A DNA stretch of 64,000 nt from Escherichia coli. Its GTDB lineage: Bacteria > Pseudomonadota > Gammaproteobacteria > Enterobacterales > Enterobacteriaceae. Below the pieces are notes generated by a model, which saw only the letters and a program-made list of their open reading frames with translations, searched no databases and was not told the DNA's origin. Below, in pieces: positions 1 through 64,000 of this stretch. Location: assembly GCF_051903065.1 (NCBI RefSeq), contig NZ_CP178439.1, one strand, 5' to 3'. Each line of letters opens with the position of its first letter. Position 1 is the stretch's first letter. Position numbers and translations under genes: made by a program.

Positions 1-876
1 ATGATTAAAAACAACGAGTTAATCCATCCTTTTGACGTAACCAGTAATGAATCAGGTAAGACTTATCAACTGACGCCTAACTCGTCCAAGTCGGTTCAGC
101 CCGTGGCCCTGTTGAGATTGAGTGTATTTACCCCTGTCGGCACAAAAGAAAACCGCGACCGAAACTTTGAAGTTGATGCCTCTGATGAGCTTTCGTGTAT
201 GGAAATTGCAAGATCGGAGGGTTATGACGACATCAAGATAACTGGTGTCAAACTATCTATGTCTACCGACTTTAAGTGCTGGCTCGGGATCATCATGGCT
301 TTCAGTAAATATGGTTTTACTTCCGAGAAGATTACCCTGACTTTTAACGAGTTTGCGAAGATGTGTGGTATCAGTTCAACAAACATCAACAAACGAACTC
401 GTGCGCGCTTTAAAGAGTCATTAATGAACCTTGCATCGGTAGTGCTTGCCTTCTCAGACTCTCGGAGTGGTCGGTTCACAGTAACGCATCTGGTGCAGAA
501 GGCTATGATTGATCCAAAAAGCGATACTGTTGAGTTGGTTGGGGATCCTTCTATGTGGGAACTGTATCGTTACGACCATAAGACATTGTTAAGCCTTCAG
601 GTTCTATACATTTTGGCTAAAAAAGAAGCTGCGCAATCTCTCTATATTTATTTTGAAGCAATGCCAGCTGGTACGTTGTTCGTTAATATGAAACGGTTGA
701 GGGAAAGGTTGCTTCTTACAACCCCTATTCGTACGCAAAACCAGATAATTCGTAAAGCAATGCGGGAACTTGAATCTATCGGATATCTCGATTATCAAGA
801 AGTTAAGAAAGGTCGCGACATACAATTTCAGATCTTCAAAAGAAGCCCTAAGCTGGCCCTCGCCAAACAAGGTTGA
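1..876 (+). CDS. repA: Plasmid replication initiator RepA (P1 RepA / RepFIB-like family)
   Basis: 291-aa ORF starting at window position 1; blocks VQPVALLRL, EGYDDIKITG, STDFKCWLG, KKEAAQSLY, IGYLD and KKGRD match P1-type RepA as I remember it; iteron-like repeats follow immediately downstream. Confidence 0.75.
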   Translation: MIKNNELIHPFDVTSNESGKTYQLTPNSSKSVQPVALLRLSVFTPVGTKENRDRNFEVDASDELSCMEIARSEGYDDIKITGVKLSMSTDFKCWLGIIMAFSKYGFTSEKITLTFNEFAKMCGISSTNINKRTRARFKESLMNLASVVLAFSDSRSGRFTVTHLVQKAMIDPKSDTVELVGDPSMWELYRYDHKTLLSLQVLYILAKKEAAQSLYIYFEAMPAGTLFVNMKRLRERLLLTTPIRTQNQIIRKAMRELESIGYLDYQEVKKGRDIQFQIFKRSPKLALAKQG

Positions 877-1104
877 AAGCTACCAGGTATGCACTGGTTA
901 TAACATGCTGAAAAATAAGTTATTTATCAGTGCTATGCTTAGTGCTTCTTTTACTACTGGTCTTACATCTCGGCTTAATGTGCAAAAAAGTAACTTTTCA
1001 AACGAACTCCTGACTATTCATCTGTATGCCTTTCTGACTCAAGCGTACATGCTAGCCCATTCATTAAATGCCGTGGAGCAAGATGGTTTCGTGCGCACTC
1101 TATT

Positions 1105-1605
1105 CACGTGAATGCCTTTTGTGGATTACGCCTCTTACATTCATACAAATGCTTTTGATGTCGGTATCCCAAAAAATCATTCATTGAAATGCTTTTGTTT
1201 GCCACTGTATCCCGAGCATAGCTATGCAGTGGTATAAAAAGGCATTTTGGTGAATGGCATTAGGTCGAATGACACACAGTACAGCTTTGTTAAGAGCGAG
1301 AATGGTCCAAGACATCTATGACATTGGGCATCAGAAGGACTATGTGTTTGATATGAGATCAAAAAAATATCAGAAGCATCACAACTCCAATGGCATTCAA
1401 AGAAATGCCTTTGTTTTGTTAGTACACCAAACAACCCAAAATTCATGCAGTTATATCAAAGACTCATTCGCAAAAGGACTCAGCCAGAAAGCATTTGCTT
1501 AAATAGCATTGGCCAAAAGCATTCGAATGAATGATGTTCATATGGACAAGACAAAGTCCCACTCACGCCCAGAGGTGTAAAAGGCATTTAGATGAATGAC
1601 GCACC
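1105..1605. repeat. Iteron-like short repeats downstream of repA (core AATGCCTTTTG / CAAAAGGCATT, both orientations, about 7 copies); incA-like copy-control candidate
   Basis: Copies read near 1108, 1145, 1184, 1246, 1389-1420, 1513 and 1577; the position after the rep gene parallels P1 incA. Confidence 0.45.
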
Positions 1606-2024
1606 GGCCGAGGATTGTATGTAGTTTCTCCAACTGATAGTTGCCGAACCAGGGAGCACAGTGATATGCGGCCTTCTCAGAATCAAGAGATAGATATTAA
1701 GGGAACAAAAAAGATTAGATATGAAGCTTAGTTACCTGCCCGATATCTAGTTAGAGCTTTTCAAACCATCAAAAGTGACTTTTATGCTTGAGGAGTCTCA
1801 TCAGCTTCAGGATTGAGCTTAACGTAATCTTACCCCCTCCCCTCTTTCAAACTTTTACTAAGCGTTCACTGGTACTTTTCAAAGATTATGCTTTAGGCCC
1901 CTTTGCTTAAAAATTCACCAATCGCTAAACGTTAAAAAAAGGGGGTTTATGCGAACGGAAGGATCGGAATAAAAAAGTATTATTCATTCGCGTTTACGTG
2001 AACTCAAATCTACACGGAGTAATT

Positions 2025-2378
2025 ATGGAACTTTCTTTAAATATTGGCCTTAGTGAAAAGAAATCTAACACGGCTGCACTTTTTAAAACAAAAAGCGCAA
2101 AAGTGATTTTGTTTGTTCTGCTGACCGTGCTTTTTTGCGGTCTGGCATATGCGGGTTCAGATGATGGGGCACTGGGAGATATTTGGTCATACATGAGTGA
2201 AAGTATGACTGGAGCTCCGGGCAAAATTCTGGCAGCCGCGATGTTGATCTCAAGCGTATATTTCTCTGTCCTTAAGCCTAACCCGGGCCTGGCACTGGTT
2301 TCATTATTCATGATGCTGGTAATGGCCAACGGCGAGAAAATTATCAGCACCTTTATGGATGCTGGCGTACCGCTGTAA
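2025..2378 (+). CDS. trhA: F-type conjugative propilin (TraA/TrhA-like)
   Basis: About 118 aa with a long leader ending AYA and a mature part with two hydrophobic segments; first gene of a traA-L-E-K-B-V-C-ordered operon; RBS GGAG before the ATG at 2025 (track ORF starts at 1998). Confidence 0.55.
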   Translation: MELSLNIGLSEKKSNTAALFKTKSAKVILFVLLTVLFCGLAYAGSDDGALGDIWSYMSESMTGAPGKILAAAMLISSVYFSVLKPNPGLALVSLFMMLVMANGEKIISTFMDAGVPL

Positions 2379-2428
2379 TTTATTGTTAATCATGCATGAG
2401 GGGGTTCATCCCCCTCTCTGGATTTTTA

Positions 2429-2746
2429 ATGAGTAAGCAGAACGACGTTCCTCAGCATACCTATAGATTCCCTTTCAGGATCAACATGCCTCTACTGATT
2501 TTGTTTTGGGATGCAAAAAAAATAGGGCTTGCATTCATTCTGGTTGCATTTGGGAATATCTTCGAATGCTTCGGGTTTTCTGTTGTAGCAGCGGTTGTAT
2601 ATTGGATTGCGTATAACAAAGCAGCTGAGTCAGGAATAAGAGGATTGCTAAAACACAGACTCTGGTGGCTCGGTTTTTTGCCAGGTAAAGCAGTTTTTAG
2701 TAGCCGTTATTTCAACGATCCATTTATCAGAGATTTGTATTCTTGA
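2429..2746 (+). CDS. trhL: TraL-like pilus assembly protein
   Basis: YRFPFRINMPLLILFWDA matches the TraL YRFP...FWD signature; small membrane protein; position after the pilin gene. Start taken at the internal Met (track ORF 2396). Confidence 0.6.
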   Translation: MSKQNDVPQHTYRFPFRINMPLLILFWDAKKIGLAFILVAFGNIFECFGFSVVAAVVYWIAYNKAAESGIRGLLKHRLWWLGFLPGKAVFSSRYFNDPFIRDLYS

Positions 2747-2757
2747 TGGAGCTATGA

Positions 2758-3546
2758 ATGAAAATGCTAAGTGGCATTAACATCCCTTTTTTCAAAAAAT
2801 CTAAAAAGGATGAAAACGGTGATCTTGAACAGTCATACGTAAAGAAAGATGAAAGTGCTAAGGGACGTTTTTTGGACATTAAAAAACGATTTAGCCCACA
2901 AGCTGAAGCGTCAGGTGCTGGAATTACATACAGCGCCCTGATTAATCGTGATACAAAACTTATCCGCATTAATACTGTTTCAATAGCCGTCATTGGGTTA
3001 TTGGTTGCAAAGATTCTTTTTTTCACTGACCCAGTGACGATTGTTACCCCTCCAAACATGAATGAAGAGATCACGGTTGTTGGTAACAAAGCATCGGAAT
3101 CTTATAAAACACAATGGGCTCTCTTTTTTAGTACCCTTTTAGGGAATATTAATCCAACTAATATTTCCTTTGTGACGGCCTATGTCCTCGATGCCCTTTC
3201 ACCTGAACTACAGGCTAAAACGAGTGAGTCTTTACAGGAGCAGATAAATATCATGCAGGCTCGTGGTGTTGAGCAGACCTTTAAGCCTAATGATATTTAC
3301 TTTGATCCAAAAAATGACATGGTCTATGTCTGGGGTACCAAAACGACTCGACTTGTAAATGTTCCGGACAAAACTGAATCATCGAAATGGACTTATGAAT
3401 GGGTTCTCGGGATGAAAAATGGTCGCCCAAGAATTGCATATGTAAATCAATATTCCGGAACACCGAATATTAAAAAAATTACGATAAACGGCAAAGAGCA
3501 ACTGGCAACGCTGGATAATCCGCCACCGTCTACAGGTAACAAGTGA
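2758..3546 (+). CDS. trhE: TraE-like (VirB8-like) mating-pair-formation protein
   Basis: 262 aa with an N-terminal transmembrane anchor (SIAVIGLLVAKILFF); operon position; GGAG RBS 6 nt upstream. Confidence 0.6.
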   Translation: MKMLSGINIPFFKKSKKDENGDLEQSYVKKDESAKGRFLDIKKRFSPQAEASGAGITYSALINRDTKLIRINTVSIAVIGLLVAKILFFTDPVTIVTPPNMNEEITVVGNKASESYKTQWALFFSTLLGNINPTNISFVTAYVLDALSPELQAKTSESLQEQINIMQARGVEQTFKPNDIYFDPKNDMVYVWGTKTTRLVNVPDKTESSKWTYEWVLGMKNGRPRIAYVNQYSGTPNIKKITINGKEQLATLDNPPPSTGNK

Positions 3547-4817
3547 TGATTAAAAAAAAGGGCTTAGGGTTCAACGCAATTACCGCATTGATCATGCTCA
3601 CGACTTCGAACTGCGTAATCGCTGAAGAATACCAATTGCCAGCAACAATTAATAACCCGGTTGTAATGCCAGTTGGTGCTGACGGATTTCAGAATGGAGC
3701 TGCAAAAGCCATTATTCCGGGTCAAGCTGGTTCTGAACAGTCAGGTGCACAAACAAACCTTAGTGAAGCCGGTAATGCGCAGGGACAAAAACCTACAACT
3801 GATCTCCCTACCGTGCAACTTTCCCCAGCCAGCAATGCTTCGCCTGCGGTAAGCGCTATTACTGGAGCATTATCAAATAATCCTAGTCTCCCCGGATTTG
3901 ACGCACAGACCCGCTCTGGTGCAATTGATAGCTATGGGAGACCAACAGGTACCTCTTCCCAGCAGAATGCAACCAATGCGACCGCCACGTCAAAAGCCGA
4001 TGAACTTTATGTCGAAGCTCGTAACCGATATAAAGAAGTTCAGCGTGTAAATGTGCCGCCTGGTGGGAATGTGGTACTGCCAGTTTCACGAGGACTTCAA
4101 AACAGAATATCGACCAGCTTCAAGAATGCTTCTGTCAGCACTTCTACCCCTGCTGAAGAGGCAAGCATATTTGTTAATGGTGGCGATGTCTTTATTTCAA
4201 CTAATACCGATAAACCAATCGGGATTATGTTGTCGGAAGATCAGGTACCTGAATCGACCTATAACCTGACCCTGGTACCGCTTGATGTTCCCGGTGCGAT
4301 GATTTCAGTTACTACATCTTTAAGCCCATCTATGCAAGCCAAACGTGAAACCTCATTGGATAAGCAAAACTATGAGGAAATGTTGGCCCGCTCCCAGTCA
4401 GAAGAACTGGCTCCATCGGATCCAAAACAAGACGATCATAAACAAAGAATCATTGATTTATTGACTCCTGTGGCTCTTGGTGAGGTCCCTTCAGGATTCA
4501 GTTTACAACAGGACCGACTTTCTCGTATTCCTGCGTCAGAGCAGTCCCCATGTAACTTTAATATGTATGCAAAGCTCGGTCAGAGACTGGTTGGCTCACG
4601 TGAACTTATTGATGTAATTCTTGTGAAAAACGATAAACCATACGGTCAAATCGTTGCTGATCAGCAGTGTATGGCAGAAGGCGTTATTGCAAGTGCTTTA
4701 TTTGATAAAGCATACCTGCAACCGGGAGAAGAAACAGAGCTTTACATAGTCCGGGATAAATTGTTCAAGGAACGCGAGGCCCGGGTTACAACCAGACCAA
4801 GTCTAATCAGAAAATAA
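3543..4817 (+). CDS. trhK: TraK-like secretin-type mating-pair-formation protein
   Basis: 424 aa with a signal peptide; operon position between traE-like and traB-like genes; start overlaps the trhE stop. Confidence 0.5.
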   Translation: MMIKKKGLGFNAITALIMLTTSNCVIAEEYQLPATINNPVVMPVGADGFQNGAAKAIIPGQAGSEQSGAQTNLSEAGNAQGQKPTTDLPTVQLSPASNASPAVSAITGALSNNPSLPGFDAQTRSGAIDSYGRPTGTSSQQNATNATATSKADELYVEARNRYKEVQRVNVPPGGNVVLPVSRGLQNRISTSFKNASVSTSTPAEEASIFVNGGDVFISTNTDKPIGIMLSEDQVPESTYNLTLVPLDVPGAMISVTTSLSPSMQAKRETSLDKQNYEEMLARSQSEELAPSDPKQDDHKQRIIDLLTPVALGEVPSGFSLQQDRLSRIPASEQSPCNFNMYAKLGQRLVGSRELIDVILVKNDKPYGQIVADQQCMAEGVIASALFDKAYLQPGEETELYIVRDKLFKEREARVTTRPSLIRK

Positions 4818-4938
4818 TATGGGAAAAGTTACTTTGCCTGCTCTGCTTGGGGCCACCGTGATTGGTTTTGTCGTATTTGCTTTAACCAGCTTTTACTACA
4901 GGTCAGAATATATACCAAAAAGGGGTAATGACTCCAAC

Positions 4939-5442
4939 TTATTGATAGTGTTTTATGTTCAGATAATGCCCGATGACTTTGTCATGCAGCTCCACCGATT
5001 TTGAGAACGACAGCGACTTCCGTCCCAGCCGTGCCAGGTGCTGCCTCAGATTCAGGTTATGCCGCTCAATTCGCTGCGTATATCGCTTGCTGATTACGTG
5101 CAGCTTTCCCTTCAGGCGGGATTCATACAGCGGCCAGCCATCCGTCATCCATATCACCACGTCAAAGGGTGACAGCAGGCTCATAAGACGCCCCAGCGTC
5201 GCCATAGTGCGTTCACCGAATACGTGCGCAACAACCGTCTTCCGGAGCCTGTCATACGCGTAAAACAGCCAGCGCTGGCGCGATTTAGCCCCGACATAGC
5301 CCCACTGTTCGTCCATTTCCGCGCAGACGATGACGTCACTGCCCGGCTGTATGCGCGAGGTTACCGACTGCGGCCTGAGTTTTTTAAGTGACGTAAAATC
5401 GTGTTGAGGCCAACGCCCATAATGCGGGCTGTTGCCCGGCAT
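4939..5442 (-). CDS. insB: IS1 InsB (normally made as an InsAB fusion by frameshifting)
   Basis: 167-aa [25 protein letters not shown] matches IS1 InsB as I remember it. Confidence 0.85.
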
Positions 5443-5636
5443 CCAACGCCATTCATGGCCATATCAATGATTTTCTGGTGCGTACCGGGTTGAGAAGCGG
5501 TGTAAGTGAACTGCAGTTGCCATGTTTTACGGCAGTGAGAGCAGAGATAGCGCTGATGTCCGGCGGTGCTTTTGCCGTTACGCACCACCCCGTCAGTAGC
5601 TGAACAGGAGGGACAGCTGATAGAAACAGAAGCCAC
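5361..5636 (-). CDS. insA: IS1 InsA
   Basis: 91-aa [42 protein letters not shown] matches IS1 InsA as I remember it. Confidence 0.9.
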
Positions 5637-6033
5637 TGGAGCACCTCAAAAACACCATCATACACTAAATCAGTAAGTTGGCAGCATCACCCAAAAAGGA
5701 GTGTATTAATCGTTCCGGACGCACCCATTAGTATCGAAGATGGCAGTAACGCTTTTCCCGTTCAGACAGTAATAATGAACGATCCAACTCTTATTGATAA
5801 ATTTGTAGGAGAGGACAATATTAATGAGGAGAATGCTTTTGACTATCACAAAAGTAACGTTTTGGAACCTAATTACAAACATGAAATATCTAGAACGAGC
5901 CAGATAGATAAAGCTGAAATGAATCATCCATCTGTTCGTGAAAACTGGGCCAGAGCAGGTGATCCCTATATCGTTCCTCAGATGTCTGACAGCGAACGAA
6001 ATCTAAAAATTAAACGATTCCAGAAACCTACAA

Positions 6034-7401
6034 GTGGAGCTAATCATGGACATTAAAAAGGCCTGGGAAAATAAGACCGTCAGACTTTCTGTTATTGGCG
6101 CTCTGCTGGTAGTGATTGTTTATATTATTAGCCAGTCTATTTTTTCCACACCAGTTAAGAAAGAAAAGAAAACACAGAAAAAAGACATGCAGACCAATTT
6201 GTTGTTAGATGATTCGCAAATGAACAAATTGAGTAATGAAGAAAGCCAGAAAGTATATAAGGAAATGGTTAAGCAAAACCGACTTGATCAAAATGCGGCG
6301 AAAGAGGACCGCGAAAAAGCAGAAAAAGCCCAACAGGAAACTAAAGCCCAAGTTGCAAGTTTAACTTCTCAACTTCAGCAGCTGTCTCAGCAAATTAATG
6401 ATATGCAGACTAATCGAAACGGCAATCGTAACTTGGATGCTGGTAGTTCGCGTAAAACGATTAATGAGCAGGCACCGGCAGCTCCTTATCAGCTTAATGC
6501 TAATGCGCCGATTAATGGCGTAAACCCTAATTACGCGTCTATCACACCTACGCGTAATAGCCCGATGAGAACAATCACACAAAGTTCCATTAAGACTAAT
6601 GGTACCGATGGTGTCATTCAGGTTATGCCCGTGTCTGAAAACAGAATCAAGGAAGGCAGAGAGGTCATTGCAGGAGATAAAGCGCCTACTCGGACTGTAC
6701 GAGGTGATGGTACTGCGCCAGTTGATAGCAAAGCGCGGCATGCTGCCCGAAAAGATGAAATGTTTCTTCCGGCAACATCTATTATCACTGGTGTTCTGAT
6801 TACCGGGCTTGAAGCGCCTACAAGCCTTTCTTCCAAATCAGAACCAATGCCAGTAACAATGCGTATTAAAAAAGATGTCATCATGCCCAATAATTTCACC
6901 ATGGATTTGCGTGACTGTAACCTTCTGGGTTCAGCTGTTGGTGATTTGGCGTCACAGCGTGCTTACATACGTGCCACTTCTATCTCTTGTGTTAATTCAA
7001 AAGGGAAAGCTTTTGACGTAAAACTGGAAGCATATGCTGTAAGTGAAAATGACGGAAAAAATGGGATCCGAGGCACGCTTATCAGCCGAAATGGTAACGC
7101 AATTGCAGGAGCTGCATTTGCCGGTGGACTTTCTTCACTTGCCGGTAGCTTAAGCCCCAGTAAGGTATCTTCACTTAACATCGACCCTAATTCACAGGCT
7201 CAGTATCAGTCCCCTAATTTTGGTGCACTTGGGGCATTAGCCGGGGCTGGTGCAGCTCAAGGTGGCCTTAATCGACTCGTCGATTACTACACCGCAATTG
7301 CAGAACAACAGTGGCCAATCGTAGAAATTAGCCCTGGCCGAGCTATTACATTTGTCGTTCAGACCGGAACTACAATTCCAACGAATCTGACCAGTCGCTG
7401 A
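6034..7401 (+). CDS. trhB: TraB-like (VirB10-like) mating-pair-formation protein
   Basis: 455 aa; N-terminal membrane anchor, coiled-coil Q-rich segment and Gly/Ala-rich C-terminal domain; operon position. Confidence 0.6.
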   Translation: MELIMDIKKAWENKTVRLSVIGALLVVIVYIISQSIFSTPVKKEKKTQKKDMQTNLLLDDSQMNKLSNEESQKVYKEMVKQNRLDQNAAKEDREKAEKAQQETKAQVASLTSQLQQLSQQINDMQTNRNGNRNLDAGSSRKTINEQAPAAPYQLNANAPINGVNPNYASITPTRNSPMRTITQSSIKTNGTDGVIQVMPVSENRIKEGREVIAGDKAPTRTVRGDGTAPVDSKARHAARKDEMFLPATSIITGVLITGLEAPTSLSSKSEPMPVTMRIKKDVIMPNNFTMDLRDCNLLGSAVGDLASQRAYIRATSISCVNSKGKAFDVKLEAYAVSENDGKNGIRGTLISRNGNAIAGAAFAGGLSSLAGSLSPSKVSSLNIDPNSQAQYQSPNFGALGALAGAGAAQGGLNRLVDYYTAIAEQQWPIVEISPGRAITFVVQTGTTIPTNLTSR

Positions 7402-7408
7402 GGTTTAA

Positions 7409-7891
7409 ATGGATAGTTTAGAAAAAAAAGAATCGACTGAATCAGCTGGACCTGAAATCACTAAAAAAATGGTGCGAGAAAGGACAACAAAAAAAATTAC
7501 CTTCGAAATTGATATTGAAAAAATATTGAAGTATTTATTTTTCTTCGCCTTTGCCGTTTTGGTCATTATTTATGGTTATAAAGGCTTTATGAATGTTTAC
7601 GATTACTTCAATAAACAATCACAGCCTTCGTACAAGATTGCAGTGCTTGACATGCCTGAATTACGTAAGGAATTTTTCAAGCATCACGAAGGCCGTACTG
7701 CTGACAATGATAGAACTCAATTCGAAGAATATTTCAGAACATTAATGAAGATCTACCGTGACCGTGGCTATTTAATTATTGATGCAACGCTTGCCGTTAC
7801 TGTACCGGATAGTGTTGAAATCGTCACTTATATGGAACTTGAAGATAGCTCTGAAGCGGTACAATCAAGTTCTTATAATGCAAAGAAGTAG
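7409..7891 (+). CDS. Hypothetical membrane protein inside the transfer operon
   Basis: 160-aa ORF with a transmembrane helix (LKYLFFFAFAVLVIIYGY), tightly spaced after trhB. Confidence 0.5.
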   Translation: MDSLEKKESTESAGPEITKKMVRERTTKKITFEIDIEKILKYLFFFAFAVLVIIYGYKGFMNVYDYFNKQSQPSYKIAVLDMPELRKEFFKHHEGRTADNDRTQFEEYFRTLMKIYRDRGYLIIDATLAVTVPDSVEIVTYMELEDSSEAVQSSSYNAKK

Positions 7892-7904
7892 AGGGCACCC
7901 AATA

Positions 7905-8762
7905 GTGAAAAAGTTACTTTTCCCTTTAATGGCGGCTTTCGCCATTATGGCGAATACGGTCACTTATGCTTCAGAGCAGGTCCTAACTAATAGTGATGCT
8001 GCTGCGTTAATGGCAAAGGCAAAGGAAGGCGGCGTTTCACCCAGTCAGATCTCGGGTGCGTTATCAAAAATGAAAGGATATAAACCTAAGGATGCCATAT
8101 ACATTCCTTCTGGTGGGCTATACCTCTTTCAGGACGAGCGTTCGCAGCTAATGGCAGTAACGACCGATGGCCGATACTCCCTTACTGGGGGAAGCCTTGT
8201 TGATGTAATTAAACGTAAACCTGTTCTGACTGTAGAAGAAATCAGAAATTCCTATTTTATTAGTCTTGATGAGGCCCCCTTCCCTCTGGAAACTGTAGCG
8301 TCCATTCATCTGGGAAATTCAAAGCTTAAGAGACAAGCAGCCATTTTCTTAACACTTGATTGTGACGGTTGCATGGAACTTGTTAAGAAATTTTATGCAG
8401 ATCGGGACAAGTATCGGATAGATATTGTTTTAGTTCCCTCACCCGGTGAGCCAAAAGAAGAGCTTAGAAGGCTCTGGTGTAGTAAAGAAAAAGGAAAAAT
8501 AAACAACCTCGATATTCTTCGTTGGCTAATGGGAAGCAAATCCGACATTGAAAAAAGATTGCTCTCTCAAAAAGAAGCAGAAGAATGTCCGGCGGAACCT
8601 TTGGTAGCGTCATTGATGCTCGCAGGAATTTATAAATTGCAGGGTGTACCTTCAGTTGTCAGACAGGATGGTTTGGCTGGTAATGGCATTCCAAAAGATT
8701 TCGACTACTGGTTGAACCAAAGCGTTGAACCTCTCTTAAAAAATCCATTTGAGACAAATTAA
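7905..8762 (+). CDS. Periplasmic thioredoxin-fold protein with CxxC (CDGC) motif, DsbC/TrbB-like
   Basis: GTG start after RBS GAGGG; signal peptide KKLLFPLMAAFAIMANTVTYA; CDGC motif; F-type systems carry DsbC-like TrbB proteins. Confidence 0.5.
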   Translation: MKKLLFPLMAAFAIMANTVTYASEQVLTNSDAAALMAKAKEGGVSPSQISGALSKMKGYKPKDAIYIPSGGLYLFQDERSQLMAVTTDGRYSLTGGSLVDVIKRKPVLTVEEIRNSYFISLDEAPFPLETVASIHLGNSKLKRQAAIFLTLDCDGCMELVKKFYADRDKYRIDIVLVPSPGEPKEELRRLWCSKEKGKINNLDILRWLMGSKSDIEKRLLSQKEAEECPAEPLVASLMLAGIYKLQGVPSVVRQDGLAGNGIPKDFDYWLNQSVEPLLKNPFETN

Positions 8763-8771
8763 GGCTAGTTT

Positions 8772-9722
8772 ATGAACATCAAAAGATTGGTACTCAGTGC
8801 TCTGGTTGTAGGTACATCCTCATATCTTACGGGGTGCTCCATCGGGAGTTCCGAATCCGAATGTCCAGGCATTGAAAAGGGCGTTATCTGTAAAGGTCCT
8901 CGCGAAGTTATGGAGTTAACTAATAATCGAGATGATCTGTCTGCACTTGCGGGGGAAGAGTCGGAATCGGGAAAGGAGAAATCGGCTGTCAATGACAGCC
9001 GTTATCCAACTGAAATTAGCCCTCCAGGGGAAGTCAAATATCCACAGTCTACAACCCTTAAAAATCAGCCTGTGGCTTATTCAAAAACCGAAATTAAGCC
9101 AGTTGGTCAGTTACCTGTCATGTACGATAAAACTTTAAAAATGGGTGCCCCTACTTCATCCATTGGACCACGGCCTATTTCTGGTGTACCGGTTAATTCA
9201 AACGTAAGGATGACTAGCAGTTATAGCACTGCCTCTTCAGCTGGTAACCCTTTCGTTCATCCGGCTGCGGAAGTCGTTAAACAAACAAGCTATCCGGTTT
9301 CTGCTGGAAATGCACCACGCTACGTTGCACCTAATTCTGATATCAGCCCTGGCAAGGATATGTACTCTCTTTACAATGGCCAGCCCGTTAACCCTACTCT
9401 CAACACTGGGCAGATCCAGCAATACCGTTCGCAAGGTTATAAACAAGCTGTAGTGGCTCCTGAACCACTTGCTGTTCTGCAACAGGGGAAAGTAATGAGA
9501 ATTACTTTTGCACCTTATACCGATGATAACGATGCGCTTAATCTTCCCGGCTACGTTTATGTCAACGTAAAACCGCAAACATGGATTGCTGGCAAGAATT
9601 CGACCTCAAACCCAGCTCGCATAGTTCCTTTAGAAGTACAGGATGCGGCCCGGGAAAATATGCAGCAGCAACAAAAAGCAACTAAAGCTGTCTCTTCGAA
9701 CGGCATTGTTAGACAACTGTAA
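8772..9722 (+). CDS. trhV: TraV-like outer-membrane lipoprotein
   Basis: Lipobox LTGC followed by a Cys-containing stretch; 316 aa; sits just before the traC-like gene. Confidence 0.55.
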   Translation: MNIKRLVLSALVVGTSSYLTGCSIGSSESECPGIEKGVICKGPREVMELTNNRDDLSALAGEESESGKEKSAVNDSRYPTEISPPGEVKYPQSTTLKNQPVAYSKTEIKPVGQLPVMYDKTLKMGAPTSSIGPRPISGVPVNSNVRMTSSYSTASSAGNPFVHPAAEVVKQTSYPVSAGNAPRYVAPNSDISPGKDMYSLYNGQPVNPTLNTGQIQQYRSQGYKQAVVAPEPLAVLQQGKVMRITFAPYTDDNDALNLPGYVYVNVKPQTWIAGKNSTSNPARIVPLEVQDAARENMQQQQKATKAVSSNGIVRQL

Positions 9723-9730
9723 GGTCAAAT

Positions 9731-12412
9731 ATGGAAGCTATCAATAATTACAATAGCGGTTTAAATCGCCATCAATTAGGTGGGTTTATCCCTGTTTACG
9801 ATCAATTAGCAGGGACTCACTATTTTTTGATTGATGGCAACAGATTAGGGTTTATGTTTATCTGTAATCCATCACCTGGAGTTTTTGATAATCAGCAAGA
9901 TGTTCTTGCTGAAATGTTCAAAATGGATTTTCCTACAGATACTGTCTGTCAAATATCTCTGACTGCATTGCCAGACTTGACTTTACAGCTTAGTGCTTGG
10001 TCAGCTGTGCGAGGTGGGCGTATGACTGGGAACGATAAGCTTAAAGCAGATCTGCTTAATGGTTATCAGTTGGACTACTACGACAGAAGTATGCATAAGC
10101 CTTTAAAACCTGATCATGATAACCTTATGTTGAGGGATTTTCAGGTATGGATCTCGCTATCGATTCCTTTACAGTCTGCCCTTCCTACCGAGCTGGAACA
10201 TTCGCGTATCGATTCACTTTACTCTGAACTTGTAAGTAAGTTAATTACGATTGGACTGCATCCGTTTAAGGTCGATGCAGAAAACTGGCTCTATTGTATA
10301 GATAAGGTCGTAAACCCCGGAAAGAACTCTCGGTGGGCTGAAGGTTTTATAGACGTTAACACTATGAAAAGGCTTAATGAACAAGTTAACGTTCCCGGCC
10401 GAAAGTATACAGTCACAGAAAATCATTTCTCATCAGTCACACAAAGTGACGACGAATCTGAGCATCGTTACTTCAAACAACTTTCCGTTGTAAAGTTTCC
10501 TGAATACGTCAATTTCGGTTGTATGTATGAGTTAGTAGTTAACTGGATGCATGGACGTAAGACAATTTTCAGCCCATTTATGATCACTCAGACTGTTCAG
10601 TTTGCCGATCCGCTCAAGTTGTCAAAAGAAAACGTCCGCTACAAAGCAATCACTAATAAACAGGCAAGTATACCTTCAGTTGTCACATTCTGCCCTCGCC
10701 TGCGGGATATGGATAATGACTACATGGCCGTAACTCGCGAGCTTGAGGATGGCGCAAAGCTTTTAAGAGGGTATCTTACTTTCACTGTTATGGGTAGTAA
10801 TGCCAATTCTGTGCAGACAGCAGCTAACGATCTCAAATCCTTTTACCTCGAAAGCCGGGTCAAAGTAGCAGATGATTCCTTTATCGTTTTCCCGTCATTT
10901 ATGTCATGTCTGCCAATGTGCAATGACCCAAAGACAATTTTCGACCTTGACCGTTCCGAAGTAGTGAGCAACACCGGAGCGGCTCATATGACGCCGATCT
11001 TTGGGCCCTGGAAAGGTAATACAGATAGACCAGTACTGAGTTTAGTTTCTCGTGAAGGTCAACTCATGGGACTTGATATTTTCAAGACTTCTGCAAGCTA
11101 TAACATGGTTATTGGTGCAACGTCAGGTGCAGGCAAGTCATTCTGGACAGCATATCTAATCAATAACTATCTTGGAGCTGGACCGCGATCTAATAACCTC
11201 GTTCATTATCGCTCAACATTTAAGCATTTTTTAGAAAACGAATACCCAGATGATGATCCTGATGGTGCTCAAGTTTTTGTAGTGGACGTGGGGCGTTCTT
11301 ACCAGGGGATTGCGGAACAATATACAAACAGTCAATTTATTGATTTCGGTAAAACCCCTGACTTCACCCTAAATCCCTTTGCCTTCCTAACTGACATCAC
11401 TGTTAACGACGATGTATTTAACGAAGCACCTGAATTTACCGGTGAATCAACTTCAAACGATGCAGAAAAAGACAAAGTTGCTCAGACCATAATGGTTCTG
11501 AATCAGCTAAAAATTATGGCTTCAGAGAAAGGCCTTATCGATGATTATCAACAATCAGTGATGCTTCAGCTTATTGCAGAAGAGTACCAGGAATCCAGAA
11601 AATCAGGTCGGACCGGTTCAATAACCGGCTTTGCTCTGCGTTGCAAGAAGCATGAAGACAAACGTATAAAGGATATTGGGGAGCAACTCGGAGCATGGTG
11701 CGAAGGTGGAATTTATGGGCACCGGTTTACCGATACGTTGCCTCCAATCAACTTCGACAGCAGATTTATTGTTTTGGAACTGGAGGAGCTAAAAGGCACC
11801 CCCCACCTTCAGACAGTTGTTTTAATGTCTATCATTCAGGCTGCTCAGCATGCAATGTTCATCAAAAAAGATGGGCGTCGTCGCTTGTTCATCCTAGATG
11901 AAGCTTGGGAGTACATTCGTCCTGATAATTCATCAGGTGCCGGAAATCAATCAAACCAATTCTTCTCTTCCTTCCTCGAAGCGGCATGGCGTAGGTTCAG
12001 GAAAACAAACTGCGCTGGCATCTGTATCACACAGTCGTTTGAAGATTATTTTACTTCTTCTGTTGGCCGGGCCCTGACTGCTAACTCGCCTTGGAAGATA
12101 ATCATGAAACAAGAAAAAGAAAGCATTGAAGCAATGAAGGCTAATAAATATTTTTCTACTTCAGATGCAGAATATGAACGAATGAAAAATATTCGTACAG
12201 TCAAAAAGGTGTTTTCAGAGATGTTAGTCAGGTTCGAAAACTTCCAAGAGATCTGTCGGTTATACGTAGACCGGAAAATGGAGCTTTGTTTTACTACGGA
12301 TAGTGCTGACAGGAGTAAATTATGGGAAATTCAAAGCCGCGAGAATTGTAGCTATGGCGAGGCAATAGAAATTCTCTATGCTCAAGAAGTAGCAGCGGGT
12401 TTGGCCGCGTAG
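9731..12412 (+). CDS. trhC: TraC-like (VirB4 family) conjugative ATPase
   Basis: 893 aa; Walker A GATSGAGKS; Walker B-like LFILDEAWE; size and position typical of F-type TraC. Confidence 0.85.
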   Translation: MEAINNYNSGLNRHQLGGFIPVYDQLAGTHYFLIDGNRLGFMFICNPSPGVFDNQQDVLAEMFKMDFPTDTVCQISLTALPDLTLQLSAWSAVRGGRMTGNDKLKADLLNGYQLDYYDRSMHKPLKPDHDNLMLRDFQVWISLSIPLQSALPTELEHSRIDSLYSELVSKLITIGLHPFKVDAENWLYCIDKVVNPGKNSRWAEGFIDVNTMKRLNEQVNVPGRKYTVTENHFSSVTQSDDESEHRYFKQLSVVKFPEYVNFGCMYELVVNWMHGRKTIFSPFMITQTVQFADPLKLSKENVRYKAITNKQASIPSVVTFCPRLRDMDNDYMAVTRELEDGAKLLRGYLTFTVMGSNANSVQTAANDLKSFYLESRVKVADDSFIVFPSFMSCLPMCNDPKTIFDLDRSEVVSNTGAAHMTPIFGPWKGNTDRPVLSLVSREGQLMGLDIFKTSASYNMVIGATSGAGKSFWTAYLINNYLGAGPRSNNLVHYRSTFKHFLENEYPDDDPDGAQVFVVDVGRSYQGIAEQYTNSQFIDFGKTPDFTLNPFAFLTDITVNDDVFNEAPEFTGESTSNDAEKDKVAQTIMVLNQLKIMASEKGLIDDYQQSVMLQLIAEEYQESRKSGRTGSITGFALRCKKHEDKRIKDIGEQLGAWCEGGIYGHRFTDTLPPINFDSRFIVLELEELKGTPHLQTVVLMSIIQAAQHAMFIKKDGRRRLFILDEAWEYIRPDNSSGAGNQSNQFFSSFLEAAWRRFRKTNCAGICITQSFEDYFTSSVGRALTANSPWKIIMKQEKESIEAMKANKYFSTSDAEYERMKNIRTVKKVFSEMLVRFENFQEICRLYVDRKMELCFTTDSADRSKLWEIQSRENCSYGEAIEILYAQEVAAGLAA

Positions 12413-12442
12413 AGTAAATATCTTCAAGCAAAAACAATTAAA

Positions 12443-12471
12443 CCAGATGTCTCATAAGAATCTGGTTTTTT
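12443..12471 (+). terminator. Hairpin plus T-run after trhC
   Basis: CCAGATgtctcataagaATCTGG followed by TTTTTT. Confidence 0.5.
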
Positions 12472-12829
12472 ATTGTATGCCTTAAGTAAACAAATGAGGT
12501 TATGACTTAATGAGTTCATCACTGTGCTGCAAATTTTGGTTTTATAATTAATATGGCTTAAAAACAGTGACATAATTACAAATCGCATTTAGGTTGTGTA
12601 CGCATTAAGTAAACAAAATTTATAACATCAATACTGACTTTATAAGATGAAATTCACGTAAATTACATTTTTGTTTACCAAAGGTAATCAAAGGAGCGCG
12701 GCATTATTAGTGAAAACAGATCACTGGTGTCATATTGCATACAAAACTTAATATCCTTTAATCATTCTTCTAAAAGTTTAATATTAACGCTTTGGTTTAT
12801 GAAAATTTATCCAATTTGCTCACCGAAGA

Positions 12830-15800
12830 CTTTTAACTTATTTAACCCCCTTTATCGCCAATCTGTGATTTTCTAATGTTAGCCTACAGTTCTAGGGCCC
12901 TTGCTCCCATGATGCGAATCCTTCCACCTAATAAAGATTAACGCCTCATTCCTGTATGCCGGTCTTACGACGCCAGTGCTCGGGCTATTTTCGGTCCTAA
13001 CAAGACCTGGCGAGAGATTTAATCAGGGCGTGGTGTGACTGAGCAGCAGCTGGGGCACTGTTATCCGCTTGCAGATTTAACCCCCTTAATCGCCAAACTG
13101 GGGTACTGTCCTGATGCTGGCCTTCAGTTCTGGGCTGGGTGGCTATCACTTCCTCCCATAATGCGAAATGTAACTGCTGATACAGATTAACGTCATATTC
13201 CTGCGTGCCGGTCTGCCAACACCAGTGCACGGGCTTTTTTCGGTCATCACATTACCGGGCAGGAGATTTTATCAGGGCGTGGTGTGACTGAGCAGAAGCT
13301 GGGGCACTGTCAGCAGCTTGCAGATTTAACCCCCTTAATCGCCACACTGGGATTCTGGTCTGATATTGACCTTCCGTTCTGGGCGGGGTTCGGTTTGCTA
13401 ACACTTACTCCCATGATACGAAATGTGCCTGCTGATACAGATTAAAATCACATTACTGCATACCGGTCTGCCGACACCGGTGCATGGGCGATTTCCGACG
13501 ATCTCAAGAACATATGGGAGATTATATCAGGGAGAGTAGTATGCCTGAGCAGCATCTGAAGGCACTGTCAGCCGCTGTCAGATTTAACCCCCTTAATCGC
13601 CAAACTGGTGTTCTGTCCTCATGCAGGCCTTCAGTTCTGAGCTGGGTTGCTATCACTTGCTCCCATAATGCGAAATGTACCTGCTGATACAAATTAACGT
13701 CGTATTCCTGTATGCCGGTCTGCCGACACCAGTGCTCGGGCTATTTTCGGTCCTAACAAGACCTGGCGAGAGATTTAATCAGGGCGTGGTGTGACTGAGC
13801 AGCAGCTGGGGCACTGTTATCCGCTTGCAGATTTAACCCCCTTAATCGCCAAACTGGGGTACTGTCCTGATGCTGGCCTTCAGTTCTGGGCTGGGTGGCT
13901 ATCACTTCCTCCCATAATGCGAAATGTAACTGCTGATACAGATTAACGTCATATTCCTGCGTGCCGGTCTGCCAACACCAGTGCACGGGCTTTTTTCGGT
14001 CATCACATTACCGGGCAGGAGATTTTATCAGGGCGTGGTGTGACTGAGCAGAAGCTGGGGCACTGTCAGCAGCTTGCAGATTTAACCCCCTTAATCGCCA
14101 CACTGGGATTCTGGTCTGATATTGACCTTCCGTTCTGGGCGGGGTTCGGTTTGCTAACACTTACTCCCATGATACGAAATGTGCCTGCTGATACAGATTA
14201 AAATCACATTACTGCATACCGGTCTGCCGACACCGGTGCATGGGCGATTTCCGACGATCTCAAGAACATATGGGAGATTATATCAGGGAGAGTAGTATGC
14301 CTGAGCAGCATCTGAAGGCACTGTCAGCCGCTGTCAGATTTAACCCCCTTAATCGCCAAACTGGTGTTCTGTCCTCATGCAGGCCTTCAGTTCTGAGCTG
14401 GGTTGCTATCACTTGCTCCCATAATGCGAAATGTACCTGCTGATACAAATTAACGTCGTATTCCTGTATGCCGGTCTGCCGACACCAGTGCTCGGGCTAT
14501 TTTCGGTCCTAACAAGACCTGGCGAGAGATTTAATCAGGGCGTGGTGTGACTGAGCAGCAGCTGGGGCACTGTTATCCGCTTGCAGATTTAACCCCCTTA
14601 ATCGCCACACTGGGGTTCAGTCCTGATAGTGTCCTTCCGTCCTGGGCTCGGTTGCTAACACTTGCTCCCATTGCGCCTGCTGATACAGATTAAAGTCACA
14701 TTACTGCATACCGATCTGCCGACTCCGGTGCATGGCTTTTTCCGATAATCACAAGGACGGACGGGTGATTTTATCTTTGCATAGTATGTCTGAGCAGCAT
14801 CAGAAGGCTCTGTCAGCCACTGGCAGATTTAACCCCCTTAATCTCCAAACTGGGATCAGTCCTGATAGTGTCCTTCCGTCCTGGGCAGGGTTGCTAACAC
14901 TTGCTCCCATGATACGAAATGCGCCAGCTGATACAGATTAACGTCTCATTACTCCATGCCGGTCTGCCGAAACTGGTGCATAGCTTTTTTCGATATTCGC
15001 ATGAACAGACGCTTGATTTTTTCAGGTTGTAATATACCTGAGCAGCATCTGAAGGCACTTTCAGTCTCTGTCAGATTTAACCCCCTTAATCGCCAATCTG
15101 GGATTTTCTGATGTTAACCTACAGTTCAAGGCCCTTGCTCCCATGATGCGAACCTTGCAACCTGATAAAGATTTAAGCCTCATTCCTGTATGCCGGTCTT
15201 ACGACTCTAGTGCACGGGGACTATTTTCGGTCATAATAAGACCTGGCGGGAGATTTAATCAGGCGTGGTGTGACTGAGCAGAAGCTGGGGCACTGTCAGC
15301 CGCTGGCAGATTAAAACCCTTTATTCGCCATCTCAAGACGTCATTATGGGTAGTCCTTTTAACTTTCTAAGGACCATTAAGCTTAAACTCCGTTTAGAGA
15401 ATGACGTAAGATTTAGGCTAAGCAGGTTAAGTGATCCCCGCTCCCGGGTTGAACACTTTATTCATCGTACGAGCGAAAGATTGTCCTTCGGGAAATATTT
15501 CTTATACACCGCTCGGGCACTTACAGCCACTGGCGGATTTAACCCCCTTAATCGCCAAACTGGGGTACTGTCCTGATGCTGGCCTTCAGTTCTGGGCTGG
15601 GTGGCTATCACTTGCTCCCCTAATGCGAAATGTGTCTGTTGATACAGATTAACGTCATTTTCCTGCGTGCCGGTCTGCCGACACCAGTGCACGGCCTTTT
15701 TTCGGTCATTACATTACCGGGCAGGAGATTTTATCAGGGCGTGGTGTTACTGAGCAGGAGCTGGGGCACTATCAGCAGCTTGCATATTTAACTCCCTTAA

Positions 15801-16410
15801 TCGCCAAACTGGTGTTCTGTCCTCATGCTGGCCTTCAGTTCTGGGCTGGGTTGCTATCTCTTGCTCCCATAATGCGAAATGTATCTGCTGATACAGATTA
15901 ACGTCATATTCCTGTATGCCGGTCTGCCGACACCAGTGCTTGGGCTATTTTCGGTCATAACAAGACCTGGCGAGAGATTTACTCAGGGCGTGGTGTGACT
16001 GAGCAGCAGCTGGGGCACTGTCATCCGCTTGCAAATTTAACCCCCTTAATCGCCAAACTTGGGTTTTGTCCTGATGCTGGCCTTCCGTTCTGGGCGGGGT
16101 TGCTATCACTTGCTCCCATCATGCGAAAAGTGCCTGCTGATACAGATTAACGTCATATTCCTTCATGCCGGTCTGCCGACACAAATGCACGGGCTTTTTT
16201 CGGTCCTTACAATACCGGGCAGGAGATTTAATCAGGGCGTGGTGTGACTGAGCAGCAGCTAGGACACTGTCAGCCGCTGGCAGATTTAACCCCCTTAATC
16301 GCCACACTGGGGTTGCCTCCTGAAGTTGGGTTTCAGTTCTGGGCTAGGTTGCTAACTCTGCTCCCATAATTCGTAGTGGGCCTACTCAAGAGATTAACAC
16401 CTCATATCTT
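12830..16410. repeat. Tandem array of about 15 units of about 249 bp, including a near-identical 756-bp (three-unit) duplication
   Basis: Anchor CAGATTTAACCCCCTTAATCGCCA recurs at about 12836, 13072, 13321, 13579, 13828, 14077, 14335, 14584, 14824, 15072, 15306, 15534, 15782, 16032 and 16281; track ORF pairs 12997..13230 / 13753..13986 and 13484..13687 / 14240..14443 are identical. Confidence 0.9.
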
Positions 16411-16711
16411 TAGACTGGACTGACGACAACGATTCACAGTTAGGAAACGTAAATCAGCACACCGGTGAGATAGATTTTAGGGTCTAAGCAAGAAATAGGG
16501 TAGGCGTGAAGATTCATTAATGGAGCTCATAACGTCAAAGCGTAGAGAAGTCGACAAGAATCGTGGTTTAAAAAGAATGAGCATTAGGTATGGACTAGAG
16601 AGTCTGAGCTCTCATCTGCAAGTTAAGCTCACAAAAAATCATAAAAAAGTAAACAAACATTAGCTTAGGATTGAAACAAAGGATAGAATTGTACGTATAA
16701 CAATGAAATGG

Positions 16712-16749
16712 ACGCATTATGCGTAAAGTTTACATATATGCGTAAAAGT
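16712..16749. promoter_or_regulatory. Palindrome ACGCATTATGCGT and nearby ATGCGTAAA half-site upstream of parA; candidate operator
   Basis: Perfect 13-bp palindrome about 55 bp before the parA start; type I ParA proteins with N-terminal extensions autoregulate at such sites. Confidence 0.3.
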
Positions 16750-16777
16750 CGGTTTTCAGTGCAAAAAGGTCATAACC

Positions 16778-18031
16778 ATGAATTTACTTGAAAAGATCGC
16801 CCTCGTTGGTCAGCGCATGAAAAGCGAGCAGATTTCTCTTAAGGAATCTCTGATGGCTTCATCAAGAGTATCTGTTTCTGATGATAGTGTTGATGGTGTT
16901 GATAGACTGATCTACAACCACTGTTTAAATAAAAAAAATCTCTCTGATTTTTTTGGGAAGTCACGAGTAACGTTCAATAAAATACTTTCGGACTTAGAAG
17001 AAAAAGAACTTGTTGGTGCACCTATTTATCAAAACAAAAATCATCTTTACACCCGCTGGGATGTTCAAAAAATAATGGATGCCCTGGGTTATCCCAAGTA
17101 CCGCGATCATTACTTTAGCAGAGCTATTGTTACTCAGAATCATAAAGGCGGTACAGGGAAAAGCACTACATCTGTAGCTTTAGCAGTAGCAGCTGCTTTA
17201 GATCTACAACTGAATGCACGTGTATTAATGATCGAATGGGACCCACAAGGTTCGATTGGAAGCAGCATGATTCAAAGTGTCTCAGAAGATGATGTCTTCC
17301 TTACAGCAATTGATGCAATCCTTGGAATTTATGAAGAAAATTCTGAGTATAAAAAATATTTAGATTCAGGATTCTCTGAAGAAGAAATCATCACTAATAT
17401 GCCTTTTTCAACGCATCTGCCAAACTTGGACGTGATAACGGCATTTCCGACAGATGCTCGTTTTAAAGATAAATACTGGCAATGTTCTAGAGAAGAACGA
17501 ACGTCTTTGTTACTACGTTTCAAGGAAGTTATCTTACCGGTACTGAAGCAGAACTATGATTTGATTATTATAGACACTCCACCTGAAGATTCACCTTTGA
17601 TCTGGGCTGCTGACGAAGCGGCCGATGGGATTCTTGTCGCAGTGTCACCACGTGAATATGATTACGCCTCTACTACAGACTTCATGCTTACAATAAGTGA
17701 AAGGTTTAAACAATCACCAAGTAAGGGCGATAATTTAAAATGGTTCAAAGTTCTTGCTGTCAATGTTGATGACAAAAGTCCATATGAAAGAATAGTTTTG
17801 GATAAATTAATCAGAACTGTTCAGGACCTTTTGATGTCCGCTAACATAAAAAATTCTGAAGCATTTAAGGCAGCTGCTTCCAAAGGGCGTACAGTGCTTG
17901 ATATCAAAAAATCAGAGGAACTTTGTTCCGCAAAGCAACTTGATGTCGCAGAAGAATCTGTATTACAGGTATATCAACAATTTATAAATGAAATAAAAAG
18001 TTTTTCAGCTAAGCAAGGAGTTAACGCATGA
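16778..18031 (+). CDS. parA: Partition ATPase ParA (type Ia, Walker type with N-terminal extension)
   Basis: 417 aa; deviant Walker A KGGTGKSTT; long N-terminal region typical of SopA/P1 ParA-type proteins. Confidence 0.85.
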   Translation: MNLLEKIALVGQRMKSEQISLKESLMASSRVSVSDDSVDGVDRLIYNHCLNKKNLSDFFGKSRVTFNKILSDLEEKELVGAPIYQNKNHLYTRWDVQKIMDALGYPKYRDHYFSRAIVTQNHKGGTGKSTTSVALAVAAALDLQLNARVLMIEWDPQGSIGSSMIQSVSEDDVFLTAIDAILGIYEENSEYKKYLDSGFSEEEIITNMPFSTHLPNLDVITAFPTDARFKDKYWQCSREERTSLLLRFKEVILPVLKQNYDLIIIDTPPEDSPLIWAADEAADGILVAVSPREYDYASTTDFMLTISERFKQSPSKGDNLKWFKVLAVNVDDKSPYERIVLDKLIRTVQDLLMSANIKNSEAFKAAASKGRTVLDIKKSEELCSAKQLDVAEESVLQVYQQFINEIKSFSAKQGVNA

Positions 18032-19032
18032 GCGATGAGCAACATATCGGGAATGATAAATCTCGATATTTAAACGCACCAAAGCGGACAGAAGTCGGTC
18101 ACCGTTCAGGTCTTGCGGGTTTGAAAACAGCACCTCGCATAAAAAAGTTATTCACTCTTCATAAGGGCCGAAGACTTGAAGCGGAACATGTGATTGTTCC
18201 AGCCCAGAGAGTGGAGAAGGAGACCTTAGTCCATCCAGCAAACCCACGAAATCAAGAAGCCCTTACAGATTATTCTGTTAGAGATATTCTTAAGCAGATT
18301 GAAGAAAGAGGGGTCGATACCGAAGGGATCGCTGTAAAAAGAGATGGGGTTTATTTATTAATAGAAGGAAGTCGCAGACGTTTCTGCTGTATAAAGGCAG
18401 AAAAGGATCTCCCCCTGTGGGTACTACCGGATGAACTAACCGAAGATGATATAAATTCAATTATATCCGCAGCACAAACATCTCGAAAATTTTCATATAG
18501 AGAAGTTGGGTTTCAATTTATCAAGAAAATGGAAGAAAAGGGATTTTCTACTAATGAAGAACTCGCAGCATATCTTGGGATTAGTCATGTATCGGTAGCC
18601 AAAAGAATCCAGGCGGCCCGTATTGACGAAACATTGATCTCTTTATTCCCGGATTATGAAGGAATACCGAACTCCTATTATAGTCGCTTGTCTCGTTTAC
18701 AGAAATATGTGCAAAAAAATCTATTTCCTTTAGATGAAGTAATAGATAATGTTAAAGAGGAAACAAAAGATTTAGACATTGGAGATCTCCAAGTTGCCCA
18801 AAAAGTTGTAATGGAGAAAATCACACAAGCTGTGGAAAGTGTTTGTGAAAAATCTTATTCCACAAAATGGGAAACAAGTGATCTTATTACTTTTGATAAC
18901 AAAGATAAGTATGCAAGAATCAGTAAAAACAATACTGGAAGAAAAATTCGCATTGAATTCAATAGGATAAGTGCGGGTTTTATTAAGGAGCTAGAGGAGT
19001 TCATAAAAGAAAAATTAAAAGTATCAGAATAA
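18028..19032 (+). CDS. parB: Partition protein ParB
   Basis: 334 aa, translationally coupled to parA (4-bp overlap); ParB-like GSRRRF box. Confidence 0.7.
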   Translation: MSDEQHIGNDKSRYLNAPKRTEVGHRSGLAGLKTAPRIKKLFTLHKGRRLEAEHVIVPAQRVEKETLVHPANPRNQEALTDYSVRDILKQIEERGVDTEGIAVKRDGVYLLIEGSRRRFCCIKAEKDLPLWVLPDELTEDDINSIISAAQTSRKFSYREVGFQFIKKMEEKGFSTNEELAAYLGISHVSVAKRIQAARIDETLISLFPDYEGIPNSYYSRLSRLQKYVQKNLFPLDEVIDNVKEETKDLDIGDLQVAQKVVMEKITQAVESVCEKSYSTKWETSDLITFDNKDKYARISKNNTGRKIRIEFNRISAGFIKELEEFIKEKLKVSE

Positions 19033-19037
19033 ATATT

Positions 19038-19062
19038 GAACTGCATCTTTATGATGCAGTTC
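19038..19062. terminator. Hairpin between the convergent parB and the minus-strand operon
   Basis: GAACTGCATCtttatGATGCAGTTC inverted repeat. Confidence 0.35.
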
Positions 19063-19093
19063 ATATGATTTATATTTTTAATTTCTTGTTATA

Positions 19094-19483
19094 TTAATAT
19101 GGGGTGTGCGCAGGTTCAGACATATAAGGTCTTAGTTCTATATGAACAGAAGCGCCATTCCCATCATTTACTACGTTTAAAGGTGCTTTGCCCGGCAATG
19201 ACATAGTTGCAACGTCAGGTCCAGAAACAGCAAAATTATTTTCTGCTGAAGGCATTACTGTAAAAATCTTTATAGCAACATTTTCATGTCTAAATAAAGA
19301 AATCCCAAAAGTAGAACCAGCTTCGGTATTGCTCACGTCCACAACCACAGGGGTTTTTCCTAGATATTCATTAGTTAGTATGTTTTTTACTAATGCCCCT
19401 TCCGGGACAGTATAGATACGGTATGGATATGCTAAAACTGAGTGACAAAAACATAATAAAATAACAATTAATGTTTTTTTCAT
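19094..19483 (-). CDS. Small exported protein, unknown function
   Basis: 129 aa with signal peptide MKKTLIVILLCFCHSVLA; last gene of a four-gene minus-strand operon. Confidence 0.55.
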   Translation of the reverse strand: MKKTLIVILLCFCHSVLAYPYRIYTVPEGALVKNILTNEYLGKTPVVVDVSNTEAGSTFGISLFRHENVAIKIFTVMPSAENNFAVSGPDVATMSLPGKAPLNVVNDGNGASVHIELRPYMSEPAHTPY

Positions 19484-20001
19484 AGATTATCCTCATTCAA
19501 AAATAAAAGATATAACTCTTGAAAATCGTGGTTATTAATTAGGTCCGCTTTTCCGGGAAAATCGTAACTAACAGAAAATAAAAGAGAAAGAGAATCTTTT
19601 CCTTTTGCTTTGGGAGAGATTCTGCTAAAAGCACGGTTAATAAACATAAGTTGATCTTCATTGTTGAAGCAAAGTCCAAGCATTCCAACCGTAGGAACTA
19701 CGAATGTGCTTACGCTGCCTGGGGGCAAAAGTTGCTTACTACGGGCATTGTAAGCACAACGACTACCACCTAGCGTTAGGCCTGAAAGCTCAATAAAACT
19801 TCTGGTTCCATTCTTGGCGACAAGCCAAACATCAGTTCCTGAACTTTCGACACGTAAAGTAACTTTTCCGTCAGTAAAGGCCTCACTTTTATTGTATAGA
19901 ATAGGGTCAAAACCAACTGTCGGGAGTTCTTCGATTTTACTTTCTACTGACTGACAACCAGTCAGTAATGCAAACAATAAAAGTGTGATAACTTTAATCA
20001 T
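19480..20001 (-). CDS. Lipoprotein, unknown function
   Basis: 173 aa; lipobox LTGC; 4-bp overlaps with both neighbours. Confidence 0.6.
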   Translation of the reverse strand: MIKVITLLLFALLTGCQSVESKIEELPTVGFDPILYNKSEAFTDGKVTLRVESSGTDVWLVAKNGTRSFIELSGLTLGGSRCAYNARSKQLLPPGSVSTFVVPTVGMLGLCFNNEDQLMFINRAFSRISPKAKGKDSLSLLFSVSYDFPGKADLINNHDFQELYLLFLNEDNL

Positions 20002-20830
20002 CCCGCTTCCTTAGATTGTTTTTGGCGCTGGTTATAAAAGATAATGATTCACCGGGGTAGAGAATTGTTTCTTTCGTCCAATAACCATAACCACCGAGGA
20101 TATCTTTTCTTTTCTCAATATAAACCGGTTCAGAAAATTCTAAATGTTGATATTTCGGAAGAGATAAGATTTTATATTTTACTTGTCCAACTAAGAGGTA
20201 ATTCTTCTCTTTAGGATTGATGGTTACTGAATTACCAACACTTTGAGGTATGTTAAGTTTTTTTATATTTAGATCAGAATCGTCAGGAACGGACACTTGA
20301 TCATTAGATGTCTTTCCGGGAAGAGTAAACCCTTTATCCTGATCCGGTCCAAAGATGGCAATTACATCTTTGTTGTTTCTTGTGATCGAAACGATAGCCT
20401 GAAGGGGCGTATTAGCAAGGTCATTTATAAACGATATAGTTATACTTGATTTAGGCTCGACCCAAACAATGCTTTTTCCGGATGTGCCTTCGCTTAATGC
20501 AATTTTTTCATTTAGTAAGATTTTATTTTTGGCAATGATATTATACTCAAGTTTCGGTATCACCATAAAAAGTGATTCTTTATTTGAAACATTCATGATT
20601 TCTAAGAAATTGGTTTTGGTCATGCTGGTCTTTAGAACAGGCCTATATTTACCATTTATAAACCACCTTCCGTTTATAAGCTCCGCTTTAGCAGATATAA
20701 GTGAATCACTTTTCTGAGCGGCAGAAGAAAAAGCATCTTTTCTTTGCTCTTTCTCTTGATGTGGTGCAGCTGCTGCGTGAAGATGCAAAAGTAATGTTGA
20801 AATTGAGATAATCTTCCATTTTATCTTCAT
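19994..20830 (-). CDS. Exported protein, unknown function
   Basis: 278 aa with an N-terminal signal peptide; coupled to neighbours. Confidence 0.55.
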   Translation of the reverse strand: MKIKWKIISISTLLLHLHAAAAPHQEKEQRKDAFSSAAQKSDSLISAKAELINGRWFINGKYRPVLKTSMTKTNFLEIMNVSNKESLFMVIPKLEYNIIAKNKILLNEKIALSEGTSGKSIVWVEPKSSITISFINDLANTPLQAIVSITRNNKDVIAIFGPDQDKGFTLPGKTSNDQVSVPDDSDLNIKKLNIPQSVGNSVTINPKEKNYLLVGQVKYKILSLPKYQHLEFSEPVYIEKRKDILGGYGYWTKETILYPGESLSFITSAKNNLRKRDD

Positions 20831-21774
20831 CTTGTTACCTCAATGTTGTTTTCAATCGAATCGAGTTCTAAAGGATAGGTTTTAAGTGAATAAAACTTGT
20901 TTGTTGTTTGTATTAGCTGATGACACAATAAAACTGGATTGTTCTTCATGATTATTTCTACTAATGTAAGTGCTGGTGAGTCAGTTGGCGGTATACCCGG
21001 AGCAACTATTACCTGGTCTTCTAATTTTGACATATAGAGTGATCCAGTATTTATATGTAAACAATTACCGATCAGTACTGGAAGATTGTTTTGAGTACGA
21101 CCATGGGCTTTTCGAATGCTGTTTACAGGATTCCTACCTAGGACCATAAGGTTGACGTCATTTATCATCATTGGTATTACGGCATGGTCCATACCGAATA
21201 GAAACTGGCTCTGAAAAATATTCACATTGGCATAGTTGAATGCTTGAAGCGCATTATAAGTATCAGTGAATGATGTGCGGATAGGGGCGTAATCAGAAGG
21301 GCAAACCCCAATTTTTATATCGCCTTTGAGTAAAATCTGCATCATCGTACCAAGCTGGGTATTAAGAAGTTTTTTTACCTCTTCCTCTAAATAGTAACGA
21401 TTTACAGCTTTATGCCACTTTCCGCCCATTACACACCATCTCTCATTGAGGTATGTGCTGGGGTAAAATGTTCTCCGGTCTTTGTTTAATGGTAACAATT
21501 TTTTTAACATTTCTTCTCCGGCTCCGGCAGCTGAGAAATGCCTCACAAAACGTCCATCGAAAAAGCCACTGTTTATCGCCTTCATCAACTCTATGGGTTC
21601 CGGCCCATAGTCAAACAAATTTCCAGTAGAGAAAATTACTATCTCTTCTTCTGGCTTTGTAACTGATTGAATCAAGTTGCACAGCGCAGAGTAATGTCCA
21701 TGAGGATCTGCCAGAAAGAAAATCCTTCCCGAGAAGTTTGTAAGGTCTATAGTTTGGACGTGCTCAGCTGCCAT
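20827..21774 (-). CDS. Calcineurin-like metallophosphoesterase
   Basis: 315 aa; LADPHGHY (D-x-H) and GNLFDYG (GD-x-x-D-x-G-like) metal-binding motifs; first gene of the minus-strand operon. Confidence 0.65.
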   Translation of the reverse strand: MAAEHVQTIDLTNFSGRIFFLADPHGHYSALCNLIQSVTKPEEEIVIFSTGNLFDYGPEPIELMKAINSGFFDGRFVRHFSAAGAGEEMLKKLLPLNKDRRTFYPSTYLNERWCVMGGKWHKAVNRYYLEEEVKKLLNTQLGTMMQILLKGDIKIGVCPSDYAPIRTSFTDTYNALQAFNYANVNIFQSQFLFGMDHAVIPMMINDVNLMVLGRNPVNSIRKAHGRTQNNLPVLIGNCLHINTGSLYMSKLEDQVIVAPGIPPTDSPALTLVEIIMKNNPVLLCHQLIQTTNKFYSLKTYPLELDSIENNIEVTR

Positions 21775-22795
21775 AAATTCCTCTACGTATGTTTACATCG
21801 ATGATACGGTATTTCGAGCTATGATTTTTTTACATAAAGGCGTCATTTTGGATTCTAAGCCTAAGGACCTTTGTTACTTACTGGTAAAGGCTCCAGTCCT
21901 GGCTCTCAAACAGTTCATACTTAGGATGCAAAGTAACTTTCTGATTATAATTGGCTCCTTTATAAACATGTTTACTTCATGAATACAGGATATTTAACGG
22001 TAATGTATTTAAAATGGAAGGATGCTGAAATAACATAGAGTTACGTATTTTTTTAATAGTGTTGATGTTGATAATAGGTCACCATTAATGTATAAAGTTA
22101 ATATCTAATATGGTCCTATTAATAAAAGAGAGTTTTTATGGCTGAACTATTAAAATCTGAAAGTCCTGTTTCACAATCATTGCAGGATATCACTGAAGCT
22201 TTAAAAATCGTTGTCGATGATGGAAGTAAAGCTGCAAAACTGGTTTGTCTTAATGAAAGAAACGAATTAGTTCCCTTGCTCACACAAAATAGTTTTGTTC
22301 CAGATTTCCGTGTTCGCCATGAGGGTCTCAATCCTTTTAACTATCTTATTGATGGGCTGGAAAGGTTTTCGCATCACAGCGAATCTAGTAACTCACTGGA
22401 ATCGACTGATGTATCTCACCAATACGATGAAATTAGCCGGTTAAATGTTCACCATGCACTTCATGCTTCTGGTTTAGTTCCTCAGGATGTTCACCTCTTT
22501 GTTACTTTACCTCTTAGCCAGTTCTATACTGCTTTAGGGGAAACGAATATTGAAAATATTCAGAGAAAAAAAGATAACCTGATGAAACCAGTTGAGCGTT
22601 ATCTTGACGGTAAACGCTATTCTTTCAACGTTTTGTCTGTGACTGTTTTCCCTGAATCTTTACCAGCTGTGACCCGGGCAGATGAAATTGAGGATATTGC
22701 TTCATTTGAATCAAGTTTGGTAATTGATCTTGGTGGTACTACTCTTGATGTTGCAAGTATTACTGGGCAATTAGAACAGATTTCGAAAGTAAAAG

Positions 22796-23992
<1,197 letters not shown>

Positions 23993-24198
23993 TAAGAATT
24001 ATCTTAATAAATCTGGTACTTAATTATTATTTTACTTATAAAGTCTCTGTGCTTTAATGGTTATGTAAGGATTTTTTGATACCCTTATACCCGATGGACC
24101 TAAGGTCACTGACAACGATGTTCATGTAGAATCTTCGTTTCTGTAATCCCTTTTGTCCTTGTCCCAAATGTTTGATTATTATAATAAAGGCTGATCGA

Positions 24199-24651
24199 AT
24201 GCTATCTCGCAACTCACTAATACATGGTTTACGCCGAGACCAGTTAATCGGAGTTCTGACTATTTCAGAGTTTCCGGTAGTTATGGTAGAAAGCCACTTC
24301 ATTCAGTCTGAGGTTATGGGAATAAAACCCGTAATTTTTAATATTGATGAGCTTCTTGTTTCTATATCCCCAATTTCCTCTCTTAAGTTCGATTGGGAGT
24401 GGGCCCCAGTTGATACAATACTCATTGAAGTTATCATTCCACCTGTAGAGTCAGACCTTGTAAGTGCAGAAAATGACTTCCTCCGTGATTCTGGTATCGG
24501 CCATATCCAGTGCGAGCCTGGCGGAGCATCAATACGACGTACAGTTACCTTCGTTGGTGGAATAACCGCTGATAACTTACTGTATCAGTTGAGGCTTATG
24601 TGCGTAAGTGCGTTAAAACTTTTAGGAGAGGAACTGGGGGATGAAGTCTAA
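24199..24651 (+). CDS. Hypothetical protein
   Basis: ORF of about 150 aa after IS5 (track start 24172); start choice uncertain. Confidence 0.4.
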   Translation: MLSRNSLIHGLRRDQLIGVLTISEFPVVMVESHFIQSEVMGIKPVIFNIDELLVSISPISSLKFDWEWAPVDTILIEVIIPPVESDLVSAENDFLRDSGIGHIQCEPGGASIRRTVTFVGGITADNLLYQLRLMCVSALKLLGEELGDEV

Positions 24652-25066
24652 GATTAGATATGTTTTATCTGGTTTTGTTGTGATATGTGCATTTGCTGGA
24701 GTTTATAAAATCCTAAACAATGTTCCGGTTAAACCTGACCTTTTGGACTTCACTGGAAACACATTTAAAAAGACATCACTCTTCCTGCCATGTGATAAAA
24801 GCTCGCCTTCTTTAAACATTAAAATTGCTGATAACGAGAAAATCGTGATCAACGGCATCGCTTCAAAAGTAACTTTTGTTGAAAAGGCTGACCCCGTCAA
24901 AAGCCCTGGTTTTTGTGATGATCTTGATCTAAACAATTCTCGCCTTGTACATACGGCATCTTACAGCATGGTGATTTCTGAAACCAAAACAGGATATACA
25001 CTCTCAAATTTCAAGCATCTTGCCGATGATGAATCATTAGGTGGTATGTGGTTTTATCAAAAGTGA
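24641..25066 (+). CDS. Small exported protein, unknown function
   Basis: 141 aa with signal peptide/anchor YVLSGFVVICAFAGV; overlaps neighbours. Confidence 0.5.
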   Translation: MKSKIRYVLSGFVVICAFAGVYKILNNVPVKPDLLDFTGNTFKKTSLFLPCDKSSPSLNIKIADNEKIVINGIASKVTFVEKADPVKSPGFCDDLDLNNSRLVHTASYSMVISETKTGYTLSNFKHLADDESLGGMWFYQK

Positions 25067-25074
25067 CTTTTTAT

Positions 25075-25629
25075 ATGGCAACTTCAGACTTCTCTCTTAA
25101 AAACCATAATGTAAAAGCTTTTGGTCAGGATGCAGCACTTGTCATTGAGATGAACAATGAAGATGTTAGCTCATCAAAACCTTCACCTTTTTCAAATGAG
25201 ATTGATAATTATTATCTTACATTGCACGCCGCTCCGAGGAACGCCAAAAAAGATTATGACTGGGGCTCAAACCGTTCTGTACTTCTAAAATTGTCGACGA
25301 ATGAAGTTATGCAGATGGCATCTGTATTTCTTAGAATCATGCATACTTTAAAAATTGATAAGAGGAAAACCTCACATCATGGCCACGTCGTATACAAAAA
25401 TATAAGCGTTACCCCAAACGAGAGGGGCGGTTTGTTGTTATCAGCAGGGATAGTTCCAGTCGATAAAGACGGCTTAAAACCCTTCATGCACATGGTCCCC
25501 GTCTCACAAATGGACTGCGTTAAAATTGGCCTCTACATACTTGGATATCTTGCTCAAAAAACGCCTTGGGTAAGCTCCGAGTCTATAATTACCGCGCTTC
25601 GCTTATCTGAAGCCAAGAATTCAAAATAG
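25075..25629 (+). CDS. Hypothetical protein
   Basis: ORF of about 184 aa (track start 25048); no recognisable motif. Confidence 0.45.
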   Translation: MATSDFSLKNHNVKAFGQDAALVIEMNNEDVSSSKPSPFSNEIDNYYLTLHAAPRNAKKDYDWGSNRSVLLKLSTNEVMQMASVFLRIMHTLKIDKRKTSHHGHVVYKNISVTPNERGGLLLSAGIVPVDKDGLKPFMHMVPVSQMDCVKIGLYILGYLAQKTPWVSSESIITALRLSEAKNSK

Positions 25630-25748
25630 CGTATTAACATACGGAATACATGGAAAAATACAGGTTTTTTTAAATGTTATACGAACGGATATTTCTGTTT
25701 TTCATCGTAAAGTGAGTTTAATTTTGCTCAGAAAAACAGGTATTCGTC

Positions 25749-28700
25749 ATGAGAAAATCAGGTTTAGGTTTAGCCCTGTTGTTTTCTTTAATTGCTCCGA
25801 TTAAAGCGGTCTATGCCGAAGCGATTATGATTTCAGGAAAGCTACAGGCTGATTTGCCAGCCGTATCCTTTGACCCGGGGCCGGGCGACTTTGTTGCATA
25901 CGTTAATTCTAACACTATCACTGCCTCAGGTGCAGGCACAGCCTGTAATGTAACGGTTGATGATCGAGCGACTTCCTCTGTTGATAACCTCGTTTGTTTT
26001 TTTGAGTGGTTACCCAATACCTTGGGATTTACTTCTAACGGTTTCACTCTTTCAGGCGTTCCCAACACCACCGGTGATTTAAAACTACCTTACAAGATTT
26101 CTTACTTCTCTGGTTCTGAACGGAAAAAAGTTGAAATAGTAAAAGGTGAATATTCAATCAAAAGTGTGGCACCGGTAAAACCTACTATCACCGGTCTTAA
26201 ATCATCCCTGAACGGATTAGTCTATGACGGCTTTTCTTTCAAATCGTATTTAAAGGATGAAGCGATCAAAGATATCGCTGTTTCTGTTGAGCCCCGCAAT
26301 TATATTCAATACATCTCAATAGGTTCAGGCTCCGCCTGTGAAGTTCCTATTGGCGGAACTTCCTGTACCATTGAAGTTGGAAGCATTAAGGCCAGTGATA
26401 CAGATGAACTTTTGGGTTCACGTGATATCACAATTACAGCAAACTCTAAGAATAATTATTTCGCACCTCCTGAATCCAAAAAGCTTGTTGTTAACTGGGA
26501 TTATCGGCCTCCTGTAGTAGACCATACACTTTGGAATTTTACCGATGAGGCTAAAACAATCAAAGTAGGTGGCCAGGACATCTATACCGGAGCCAAAACC
26601 GTTGCTGTGGCCGTTAAGGTACCCCAGCAAGAAACAGAAGGTGAATGGTGGCTCCCAACAGCTATGTCGCTCACTATGACTCCGGATGGCGTGTTTAAAC
26701 CGACGACTAAAGTGACTTTAGATGATGGCACTGAGATTGATTTCAAACAGTCCTGGGCAACCCCTTTACGTAGAACTTTACAGCCGGTAAGTGGACCTCA
26801 AAAAGTCGGTGATGAGTACCTCTATATCTTCGACTTAACGGATCTTATAAACGGGTCCTACGCAGCGACTTTTACAGTAGAAAATACGAGCAAAAACTCT
26901 TCTACGTACACTGAGCCTGAAAGCAAACTGATGCTGTCTGATAACCCAACGCTTATGGTTCTCAAAGATGGGCAGGTATTAACTAAACGAGCACCCGTAT
27001 ACTTCCTGAACGAGATTATCGTTGCAGCTTTCCAGGGGCAGGCTGGGGTTGCTGACATAAAATCAGTAACAATAGACAACAAAGTAGTTTCGTTAACACC
27101 TACAAATTATAGAGGTATTTACTACCTGCCGGTTGGAGACGATTTAGCAGTTAATTCGGATCACGAGATTACTGTGGTGGCTGAAAACCTTTATGGAAAA
27201 AACGTTAATTTCAGTACCGTTTTCACTTATCAACCTACTGGATTCACTCTCAAGAATCTGGAAAAAAACGTAACTCTTTACTCGCGTGTACGTCAGTATA
27301 CGGACCTGCTTAGTCAAACAGCTGGTGATAAATGCACTCTGTTTACCACAGAGGAAAATGCGAATGCTTACCTCGCCTGGTATGGGGAAAAATCAGATGT
27401 TACAGCATGCTACCCTCAGTGGAACAATGTCCCTGATGGGTTGGAGTTCTATTTTAAAGGACGTACCCCGGGTCTAACTGGATTCTTTAATAAAACAGGT
27501 GAGAATCTGCTCGACTATCAAGTCTATATGATTAACGGGAAGGGCTCTAAAGCGGTATCCGCAAGGAATCGCCGTACTCTGACCACACAATTACCATACA
27601 ACCCGATCATCTCTTACAAAAAGAATAAAGTCATAGCTGGCATCAATCCGAACACTGCTCTGGCTTATACGACCGGGGGGGAGGCCGCTCGAATATTAGC
27701 GAAGGTGGTACCAGCTGACGTTACGATGATCGTCTCTCAAAACGGCTCTGAGGCTGTCAAAACGTCATTTAAAAATCGTTCCTCAAACAACGATGCAACG
27801 ACCTTTGTACAAAGGGTTAAGGTTGCTGCTGCACCATTGTGGACAAAGAACGTCTTTGACATAGCTGTAGAATACTCAAAGGATCCAGAATTAAGAACTA
27901 CAGACACACTCAACGTATATACGGTGCCTGATTTCAATATTCGAGCATCGATGGAAGTGGATGACAGAAAAACAGCCACATCTCTTGAAGTGCCCTTAAA
28001 GGTAACAGTGGGGCGTTATAACAACTCCACACGTAAAAGTGCATTTGACCGTAAAACAATGGGAGAATGGGACGTCACGATATACTCGCAAAAAAGTGTA
28101 TACGGCAAAGATCCAGAAACAGGCCGTTATAAAACTACATACGAAAGAACTGCGCTGACTGAAGCATTGCCGGTCAATGATGCGGGCATTGTCGAAACCA
28201 AGATTAAAATTGAAAATATGGATCTGGGTAATATGCGTCTGGTTGGTGTGGCTAAGGTCAGATCGCCATTCTCTGATTTTGAAATGAAACGTGAGACCAG
28301 TGCTGTAGGCATTCGAATCTATAAAGGTGAGGAACTGGAGGGTAACCTGTCGAAAAGCCTTATTATCGGAAGGATCCCACTTAGTACTCTGGTAAGCTTC
28401 AAATCTGCCAGTACTGCTAACTCTGACGCACTTGCCCCCACCGAATGGCAGCAGTCCTCTGATAATGGTCAAACCTGGAATATGCTTTCCGACATGACCG
28501 GAAAGAGAAGTGTAAGTATCAAAAAGACAGAAGTAGGAAAGTGGCTTTATAGGGCAAAAATGACCAATAAATTCACATCTAAGGTTTCCTACACAGATGC
28601 CTTAACGGTAGTTACCTACAAGCAGCCTAAGCTCAGTATAGATGTGACAGACATTCTTCAGGGCTCAGATGTACCTGTAACCCTGCTTGATAACGATGAG

Positions 28701-30053
28701 CCTATACCAGCAGGCACCGCTGAGGTTCTCTGGTCAGAGGATAAAGTCAACTGGGTGCAGGGAGATACAACTTACACTGTGGCTTCAGCTGATACCCTAC
28801 CGTCTACGATTTATGCCCGGATGCGTTACCTTGATTCCGATGAACTGGCAGAGGAGTCTTCATGGAAGGAAACGTCTGCTCGGTTGGCAGCCGCAAAACC
28901 CAAGCGCCTTTCTGTCTCGGTAACGGGGGTTTCTAAGGTAGAGGTTGGTCAAAAAGTTACTTTGGAAGGTAAGTTCACGAACCCTAACAGTAAGTACCAG
29001 AATGGTAATAACGTAGTTGAAGAATGGAAAACACCGGATGGCCAGACATTTAAAGGCTCTACACTGTCTGTTACCCTTACTGAGCAAATGTTGGATAAAC
29101 AGGGATATGCTGCTTTTGAATACAGTGCATGGTTAGCGGACAATAAGGAGAATACGGTTTCTACCCGTAGAGTTTCTGTCAAATCGTGGGTTTATAAATT
29201 CCCCGAAATGAAAATAAGCTCCAAACTTAAATACGACATGGCACCGACCACCCTACGCGTTGCGTTGAGCGGTATTAAGGATGGAGACTATCCTGGTGTT
29301 ACTTATTCCCGAGAATGGATTTACGACAAAGAGAATCTGGTAATCACTAAAGATGAAGGTGACACCAAAGAATTTACAATTGAAAATCCTGGCAAATATA
29401 CATTGATGGTTGTTTTCAAAGATAACCGCAACAATGAACAGCGTATCGAAAATACCTTTGTTGTCGATGAACAAACGCCAATGAACGTTGAGATGACACC
29501 CAAGTTCTCTAACAAATATATGAGAGCTCCACTCGATGTAACCTTAAGGTCAAACATCAAGCTATCTCATTCGGCGGACTCGATAGATACGGTCACATAC
29601 AAGGTGAACGGTGAGGTAATACCCAGCGGCAAAAATTATTGGGCTCAACTGATTTCGGGTTTAAAAGAAAAGAAATACGAGATCACAATTGATGTTGTTA
29701 GTAAACTTGGACAGAGAGGTTCAGCATCTGTTGAGTTTGATGTCGTTAAAAACGCAGTGCCTAATTGTACATTGAGCTACACGGAAACCAACCTAAGCTG
29801 GAGCTTTACCAATAAATGTGATGATACTGATGGAAAAATGGTTAGATATGAATGGTTCATCAACGGCGAATTAAGGAACGTTTTCGGTAGTACGGCTACA
29901 CTTTCTAAAAACCTTAACCGTGGTAAGCAGGACATAAAAGTAATTGCTTATGATGATAGTGGAGACTTTGCAACGCAGCACGTGACAGTTTTCGGACCGG
30001 CTGAAGAGGCAAGTAAGTCTGAATACACTGTATCAATACCAAGCAGTGAGTAA
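25749..30053 (+). CDS. Very large secreted protein, probably repeated Ig-like beta domains; resembles the large Big-domain proteins reported on IncHI plasmids
   Basis: 1434 aa; signal peptide MRKSGLGLALLFSLIAPIKAVYA; Thr/Ser/Val-rich beta-strand-like composition; sits between the small ORFs and the traF-like gene. Confidence 0.6.
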   Translation: MRKSGLGLALLFSLIAPIKAVYAEAIMISGKLQADLPAVSFDPGPGDFVAYVNSNTITASGAGTACNVTVDDRATSSVDNLVCFFEWLPNTLGFTSNGFTLSGVPNTTGDLKLPYKISYFSGSERKKVEIVKGEYSIKSVAPVKPTITGLKSSLNGLVYDGFSFKSYLKDEAIKDIAVSVEPRNYIQYISIGSGSACEVPIGGTSCTIEVGSIKASDTDELLGSRDITITANSKNNYFAPPESKKLVVNWDYRPPVVDHTLWNFTDEAKTIKVGGQDIYTGAKTVAVAVKVPQQETEGEWWLPTAMSLTMTPDGVFKPTTKVTLDDGTEIDFKQSWATPLRRTLQPVSGPQKVGDEYLYIFDLTDLINGSYAATFTVENTSKNSSTYTEPESKLMLSDNPTLMVLKDGQVLTKRAPVYFLNEIIVAAFQGQAGVADIKSVTIDNKVVSLTPTNYRGIYYLPVGDDLAVNSDHEITVVAENLYGKNVNFSTVFTYQPTGFTLKNLEKNVTLYSRVRQYTDLLSQTAGDKCTLFTTEENANAYLAWYGEKSDVTACYPQWNNVPDGLEFYFKGRTPGLTGFFNKTGENLLDYQVYMINGKGSKAVSARNRRTLTTQLPYNPIISYKKNKVIAGINPNTALAYTTGGEAARILAKVVPADVTMIVSQNGSEAVKTSFKNRSSNNDATTFVQRVKVAAAPLWTKNVFDIAVEYSKDPELRTTDTLNVYTVPDFNIRASMEVDDRKTATSLEVPLKVTVGRYNNSTRKSAFDRKTMGEWDVTIYSQKSVYGKDPETGRYKTTYERTALTEALPVNDAGIVETKIKIENMDLGNMRLVGVAKVRSPFSDFEMKRETSAVGIRIYKGEELEGNLSKSLIIGRIPLSTLVSFKSASTANSDALAPTEWQQSSDNGQTWNMLSDMTGKRSVSIKKTEVGKWLYRAKMTNKFTSKVSYTDALTVVTYKQPKLSIDVTDILQGSDVPVTLLDNDEPIPAGTAEVLWSEDKVNWVQGDTTYTVASADTLPSTIYARMRYLDSDELAEESSWKETSARLAAAKPKRLSVSVTGVSKVEVGQKVTLEGKFTNPNSKYQNGNNVVEEWKTPDGQTFKGSTLSVTLTEQMLDKQGYAAFEYSAWLADNKENTVSTRRVSVKSWVYKFPEMKISSKLKYDMAPTTLRVALSGIKDGDYPGVTYSREWIYDKENLVITKDEGDTKEFTIENPGKYTLMVVFKDNRNNEQRIENTFVVDEQTPMNVEMTPKFSNKYMRAPLDVTLRSNIKLSHSADSIDTVTYKVNGEVIPSGKNYWAQLISGLKEKKYEITIDVVSKLGQRGSASVEFDVVKNAVPNCTLSYTETNLSWSFTNKCDDTDGKMVRYEWFINGELRNVFGSTATLSKNLNRGKQDIKVIAYDDSGDFATQHVTVFGPAEEASKSEYTVSIPSSE

Positions 30054-30069
30054 TAAATTTTTAAATATA

Positions 30070-30100
30070 AAGCCGGGACATTTTGTCCCGGCTTTTTTAT
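30070..30100 (+). terminator. Rho-independent terminator after the large secreted-protein gene
   Basis: AGCCGGGACAttttTGTCCCGGCT followed by TTTTTT. Confidence 0.7.
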
Positions 30101-30330
30101 GCCCAACAATTGGACCTTTGAAAAATTAATACCGGAAAGTAACTTTGCTACAAAGGTATCTTTCATGGCCGCTAACAAGGCTGCGTCTACATGCTGAGAA
30201 ATTAACATCCTTATAGGTGAATATTAGGTTAGTTTGCAGACTTCCGAGCGTTGAAAAACATGGATAATAGTTACTTGGATAGAGGTGTATCTACTTAGTA
30301 AAAATATTCTTCAGTGCCAGTGAGAAAAAT

Positions 30331-30843
30331 ATGAGCGACTACATACCTAAAAAGAGAGGGCTGCTTATACTGGATTGGTATGTCCCCATTAATATTTTAT
30401 TGCTGATTCTCGTTATGTGTGTCTTTTTCACCCGTTATACATTTGGATACGGTTTATTGAATGGGTGCCTGCCTGCTGATTTTTATATGATTGATCATTC
30501 GGATAAAACTATTAAAACTGGTGAACTCATAGCTTTCAACATGCCGAAATCGGTTCGTTTTATCCCAGAAAATGAACGAGTCATAAAAATTGTTGCCGGT
30601 GTGGGCGGTGACAAACTCAAAGTAACAATGGATGGGGTTTATAACGGGGACAAATTTTTTGAAGCTAATGCACGTCGTATTTCAAAGAAATACAGTATTC
30701 CGTCCATTTTGATTGAAAAAGAATTGATAATTCCTGAAGGCGAAGTTTTCCTAATTGGGCAAACCGATCACTCATGGGATTCCCGTTTTTGGGGAACAGT
30801 AAAGCTGAATTCAGTAATTGGGAAAACATATGCGATCTTTTAA
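30331..30843 (+). CDS. trhP: TraF-like signal-peptidase-family protein
   Basis: 170 aa; N-terminal membrane anchor plus peptidase-S26-like core (VIKIVAGVGGDKL ... GEVFLIGQTDHSWDSRFWG). Confidence 0.6.
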   Translation: MSDYIPKKRGLLILDWYVPINILLLILVMCVFFTRYTFGYGLLNGCLPADFYMIDHSDKTIKTGELIAFNMPKSVRFIPENERVIKIVAGVGGDKLKVTMDGVYNGDKFFEANARRISKKYSIPSILIEKELIIPEGEVFLIGQTDHSWDSRFWGTVKLNSVIGKTYAIF

Positions 30844-32341
30844 TGTAAATAAAAAATATTTACCAATACTTCCTGGACTTGCGTTATGTGCAGTTTTAAG
30901 TAATACAAATGCAAGCACTGAGTATCAACATGATGCTGACCTAATCGCTCAGCAAGCAAAAGGGCTTGGCGCTCAGGCTAAAGGTGCACAGCAGCCAGAT
31001 GGGGCTCTTAGCCTTGATGCTACGCTAAATTCACCAGATGTGCAGAAGTACATTGCGCAAGCTGAAGCACTCAAAAAAAACCAGGACCTGAGCAGGCAAA
31101 CAAACCGTGGTTACGTGCCCGGTATGAATGCGGATAGTGTTCAAGCAGTTATAGACCATACCCAGGCTATAAGGGCCCAAAGTAATAACTCTGATGCTGT
31201 CAACGATATAATTAGAAGACGTGATGAAATTCAGGAAAACGCCAGCCTTAATGAAGCGGCTCTGAAAGCTGTGGAAAATAAGCCGGAAGTCATGCGAGGA
31301 CAATCTAAAAATATCGAAAAATTGTTTGGTTCCTCGGGCATCACAGCTGCTGACTTCGAAAGAAAAATGGATAGCACACGTGAAGAAGCACTATCAACTG
31401 AAAATGGTATAACGATCTTTGCTTCATTTAGCTTACCGGATTATGTACTGGAAGACCTTTTACGTACGGCCTCAGAGCATAAAGCTCGTGTAGTTTTCAA
31501 TGGTCTAAAGAAAGGAACTACTCGGCTACCAGAGACACAGGCAGCAATAAACCAAATGATTGTCAAAGGAAAATTTGAATCTCCTTTGATTACAATTGAT
31601 CCTGATAGCTTCAGTCAGTATCAAGTAACTCAAGTACCGACAATTATTTCTCGGGAGCAAGCTCGTTTTGCAAAAATGGTAGGGTCCTTCAACGTTGAGT
31701 TTTTTCAGCGAGAACTTGCTAAAAAACCCGATCAGGACATTTTTCCTGTTGCTGGTACGATTTATCCCGTTGAAGAAAAGAGCATCATTAAAGAACTGGA
31801 AGAACGCGCACAAAAATATGACTGGGAAGGTGCAAAAAAAAGGGCCGTTGCGGACACCTGGAAAAATCAATGGATGGTCGATCTCCCTCCTGCCCAGGAA
31901 CACAAAGAATTTTTAATTGACCCTACAGTGAGGGTCACTCAGGACGTAAAAGATAAGCAGGGCCGTGTAATAGCTTCCGCCGGTGAGTTGATTAATCCAC
32001 TTTCGAGATTTCCTCAAAACCTGACGATGATAATTTTCGATCCACTCAATCCGGGCCAGCTGGTATGGGCTGAGCAGCAGTATCGACAACGTCTGGGTAG
32101 TGGAAAAGTAATGCCAATGTTTACCCGTATCCAAAAAGATAATGGATGGGATCACCTAAATGATTTACGTGAAAAATTTAACGGTAAGGTGTTTAAAGTA
32201 AACGAACAGATTATCTCACGCTTTCAGATTAAAAATACACCTGCGCTTATAACTACTGACCAAGATAAATTCCGGATCACCCTGTTTAGCGAGGCAGAAG
32301 TCCGTGGAATCGGAGCCCCAAATCTTTCAGAGGAAAAATAA
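30818..32341 (+). CDS. trhW: TraW-like pilus assembly protein (extended form)
   Basis: 507 aa with a signal peptide; assignment rests mainly on operon position (traF-like, traW-like, traU, traN order). Confidence 0.45.
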   Translation: MGKHMRSFNVNKKYLPILPGLALCAVLSNTNASTEYQHDADLIAQQAKGLGAQAKGAQQPDGALSLDATLNSPDVQKYIAQAEALKKNQDLSRQTNRGYVPGMNADSVQAVIDHTQAIRAQSNNSDAVNDIIRRRDEIQENASLNEAALKAVENKPEVMRGQSKNIEKLFGSSGITAADFERKMDSTREEALSTENGITIFASFSLPDYVLEDLLRTASEHKARVVFNGLKKGTTRLPETQAAINQMIVKGKFESPLITIDPDSFSQYQVTQVPTIISREQARFAKMVGSFNVEFFQRELAKKPDQDIFPVAGTIYPVEEKSIIKELEERAQKYDWEGAKKRAVADTWKNQWMVDLPPAQEHKEFLIDPTVRVTQDVKDKQGRVIASAGELINPLSRFPQNLTMIIFDPLNPGQLVWAEQQYRQRLGSGKVMPMFTRIQKDNGWDHLNDLREKFNGKVFKVNEQIISRFQIKNTPALITTDQDKFRITLFSEAEVRGIGAPNLSEEK

Positions 32342-32479
32342 TATGAAACTCGGATTTATTATAGGCGCTCTCTTTGCAACATGGCTGACGCTAAATTATC
32401 CGGACCAGATGAGAAGTTATTTTACCAAAGCCGTCGACTATATCGAAAGTGTTGCAACATTTATTACATCCAAGTGAGC

Positions 32480-33541
32480 ATGATGGTGAAAAAATTCAAA
32501 AAGTTACTTTTAGAGTTCATTGTAGCAGTTATGCTTTCGCTTTCTATACCTGGTATGGCTATGGCAGCAGATGCTGGAGTCCCTGGGGCTATGTGTCAGT
32601 CAGCTGGAGTGTGGCAGGGCTTGATTAAGAATATCTGTTGGAGCTGCATTTTTCCCATGAGGATAATGGGCATAGGGGCTGCTCCAGAAGGCGCTGCACC
32701 TTCACGTCCGGGTTGCTACTGCACAGATCAGAACGGCGTACCGGAAATAGGTTGGCAATTGAGCTTCTTTCAGCCGGTGAAGATTGTAGAAGTTGTAAAG
32801 AGCCCCTGGTGCAGCCCCTTTCTTGAAGGCACGATGCTTCAAAAATCGCAGTTTGATATTGGTAAAAGCAACACTAATCAGCCAATGACAGCAACTGAAG
32901 CCGGATTTTACGATGTTCATCTTTGGGAGTTCCCAATCATGACAATGCTCAAATTACTGATTATTGGCGAGTGCACTGCTGAACCCTATATAGATGCCAG
33001 CCTGACCTATATAAGCGAAGTGGACCCTATGTGGGAAAGTGATCTGCTTACACTCGTCCTGAATCCCGAGGCAGTAGTTTTTGCAAACCCAATTGCCTCA
33101 ATGGTGTGCGCTGCTGACTGTGTAGCAGTAACAGCAGGAAAGGATAATCTCGCTGCATACTTTTGTGCCGGATGCGATGGCAACCTTTACCCATTAACCG
33201 GCCACATTTACGCAAATGATGACGCTGTAAGGACGAGTTCACTGATTACCCAGCGTCTTCTGACAAAACTACATCGCCAAGGCATGCTGATGCGAACGAT
33301 GGGAGCAGACGCAATGTGTGAGAAAACGTGGGAATACTTTACACCACGTTCCCAGTATCGGCTTTCAATGCTTTTCCCTACTCCTGAGGCGAAGGGACCG
33401 GATTGCTGTCATCGTCTTGGTGATTCGGTACACGACTGGTCAACCCTTAAAGGTGGGCGCAAAAAAATAGGCAACGATAATTATGTCTATATGTTGTGGC
33501 GTTACAATGACTGTTGTGTTCGCTACGTTCCGGGCGTTTGA
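32480..33541 (+). CDS. trhU: TraU-like pilus assembly protein
   Basis: Signal peptide MMVKKFKKLLLEFIVAVMLSLSIPGMAMA; Cys-rich periplasmic protein of about 350 aa as in F TraU (track start 32381). Confidence 0.6.
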   Translation: MMVKKFKKLLLEFIVAVMLSLSIPGMAMAADAGVPGAMCQSAGVWQGLIKNICWSCIFPMRIMGIGAAPEGAAPSRPGCYCTDQNGVPEIGWQLSFFQPVKIVEVVKSPWCSPFLEGTMLQKSQFDIGKSNTNQPMTATEAGFYDVHLWEFPIMTMLKLLIIGECTAEPYIDASLTYISEVDPMWESDLLTLVLNPEAVVFANPIASMVCAADCVAVTAGKDNLAAYFCAGCDGNLYPLTGHIYANDDAVRTSSLITQRLLTKLHRQGMLMRTMGADAMCEKTWEYFTPRSQYRLSMLFPTPEAKGPDCCHRLGDSVHDWSTLKGGRKKIGNDNYVYMLWRYNDCCVRYVPGV

Positions 33542-33559
33542 TTTCTAAGGAGAAAATAA

Positions 33560-36500
33560 GTGAAACTTAGAAAAACAATCACCTCAGCGATTATTGCATC
33601 AATGGTTGCCAATACTATGAGTTGGGCTTTTTATGTCACACTCATAAACATGGTAATGACACCACGTGTTTACGCTGCTGACGCTATATTTGACCAGCTC
33701 GAAAATAATTTTAACCTTGCAAATCCTAACGCAAATCGCAATGCAACCACCAGTGCTCAGGACATTGTGGAGAAATACAAGAACGCGGATTCAGGCGAGA
33801 ATGTCAGTGGGAAGATCACCGAGAAATACGTGGGTAAAGCCGAATCCGCTAATCTTAATCTCGGGAAGTATGGGGCAGGGAACTCTAATGAAAGTGTCAT
33901 GAAAAATGCCGCATCCGATGGAAAGTCTATTGGTAGCGCCGTACAACTGCCGAGTATGTCTGGAGGGACAATCAATTCAAACTACACCAAGGAAGGGGCA
34001 AAGCTGCTCTCTCGTGATGCTAATGGCAACATTGGTATAAGCAGTAATCCCAATACTACTCCTGGAACCAAAACAAATACGGGAGAGATTTTCAGCTCAG
34101 AGCAAAAGCACAGCGATATAAAGTTCAACGCCGCAGATCGTTATGGGGATGAGGATGGCTTTGTTAACGATATAAAGAATCGGAAAAGCCAGTTATTTGA
34201 TGCTCAAAGTTATGATGGCGTTGCCTACCGCACCCTCGTAAATGCTAACAAGGACAACCCGGCATCGTCTGTAAAGCCTAACGATCCCATGTTTACTGCG
34301 GGGAGAAATGAGATAACCAATGCTGTTGCTGGTACTGGAAACTGGCTTCAGAACTGTAATGTTGAGACCTCCAAAAAAACAGTAACCACACACTATCCTG
34401 ATTACAAAGAGTTCTACTGTAACTCGCCTAAGCAAGATAACTTCAGCAGCTGCACGATAACTCGTGACTTCTCTGTTCCTGTATACATTTCAGGCGGAAA
34501 CGGAGACATGTCGATGTGCGGCGATAATTGTGTGCGTATATGGTTTGGTCGCCGTGATGACAACTACTGGAGTGACGGGGTATTTAATAACGAACTGACA
34601 TTAAAATTCCATCCGGATGCAAAATTGGCCTCAGCAAAGATTGTTAACGCGGAGTGGGATGACCACATGCGGGTAACACTTGATGGCACGCAGATTTTTG
34701 CTCACATAGATGGTGCATATCGAGAAAGTGACTATCCGGCTCCAAAGGGATCTTGGGAGTTAAAAAAATCGTGGAAACTCGACAAAGTATACGATGTAAC
34801 TGAAAAGGTCAGAAAATCAGTTTATGAAGAACCTGATCGTGAAGTGACAATGGCATCCAGAGTCTGGGTTGGTGGGGGAGGTGAAGGGTACTTTGAGGTT
34901 GAGCTGACGTTTGAAAATATGAAGCTCGAAGATAAGCACGTCCAGGAACCAGCTGGTTGTTACGATGCTGTACAAACACCAAATACATTCTGCCGTTTCG
35001 ATCGGTTTAAAGATATGGATGTTGGCACGAAGCGGCTTCCGGAAAGCGTGCTTTCTATGGCAAAGCCGCTGTATGAAGGCGATAAAGGCTTTCTTACCTG
35101 GAAGACTAACCTTGAAGGCTATTTTTGTGATCCATTGGCTAAAGACAAGATTTGCTCTTATGACGCTAGTGGGAAAATTATGAAAGACGCTAATGGAAAG
35201 GACCTCTGTTACAACTACGAAGAAATTAAGAGTATGCCTGATGCATGTAGTTCTTATAAAAATGATGCAGCATGTGTACTCGATAAACAAACATGTGCAG
35301 AGGGTTGGTTCGATGAGGGCACTAACAGCTGCTACATGTATGAACAGAAATACACCTGTGACAGAGGTAAGGATGTAGTTCGTGAGGTTGAATCTTCTAC
35401 AAATGCCTGTGTTGGCATGATCCCATGTTCTGGAGGAACATGCGAAACTGGGCCAAAGGAAGAGAACAACGATTTTGGAAAAGTTGCGGCTTATTCAAAC
35501 ATGGTTCAGTACATGCAGGGCGAAGCCAAATGCGAAGACCCTAACGATGCCAATTCCTGTTCTGTCTTTGAAGGAAAACCTGAATGGTGTGGTCGTTCAG
35601 TAGGCTTTGTAAATGGCCTGGCAAAGACGGACTGCTGCGAAGCACCGCAGGGAACCGCAGGAGCACTTGAAGGTATCATGCTTGCCGGATCTATGATCAG
35701 AAACACTAACTGGACCAGAGTTAATGCTCAGCTAATAAAATGGACCGGCGGTGATACAGGTACATGGGCTTCTATGTCCAATGCGGTCGGTGAGTGGACT
35801 GCATCAGCTGGTAAAACAGTAGGGCAAATGTGGAACAATGTCACGAGCTCCTTAACGAGCGTATATGAAAACGTCGCTGGTAATCTAAGCAGGGCAGTTG
35901 GGTCTTCCGCAACTTCTGGAGGGGCAGGAGGTGCTGGCCAGTTGGCACAGGAAACAATGTCCAGCTTCGGTATAGGTCAGCTTAAGCAGATGGCAATGAA
36001 GAAAGCCTACGAATTGCTACCAGATACAGTTCGAGACTTTGTCTTTAAGAACGTTGCTACTACCGGAGGAGAGGTTGTCTTCTCGGCTGCGGTTCAAAAC
36101 TTTATGCTTGCATTAAACGTGATCGGTTGGATTTATACAGCCTATCAGGTCACTAAAATGCTTTTAGAAATGTTGGTAGCATGCGACCAGAAAGAGATGG
36201 AAGCTTCTATTCATAAGAATCAAAAATCCTGTTTTACATTAGATACGGAACGATGCGTCAAATATCTGAATGTTGGTTTCACAAAGAAATGCGTTAAAAA
36301 AGCAACAGACATGTGCTGTTATAATTCCATGTTGTCACGCGTTATTATGCAACAAGCTTATCCGCAATTAGGAATAGACCCTGTCGCCTCTAATTGCGTG
36401 GGGCTATCAATAAAGCAAATACAGCAACTGGATTTCGATAAAATTGATCTGACGGAGTGGATTAATGATGCAGTTCAGGTAGGAGAAGTTCCTGATCAAT

Positions 36501-36748
36501 ATTCAAAATTCTCCGAAGAATCAATTGTGGAAAACTTACCATTCCAGAATGAGAACTATCAACTTCCATCAGAACGTACCAAGGAAGCAATGGGCGGTGA
36601 AGAAAATATGATAAAGGCCAGACAAGAAAATGCTCAGGCTATAAAAGAGGAAAATGTAGATTGTAGCTATTTACCTCGACCGGCCATATGTGAGGTAGGT
36701 TCAACTACGCTGGATCCGGTTACGGGCAAGCAGTTGCCGAAATATTGA
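33560..36748 (+). CDS. trhN: TraN-like Cys-rich outer-membrane mating-pair-stabilisation protein
   Basis: 1062 aa; signal peptide; many Cys concentrated centrally and C-terminally, as in F TraN; GTG start after AAGGAG. Confidence 0.6.
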   Translation: MKLRKTITSAIIASMVANTMSWAFYVTLINMVMTPRVYAADAIFDQLENNFNLANPNANRNATTSAQDIVEKYKNADSGENVSGKITEKYVGKAESANLNLGKYGAGNSNESVMKNAASDGKSIGSAVQLPSMSGGTINSNYTKEGAKLLSRDANGNIGISSNPNTTPGTKTNTGEIFSSEQKHSDIKFNAADRYGDEDGFVNDIKNRKSQLFDAQSYDGVAYRTLVNANKDNPASSVKPNDPMFTAGRNEITNAVAGTGNWLQNCNVETSKKTVTTHYPDYKEFYCNSPKQDNFSSCTITRDFSVPVYISGGNGDMSMCGDNCVRIWFGRRDDNYWSDGVFNNELTLKFHPDAKLASAKIVNAEWDDHMRVTLDGTQIFAHIDGAYRESDYPAPKGSWELKKSWKLDKVYDVTEKVRKSVYEEPDREVTMASRVWVGGGGEGYFEVELTFENMKLEDKHVQEPAGCYDAVQTPNTFCRFDRFKDMDVGTKRLPESVLSMAKPLYEGDKGFLTWKTNLEGYFCDPLAKDKICSYDASGKIMKDANGKDLCYNYEEIKSMPDACSSYKNDAACVLDKQTCAEGWFDEGTNSCYMYEQKYTCDRGKDVVREVESSTNACVGMIPCSGGTCETGPKEENNDFGKVAAYSNMVQYMQGEAKCEDPNDANSCSVFEGKPEWCGRSVGFVNGLAKTDCCEAPQGTAGALEGIMLAGSMIRNTNWTRVNAQLIKWTGGDTGTWASMSNAVGEWTASAGKTVGQMWNNVTSSLTSVYENVAGNLSRAVGSSATSGGAGGAGQLAQETMSSFGIGQLKQMAMKKAYELLPDTVRDFVFKNVATTGGEVVFSAAVQNFMLALNVIGWIYTAYQVTKMLLEMLVACDQKEMEASIHKNQKSCFTLDTERCVKYLNVGFTKKCVKKATDMCCYNSMLSRVIMQQAYPQLGIDPVASNCVGLSIKQIQQLDFDKIDLTEWINDAVQVGEVPDQYSKFSEESIVENLPFQNENYQLPSERTKEAMGGEENMIKARQENAQAIKEENVDCSYLPRPAICEVGSTTLDPVTGKQLPKY

Positions 36749-36750
36749 AG

Positions 36751-36776
36751 AAGGGGCCGTTAGGCCCCTTTTTTAA
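36751..36776. terminator. Bidirectional terminator between convergent trhN and the lipoprotein gene
   Basis: AGGGGCCgttaGGCCCCT followed by TTTTTT. Confidence 0.65.
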
Positions 36777-37649
36777 TTACTTGGCTTTCAATGTTTTTTC
36801 TGGGAAGCCTTTTTTACCGTATTCACCGGTAAAGAGGTAATAATCTTTTCCGTTGATGGAGGCTGCAACACCCCCTGGAGTTGTTGTATTTGGGCTATCA
36901 GAACGGAAAATGATACCCGAAAAATCAGCGCTTGTTTCGTTTCCTTTAAATGGGATGAACACATAACGAATTACAGCGTAATCACCAGCGGGAAGGTTTA
37001 GCTGAGGAATTTCGGTTCCTGTTGCGGGGCGAATCGCCTGAAAGCTGTACATTGAATCTGTAGGGAAAACATCAGCATCAGGCTTAGAGGGCAGATCACA
37101 GGTACTCCATTTATTGACGACTGCCATATCAATTTTACATGTGGCCAGAGCTGCTTTCTGTTTTTCAGGGTTGTATCCAAATGAGGCCTGAGTTGCTTTT
37201 GTATGCTCAAAAACATACTTAGCTCCTTCACGTACCAAACTTTCATCATTGTAAGGCAATTTTTTTGGATTGGGGACGAACACTAGGTATTGATTGACCT
37301 GGATGTATTCGGCGTCAGAAGAACTGTACAAAGAGCCGAGGCTCATGATCCCAAAACCTTTTAGACCGCCTGTTACGTAGCCCATCGAACTATTGATGAG
37401 ATACTTAGAAAGAAAGTTGTCGGCATCCCCTCCAGGAGTAACCTCTTGCTCCTTAAAATTAACGTCGAAACCAGCAAACGAATAGGCATTCTTGGCGACA
37501 GAATCATTTGCTTTAGCATGCCAGTACTGGCCGTGACTGTACGCATTCAGAGCGGTGCCTGGCGTAGTGCCGGTGTCACCGGCACAACCCGATAGGGAAA
37601 AACCAATGACGACAGAAGAGACCAGAGATACTAAACGTAAAAGTTTCAT
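36777..37649 (-). CDS. Lipoprotein, unknown function
   Basis: 290 aa; lipobox LSGC after a signal peptide. Confidence 0.65.
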   Translation of the reverse strand: MKLLRLVSLVSSVVIGFSLSGCAGDTGTTPGTALNAYSHGQYWHAKANDSVAKNAYSFAGFDVNFKEQEVTPGGDADNFLSKYLINSSMGYVTGGLKGFGIMSLGSLYSSSDAEYIQVNQYLVFVPNPKKLPYNDESLVREGAKYVFEHTKATQASFGYNPEKQKAALATCKIDMAVVNKWSTCDLPSKPDADVFPTDSMYSFQAIRPATGTEIPQLNLPAGDYAVIRYVFIPFKGNETSADFSGIIFRSDSPNTTTPGGVAASINGKDYYLFTGEYGKKGFPEKTLKAK

Positions 37650-37828
37650 TTAAAGCCCTTTTTGTAATGTCTTTTGGAGATGGAACCATTATTCCATAGT
37701 CACGCGTTTCACAAACAACCTGATTGCATAAAAAAGGAAAAAAAGTGATTTCCAGTAGAACCAGCAGTACACAAGAAAAGCGCTTTTATAAAAATGTATA
37801 ATTATTAAAACGAAGTAATGAGGTTGAA

Positions 37829-39613
37829 ATGGGTAAGCCAACAGAAGAGCAAAGACCTGTTATCGAGAATGCTAGCGCAAACAATATGGTGATAGCAGCG
37901 CCTGGATCAGGCAAATCATTCACCATGATAGAAGCGGTTATATCGATTCTCAAAAAGTATCCATATGCAAGAATCGGGATGGTGACCTTTACTCGCGCTG
38001 CAACAAACGCACTTGCAGCAAAGTTACAAAAGCGATTGAGCAAGAAGGATCTTGACCGGGTGCTGGTGGATACTTTTCACGGACTCGTTAAGAAGCAACT
38101 GGACATGATTCGCTGGCCGGGAAAGATGTTGATAGGGCCAGCACAGAGATCTGTCATTCACCGGGCTTTGAAAGAATCCGGTGTAACGATGAAGTTTGCT
38201 GAAGCTGAATTCGTTATTGATGCTATCGGCAGAGAAATGGATACGGATGTGATTTCAGTTCGGCATAACAGACAACAGATCCATTTATTTAATACCTATC
38301 AGGCGTTATGCCAGAAAGACCATGTGGCGGACCTCAATGCTCTTTCAAAATTTGTTGTCGGTCAAATGCATTCGGGAAAAATGCGCACGTTAGATTTGAC
38401 ACATTTGATAGTAGACGAAGTTCAGGATACTGACTCTATACAATTCTCATGGATAGCATTGCATACAAGAGCTGGAGTCTATACGAGTATAGTTGGAGAC
38501 GATGATCAGGCCATCTACTCCTTCAGATCCTCAGGAGGAGTCAAAATATTTCAACAGTTTGAAAAACACTTCAGACCTAACATATTTTACTTAAACACAT
38601 GCTTTAGGTGTGAACCTGAAATTTTAGAGGTGGCCGGAGCACTGATAGGAAAGAATGTTTACCGTTATGCCAAAGAGTTACGCTCGGCAAAAAAGGGAGG
38701 AGGAAAGGTCACTTTTCGTTCATATGTAGATATGGAGGAACAGATACAGGGTATTTTAAGCCTTATAAATCAGGATCCACATGGATGGGCAATTCTAAGC
38801 CGCAATAATGCTCACTTGGATGAGCTAGAAAGTTTGATCGAACAGCCAGTAATTCGTTACGGAGGTAAATCATTCTGGGATGAAAAAGAAACAAGCGATG
38901 TGTTAAGCCTTATGGCCTTTTTCCGACAATCAAATGATCCTCGCTTAATGAAGAGAGTATTGGCATTGTTTGGAGAACAGGAATCAGTTTTGGATGAAGT
39001 GGCATTGAGTATGAGAGGAAGAAAAGTTACTTTTGGCGACCTTGCCATCCCGGAGGACAGTTCTCTCGAAACAAAAACATTACATTCAAACTTCGTGCGC
39101 TTTACCCAGGAAAGTACTGATAAAGTTGAGATAGCAAAACGTTTCGCCAACCTTACGAAATGGATGGAATCGTCGTCAATCAAGATGAGGAGTAATAAAG
39201 GTACAGCAACCTTAACAAAAATTGCTTTAGACACTTGTAAACAGTGGGCAGAAAAGACTGGTTGGATGAATATGATCAATCGTGCTGCTGCAATGTCATT
39301 AGGCCCTAGGAAGAAGGACGAGGAATACAGCCCAGAGAAAGTAGTCCTATCAACCTTGCATGGTTCAAAGGGTCTTGAGTGGAATAAAGTAATAATAATG
39401 AGTTGTAATGCGGATCAGATACCAAGTAAAAGATCAGTTGGGGAGGAGGCAATAGAAGAAGAAAGACGTTTGCTTTATGTTGGATTTACGCGTGCAGAAA
39501 AGCAACTTTTTGTAATGTGGTATGGTGACCCTTCTTTCTTTTTAAGAGAATGCAGTGAAGAAAAGATAAAAGAAGCAGCTAATATTCGAATTTCTCCAGT
39601 TTATACAGAATAA
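37829..39613 (+). CDS. UvrD/Rep-like superfamily 1 DNA helicase
   Basis: 594 aa; motif I AAPGSGKSFT, motif II LIVDEVQDT, motif VI VGFTRAEKQL. Confidence 0.8.
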   Translation: MGKPTEEQRPVIENASANNMVIAAPGSGKSFTMIEAVISILKKYPYARIGMVTFTRAATNALAAKLQKRLSKKDLDRVLVDTFHGLVKKQLDMIRWPGKMLIGPAQRSVIHRALKESGVTMKFAEAEFVIDAIGREMDTDVISVRHNRQQIHLFNTYQALCQKDHVADLNALSKFVVGQMHSGKMRTLDLTHLIVDEVQDTDSIQFSWIALHTRAGVYTSIVGDDDQAIYSFRSSGGVKIFQQFEKHFRPNIFYLNTCFRCEPEILEVAGALIGKNVYRYAKELRSAKKGGGKVTFRSYVDMEEQIQGILSLINQDPHGWAILSRNNAHLDELESLIEQPVIRYGGKSFWDEKETSDVLSLMAFFRQSNDPRLMKRVLALFGEQESVLDEVALSMRGRKVTFGDLAIPEDSSLETKTLHSNFVRFTQESTDKVEIAKRFANLTKWMESSSIKMRSNKGTATLTKIALDTCKQWAEKTGWMNMINRAAAMSLGPRKKDEEYSPEKVVLSTLHGSKGLEWNKVIIMSCNADQIPSKRSVGEEAIEEERRLLYVGFTRAEKQLFVMWYGDPSFFLRECSEEKIKEAANIRISPVYTE

Positions 39614-39854
39614 TTCGATATGGGCATTTACTTATGCTTAAAGCTATAGTATAAAAACAATGAGCTTAAATATCAGCTCCCAAATTTGAGTAACTTTGCT
39701 TAAAGTTACTTTCGCGTTAAGCGTTGATTTAGCCGTGAAAAGCGGCCAGCTTAAACAAGCTGTAAGACACCACCGGCAAAATGTCACCTTTGTCGCTGGT
39801 GCACTTCCCATGCCTGAAAAAGGCAATCTGAATTTACCAAACCGTAACTAATTT

Positions 39855-39877
39855 AGCTCCTCCTGGAGCTATTTTTG
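39855..39877 (+). terminator. Hairpin plus T-run downstream of the helicase gene
   Basis: AGCTCCtcctGGAGCT followed by ATTTTT. Confidence 0.45.
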
Positions 39878-40007
39878 TTGCGTACTTCTAATGCCAGATA
39901 GTATAAATCAGGCGGTTCATAGCTTACGGGAGATGAATGACAGGCTTTGCCTTCGTGTTGAAACAAAAAATTGTTTCTTCCTTCTTACTATATATAGGTG
40001 ACCCCAA

Positions 40008-40880
40008 ATGTCTAAAAATAAAGCTCGCAGTAAAGCCCTTCATCAAACCTTTAGTGAAATTATTCCAGAGATGGATAAGGCGCTAAACAAACAGCTCTTA
40101 GAAGTTCTGATGAAATATACAGAACGTGATAATGAACTGATTGTTATTTTGAATGAGGACGGCCCAAATATCATTGAACTTAAGTCTCTTAAGCCTGTGT
40201 CTTTGTTGGCCGAAAAGCTTTCTGCTTATTCAAGCTATTATCATGTGGATGTTGTGGAGCTCGTGGTCAAGAAAATTGATTTCGAAGGAGCTTATAAGCT
40301 TCTTAAAGCTTCCCCAGATGTACCACTTTTTAAAAGCTTAACTGAACTGGATAAATATCTTGTTGAGGAGTTTGAAAAATACGGATTAAATTCATTTCTT
40401 GACGTGGATAATCTGGATTACTCACTTGAAAAAGCCAGTGAACTCAAAAATGAGCAGTTAATAAATTGGGTTTCGGACATCATTTGCAAACGTGAAAAAT
40501 TAACTTTACGTAAGCGTTTTGATGTCGCAGTAAAGGCCCACTACGAAAATGTAGAAAAAATGTATGATACCATTCGTCCGTTAATGAAAAAACTGGGTTT
40601 CCCAGAAGATCTCATGACGCACACCTTTAGTGAGTTAAGCGTTTTTGAAACTAAAGGATGGGACCATGCAATAAAATCGAAAATTGAGACTCTCGCTAAG
40701 CGTGAAACTCAATATTTAGATGATGCGGCTAAAGCAGAGAATCGACGTCTTGTAACAGAGAAGTTGGAGAACTCTTTAGCGATTGCACCAACTAAACCAA
40801 CAAGAAATTGGTTACATATTGCCGGAATTGCCTGTTTGGTAGTCTGCACGTTCATGTATGTAACTAATAAATTTATTTAA
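40008..40880 (+). CDS. Hypothetical protein with C-terminal membrane anchor
   Basis: 290 aa; C-terminal hydrophobic helix WLHIAGIACLVVCTFMYV. Confidence 0.55.
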   Translation: MSKNKARSKALHQTFSEIIPEMDKALNKQLLEVLMKYTERDNELIVILNEDGPNIIELKSLKPVSLLAEKLSAYSSYYHVDVVELVVKKIDFEGAYKLLKASPDVPLFKSLTELDKYLVEEFEKYGLNSFLDVDNLDYSLEKASELKNEQLINWVSDIICKREKLTLRKRFDVAVKAHYENVEKMYDTIRPLMKKLGFPEDLMTHTFSELSVFETKGWDHAIKSKIETLAKRETQYLDDAAKAENRRLVTEKLENSLAIAPTKPTRNWLHIAGIACLVVCTFMYVTNKFI

Positions 40881-40937
40881 TCCTGTTAAGGGGGAACCCT
40901 AACGGGGCTTCTCTTTGAACAAATCGAGGAGCGGAAA

Positions 40938-41315
40938 ATGTCATATCTTGAATATATCAATGAAGTAAAAGTGTCCGGGATAGTTATCAGTGCTGTGGAG
41001 AAAAAAATGACTGACCAGAGTATAGGTTTGTTAATAAAGCTCAAAAATAGGATGAAGACAGAAGTTGATGGTGAAATCACTGAGAGAGAATTTTCAGTTC
41101 AAATCAAGGTGTCGCCTGAAATGTATTCAACCTGTTTCACTGGTATAAATCAGGGTGATGAGTTGATGGTCTCCGGTTATATTGTTGTCGATACTATTAT
41201 GATTGAAGGGAGAGAACATCCTCTTGACTACATGAGAGTGGTAGCAACAAGTAAGTTGGCTCACATACCTAAACCTCTAAAAGGTTTTGGACAAAGTAGC
41301 TTTAATCAGATCTGA
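40938..41315 (+). CDS. Hypothetical small protein
   Basis: 125-aa ORF with an RBS-like GAGGAG upstream. Confidence 0.5.
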   Translation: MSYLEYINEVKVSGIVISAVEKKMTDQSIGLLIKLKNRMKTEVDGEITEREFSVQIKVSPEMYSTCFTGINQGDELMVSGYIVVDTIMIEGREHPLDYMRVVATSKLAHIPKPLKGFGQSSFNQI

Positions 41316-41375
41316 CATTAAACCCACCCTAAAGGGGAGAAATCCCTTCATGGGATTTCTCCTTTTGGAGTCCCC

Positions 41376-42353
41376 ATGAAACAAAAATTTAGGGCTACTG
41401 CAATAAGTAGTAATCAACTTAGTTTTTTTTCTATACTCGATATAGATGAAGATGAAATAACGCAAATAGTTGATTCACCCAAAGAGCATTTAAATGATGC
41501 TTACACGTCCGGATTAAACTTTAAATCAGAAGAAAGTAACATTTCTGAGATAAATTATGATTCTGAAAGGCGTGAAAATCACCTTTATGAAAAATCCAAA
41601 TTACTTAAAAATCAGATTTTGCATACAATTAATTTTGCAACAGAAACAGATTATCTATATACGGTTGAAGAATATAACCCAGATTTGGGTGGTCTGGTAA
41701 TAGAATGGACCCCTGAGGATGTGTATGTTGTTTTTCTATCCGCTATGGAAGAGTCTTTGGAAATCATTAAAGAACTAGTGTTGAGGAGAAAGTTATTCTT
41801 CAAAGATGACAATGGTAATATCACAGTGAATCCACTTTTAGAAGCTGAAACACGGTGGTATATGTCAAAATCATTTGAATACACTTGTTTATCTCATGGA
41901 CTTGATGCATGTGAATTTAGAGCGGAATTAAAATCATGGCTCTATTATCATTCGCATCGTTCGATTAGTGAAAACACGAAATTAGCTGAATGCAGGAATG
42001 ATGATGAAATCATTTTGCATGATTGCAATGACGATATGGGCTGGGACATCTTCTTTGATCAGGATTATTTAATGTCAGAAAAAAAACTGGCTGTTAAATG
42101 GACTGACAGGGAAATTATGGATGTTTACATAAAAGCTTTTAAATCCTCATTAGAGTTGTTTGACGAGCTTGTTTCATGTGATCTGTTAACTAAACGAAAC
42201 GCTTTTGGCAAGTTAGAAATCAATCCAATATTCGAAAATCATTTTGAATGGATCATGTCTGAAGCTTTTGAAATAGTGGGAAATCATCTTGGTTATAATG
42301 TGCCTCAAATCAGGAAACTGATGGCAACTATTTGCCAAATGAATCTCAAATAA
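41376..42353 (+). CDS. Hypothetical acidic protein
   Basis: 325-aa ORF preceded by a hairpin and RBS GGAG. Confidence 0.55.
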   Translation: MKQKFRATAISSNQLSFFSILDIDEDEITQIVDSPKEHLNDAYTSGLNFKSEESNISEINYDSERRENHLYEKSKLLKNQILHTINFATETDYLYTVEEYNPDLGGLVIEWTPEDVYVVFLSAMEESLEIIKELVLRRKLFFKDDNGNITVNPLLEAETRWYMSKSFEYTCLSHGLDACEFRAELKSWLYYHSHRSISENTKLAECRNDDEIILHDCNDDMGWDIFFDQDYLMSEKKLAVKWTDREIMDVYIKAFKSSLELFDELVSCDLLTKRNAFGKLEINPIFENHFEWIMSEAFEIVGNHLGYNVPQIRKLMATICQMNLK

Positions 42354-42410
42354 AATGCCACTGGCAAACATCTGCCAGAGGGCGGTGTTTGCATTTTACC
42401 GGAGTTAAAA

Positions 42411-43469
42411 ATGTCTAATGCCGCTATGAAGTTAAATGAAACATCTTCTGATGCTTATGAAAAATTAGAAGCTCTTCTTTCCCCGGATGTTATAAAGTTA
42501 AAACATTATGTGGATAAAGGTGAGTATCTTTTAGTTCTAGCAAAGGACCTTTTTGGTATTCCAGAAATGGATCCAAAGATGGCTGTGCCTGTTTTCAAAA
42601 CTAAAACCTCGTATCGAGCTCCGCTGAACAAAGACTACATACCAAATCCCCGAATACTTGAACAAGTGGTTAAACTGCTTATCAGTCCGGATATAGATTT
42701 AAGTGTGTGTCTTAAAGGTGAGTCCGGTTCTGGCAAGACTGAAATGGTAATGTACATTAGCCACATGATGAATTGGCCGCTGACAATTAAGCAGATCAAC
42801 AGCAATATTCGAGTTGATGAGCTTGAAGGTGAGCGCAGTCTTAATGGTGGTAATACAGGTTTTGTACACAGCGATTTGGTAACGGGATTTCGTAATGGTC
42901 ACCTCATTCTTCTGGATGAAGTGGACAAAATCGATCCTGATACGGCAGCAAAACTTCACATGCCCATTGAACGTAAGCCCTGGTCACTCAGTGCTAATGG
43001 TGGTGAGGTTATAACTGCTAATGGCTACACGCGATTTATTGGTACTGCAAACACAAACATGAGTGGAGGCGCTCGCCGGTTCGTTTCTTCTCAACGTCAA
43101 GATGCAGCTTTTATAAAGCGGTTCTTGATAGTTGAAATGGAGAAGCCCGACAAAGTTGCTTTAACCAATGTGCTTACTAAACGATATAGCTCTTTGCCTT
43201 TTCAGGTCATTGAGAAGTTCGTAAGAGTAGCGATTGCAGTAAATGACTCTGGTACAGAAGACAGTGTGATGGATATTCGTCAATTAGTAGCTTGGGTTGG
43301 CACGTCGATGACGTTAAAAACCTTTAGTCTTCTTGACACTTTCAAAATAGCTTTTGCTTCTGCTTTACCTTTACATGTGGTCGATCTTGTTCTTCAAGCT
43401 ATAGATCTTTCTCTTGGCGAAGACAAGGATAAATCGCTGGAGTATTTCACAGCAAAAAAGTCGAGTTAG
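42411..43469 (+). CDS. AAA+ ATPase, MoxR/CbbQ/CobS-like (AAA_5 type)
   Basis: 352 aa; Walker A GESGSGKT; Walker B ILLDEVDK; sensor-like TANT. Confidence 0.8.
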   Translation: MSNAAMKLNETSSDAYEKLEALLSPDVIKLKHYVDKGEYLLVLAKDLFGIPEMDPKMAVPVFKTKTSYRAPLNKDYIPNPRILEQVVKLLISPDIDLSVCLKGESGSGKTEMVMYISHMMNWPLTIKQINSNIRVDELEGERSLNGGNTGFVHSDLVTGFRNGHLILLDEVDKIDPDTAAKLHMPIERKPWSLSANGGEVITANGYTRFIGTANTNMSGGARRFVSSQRQDAAFIKRFLIVEMEKPDKVALTNVLTKRYSSLPFQVIEKFVRVAIAVNDSGTEDSVMDIRQLVAWVGTSMTLKTFSLLDTFKIAFASALPLHVVDLVLQAIDLSLGEDKDKSLEYFTAKKSS

Positions 43470-43837
43470 ATGGGATTTGTTATGAAACCTCTGATATTTG
43501 TATCTCAGAGTTATCCCATCTTGAATTTAGTGCGTTTTTAAGTACGGATGGTGCTGCTACCATTGCTATAGCAAAAAACGGAACTAATTTTACTGGACTT
43601 ATGCAACTGAATAACGACTATTCTTTATTGTTTTATCATGATGGTAAAATAAATATGGAAGGTCTGATTAAACAAATGGAATTAAAAGGTTATATGTATC
43701 AGGGAGCAATGGGCAATGATGATGTTGTTGCTGAGTTTCCCGGTATTCTTTTAATTTCACCAGAGTAGCTTTAATATCAACCCTATCGGGAAATCTTTCC
43801 CGTTGGGGAGGGTTTCCCCTTTTTTTTGGAGAAACCC

Positions 43838-44965
43838 ATGACTTTAAATACTTCAATGCTTAACAAAGTATCTGCAAAACAAATCTCTGAGAATTTTGCA
43901 AAATCATATCCAGATTTACTGGAAGGTGCAGTTATAACAAAAATTGAAATAAGTGGCTGTCAAGGATCGCGTCGAACCGATAAAATCGATTTGTCTTATG
44001 ATGGAGATGATATTACGGATCAAAAAAGCGTATCTAAAAGCGAAGTACGCTGGATTGACATAAAAGCCCTTAGCTTCAAAAGTACGATTACCAGCAGAAT
44101 ATCAACTCTTTGCTCACGCTTGTGCATCCGCTATAGCAATATGTGGATTTTACCAGTATCCAGTATGGAAGAGTTTCTGGAAGGGGCCCAAGAGATTGAA
44201 CGAGAGTTTCAGGCAGGTATTCAAAACGTTGTAGACAATTATGAGATGCATATTGAGGCTGAAAAAAATAGAAGCCCAAGAATGTCTTCTTTGATTGATC
44301 AGTTGAAATTAACTAAAGATGATTTCATAAAATCCTTTAGATTTAATATTGCTCACTTTATTCCTTTTACGCCTATTAGCGTTGAAGGTGATGAAACCCA
44401 GGACTACTATCAGGAACAATTGATAACAGATCTGGCAGAAGAAGCAATGAAGGTTTATGAAAAAATTAGCAAAAATAACAATTTGCGCTCAAGTACTATT
44501 GACCGACTGAAGCAAATGCAAAATAAGATCATTAGCTTCATGTTTATACATAAAGAGGCGGCAGTACTTGCAGAAGCTATAAAACACATAATGAATAATT
44601 TACCTAAAGGTGCCATTTCTGAACCTCGCGACGTTGCGGTGTTACAGCAGTGGTTTTATTTCATGAGTGATGCTTCAATGTTAAAGCGTATTATTTCAGG
44701 AGAGCAAAAGGTTACTGACTGGTTGGAATCTATTACCAGATCATTTAATCAAAGCTCACAAACAGAACCGAACGCGCTACAGAACACAGGTATTGAAGCT
44801 ATTTTAGATTCAACAAATGTGTTCCAGGTTGAACCTGTCGTAGAGAACGATATAAATAACAGCACGTTTTCAAACACTGATCCTGTAGCTGAACCTGAGA
44901 AATCAGTTTCGCAACAGGAAGACAATGTTGAAAATGGTTTTGATATCGAGCTCAAAGGCTGGTAA
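43838..44965 (+). CDS. Hypothetical protein between the AAA+ ATPase and the vWA protein
   Basis: About 375 aa; ATG at 43838 after RBS GGAG (track start 43826 is a TTG). Confidence 0.55.
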   Translation: MTLNTSMLNKVSAKQISENFAKSYPDLLEGAVITKIEISGCQGSRRTDKIDLSYDGDDITDQKSVSKSEVRWIDIKALSFKSTITSRISTLCSRLCIRYSNMWILPVSSMEEFLEGAQEIEREFQAGIQNVVDNYEMHIEAEKNRSPRMSSLIDQLKLTKDDFIKSFRFNIAHFIPFTPISVEGDETQDYYQEQLITDLAEEAMKVYEKISKNNNLRSSTIDRLKQMQNKIISFMFIHKEAAVLAEAIKHIMNNLPKGAISEPRDVAVLQQWFYFMSDASMLKRIISGEQKVTDWLESITRSFNQSSQTEPNALQNTGIEAILDSTNVFQVEPVVENDINNSTFSNTDPVAEPEKSVSQQEDNVENGFDIELKGW

Positions 44966-45042
44966 CTGTTTGCTTTATTAAAAACCCCAGATGGGTACTT
45001 CACCATCTGGGTGAGTACCCCTTTTTTATAAAGAGGTATTCT

Positions 45043-47055
45043 ATGAAATTAGATCTTAAATCATCACCGCGCCATATTAAGCGTTTACAGAATATAGCAA
45101 AAGTCATTAGCGGCTTAGGCGATGTAAGAGTTGTAATAGACGACAATACCAAAGGACCGTATTTTGATCCTGTAAATAAAGTTTGTGTTTTACCAAACGG
45201 CGATTATAGCGATGATGACTTTGTCAGTCTGATTGAAGGTTTTACCTGTCATGAAGCTGGTCATGGTCGCTATACCGACAGCGAGGTTTACAGTGACGCC
45301 TTTAATAGTGTTCTCAAGTCATCTGAAGGGTTTACACGCTTCGATGACGGAATGAATGCAGAGTTTGAGAGCCTCGCTGAGAAACGTAAAGCTTATAGCA
45401 GGGCAAAACGTCTTACCGGGCTTATAAATCTGTTCGATGATGTACAGATGGAAGAGAAGGTTGGTAACGATTATCCGGATGCAAAGCGGCGGCTTGCAGC
45501 CACTTACGCACTGATGGTTAAAGCCGGAAGGATGACTCCTGATATATCTTCTCGTCCGGAAAATCCTGTCCTATTTATTGAGTGGTATCTGCTTAACTCA
45601 TTGCGAGTAAAAGTCCTTCAGCAGGCAGGTCACAAAGAAACACTCGATCCGTTTTTTGACTATGCCCAAAAGATACTTTCTCCAGTAATTTCTGATGTTG
45701 AGGAAATTTTTCATGATGCTCTTGGTTGTGAAAATACTCAGGGCTGTGAATCCCTTGCTCGTAAGACCCTGGCTCTTTTAGAGAGACTGCGGGATGAGGC
45801 AAGGGAACAACAGCAGCAGACAGAGCAGGAGGAGCAGGAGGCATATGATGAATCCGAGACCGAGACCGAGACCGATACCGAATCAGAAGATAAATCGCTT
45901 GAGTCGACTGATAGTCGTGAGGATGATTCTGAGGACGATAGTGAAGGTCAGGCAGATACTTCCGATAACTCTGATCTTGCTCAAGAGGGATGTTCTGAGC
46001 CTTCAGAACTTGCTGAAGATAACGAGGGAAATAATGAACCCACCGGTGGCAATCCCACAGGTGATAACATTATTGAAGACGATACTGATGCGATTAACCC
46101 TTCCGAGAGTGAATCAGATGAAGCCAGTTCGACTAACGTTGAAGATGAAAGTAACTTTTCATCGGCTCAATGGGAGATACTGGCAGATTTGTTGGATGCC
46201 TTTCTTGGCAGTGATGAGGATAGCGAAGATTATCACGATGCTTTGGCTAAAGAGATTGAAGGTATTGCATCAAAAGTATCCGATGACGTGAAAGCCGAAT
46301 TCGGTGCTTCTGAATGGGATATCCCTGATCTCCTTATCGATTTGAATGTTTACAATGAGGCTTTGTCTCTGAGTCATTCAATCGGTAGCGACTTGTCTGT
46401 TTTACAGCAGGTTAAAATGCGTGGCCGAAACAAAACTCATGAGCGTGGAATTACCTTCGATGGAAATCGATTAATTCTGTCACCAATGGGAGTTCGTGAT
46501 GTCTTCAGAGCTCAAAGCGAATCTAAAAATAGAGGGCATGTTGGCCTCGTATTAGTTCGTGATATTTCAGCGTCAATGGCTAATGATGAAAGATATATTC
46601 ATGCCATTAAGTCAGATCTTGCTTTATCGATGGCCGCTGAAAGTTTGTCAAAAATGCATGTCTCCAATATAGTCTTTCCCTTCAAGGAAAGTGAATTTGA
46701 GATTATCAAAACGTTTGATCAAAGCGTTGAGGAATCTCTATCGAAATTCACTCTTGGATGTAAGGGTTATTATACCCCTACGGGATCGGCTTTAATGGCA
46801 GCTGTTGATCTGTTACTTGACAGCCAATTCGATAGGAAAATAATTTTTCTTATAACTGATGGTTATCCGAATAAATCGGAATTTACTATCGGCGAAGTTA
46901 TGGAAAAGGCTAAATGTAATGGAATAGAAATCGTTGGTGTTGGTATTAAGACTGATGAAATAATTGGTTTTGAAACGGACACTTTCGTAACAGTTGATGA
47001 TACTTCTTTATTGTCTATTGAAGTCAGTAAGCTAGTTCATCAAATACTTTCTTAA
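45043..47055 (+). CDS. von Willebrand factor A (MIDAS) domain protein with N-terminal HExxH and an acidic linker
   Basis: 670 aa; HEAGH near residue 70; long D/E/S/T-rich linker; C-terminal vWA with D-x-S-x-S (DISAS), Thr (YTPTGS) and Asp (ITDGYP). Confidence 0.8.
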   Translation: MKLDLKSSPRHIKRLQNIAKVISGLGDVRVVIDDNTKGPYFDPVNKVCVLPNGDYSDDDFVSLIEGFTCHEAGHGRYTDSEVYSDAFNSVLKSSEGFTRFDDGMNAEFESLAEKRKAYSRAKRLTGLINLFDDVQMEEKVGNDYPDAKRRLAATYALMVKAGRMTPDISSRPENPVLFIEWYLLNSLRVKVLQQAGHKETLDPFFDYAQKILSPVISDVEEIFHDALGCENTQGCESLARKTLALLERLRDEAREQQQQTEQEEQEAYDESETETETDTESEDKSLESTDSREDDSEDDSEGQADTSDNSDLAQEGCSEPSELAEDNEGNNEPTGGNPTGDNIIEDDTDAINPSESESDEASSTNVEDESNFSSAQWEILADLLDAFLGSDEDSEDYHDALAKEIEGIASKVSDDVKAEFGASEWDIPDLLIDLNVYNEALSLSHSIGSDLSVLQQVKMRGRNKTHERGITFDGNRLILSPMGVRDVFRAQSESKNRGHVGLVLVRDISASMANDERYIHAIKSDLALSMAAESLSKMHVSNIVFPFKESEFEIIKTFDQSVEESLSKFTLGCKGYYTPTGSALMAAVDLLLDSQFDRKIIFLITDGYPNKSEFTIGEVMEKAKCNGIEIVGVGIKTDEIIGFETDTFVTVDDTSLLSIEVSKLVHQILS

Positions 47056-47126
47056 TAAACTCTACCCAATCGGGGCAAAAGGCCCCGGTGGGTCTTTTTG
47101 CTCCATGAAGGAATAAGGAGCAAAAT

Positions 47127-47348
47127 ATGACTCAGATAAAAACTTACCGTGTAGAACATGAAAAAGTCGGTGCGATGCATAAAGTCCGTATTTTCGGACG
47201 TGTTGGTGAAGTTATAAGCAATGATAGCCCTCAGGAAAGAATCTTCCGCGAAGTCACTATAGCGGAGGGTAATAGCCAGCAGGCTGCGTTACTTGTAGAT
47301 AACTACATACAGCGTCTTGAGAATAATGGCTTCACGACTGAAGCATAA
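47127..47348 (+). CDS. Hypothetical small protein
   Basis: 73-aa ORF with RBS AAGGAG upstream, between two hairpins. Confidence 0.45.
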   Translation: MTQIKTYRVEHEKVGAMHKVRIFGRVGEVISNDSPQERIFREVTIAEGNSQQAALLVDNYIQRLENNGFTTEA

Positions 47349-47461
47349 ATGTTGAGGGCCCCCGGGCCCTCTTTCTTAAATTCTGCGTTGTGGGTTTCTC
47401 CCTGTCTTCTGCACCGCAGAAGGCATTGAGAAACTCACAATGCCAGATAAGAGAGATCATC

Positions 47462-48694
47462 ATGACTTATGCATCCCCGGCTCTTCGTCGTAATCCACAG
47501 GAAGTATCTGAACACTTTATTAAACTCGTTCATGCTCGAATTGCTGAAGTGTCTGGCTGGAAGTATATATTCGAAAGAATACCTGCTTTCAAAGACGCTT
47601 GTGCAAAAGCCCCGAGCCAGGTTCCTTGCCCGTTTACTGGCGCAGGGAAATCGAAGTTTCGTTTCCGACAAAAAGACCTTTATACCGGATGTGCGATCCA
47701 TAATGACTTTCCGGTAAATGAGTTTTGCGACGGAATTGATGTTCTGGCGAAATATTATGAATTAAGTAAAACGCAGACTTGCAAAAAGATTCTCTCAGAT
47801 TTTTTCGGGATGGATCTGCATGCTCCGTTAACTGACGCCGACATTGAAAATGAACGACGCTATAAATCAGCAGTTCGTGCCACAGAAACTCTTGACCGAG
47901 AGGAAGTGGCAAAGCGAATGCGAAAACTTGATGTGATGTATCACTATACCGGTGAAATCAAGCCTAATACTCCTGTTGCTTTGTACCTCCGTAATCGTGG
48001 GATCTCCCGCTTACTGAGTCACTTACCAAAGGATTTAGGCTTTAATAACCGGATCTACTATTGGGATAAAGATAAGCAGAAATCGATTATCTATCCGGGA
48101 ATGATTGCGATCTATCGTGACACCCGAGGTCGGCCTCTGACTATTCATAGAACATACGTAGACAAAAATGGTGATAAGGCACCTGTAGAAAATCCAAAGC
48201 TGATGATGAAGCCTCCTGCCGATATGACAGGTGGCTCAATTCAGTTGTTTGACCCTCACTATGATTCAGGTAGTTCGACCTGGACACTGGGAGTGGCTGA
48301 AGGGATCGAGAACGCGCTTTCTGTTGTAGAAGCGACTTCAACACCATGCTGGGCAGCCAGCTCCGCATGGTGCCTTGAAAACGTTACTGTTCCTGATTTT
48401 TTACTGCCTCCGCCGGATGTAAAATCTATAAACTTTTATATCTGGGCGGATAAGGATATTGCTAACTCACAAGGCACTCGTGCCGGTATTGAAGCTGCTC
48501 AGCGACTTCAAAGCCGCATGGTTGAGTTTTTGGCTAAACGATATCCCGCATCAAAGCTGACAATTGAAGTCTTCGAACCAGCACAAGATATTCCTGATGG
48601 GAAAAAGGGTATCGACTGGAACGATGTTCTCCAGTTAACAGGGCAGGATGGATTCCCGATTCACTGGGCTCCTGAATGTCTTAATCAGCTGTAA
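47462..48694 (+). CDS. TOPRIM-domain primase-like protein with N-terminal Cys-rich zinc-ribbon-like region
   Basis: CPFTGAGKSKFRF...GCAIHND Cys cluster; TOPRIM-like EGIENALSV (Glu) and IWADKD (DxD). Confidence 0.55.
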   Translation: MTYASPALRRNPQEVSEHFIKLVHARIAEVSGWKYIFERIPAFKDACAKAPSQVPCPFTGAGKSKFRFRQKDLYTGCAIHNDFPVNEFCDGIDVLAKYYELSKTQTCKKILSDFFGMDLHAPLTDADIENERRYKSAVRATETLDREEVAKRMRKLDVMYHYTGEIKPNTPVALYLRNRGISRLLSHLPKDLGFNNRIYYWDKDKQKSIIYPGMIAIYRDTRGRPLTIHRTYVDKNGDKAPVENPKLMMKPPADMTGGSIQLFDPHYDSGSSTWTLGVAEGIENALSVVEATSTPCWAASSAWCLENVTVPDFLLPPPDVKSINFYIWADKDIANSQGTRAGIEAAQRLQSRMVEFLAKRYPASKLTIEVFEPAQDIPDGKKGIDWNDVLQLTGQDGFPIHWAPECLNQL

Positions 48695-48964
48695 CAACGA
48701 TAACTCCCCCGCTTTTTGCGGGGGGGGTTATCTTATCAATATTATATTTTAAAATTGTATTGATAAGATAACCGCTTTCCTTCGTGATAATTACCTGCCT
48801 TTAAGGTCTTTTCACGGCTGAGATGCTTGCTCAGTTAAATAAATGTGCGGTACTACTGGCTATGGTCGGTTGTATGACATGGTTATTCCATAAACTATTA
48901 AAACCCATAACGGGAGTATTACCGTTATGGTGATGCTCGTCGTTTTACATCGGAGAGCATTTTA

Positions 48965-49486
48965 ATGAATTTTCAAATTAACGAAGTTTTTAATAAATTT
49001 GCTGCTGTTATAAAATCGCGCATCGTCAATGAACCATCGTCATGCTATTTGCTGCATGATAATGAGATAGATATAACGATTTTGAAACATAGCATATTAG
49101 AAAATGACAGAAACCTGTTGTACGTAGTTCGTCCTTCAGGAACGTGTTTGTTGCGTTGTGACAAATATTTCTATCCGAAATATTATCTTCGTTGCCGTGG
49201 AGATTATAAGTCATTCATATATGTCCATCTTGATCTACATAGTGGTGAAGCTAAAGAAATCACATGGGAGCAAGCAGACGATATGCTGTCTAGTCCAGGA
49301 AAACCCCCATTAAAAGGGAATCTTGGACGATTTGAGTATATAAAAGTTGTGGTTGAGGACCTTCGTATTCGAGGTTACGCTGATTATCTTCCTGCGTATA
49401 ATCTTGATGACCTTCGCCGTTTTGCCTTACAGGACGACCGCCCATCCCTTGTCAGATACATTGACAATGTCATGGCAACGGTCTGA
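48965..49486 (+). CDS. Hypothetical protein
   Basis: 173-aa ORF; no recognisable motif. Confidence 0.5.
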   Translation: MNFQINEVFNKFAAVIKSRIVNEPSSCYLLHDNEIDITILKHSILENDRNLLYVVRPSGTCLLRCDKYFYPKYYLRCRGDYKSFIYVHLDLHSGEAKEITWEQADDMLSSPGKPPLKGNLGRFEYIKVVVEDLRIRGYADYLPAYNLDDLRRFALQDDRPSLVRYIDNVMATV

Positions 49487-49564
49487 TTGATTGCTAATTG
49501 ATTTACATATTTTCCCTGATGGCCAACCTGCATCAGGGAGGCCTCAATAACGAATGGAGGCTGT

Positions 49565-50443
49565 ATGAAGTTAGCTACGGACCTGGTAAAAGCTATTTTG
49601 ATTAGAAATGGCGTTGAACCAGTAAATATAAGCGAATCATCTAAGTTATCTTTGAAACAACCACTGACAGAACTTAAATTCAGTTTATATTTGCGAACTG
49701 AGCATTTATCTCACTTCCTACCCGGTTATGTTTATTCTATAAAAGAATGTCCACTGTCATATGACATCGGGATCGAAATTCAGAAAATCTTCGAAAGTTT
49801 ACATTTGTTAAACGAAGAATTTGAATCCCTCGGTTTTGTTTCTGTATGGATAGAAATGCATCAAAGCATTTTTGAACAAAGTCGGTTTAAGAAAAGTAAC
49901 TTTACTTTTCGGGAGGAAGAGGTCGAGCTTGCTAAAGGGCTTGTTTGTTCTCACAATTCACAAATAAGTAATGCGGCTTATTTCTGGCTTCAGCACTTTG
50001 AGGAGTTTATGATTTATGTTCGTAATAAGCTTATCGACCTCTTTCGAGAGGCCTATGACCTGATCCTTGGAATGCAGCAAGTATTTTTCATTCGGGAAAA
50101 GGAAGAGCTGTTGAAAACTATAAGTTATGGCGATGAGCTGTATGAGGTGAAATTCATGGCGGCTGAGCTTTACTCTATCGAACAGAACTTAAAGTGTTCT
50201 GAATCGATAAGTACAAAATCTCAAGCTTCGGCATATATTAACCGCATCCGTGAGTTTGTGCGTTCGGGGTGGAGGCAGGGCTATATAGTCTGCCATCATA
50301 AGCGAAGTAATCAAATTTCATCATTGTCATTACCGATGTACTTGAAAGATACGTCAGGCCGAAGTGCTCGAAAGCGAGTAAAACGTCTTATATCTTCTAC
50401 AGTTTGTGGTAGAAATAAAGATTTAGGTCTTACAGATTTTTAA
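49565..50443 (+). CDS. Hypothetical protein, possible distant member of the tandem paralogue family
   Basis: 292 aa; N-terminal pattern LVKAILIRNGV resembles the other members; hairpins on both sides. Confidence 0.5.
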   Translation: MKLATDLVKAILIRNGVEPVNISESSKLSLKQPLTELKFSLYLRTEHLSHFLPGYVYSIKECPLSYDIGIEIQKIFESLHLLNEEFESLGFVSVWIEMHQSIFEQSRFKKSNFTFREEEVELAKGLVCSHNSQISNAAYFWLQHFEEFMIYVRNKLIDLFREAYDLILGMQQVFFIREKEELLKTISYGDELYEVKFMAAELYSIEQNLKCSESISTKSQASAYINRIREFVRSGWRQGYIVCHHKRSNQISSLSLPMYLKDTSGRSARKRVKRLISSTVCGRNKDLGLTDF

Positions 50444-50513
50444 TTAAATTATACCCATGTGGGGATCACACCCCATATGGGAGTGATCCCTTTTTTTATT
50501 GAGAGAGGATCAC

Positions 50514-51269
50514 ATGAAAATTATCGAAAAAATCATTAATGCCTTTTTGGTTGTTCAACATAAAAAAATACAGGTTAAAAACATTACATTTTTAGACAAT
50601 GGGCAGGGCATGTTCTCTGGTATGTCTTTTGATGCTGATGTTTCACTGGAGTTTATGTATGAATCAGCAAAAGCATATAGTTCTTGTTTCTGTGATATTC
50701 CCTTTCCAGGTTTTGAAGATGCAAATCTGGAGGAAATTACGAAATTTCAATTAGATGCTCTGAAGCAAAGAAAGAATCATTCTTTCTTTGTTAACCATTT
50801 GAGGTTTCCTATAGTTTTAAGGGAAGGGTGCAAAATCGAAAGAGGAGAAGTCTATTCAATTTCGAATTGCACTTATAATAAAGAAAGATTGCAGTATCTT
50901 TTTTCTCAGGATATTTACGGTAAGTTGTATAATTCCTTAGAGAAAGAATTAAGCTCGTTTTTCTCATTTATCAATGTTGAGGTGCACGAGTTGTTAAAAG
51001 ATGCTGTATGCTTTGCATTAAAAATCCTGAATAAGATATCTTTGGATACACCTGAAAGACTTATTAAAGCTTTTAATTATCGTGACTGGTATTGTAGTTA
51101 CGATGTTGAGCTTTTTAGGAAAGGCTTACCTGGTCATATTCTGGAAGAGCTCATTGCTCCAGATATCTTACTTTCAGACCTTAACGGTTGTAGAAAAATA
51201 CTTAGAAATGCAAAACGATTTCTAAATGGACATACACAAACCAATTGTGTTTATATTAAATATGAATGA
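50514..51269 (+). CDS. Hypothetical protein, possible distant member of the tandem paralogue family
   Basis: About 251 aa; ATG at 50514 after RBS GAGAGG; N-terminal IEKIINAFLVV pattern. Confidence 0.5.
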   Translation: MKIIEKIINAFLVVQHKKIQVKNITFLDNGQGMFSGMSFDADVSLEFMYESAKAYSSCFCDIPFPGFEDANLEEITKFQLDALKQRKNHSFFVNHLRFPIVLREGCKIERGEVYSISNCTYNKERLQYLFSQDIYGKLYNSLEKELSSFFSFINVEVHELLKDAVCFALKILNKISLDTPERLIKAFNYRDWYCSYDVELFRKGLPGHILEELIAPDILLSDLNGCRKILRNAKRFLNGHTQTNCVYIKYE

Positions 51270-51517
51270 TGGTTGGGGCCTGTTGATACCTCACACTCAG
51301 CTAAGTTGATGTCTGACAAAGAAATTAATAACCGAAGTGACTTGAAGAATTTTTCAAAGGTCTTTTTCAAAGAGTGTTTAAGTTCTGGTAAGTCGGAATA
51401 TGAAAACCATCTTAGTGAAAAAGAACATGCGCTTCGCTATAATTATTAATTAAAATTATTTTCTCCCATAGGGATTTCTCCCTATGGGAGAAATCCCTCT
51501 ATTAAGAGGGTATTGAA

Positions 51518-52438
51518 ATGAATGCTATACAAAAGTTAGTTGAATCTATTCTTGTTAAAATGGGTTTTGTTGGCGCTGTAGTGGAAAATATATATTTGGA
51601 TTCAAAACCATTTCGGCATATTCGATTTGTGGCTGATATTCCAGTAATATCTTTTCTACCTCATTTGGTGAAATATCTTAAGGGTGCAGACCATCTTTAC
51701 AGTGGTAACGATGATTTGCATCCTCTTTTCATTTATTTTTCCGAAGCGGCTACATTAAAAGCAGGTCCTGTAAATCTCGCGAACTTTCGTTTTGAAGTTT
51801 CTATAGCTTCAACTCATTTACGACTGGTCTCAGAGCAGCCTGATTTGCTTTTCAAAGGATTTAACCGGGATAATCTAGAATACGTTTATTACCGCTCAGA
51901 TTTGGCCTCTAAGGATCTTATACTAGGCCTTGTTGAACACGGTTCTCCTTTCATAAAACATCTACATGGACTTATACAAAAGCGAATTTTAAACGAGTTC
52001 TCTCTGATTTTTTCTGTTCTTGAAAAGATTTTAGAAAGCGCGAAGCCACAAATTCTTGCTTGCTTCCATAGTGTTGATTATGAAATGAACGTAAAAATAA
52101 TAGCCGAAGCTATACCTGAAACTGTATCTAATCAGATAGTCACATCTGATTATATAGTTAATTCTATATCAGATGCGGACAAGTTTATAAATCATGTTCG
52201 TCGCTATTTAGCAGGCAGGGTAATGAAGAGGCGGATATACGCTGAATTAGATGTTTGTGAAGAAACATCAAGTATTTCACTAGTGAACTTAGGATGCTTT
52301 ACGTCTCCTCTGCTCGTTACGGAATATCAAATGTTTAAGCCACACTCTTCAGGGTTATATCGAAAAGCTATAAACAACTCCTTAAAACAGTTCAAACCAG
52401 AAATGCATGTACCTTCTGAAGAACTCTTTTATAATTAA
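51518..52438 (+). CDS. Hypothetical protein, possible distant member of the tandem paralogue family
   Basis: 306 aa; N-terminal QKLVESILVKMGF pattern; hairpins on both sides. Confidence 0.5.
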   Translation: MNAIQKLVESILVKMGFVGAVVENIYLDSKPFRHIRFVADIPVISFLPHLVKYLKGADHLYSGNDDLHPLFIYFSEAATLKAGPVNLANFRFEVSIASTHLRLVSEQPDLLFKGFNRDNLEYVYYRSDLASKDLILGLVEHGSPFIKHLHGLIQKRILNEFSLIFSVLEKILESAKPQILACFHSVDYEMNVKIIAEAIPETVSNQIVTSDYIVNSISDADKFINHVRRYLAGRVMKRRIYAELDVCEETSSISLVNLGCFTSPLLVTEYQMFKPHSSGLYRKAINNSLKQFKPEMHVPSEELFYN

Positions 52439-53357
52439 TCTAACCCATCCGGGAACCTGCTTCCCGGTGGGAAGCACTTCCTTTTTAGTCATGAGGTAGT
52501 GTAAATGTTTAAAGAATCTGACCACGTGGAATTTGTTAGTGCCTTTCTTTATCAAAATTTAGGCCTTAATGTTTCCGCTGACGATATAACCGTTCAATTA
52601 TCTGATACTTCGTTCGACAAAGTAACCTTTGATTACGATGTAGATATCGATAATTTAAATTGTATGTTGGATCTCTACATATCTGAGCTAATAAAGCACA
52701 ACGCATCTTACTCCGATTCTATTCTTTTGAAACAAAAAATAATTTATTTTCTTGGAGTATTTAAGAATTTCGGATTTTTTACGTTTGATATTCGCGGATA
52801 TAGTAATACTTTAAGCCCAGTTAAAGTTATTGATATTGTTTCAATGATTATTAATGACTGTGAAGAGTTATCTAAAGCTAATTCTTCTACTGATGCTATA
52901 AGAAATCTTTATCTCGATAAAATGAAGGTGGATGGGAAAGTGTTAGTTGCGAAATTTGCACTTAAACAGTTTTTTCATTCCGACTTTGGTGACTTTATCT
53001 CATTTGTCGAGAAAAGAATTACAGATTGTCTTAATGAAACTTTAAGGATTATCAAAGCTGTTGAACATGGCTTTGTACGTGTAGGGCAGCATAAGATTAA
53101 TCGCCGTATTAATGATGACTTAAAGTTATGCATTGATTTCAATACTGATGATTATCCGGCAAATATGCCAGATATATATATTAAGTTTAACGATACATTT
53201 GATGGGAACGGGGCGTTATATTGTGACAATGATGCCCTCATATCCCTCTATACCGATGTTGCTTCAATTATCAATGTGCCGGTGATGATGGAAGTAAGAT
53301 TGATCAATAAAAGAGGGCGTGTTGTCTGTGATTCTTCGCATTCAACTTACGTATCTC

Positions 53358-54414
53358 GGCTTTGTTGAATAAATCGAACTTTTGCTGAGTTGAAGGATCA
53401 GATCACGTATCTTCCCGACAACGCAGACCGTTCCGTGGCAAAGCAAAAGTTCAAAATCACCAACTGGCCCACCTACAATAAAGCCCTCATCAACCGTGGC
53501 TCCATAACTTTCTGGCTGGATGATGAAGCTATTCAGGCCTGGTATGAGTCAGCAACACCTTCTTCACGAGGCAGACCTCAGCGCTATTCTGACCTTGCCA
53601 TCACGACTGTGCTGGTCATTAAACGCGTATTCAGGCTGACCCTGCGCGCTGCGCAGGGCTTTATTGATTCCATTTTTTCTCTGATGAACGTTCCGCTACG
53701 CTGCCCGGATTACAGCTGTGTCAGCAGGCGGGCAAAGTCGGTTAATGTCAGTTTCAAAACGCCCACCCGGGGTGAAATCGCACACCTGGTAATTGATTCC
53801 ACCGGGCTGAAGGTCTTCGGTGAAGGCGAGTGGAAAGTCAAAAAGCATGGCCAGGAACGCCGCCGTATCTGGCGTAAGCTGCATCTCGCCGTTGACAGTA
53901 AAACACATGAAATCATCTGCGCTGACCTGTCGCTGAACAACGTTACGGACTCAGAGGCCTTCCCCGGGTTAATCCGGCAAACCCACCGGAAAATCAGGTC
54001 AGCCGCCGCCGATGGCGCTTACGATACCCGGCTATGTCACGATGAACTGCGGCGTAAGAAAATCAGCGCGCTTATCCCTCCCCGAAAAGGTGCGGGTTAC
54101 TGGCCCGGTGAATATGCAGACCGTAACCGTGCAGTGGCTAATCAGCGAATGACCGGGAGTAATGCGCGGTGGAAATGGACAACAGATTACAACCGTCGCT
54201 CGATAGCGGAAACGGCGATGTACCGGGTAAAACAGCTGTTCGGGGGTTCACTGACACTGCGTGACTACGATGGTCAGGTTGCAGAGGCTATGGCCCTGGT
54301 ACGAGCGCTGAACAAAATGACGAAAGCAGGTATGCCTGAAAGCGTGCGTATTGCCTGAAAACACAACCCGCTACGGGGGAGACTTACCCGAAATCTGATT
54401 TATTCAACAAAGCC
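53358..54414 (+). mobile_element. IS903-like insertion sequence (IS5 family), complete, 1057 bp
   Basis: 18-bp inverted repeats GGCTTTGTTGAATAAATC at 53358 and GATTTATTCAACAAAGCC ending 54414; perfect 9-bp direct repeat ACGTATCTC at 53349-53357 and 54415-54423. Confidence 0.9.
53435..54358 (+). CDS. tnpA: IS903 transposase
   Basis: VAKQKFKITNWPTYNKALINRGSITFWLDDEAIQAWY matches the IS903/IS102 transposase as I remember it; GTG start gives 307 aa. Confidence 0.85.
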   Translation: MAKQKFKITNWPTYNKALINRGSITFWLDDEAIQAWYESATPSSRGRPQRYSDLAITTVLVIKRVFRLTLRAAQGFIDSIFSLMNVPLRCPDYSCVSRRAKSVNVSFKTPTRGEIAHLVIDSTGLKVFGEGEWKVKKHGQERRRIWRKLHLAVDSKTHEIICADLSLNNVTDSEAFPGLIRQTHRKIRSAAADGAYDTRLCHDELRRKKISALIPPRKGAGYWPGEYADRNRAVANQRMTGSNARWKWTTDYNRRSIAETAMYRVKQLFGGSLTLRDYDGQVAEAMALVRALNKMTKAGMPESVRIA

Positions 54415-54680
54415 ACGTATCTCTCGAAAGTAATGACCGATACAGAGTAACTGATCGCACATTACTAATAACTGAAGCTTTTGACGATTTTCGTAACGCG
54501 TCTCAATGATCCTTTTGCTTCAGTCCAAAAAAGTAACTTTGGTTGGCTGAAGACACTTGTCTATGACAATGTAAAATCTGTCGCTGGCATCTTCTTTTAG
54601 CTTAACCAAATTTTTATCTAACCCAGTGGGGAAGTCGCTTCCCTTCTGGGGCACTTCCTCTCAAATTCGAGGTAGTGTAT

Positions 54681-55637
54681 ATGACACATTCATCTGATGA
54701 TAAAAACTATGTCCGAGCAGTTCTGAGTTATCTTGGCATAGATTTTGATGAGGCGGATATAGTATTAAGTGTTTGCCATTGTCAAAGTGACGAGCTTTCT
54801 TTTACCTGTAATATCAAAGCTATTGAACTCAAGAATGCTGTTGATTTATATGTCGATAGTATCTCTGAGAATGAAATAGAAGCTTTAAACAGAGAATCTT
54901 TAAAATCGCGACTCTGTTACTTTCTTGAGGTGTTTGACGCAGTCTCTGGTCAGTACCTTGAAATTTCAGGAAAACACTTTGCAACTAGTCGTTTTGAATA
55001 TGATGATGTTTGTAGTGAAGTTCTTAGCATGTCTAATGATGTTTCTCAGTCGAAAGGTTATGACCGGGATGAATATAACAGACTGATGCAGGTTGATGGT
55101 CAGGTTATGATTGCCCGTTTTGCTTTGCAACAGTTCTGGGATACTCATTTTATTGGACTAATAACATTTGTATCTGAGTCTATAACATCGAGCCTCTATA
55201 AAGCTTATGAAACTTTTAGTGATATTAGTTTGGCTTGCTATAAACTGAGTGAATATTCTTATTCACGCTCTATCAACAGTGAATTGACCCTTAATATTTC
55301 ACTTAAAGAAAATGACTTCTGTGAGGACCTATCTGATTGCTATATGGAAGATGAGGCTTTACCTTCTGGTAGGGTAATTTCTCGACGCAACAATGACTCC
55401 ATAATAAGTATTTATGAGAGCTATGCTGCGGCTTCTTATATTCCGATGATTGCATCTTTGGAAGTCGTTGATGAATACGGCGAAGTGGTTACTGACCTCT
55501 GCCATACCGTTTATGTTTCAGAGTTAACCGGTGGGCGGATTAAAATCCACGACCGTAATGACTTAGTATCTGAAGTTTTCGATAACCTAAGAAATTTAAA
55601 TCTTGCAGTTGGAGATTCAGTTTCACAAGCTGCTTGA
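54681..55637 (+). CDS. Hypothetical protein, intact paralogue of the IS903-disrupted gene
   Basis: About 318 aa; aligns along its length with the 52505 product; same upstream context GAGGTAGTGTA(A/T)ATG. Confidence 0.6.
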   Translation: MTHSSDDKNYVRAVLSYLGIDFDEADIVLSVCHCQSDELSFTCNIKAIELKNAVDLYVDSISENEIEALNRESLKSRLCYFLEVFDAVSGQYLEISGKHFATSRFEYDDVCSEVLSMSNDVSQSKGYDRDEYNRLMQVDGQVMIARFALQQFWDTHFIGLITFVSESITSSLYKAYETFSDISLACYKLSEYSYSRSINSELTLNISLKENDFCEDLSDCYMEDEALPSGRVISRRNNDSIISIYESYAAASYIPMIASLEVVDEYGEVVTDLCHTVYVSELTGGRIKIHDRNDLVSEVFDNLRNLNLAVGDSVSQAA

Positions 55638-55900
55638 TTCTTTCCCTGATTTTGATTTTTTCTCACATACTCTTATGGCACGGTTTCCGTGCCTTTTTTT
55701 TGCCTCGCTTACAAGCGTCTACTCCTCTTCTACCTATCCCACCTTACATCACCACTTAAAATCTATCTTTCTAATTCCATTATCCTTTTCGTAGCCTCTA
55801 ATGCTCTGGTATGAACATACTCTTTAAACTCAAAAAAGTGCTATTAACGAAAAAAAATCCCTAAAGAGATTTGTATACTGTTCTCAACCAAGGAGAGCTC

Positions 55901-56176
55901 ATGAATGAACTAAAATCCAAAAACGAGAACAGTACCAAAAGCAACTTTCCCCCGGTTGATAATCAGTTTTGCTTTTACCATGTTGATTTCAGCATAGAAC
56001 GACTACTTTCTACGGCCGAGGATCTCCAGCTTGAGTACATCTTCCAGAAACCTGGAAGTGAAGTAAGAAAGGATTTGGTTGAGCGATTCGAACGTGGAGA
56101 GCGCTTTGTTACAGCTTCACACTGTGACAATTTCTGTGAAATCCTTGGTTGTCAAGGCCATCAGGAAAATGCATAA
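55901..56176 (+). CDS. Hypothetical small protein
   Basis: About 91 aa from the ATG after RBS AAGGAGAG (track ORF 55871). Confidence 0.45.
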   Translation: MNELKSKNENSTKSNFPPVDNQFCFYHVDFSIERLLSTAEDLQLEYIFQKPGSEVRKDLVERFERGERFVTASHCDNFCEILGCQGHQENA

Positions 56177-56220
56177 ACCCATAAACCTACATTTCCACTT
56201 TTAAGGATGTTCACTAAAGA

Positions 56221-56811
56221 ATGATTGGAGAAAGTATTTTTGACTGGGTAATTTACGGAATATCCATTTTGATATTTGCCTCAGCACTAATTGAAGGAAA
56301 GACAACTCGCTACCCAGCACTTTTTTTCTATGGGAGTTTAATTTTAATGTTAATCCTGATAGTTGCTGGAGGCCTTAACTGGTGGTTCTACAGGTCAAAA
56401 TATGGCGCAGTAATCGTTATCTTCACAGTGGTTTCTTTACTGATGACTCGATTCCGCCTGGTCATATATAAATTAAGATTAAGAAAGTTAGTTTCAGAGA
56501 TCAGATTTCGTATAAAAACGGGTTTTCGTATAATTCTTGTTTTGTCGGATAATGAGGATGAGCGTAATGTTCTGCTGTCTATGCTTAGCAACGTATTGCC
56601 AGAGCAAACGCTTATTCACACGCGTGATGCTCTCGGACCTCATTCAGGGCCTATCCTAAAAGCTCTTGAGCTACATCATCAACAGGGAACAGGTTACATA
56701 CTCGTCTGTGAACAACAAATCTCAGCGCGTACGTGGTTGAGTATCGTAGAAAATGGGAAACCTGATACATCTATAGCTGTTAATTTTCATTCGATCCCAG
56801 AAATGGAGTGA
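56221..56811 (+). CDS. Hypothetical membrane protein (three predicted N-terminal helices plus soluble domain)
   Basis: 196 aa; hydrophobic segments at residues 10-25, 35-55 and 62-80. Confidence 0.5.
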   Translation: MIGESIFDWVIYGISILIFASALIEGKTTRYPALFFYGSLILMLILIVAGGLNWWFYRSKYGAVIVIFTVVSLLMTRFRLVIYKLRLRKLVSEIRFRIKTGFRIILVLSDNEDERNVLLSMLSNVLPEQTLIHTRDALGPHSGPILKALELHHQQGTGYILVCEQQISARTWLSIVENGKPDTSIAVNFHSIPEME

Positions 56812-56818
56812 TTTTTCA

Positions 56819-57076
56819 ATGAGTAGAACCGTTTCACAAAGTGTCACAGAAGATTGTCTTTTTGATACCCGCACACAAGTCAGATTACAACTAAGTCGAA
56901 GCGTTCATAAAACGCTGGCATCTGCTAAAGAAATTTTACAGGGAAGGGGGGTTGATTCGGTCTCTATTGAAGATCTTGTGCGAGCCTGTCTTGAAGAGAA
57001 CCAGCCAATTGATCTCGCCTCACTTTACCTTGAAAATCTCTTAAAACAGAAAGGTACCAGCATTTGCGATTTTTAG
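56819..57076 (+). CDS. Hypothetical small protein
   Basis: 85-aa ORF 8 bp after the preceding stop. Confidence 0.4.
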   Translation: MSRTVSQSVTEDCLFDTRTQVRLQLSRSVHKTLASAKEILQGRGVDSVSIEDLVRACLEENQPIDLASLYLENLLKQKGTSICDF

Positions 57077-57149
57077 TGTTTTCAAACCTATTAGATAAAA
57101 TGCCGGTTGTGTTTATATAACATCAATAATTTCATGCAACAGGTAAAAC

Positions 57150-57686
57150 ATGAGTACTCAAAAGCAACTTTCCAGAACAACCGGCACTGAACGTATGTTT
57201 AAGGAAGAGCTGGCGTTATCCTTAATTTGTTGGGTTTTCACCAGTCCATTTACCAACTGGACCGATAAAGTCTTCAGTGGTATTGAAGTTCCGTCTGAAG
57301 GACCGTCAACATTACTGGGTGAGGCTGAAAAATTCTTTCGTTTTGTCGTTAATGAAGAAGGCTACGACGCAGGAAGGGCTGCTCTTGGTCTTGACCTATG
57401 TTGTTTTTCACTTCCGTCGTGTTTGTTCCCGGACGCTGCCCTGTCTGAGGAAGAGGTTATGAGTAAGTTAACCGGAGAAGTTATCCATGGGATTCTTCTT
57501 TCCTTACCTGAATTTATTGATATGCCAGAAGTGCTCGCTTACCAGGTCAGGGATGAAATTCTTGCTTTTAACACTCGCTGTGGAGACGGGATCTTTCATG
57601 GTTGGAACACGGCTTCAGAATTGTGGAAGTTTGAAATCTTTCCCCGCACCACCATCATGATGCAGCATACTTCGGCAATACATTAA
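57150..57686 (+). CDS. Hypothetical protein
   Basis: 178-aa ORF. Confidence 0.45.
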   Translation: MSTQKQLSRTTGTERMFKEELALSLICWVFTSPFTNWTDKVFSGIEVPSEGPSTLLGEAEKFFRFVVNEEGYDAGRAALGLDLCCFSLPSCLFPDAALSEEEVMSKLTGEVIHGILLSLPEFIDMPEVLAYQVRDEILAFNTRCGDGIFHGWNTASELWKFEIFPRTTIMMQHTSAIH

Positions 57687-57702
57687 AATTAGGCGGGGCA
57701 GA

Positions 57703-58149
57703 ATGCATAAAAAACTTTTTCTTCTCGAATGGAAACCCTGTCAGAGCCGCGTATGGGCCGGTTGGATGGCCCTGTGGTTGACTATCAGTTTTCTGATGTT
57801 ATCTGCCTTGCTTATGACAGATCATCTCCTGAACAAAGTCATCCTGCCGCCAACATGGTTGTTGATCTGGTTTTCGCCAATGCTGGGGTTTTTGATAAAA
57901 GTTCGCGTCGTCGAAACTCAACATTTCCTGGAGCATGACCTCTGTGTTGCAGGTTTCTCTTTTTACCGCTGGAAGAGGTTAGTTTCTCCCGGGCTTTGGT
58001 CAGTTGACTGTATAAATGGTCGTTTTCGCCTCAATCGGATCACCCAGGTGGGTAAGACTATCCACTATCCATGGCGTCTCCATTATCATCCTTTGTTCAT
58101 GAGCCCTATCGAACATAAATCGCATGCTGTGAAAGCTGTTTCAAAATGA
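57703..58149 (+). CDS. Hypothetical membrane protein
   Basis: 148 aa with two hydrophobic helices. Confidence 0.45.
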   Translation: MHKKLFLLEWKPCQSRVWAGWMALWLTISFLMLSALLMTDHLLNKVILPPTWLLIWFSPMLGFLIKVRVVETQHFLEHDLCVAGFSFYRWKRLVSPGLWSVDCINGRFRLNRITQVGKTIHYPWRLHYHPLFMSPIEHKSHAVKAVSK

Positions 58150-58221
58150 CTTCTTTAGAGGTTTACATGACATTTATGTTCTGCAAGGTCAGCCAGGGCA
58201 GCAAAATTGATTTGAAATAAC

Positions 58222-59202
58222 ATGAGCCTGGAGAAACGTATGAGTTATGACGATTTGCCCTATTTTCGTGACCAGATTCTGGAACGTATCGACTCGCTTA
58301 AGTGTTTTCTTTCGAACACCCCCCCGCTGATGGCAAACCTGATGACTGTCTCCACCGTATCTCGAACAGAAGAGCGACTGAAGCAGGTTAAACCCATCAG
58401 GGTTAGTGTTAAAGACGATGCTTCGGTTGAGGAAATTATTCAGGCACTTACTGACATCTGTGTGGATGACATAGAGTCATTAAGTCATGATTCCACCAAA
58501 GTGACCACTAAATACCCGGGTCTTATCATTGTCCCAGAAAGAGCAGATCTTCTCGAAAGCTTGATCACATCTATAAATGAAGCAAAAAATGATTTTGCTG
58601 CGGCAATGAGGCGTATCGATAATAAAAAGAATGTCCGTTTTGATAAAGTGCACAAGAAGCTCCCGGGCCTTGTCGCTATGCACTCAACAAGAAATGTCCT
58701 TTTCATCAAGTCCCAGCTTAAAAAAGTTACTTTTTCATGGCGGCTAAACCGAAACCAGGAAGTTAAAACAGCAGAGCAACTTGTGAGTTTGTTGGAGCGC
58801 AGGAGAGCCTCAGAAGTAAAAAATGTAGCAACTACCAATTTGAATGTCGTGTCTAATATCGATAAGGCTTTACACCGTCTTGAATTTCACCCACTGAAGC
58901 AGGGCGAATCTTATCGCCTTTGTCGAACTAACTCTTTCCCTGTTCCGATTGCTCACATTTTTGCATTTAGGCCTGAAGGGCAGGAACGAAACGGGAATAA
59001 ATATGCTGAGACTGATTATTCAGTAGTAAAAGCATCCTTGCCCATTTTCGCAGCAGGCAACATACCTCAATTAAAAACGCTCTCTGACTGGGCTCCTGAA
59101 AACAGCCAGGGCCCGTCCAACCAACGGAAGCTGAGCCTGAAATATACAGAACTCGTGCCGGGGGCTGAGCTGGGCATTTTCATTGTCAGCCCCGAAAATT
59201 AA
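58222..59202 (+). CDS. tus: Tus-like replication-terminus-binding protein
   Basis: RFDKVHKKLPGLVAMHSTRNVL aligns with the E. coli Tus segment [21 protein letters not shown] as I remember it; 326 aa against about 309 for Tus. Confidence 0.55.
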   Translation: MSLEKRMSYDDLPYFRDQILERIDSLKCFLSNTPPLMANLMTVSTVSRTEERLKQVKPIRVSVKDDASVEEIIQALTDICVDDIESLSHDSTKVTTKYPGLIIVPERADLLESLITSINEAKNDFAAAMRRIDNKKNVRFDKVHKKLPGLVAMHSTRNVLFIKSQLKKVTFSWRLNRNQEVKTAEQLVSLLERRRASEVKNVATTNLNVVSNIDKALHRLEFHPLKQGESYRLCRTNSFPVPIAHIFAFRPEGQERNGNKYAETDYSVVKASLPIFAAGNIPQLKTLSDWAPENSQGPSNQRKLSLKYTELVPGAELGIFIVSPEN

Positions 59203-59211
59203 GGAACAACA

Positions 59212-60117
59212 ATGCAATGGATTTCCACAGCCAGCCAGAAAATCGATGAGCGTCTCTATCGTGTCTGTGTCTGGGTAAAAAAATATCACGCTGATGCGAT
59301 TAACCGCGTTGTGCTTACCGTTGATCTAAGTAAAGCCCGACATGACCCTGACGAGGACCAGGTAAGAGCAGAGCTGCTGTGCGGCCATTATTTTTTGCTT
59401 CGTAAGGAAAACGCTTCGAACTCTGCGCCTGACGATCAAAAGTTTGCTTTCCTGCCTGACGGGCGCAATCTGTGTTGGCAGACCGCAACCCCGGTGCTTC
59501 AGCATCTCCTGCTCAATAAAAACGTTCCTGAGTCGCTGAGGTTGCTTACGGACTACATACATATGCGTCTGGCCAGGCTGACAATGGTACCAATGTCCGG
59601 AACCATCATGAACGAGGCTCTGCTGGACAGCATCAGCTGGGTTAAGGTGGATTTGACCTACTTCTGGCAGTACGAACAGCTCAGCTCTCATCTGGGACCC
59701 ATCCAGATAACCCACAAGGCACTAGTACGCTTCGGGCATCTGGCAAAGAATGATGAAAACTCCAGTGCCATAAGAATCCTGCGTCAGCGTCTGTCTTCAG
59801 AATTCTTACAAGAATTTCAGATGGCTGAGGATGAGCTAAAGCGCAAACAGTCGTTGATGGGCACCATGGACGTGAAAATGCTGTTTCATGCTCATTACCC
59901 CAGCCAGAAGATGCTGGTGGCTCGATATAAAAATGGTTGGGTAATGGTGGATTGTTTTCTGTTTCATCATACCAAACCTAAGAAAAAAGCAAAAAACAAA
60001 ACTACTGTGGCTAAGCCTCAACTTAAAGAGACTAAAAGAGAAGGGAGTGAAAATGGAACTGGGCATTATGGTGTGCATCGTGTTGTTACTCTCCGTGGCG
60101 GCGGCGTGGATCAGTAA
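59212..60117 (+). CDS. Hypothetical protein
   Basis: 301-aa ORF 10 bp after the tus-like stop; Lys-rich C-terminus. Confidence 0.5.
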   Translation: MQWISTASQKIDERLYRVCVWVKKYHADAINRVVLTVDLSKARHDPDEDQVRAELLCGHYFLLRKENASNSAPDDQKFAFLPDGRNLCWQTATPVLQHLLLNKNVPESLRLLTDYIHMRLARLTMVPMSGTIMNEALLDSISWVKVDLTYFWQYEQLSSHLGPIQITHKALVRFGHLAKNDENSSAIRILRQRLSSEFLQEFQMAEDELKRKQSLMGTMDVKMLFHAHYPSQKMLVARYKNGWVMVDCFLFHHTKPKKKAKNKTTVAKPQLKETKREGSENGTGHYGVHRVVTLRGGGVDQ

Positions 60118-60397
60118 TAAGACAGTTGATTTGCTCGAAAGATTCTATTTCAAGCGTCCGCTGAGCATGGAGTACGCGGCATGGCTACGTGTAATGTGTG
60201 CAGGCTTGTTATTGGTTTTTATTCAGGTTGCTCCACAATTTACACTTCTGTATACCCTTAAACTTGTCACGCTTATTAATCTTGGAATCCAGACAATGAA
60301 ATTAAATGGCGTGTACAAATATAAAAGAACGGGAATTTTGCCTCCGGGAGGGGCACTCTCTAATCTCACCAGACTTAACCCGTTCAAGAAAAAATAA
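60053..60397 (+). CDS. Hypothetical small membrane protein
   Basis: About 114 aa; ATG at 60053 after RBS AAGGGAG; two hydrophobic helices; overlaps the end of the upstream ORF. Confidence 0.4.
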   Translation: MELGIMVCIVLLLSVAAAWISNKTVDLLERFYFKRPLSMEYAAWLRVMCAGLLLVFIQVAPQFTLLYTLKLVTLINLGIQTMKLNGVYKYKRTGILPPGGALSNLTRLNPFKKK

Positions 60398-60400
60398 AGT

Positions 60401-60420
60401 TATGCGCCCGTGAGGGCGCT
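60401..60420. terminator. Hairpin between convergent genes
   Basis: GCGCCCgtgaGGGCGC inverted repeat. Confidence 0.4.
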
Positions 60421-61603
60421 ATTCATCAAAGGCATTTCGCATAAGCTTGATCATTGCTTTTTTACCAGCTTCAATATTACGAATGTAGCGCATAACCATT
60501 TCTTCATTCGACCAGTTCCCCATTTCCATAATCTGTGGTAGCGAGTAACCTTCAATATTTAGCTGTATCGCTCCGCCTACACGAACGCTGTGCCCTGTCC
60601 AGTAACGAGTTTTAGTCTCATTTGGATAAAGCTCATTCCACATCTCTTTAAATGCTCGTAAAAGGGAATTTTTGCTGAGCATACCGGCATCGTCCACAGT
60701 GTCTTCTTCATCTTCATCGTTCAGAAGACTTTGCTTAGCACGATAGGGTAGGTTATGCCTTTTAAGAAGTTCAGATAGCTCATTCCCCTTACTCCGAAGC
60801 TTCCAGCCGGGTGGCATATAGCCTGTATCATGGAAATTTACGGCCTGGAAAAGGAATTCATCCGGATGACTGTGCTGATCCATTTTCACGAGGTTCATCA
60901 ATCTCAAGAGGCAGTTAGTTAACTGACGTGTCAGCCGGTAGGTAAGAAGTGTACTAATGTTCGTTTTTGTACGGTATACCGTCAGGTTAAATTCACCGGT
61001 CATACTATCCAGAGACAGATCTTTCAGACGTATACGTCGAATTTCGGATGAACGGAGCAGTGTTTCAAAGCCTGTCCAGATCAGGCACAGGTCACGAAGT
61101 TTACGAACTGAGTTTGTAGTACTGCGTAACTTTATCAGAGCCTTGAGATCGCCAATAAGAAAGGGAGTTGCCTGTTTAGTCGTCTTTCGCTTCCGGGCTT
61201 CCGATTGTTTTAAGGCTTCCAGCATGTACCATGCTTCAGACGTAATAATCCCGGGCAGGTTAAGCCCTTTTTTATGGATACTATTTAAGGCCTGAAGACA
61301 GCTGTTTATGCTGCTTCGTGACAATTTGCCTTCAAGATGCCCCATAAACGCAAGCAGAGCGTCCTCAGACACGGGGAGCGAACTTACTGGCCAGTCTGTA
61401 TGCAACCGGGCATTCGCCAGATACCATTCGTTCCATACTCGTAGCCAGTGCAGATAGGTTTTAGCAGTGTTGTATCTCAGATGGGAAAAGTAACGGATCA
61501 AGCGTGAAAGCTGTTTATCATGGTTGCCGAACGTTTCCAGCTGCTGATGCAATTCGCTTTCCGAAAACTGTCTGATCACTGATTGATTCTTCATCCTGCT
61601 CAC
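60419..61603 (-). CDS. Tyrosine site-specific recombinase (phage-integrase / Xer-like family)
   Basis: 394 aa; C-terminal catalytic signature LLRSSEIRR (Arg), HSVRVGGA (His-x-x-Arg) and MRYIRN (Tyr). Confidence 0.8.
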   Translation of the reverse strand: MSRMKNQSVIRQFSESELHQQLETFGNHDKQLSRLIRYFSHLRYNTAKTYLHWLRVWNEWYLANARLHTDWPVSSLPVSEDALLAFMGHLEGKLSRSSINSCLQALNSIHKKGLNLPGIITSEAWYMLEALKQSEARKRKTTKQATPFLIGDLKALIKLRSTTNSVRKLRDLCLIWTGFETLLRSSEIRRIRLKDLSLDSMTGEFNLTVYRTKTNISTLLTYRLTRQLTNCLLRLMNLVKMDQHSHPDEFLFQAVNFHDTGYMPPGWKLRSKGNELSELLKRHNLPYRAKQSLLNDEDEEDTVDDAGMLSKNSLLRAFKEMWNELYPNETKTRYWTGHSVRVGGAIQLNIEGYSLPQIMEMGNWSNEEMVMRYIRNIEAGKKAMIKLMRNAFDE

Positions 61604-61764
61604 CGGGATACACTGGTTTTAATTACAGGTCATTTTAGCACTCATGTACCTGGTTATGAACAGGGTGGAAACAACGAAAAAGGTTGTGAAATCGTTAGGC
61701 TTAAGTGAAAAATGATATTAAGATTATCCCTGGCCAGTTGAGGCCTGTCTAAAGAAGGTTGATT

Positions 61765-61977
61765 ATGTCTGACACAAAGCAGTCTTATTTAATGAAATTC
61801 CGTAAGTGTAGTTCGTTCGAAACGCTCGAAAAAGTATTTGAAAGGTTATGTGAAAAAAACTCGGGTGTCGCCTCTCTTGAAATTTCTGGTGCTTATGATC
61901 ATCGTAAAGCCGAACTGACAATGAAAAAGTTATATGACAAAGTTCCTGCGAGTGTGTGGACCTTTGTTCGCGAGTAA
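61765..61977 (+). CDS. hha: Hha/YmoA-family nucleoid-associated modulator
   Basis: KQSYLMKFRKCSSFETLEKVFE...AYDHRKAELTMKKLYDKVPASVW aligns with Hha/YmoA as I remember them; ATG at 61765 after RBS AAGAAGG. Confidence 0.75.
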   Translation: MSDTKQSYLMKFRKCSSFETLEKVFERLCEKNSGVASLEISGAYDHRKAELTMKKLYDKVPASVWTFVRE

Positions 61978-62184
61978 TTATTAATATTGGCACAACAAAA
62001 AGACTGTGCCTGGATTTGAAAATAGTTTATGCCCCTTTCGGGGCTAAAGGCATTGTAATAGCCTGTCTTTTAAAGTTGTTTATTAAGTTCGGAGAAAAAC
62101 TTTAATCATAAGCCAAGCCCACTGCTAAATACATCCGATATTCTCCTTCATTTTATTAGAAGTGATAAAAGTTACTTTACCTAA

Positions 62185-64000
<1,816 letters not shown>

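Follow-up and report, generated by a model that had tools for sequence, protein, structure and literature searches.

Polar arrest of replication forks on plasmids is known from R6K and from R1/R100, which carry Ter sites of the E. coli type and rely on the Tus protein of the host. In that protein (structures 1ECR, 2EWJ and 4XR0), a pocket made of F140, H144 and G149 holds the flipped C(6) cytosine, locking Tus on; the roles of the individual residues are compiled in Table 1 of PMC10331603. Tus is also encoded on mobile DNA. According to one proposal, chromosomal tus was domesticated from plasmid-borne, 'mobile' tus genes (Galli 2019, PMC6549158), and a Tus homologue is found on the secondary replicon, the chromid, of Pseudoalteromonas (Galli 2019, PMC6549158; Xie 2021, PMC7858055).

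The closest described system is that of the IncHI1 plasmid R27, in which five consecutive genes, R0186-R0185-R0184-R0183-R0182, include tus (R0186), a recombinase (R0183) and hha (R0182). Single deletion of R0186 leaves the stability of R27 in E. coli unaffected. The R0183 recombinase is one of two redundant dimer-resolution systems of the plasmid, the other acting through a distant XerCD/FtsK site (10.1101/2024.04.05.588136), and R27 Hha has been implicated, with H-NS, in the repression of conjugation at 37°C (PMC7366339). The tus, recombinase and hha genes that we describe here, from an IncHI2 plasmid, were previously annotated and, on the sister plasmid R27, partly studied; RefSeq, the ORF table of R27 and a paper on IncHI2 already use the name tus for the first of them.

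A conserved tus cassette on IncHI2 plasmids

The window, meaning the whole stretch of 64,000 nucleotides that was analysed, covers the beginning of an IncHI2 multidrug-resistance plasmid. Apart from two additional IS copies, window 1-64000 is equivalent to positions 1-62158 of NZ_CP037959.1, and positions 57000-63000 of the window are 100% identical to many IncHI2A/MOBH/MPF_F plasmid records. The original prediction had placed a Tus-like, a tyrosine recombinase and an Hha-like ORF near one another on a plasmid; that identity bears out the plasmid location, and all three ORFs lie where they were predicted (Table 1).

Table 1. Features of the IncHI2 tus region (window coordinates)
Feature	Position	Strand	Remarks
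Two small ORFs, 178 and 148 aa	57150..58149	+	upstream of and co-oriented with tus
tus, Tus-family protein, 320 aa	58240..59202	+	orthologue of R27 R0186
RFDKVHKKLPGL codons	58636..58671	+	contain F134, H138 and G143; phmmer alignment to 1ecr
AAAGTWACTTT copy	58723..58733	.	inside tus, codons KKVTF
ORF X, 301 aa	59212..60117	+	orthologue of R27 R0185, 78% identical
ORF Y, 114 aa, hydrophobic	60053..60397	+	PGAP CDS; orthologue of R27 R0184, 78% identical
Cre-like tyrosine recombinase, 391 aa	60419..61594	-	orthologue of R27 R0183 dimer resolvase
Conserved non-coding block	61600..61690	-	upstream of the recombinase gene; alignments of five or six lineages
hha, Hha/YmoA-family H-NS co-regulator, 70 aa	61765..61977	+	orthologue of R27 R0182
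Second AAAGTWACTTT copy	62168-62178	.	between hha and coiA
coiA-like gene	62338..62880	+	PGAP annotation; last conserved cassette member, cut by IS100

The order tus, X, Y, Cre-like recombinase, hha, coiA-like gene recurs in at least six plasmid lineages, the recombinase gene being divergently oriented and two small ORFs preceding tus as part of the same conserved backbone cassette. Synteny extends over IncHI2, IncHI1, a Citrobacter IncHI1B plasmid, Photorhabdus, two metagenomic lineages and Klebsiella plasmids of the IncFIB/IncHI1B type, and it persists down to 25-27% Tus identity, which speaks for a function that has been maintained. The pair of small upstream ORFs is conserved even in the Klebsiella plasmids (E=4e-16 and 4e-5 by blastp against their Klebsiella counterparts). 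R27 carries an orthologous cassette in the same gene order; it differs by an extra small ORF upstream of tus and by an IS1-flanked RepFIA replicon after hha, where the IncHI2 plasmid has the coiA-like gene, interrupted by IS100 (transposase start at 62907). The coiA-like gene is homologous to the gene that follows hha in lineages L015 and L021 and in the Klebsiella plasmid.

ORF X lies directly 3' of tus in every lineage examined. It has no Pfam, PADLOC or PHROG match, and the fold matches of its AF2 model (pLDDT 70) are to uncharacterised proteins only, s073 of SXT/R391 among them. ORF Y, which overlaps the 3' end of X in a different frame, probably encodes a small membrane protein; its first 41 nucleotides (60053-60093), which contain TGTTGTTACT, are invariant in four lineages.

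An 11-bp palindrome, AAAGTWACTTT, is found 16 times in the window against 0.1 copies expected. Each IncHI plasmid has 42-43 copies, or 46-50 if any central base is allowed.

The plasmid Tus protein

The longest form of the tus ORF is 58222-59202 (plus strand). The start is the conserved ATG at 58240 (MSYDDL...), which has GGAG in front of it, is the one used by PGAP, and gives an N-terminus in agreement with the R27 and Photorhabdus orthologues. The protein matches Pfam PF05472 (E=6.5e-19, 68.5 bits, model positions 10-208 of 296), and all its close homologues carry the same precomputed assignment. Its AF2 model (pLDDT 93.3, pTM 0.87) has, over the full length, the two-domain Tus fold with the inter-domain beta-sheet cleft: a Foldseek search of the PDB returned four matches at E<=0.001, every one of them E. 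coli Tus (TM 0.74-0.78 over about 327 columns; 1ecr_A, E=2e-19, TM 0.75/0.78). Profile and fold thus both confirm the predicted place of this ORF inside the Tus family. It is only 16% identical to E. coli Tus (TM about 0.76) and 59% identical to R27 Tus, and it falls short of the equivalog cutoffs for chromosomal Tus (NCBIfam NF002810, 53.1 against 323 bits; TIGR02648, 20.9 against 178.3). ORF 58240-59202 is therefore an intact but highly divergent member of the family, the 'mobile Tus' of IncHI plasmids; judged by its sequence, it is a member of a distant, paralogue-like clade and not an orthologue of the resident Tus. A Tus match of any kind was found in 2770 plasmid records and intact copies at least 99% identical in 1109; a truncated form of 214 residues is also common, its cluster holding 249 member sequences.

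The motif that the original prediction saw in common with E. coli Tus was recovered by phmmer, which aligns RFDKVHKKLPGL to it. Here F134, H138 and G143 are the equivalents of the C(6)-lock residues F140, H144 and G149, an assignment made by sequence alignment rather than from the structure of a complex; in an alignment of 45 sequences, F is kept in 36, H in 40 and G in 23. In the same alignment, E45 is the equivalent of the helicase-facing E49, and the positions of K89, W172, R232, P238 and P258 around the DNA-binding cleft are kept as well. Most of the remaining residues of the sequence-reading beta-strands are unlike those of E. coli Tus, and R198 has no clear equivalent, a valine being aligned there in an uncertain region. 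The conserved pocket residues argue for a retained C(6) 'mousetrap', as far as an alignment can tell.

Search for Ter sites

The window has two copies of GTTGTAAC (1.7 expected) and 31 of the degenerate core (30.6 expected); both counts are at chance level, and the earlier observation that the window has no convincing Ter-like 23-mer holds. The search of the whole replicon that had been proposed with it yielded a single E. coli-type core on the IncHI2 plasmid, at record position 200830, beyond the window. This core has a T at position 6, without the G-C(6) lock base, and is absent at the syntenic position of R27, a plasmid in which the search for E. coli-type Ter gave nothing above shuffled controls. 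Conserved GTTGTAAC-type cores with G-C(6), the mark of a fork trap, were thus not found above chance, although a divergent Ter may have escaped recognition. Being without the lock base and having no counterpart in R27, the sole IncHI2 core does not identify the cognate Ter of the plasmid protein, and we only infer that this Tus arrests forks at dedicated plasmid sites.

E. coli Tus is autoregulated by the adjacent TerB, whereas the plasmid protein is encoded inside a multi-gene operon, with no GTTGTAAC-type Ter adjoining its gene and no conserved TerB-like element directly upstream. The divergent Tus of Pseudoalteromonas is likewise without a recognisable E. coli-type Ter (Xie 2021, PMC7858055). 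Polar fork arrest would be a feature that the IncHI2 plasmid has in common with R6K and R1/R100; the plasmid differs from them in bringing its own divergent Tus and in being without E. coli-type Ter sites.

The recombinase and Hha

The recombinase ORF spans 60419-61603 (minus strand), with a probable start at 61594. It aligns with Cre chains of the PDB (phmmer, E about 2e-23), and R181, K210, H335, R338, W361 and Y370 match Cre R173, K201, H289, R292, W315 and Y324, so that all six catalytic residues are kept. The protein resembles Cre of the P1 Cre/loxP system, to which it is 26% identical, in its full catalytic set and in that its R27 orthologue resolves dimers; it differs in being about 50 residues longer. 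ResD/rfsF of F is a comparable case of plasmid dimer resolution. The suggestion that this enzyme resolves multimers is supported by R27 R0183, with which it shares 64% identity, synteny and, through the orthologue, genetic evidence. The dif-like site that might have been expected near the gene is not there, the XerCD site being some 69 kb away (record 125571), and no lox-like 13-8-13 site is recognisable. What is conserved upstream of the gene is the block at 61600-61690, which contains a promoter-like TTCATA-17-TGnTAAAAT (61660-61632, minus strand, with upstream TG) and a conserved 5'-leader motif, CTGTAAWTAAAAMCAGTGTAT; from the alignments it is a candidate operator and/or recombination site.

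The Hha-like ORF spans 61759-61977 (plus strand), with a probable start at 61765. Its product shares 50% identity with E. coli Hha and 90% with the R27 protein. It matches NCBIfam NF008191 (E=2.7e-21, 75.6 bits, under the subfamily cutoff of 90), and its homologues in L015 and L021 carry a recorded PF05321 assignment; this profile match and the likeness to characterised Hha proteins place it in the Hha/YmoA family. Its predicted link to temperature-dependent control of transfer gains support from its orthology to R27 Hha.

A model for the plasmid Tus, and alternatives

The reading that we favour, with a probability of about 0.55, is that a divergent Tus, encoded in a maintenance cassette, would arrest forks in a polar manner at Ter sites unlike those of E. 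coli, and in an accessory role. Binding would be monomeric, at one or a few asymmetric sites on the plasmid that differ in sequence from the GTTGTAAC Ter; once bound, the protein would form a polar lock, triggered by strand separation, that halts a helicase or replisome arriving from one side. Such a stop would confine the end of plasmid replication, or prevent over-replication and run-through. The role would be accessory because deletion of R0186 does not destabilise R27 in E. coli, and the neighbouring genes would have tasks of their own in maintenance and regulation: the Cre-like recombinase would resolve plasmid dimers, redundantly with the distant XerCD/FtsK xrs site, and Hha, partnering H-NS, would silence transfer genes at 37°C. 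Against this reading stand the chance-level Ter counts of the window and R27 and the missing G at position 6 of the lone IncHI2 core, the frequency of the truncated Tus, the lack of a clear R198 equivalent, equivalog scores far under the cutoffs, the absence of a stability phenotype in the single R0186 deletion, and the location of tus, which, about 56 kb from RepHIA on a 278-kb plasmid, is not opposite the plasmid origins (a GC-skew switch and the xrs site lie near record 110-125 kb).

Position also bears on the idea, which we regard as unlikely, that Tus holds back one fork of the pair that sets out from a nearby origin, so that theta replication would be unidirectional rather than end at a distal terminus. 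In L015, tus is about 3.6 kb away from an IncHI-type Rep gene, which comes right after hha, and in R27 it is about 4.4 kb away from the RepFIA replicon; terRL and terRR enforce one-way replication of R1 (PMC10331603); and the Pseudoalteromonas tus adjoins ori2, most chromids replicating unidirectionally (PMC6549158, PMC7858055), a parallel of position only. The IncHI2 tus, however, is some 56 kb from its nearest origin, no rep gene stands beside the cassette in the IncHI2, Photorhabdus, L021 and Klebsiella plasmids, the R27 RepFIA looks acquired, since it is flanked by IS1 copies, and there is no Ter-like site between tus and the neighbouring rep genes. A role in the processing of conjugative DNA, where Tus would act near oriT by halting a helicase or rolling-circle replacement synthesis, seems to us improbable. 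It would fit the place of the sole IncHI2 Ter core, in the Tra1 region about 1.8 kb from oriT-region repeats, the IncHI2 paper in which oriT, tus and a 'potential ter site' are placed together, and the occurrence of the cassette on MOBH/MPF_F plasmids, with SXT/R391 s073 among the fold relatives of ORF X; but that core is missing from R27, and a non-mobilizable, tra-depleted Klebsiella plasmid still keeps the cassette. Moreover, expression of R27 hha and of the R27 recombinase gene is higher at 37°C, the non-permissive temperature, in a table that did not include tus (PMC7366339).

The palindrome suggests another use for the protein: having lost fork arrest, Tus might be an ordinary DNA-binding regulator or roadblock, possibly on AAAGTWACTTT. 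The palindrome and the Ter core have six contiguous bases, GTAACT, in common, the former is abundant on IncHI plasmids with a copy at the same tus codons in five lineages (IncHI2, IncHI1, Citrobacter, Photorhabdus and L015), and the deletion of tus is without phenotype. Yet the palindrome is a perfect dyad whose central base flips between lineages at an orthologous position, which fits a symmetric dimer and not a monomeric, asymmetric Tus; L021 has the cassette and no copy of the palindrome in 13 kb; and the analogous scattered palindrome of IncA/IncC plasmids is the proven parS of a KorB-domain ParB. As the conserved lock pocket, too, argues for a retained mousetrap, we hold this alternative to be as improbable as the conjugative one. 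Least of all do we expect tus to be a decaying relic without current function. The silent R27 deletion and the frequent truncations would agree with decay, as would the pace of change, tus being the fastest-evolving gene of the cassette (59% identity between IncHI2 and R27, against 64-90% for its neighbours); but the ORF is of full length, its fold is predicted with confidence, and key residues and synteny are retained across lineages down to 25% identity.

Implications

A more speculative and rather doubtful extension of the fork-arrest model sees the cassette as a self-contained plasmid 'terminus module', in which Tus, perhaps with X and Y, would arrest forks at a non-canonical Ter. The candidate Ter would be inside or beside the cassette, either in the block at 61600-61690 or in 60053-60093 (TGTTGTTACT), and replication would finish beside the site on which the recombinase acts, so that termination would be coupled to dimer resolution, much as chromosomal Ter and dif are thought to do. 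If true, such a terminus module would be the ancestral function of Tus, preceding domestication. Large plasmids of the IncHI2 and related groups are important vehicles of multidrug resistance. The cognate site of the plasmid Tus would reveal what Tus did before it was domesticated, and might also bring to light a maintenance function open to targeting.

A Tus-fold protein in a conserved cassette

By BLAST of its whole length, the window corresponds to positions 1-62158 of the reference IncHI2 plasmid NZ_CP037959.1 (278,374 bp; hereafter the record), with two extra insertions. Since it maps there, its first gene is that of the RepHIA initiator; Tra2, the partition genes and a long operon of conserved hypotheticals on the plus strand follow, leading up to the region discussed here. 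Over 57000-63000 the window shares 100% identity with many complete plasmids typed IncHI2A / MOBH / MPF_F, found in Salmonella, E. coli, Enterobacter and Klebsiella. The full IncHI2 plasmid and R27, its IncHI1 sister, were both assembled for replicon-wide comparison.

The three ORFs noted in the original prediction, for a Tus-like protein, a tyrosine recombinase and an Hha-like protein, are all present (see table). The observation was correct and most of its interpretation reasonable, but the genes were already annotated, those for the recombinase and Hha being experimentally supported in R27, and a Ter site for the plasmid protein was not found.

Membership of the Tus family is borne out by a match to Pfam PF05472 (E=6.5e-19), which covers only the N-terminal two thirds of the model, and by the fold. 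The ORF falls far under the NCBIfam cutoffs for chromosomal Tus. A phmmer search of PDB sequences gave a marginal match (E=0.08) to E. coli Tus, and its aligned part, RFDKVHKKLPGL, is indeed the conserved block that the two proteins had been said to share. Relatives were gathered from 1.8 billion cluster representatives (63 sequences), and 45 sequences, E. coli Tus among them, were aligned. The AlphaFold model built from this alignment is confident (pLDDT 93.3, pTM 0.87), and Foldseek against the PDB returned, at E<=0.001, E. coli Tus chains only (E ~2e-19, TM 0.74-0.78, with 16% identity over ~327 columns). Because of the model and these matches, the ORF is taken to encode a complete protein of predicted Tus fold, with a C-terminal domain that Pfam misses. 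The biologically likely start is at 58240, not 58222; a truncated form of 214 aa is common in databases.

The gene belongs to a recurrent cassette whose order is tus, X (~250-300 aa), Y (~106-114 aa, hydrophobic), a Cre-like recombinase on the opposite strand, and hha. It recurs in IncHI1 plasmids including R27 (R0186-R0182), in a Citrobacter IncHI1B/IncP plasmid that lacks hha, in a Photorhabdus contig, in two metagenomic lineages (L015, with 34% Tus identity and an IncHI-type rep gene and coiA after hha, and L021, with 27%), and in very numerous Klebsiella IncFIB/IncHI1B-type plasmids (25%). The IncHI2 and Klebsiella plasmids also have in common two small ORFs that precede tus and the coiA-like gene downstream. 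Within the cassette, Tus differs most between IncHI2 and R27 (59% identity, versus 78% for X, 78% for Y, 64% for the recombinase and 90% for Hha). Searches of defence systems and phage families gave no match for tus, X, Y or their neighbours, and a mention of 'Tus' in the DefensePredictor paper proved to be a false match, the text having 'TUs', that is, transcriptional units.

No family assignment was found for ORF X. Its model has a pLDDT of 70 and matches only uncharacterised proteins, including s073 of SXT/R391; the fold family comprises widespread uncharacterised proteins of ~240-260 aa in Vibrio, Marinobacter, Pseudomonas and Providencia. Since X directly follows tus in every plasmid lineage examined, it may encode a partner protein of Tus.

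Features of the window and of the IncHI2 replicon (window coordinates unless marked as record)
Feature	Position	Strand	Remark
tus	58240-59202	+	longest form from 58222
ORF X	59212-60117	+	
ORF Y	60053-60397	+	
X/Y overlap	60053-60093		41 bp
Cre-like recombinase gene	60419-61594	-	
Conserved upstream segment	61600-61690		immediately upstream of recombinase start codon
hha	61765-61977	+	
coiA-like gene	62338-62880	+	interrupted by IS100
IS1	4924-5691		extra versus record; 99% identical to a copy elsewhere on the plasmid
IS5-like element	53355-54414		extra versus record; 88% identity
IS100	62907-64000		after hha
Tandem-repeat array	~12900-16400		~250-bp period
Short G+C-rich inverted repeats	~41324-41362, 42355-42406, 43779-43818, 44985-45020, 54621-54659		converted from record coordinates
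AAAGTWACTTT, starts	987, 4825, 7910, 19856, 21930, 24866, 28953, 30136, 32500, 39023, 39702, 46148, 49893, 54530, 58723, 62168		11 bp each
RepHIA gene	record position 1		
tus	record 56.4 kb		
xrs	record 125571-125598 (125.6 kb)		one mismatch to R27 xrs
AATATTTAAGTTGTAACTAATAT	record 200830-200852		27672-27694 in L007, the locus holding this region
RepHI2	record ~261 kb		

The lock pocket

The residues of E. coli Tus on which the Tus-Ter lock depends are E47, E49, F140, H144, G149 and R198 (2023 review table, PMC10331603). In the alignment of 45 sequences, F140, H144 and G149 correspond to F134, H138 and G143 of the plasmid protein, all three within the conserved block, and E49 corresponds to E45; K89, W172, R232, P238 and P258 also have conserved equivalents, and R198 and E47 have none. 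Since F134, H138 and G143 are kept, the pocket for the flipped cytosine appears, on the alignment, to be retained, and this is the best indication from sequence that the plasmid Tus may still act as a polar 'mousetrap', a mechanism that we infer. In the Ter-reading strands, most residues are unlike those of E. coli Tus, and because of this a recognition sequence other than E. coli Ter would be expected.

The search for Ter sites

A Ter consensus and a PSSM of ten sites (TerA-J) were scanned over the window, over IncHI2 and R27 as complete plasmids, and over the tus loci in Photorhabdus, L015 and Klebsiella; all this DNA gave a single match, one IncHI2-specific core. The report that the window holds no convincing Ter-like 23-mer agrees with counts at chance level: GTTGTAAC occurs twice against 1.7 expected, and a degenerate Ter core with <=2 mismatches 31 times against 30.6. 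The proposed search of the whole replicon did yield one strong E. coli-type core outside the window, AATATTTAAGTTGTAACTAATAT, but it carries T, not G, at position 6 and is missing from R27. Its 13-bp core is the same as that of TerI and TerJ, and its PSSM score of 20.1 compares with best scores of 13.4 to 21.6 in 20 shuffles. It lies in an AT-rich Tra1 intergenic region, ~1.8 kb from the oriT-region repeats, and is conserved in both IncHI2 sub-lineages; the syntenic R27 intergenic region has nothing like it, and R27 has no PSSM match above its shuffles. A 'potential ter site' described for pSTM6-275 is probably this one, and the host Tus may be able to bind it.

Sites of another kind were looked for in three ways. 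No TerB-like site was found directly upstream of tus, a region that is unconserved between IncHI2 and IncHI1. An all-against-all comparison of the non-coding DNA of IncHI2 and R27 recovered xrs, iterons, oriT repeats, partition repeats, operon hairpins and the palindrome AAAGTWACTTT treated below, and no asymmetric multi-copy candidate. A cassette-wide scan for nucleotide ultra-conservation in four lineages likewise gave no credible asymmetric Ter; its sole output was the 41-mer of the X/Y overlap, 100% identical in IncHI2, R27, the Citrobacter plasmid and Photorhabdus, compared with an overall 46% of invariant columns. This segment is dual-coding, specifying the C-terminus of X and the start of Y in two frames. 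It contains a Ter-like sequence, TGTTGTTACT, one base off the E. coli Ter core, which was rejected as a Ter site, being single-copy and absent from L015 and Klebsiella. For the Tus of a Pseudoalteromonas chromid, too, a failure to find the cognate Ter site has been reported (PMC7858055).

A plasmid-wide palindrome and other repeats

The window has 16 copies of a perfect 11-bp palindrome, AAAGTWACTTT, often in a longer form, GAAAAGTWACTTTTC; 0.10 would be expected, and none of 100 shuffles reached the observed count. R27 and the IncHI2 plasmid carry 42-43 copies each (46-50 with any central base), about half of them within coding sequence, where they fall in several reading frames, and others in the non-coding backbone; resistance and accessory DNA is nearly devoid of them. 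There are nine copies in 50 kb of a Klebsiella IncFIB plasmid and five in the 21-kb Photorhabdus locus, and none in 50 kb of the IncA plasmid pRA1 or in L021. It is unlikely to be a Tus site: the dyad is symmetric, the base at its centre switches from lineage to lineage, and in L021 the cassette occurs without it. The scatter of the palindrome resembles that of the parS/KorB-type sites seen in IncC and IncP plasmids. Applied to pRA1, the same de novo screen yielded TTCACATGTGAA, the core of a parS that is likewise scattered and has been proven experimentally, that of the IncA/IncC KorB-domain ParB (PMC10954446); since the screen recovered this known core, the IncHI palindrome may, by analogy, be a candidate multi-copy site for a dimeric backbone protein. 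A full-text literature search, judged on the titles of the 20 listed of 121 matches, found no description of it.

Other repeats were seen along the way. Each unit of the large tandem array upstream of parA/parB contains ATTTAACCCCCTTAATCGCCA, a 21-mer that also recurs, at a spacing of ~52 bp, in the repeat region upstream of parA in R27 (25.6-26.7 kb); the array is probably a partition centromere or incompatibility repeat. The G+C-rich inverted repeats lie in gaps between plus-strand operon genes (AAA ATPase, DUF3150, VWA, toprim and others) and are 89-100% conserved with R27 despite being non-coding; possible roles are in RNA stability, as attenuators or as single-strand DNA elements. In the presumed oriT region (record 202595-202760; R27 108431-108580), AAAAGTGACCCTATG stands beside mobI five to six times, in both orientations, and the half-site AAAAGTGAC resembles half of the palindrome.

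Recombinase, xrs and Hha

The recombinase matches Cre (E ~2e-23) and keeps all six of the six catalytic residues; R0183 of R27 (159617-160798) sits at the exact orthologous position. R27 without R0183 is stable in the wild type and lost in xerC, xerD or ftsK-ATPase mutants, and R27 dimers are therefore resolved by two redundant systems, the R0183 recombinase and the FtsK-dependent XerCD site xrs (2024 preprint, 10.1101/2024.04.05.588136). The suggestion that the neighbouring recombinase is the multimer-resolution enzyme thus has genetic support from the R27 orthologue. The dif-like site, xrs (R27 135820-135847), is not near it: on IncHI2 xrs lies outside the window, ~69 kb from tus and close to the GC-skew maximum. 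Inverted repeats of the lox-like 13-8-13 type were not found in the vicinity of the recombinase. Five or six lineages share a conserved segment directly before the recombinase start codon, which holds a promoter-like TTCATA-17-TGnTAAAAT followed by CTGTAAWTAAAAMCAGTGTAT.

The plasmid Hha is the orthologue of R27 R0182, which, with H-NS, has been implicated in repressing transfer at 37 C, in keeping with the proposed link to temperature-dependent transfer control; both R0182 and R0183 are more expressed at 37 C (PMC7366339).

Stability and position on the replicon

Tassinari et al. deleted R0179-R0186 individually in R27, and no single deletion matched the instability of a 6.5-kb deletion, which was traced to incC repeats (PMC4853401). 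Under laboratory conditions, plasmid stability in E. coli MG1655, which keeps its chromosomal tus, therefore does not require the R27 Tus orthologue, R0186. On IncHI2, where cumulative GC skew peaks at ~110-115 kb of the record, tus lies mid-replichore, and the layout of R27 is equivalent; this is not what a simple antipodal fork trap with tus at its centre would look like. Because a rep gene is only 3.6-4.4 kb from tus in L015 and R27, a role of the plasmid Tus in enforcing unidirectional replication is possible, but other lineages have no such rep gene.
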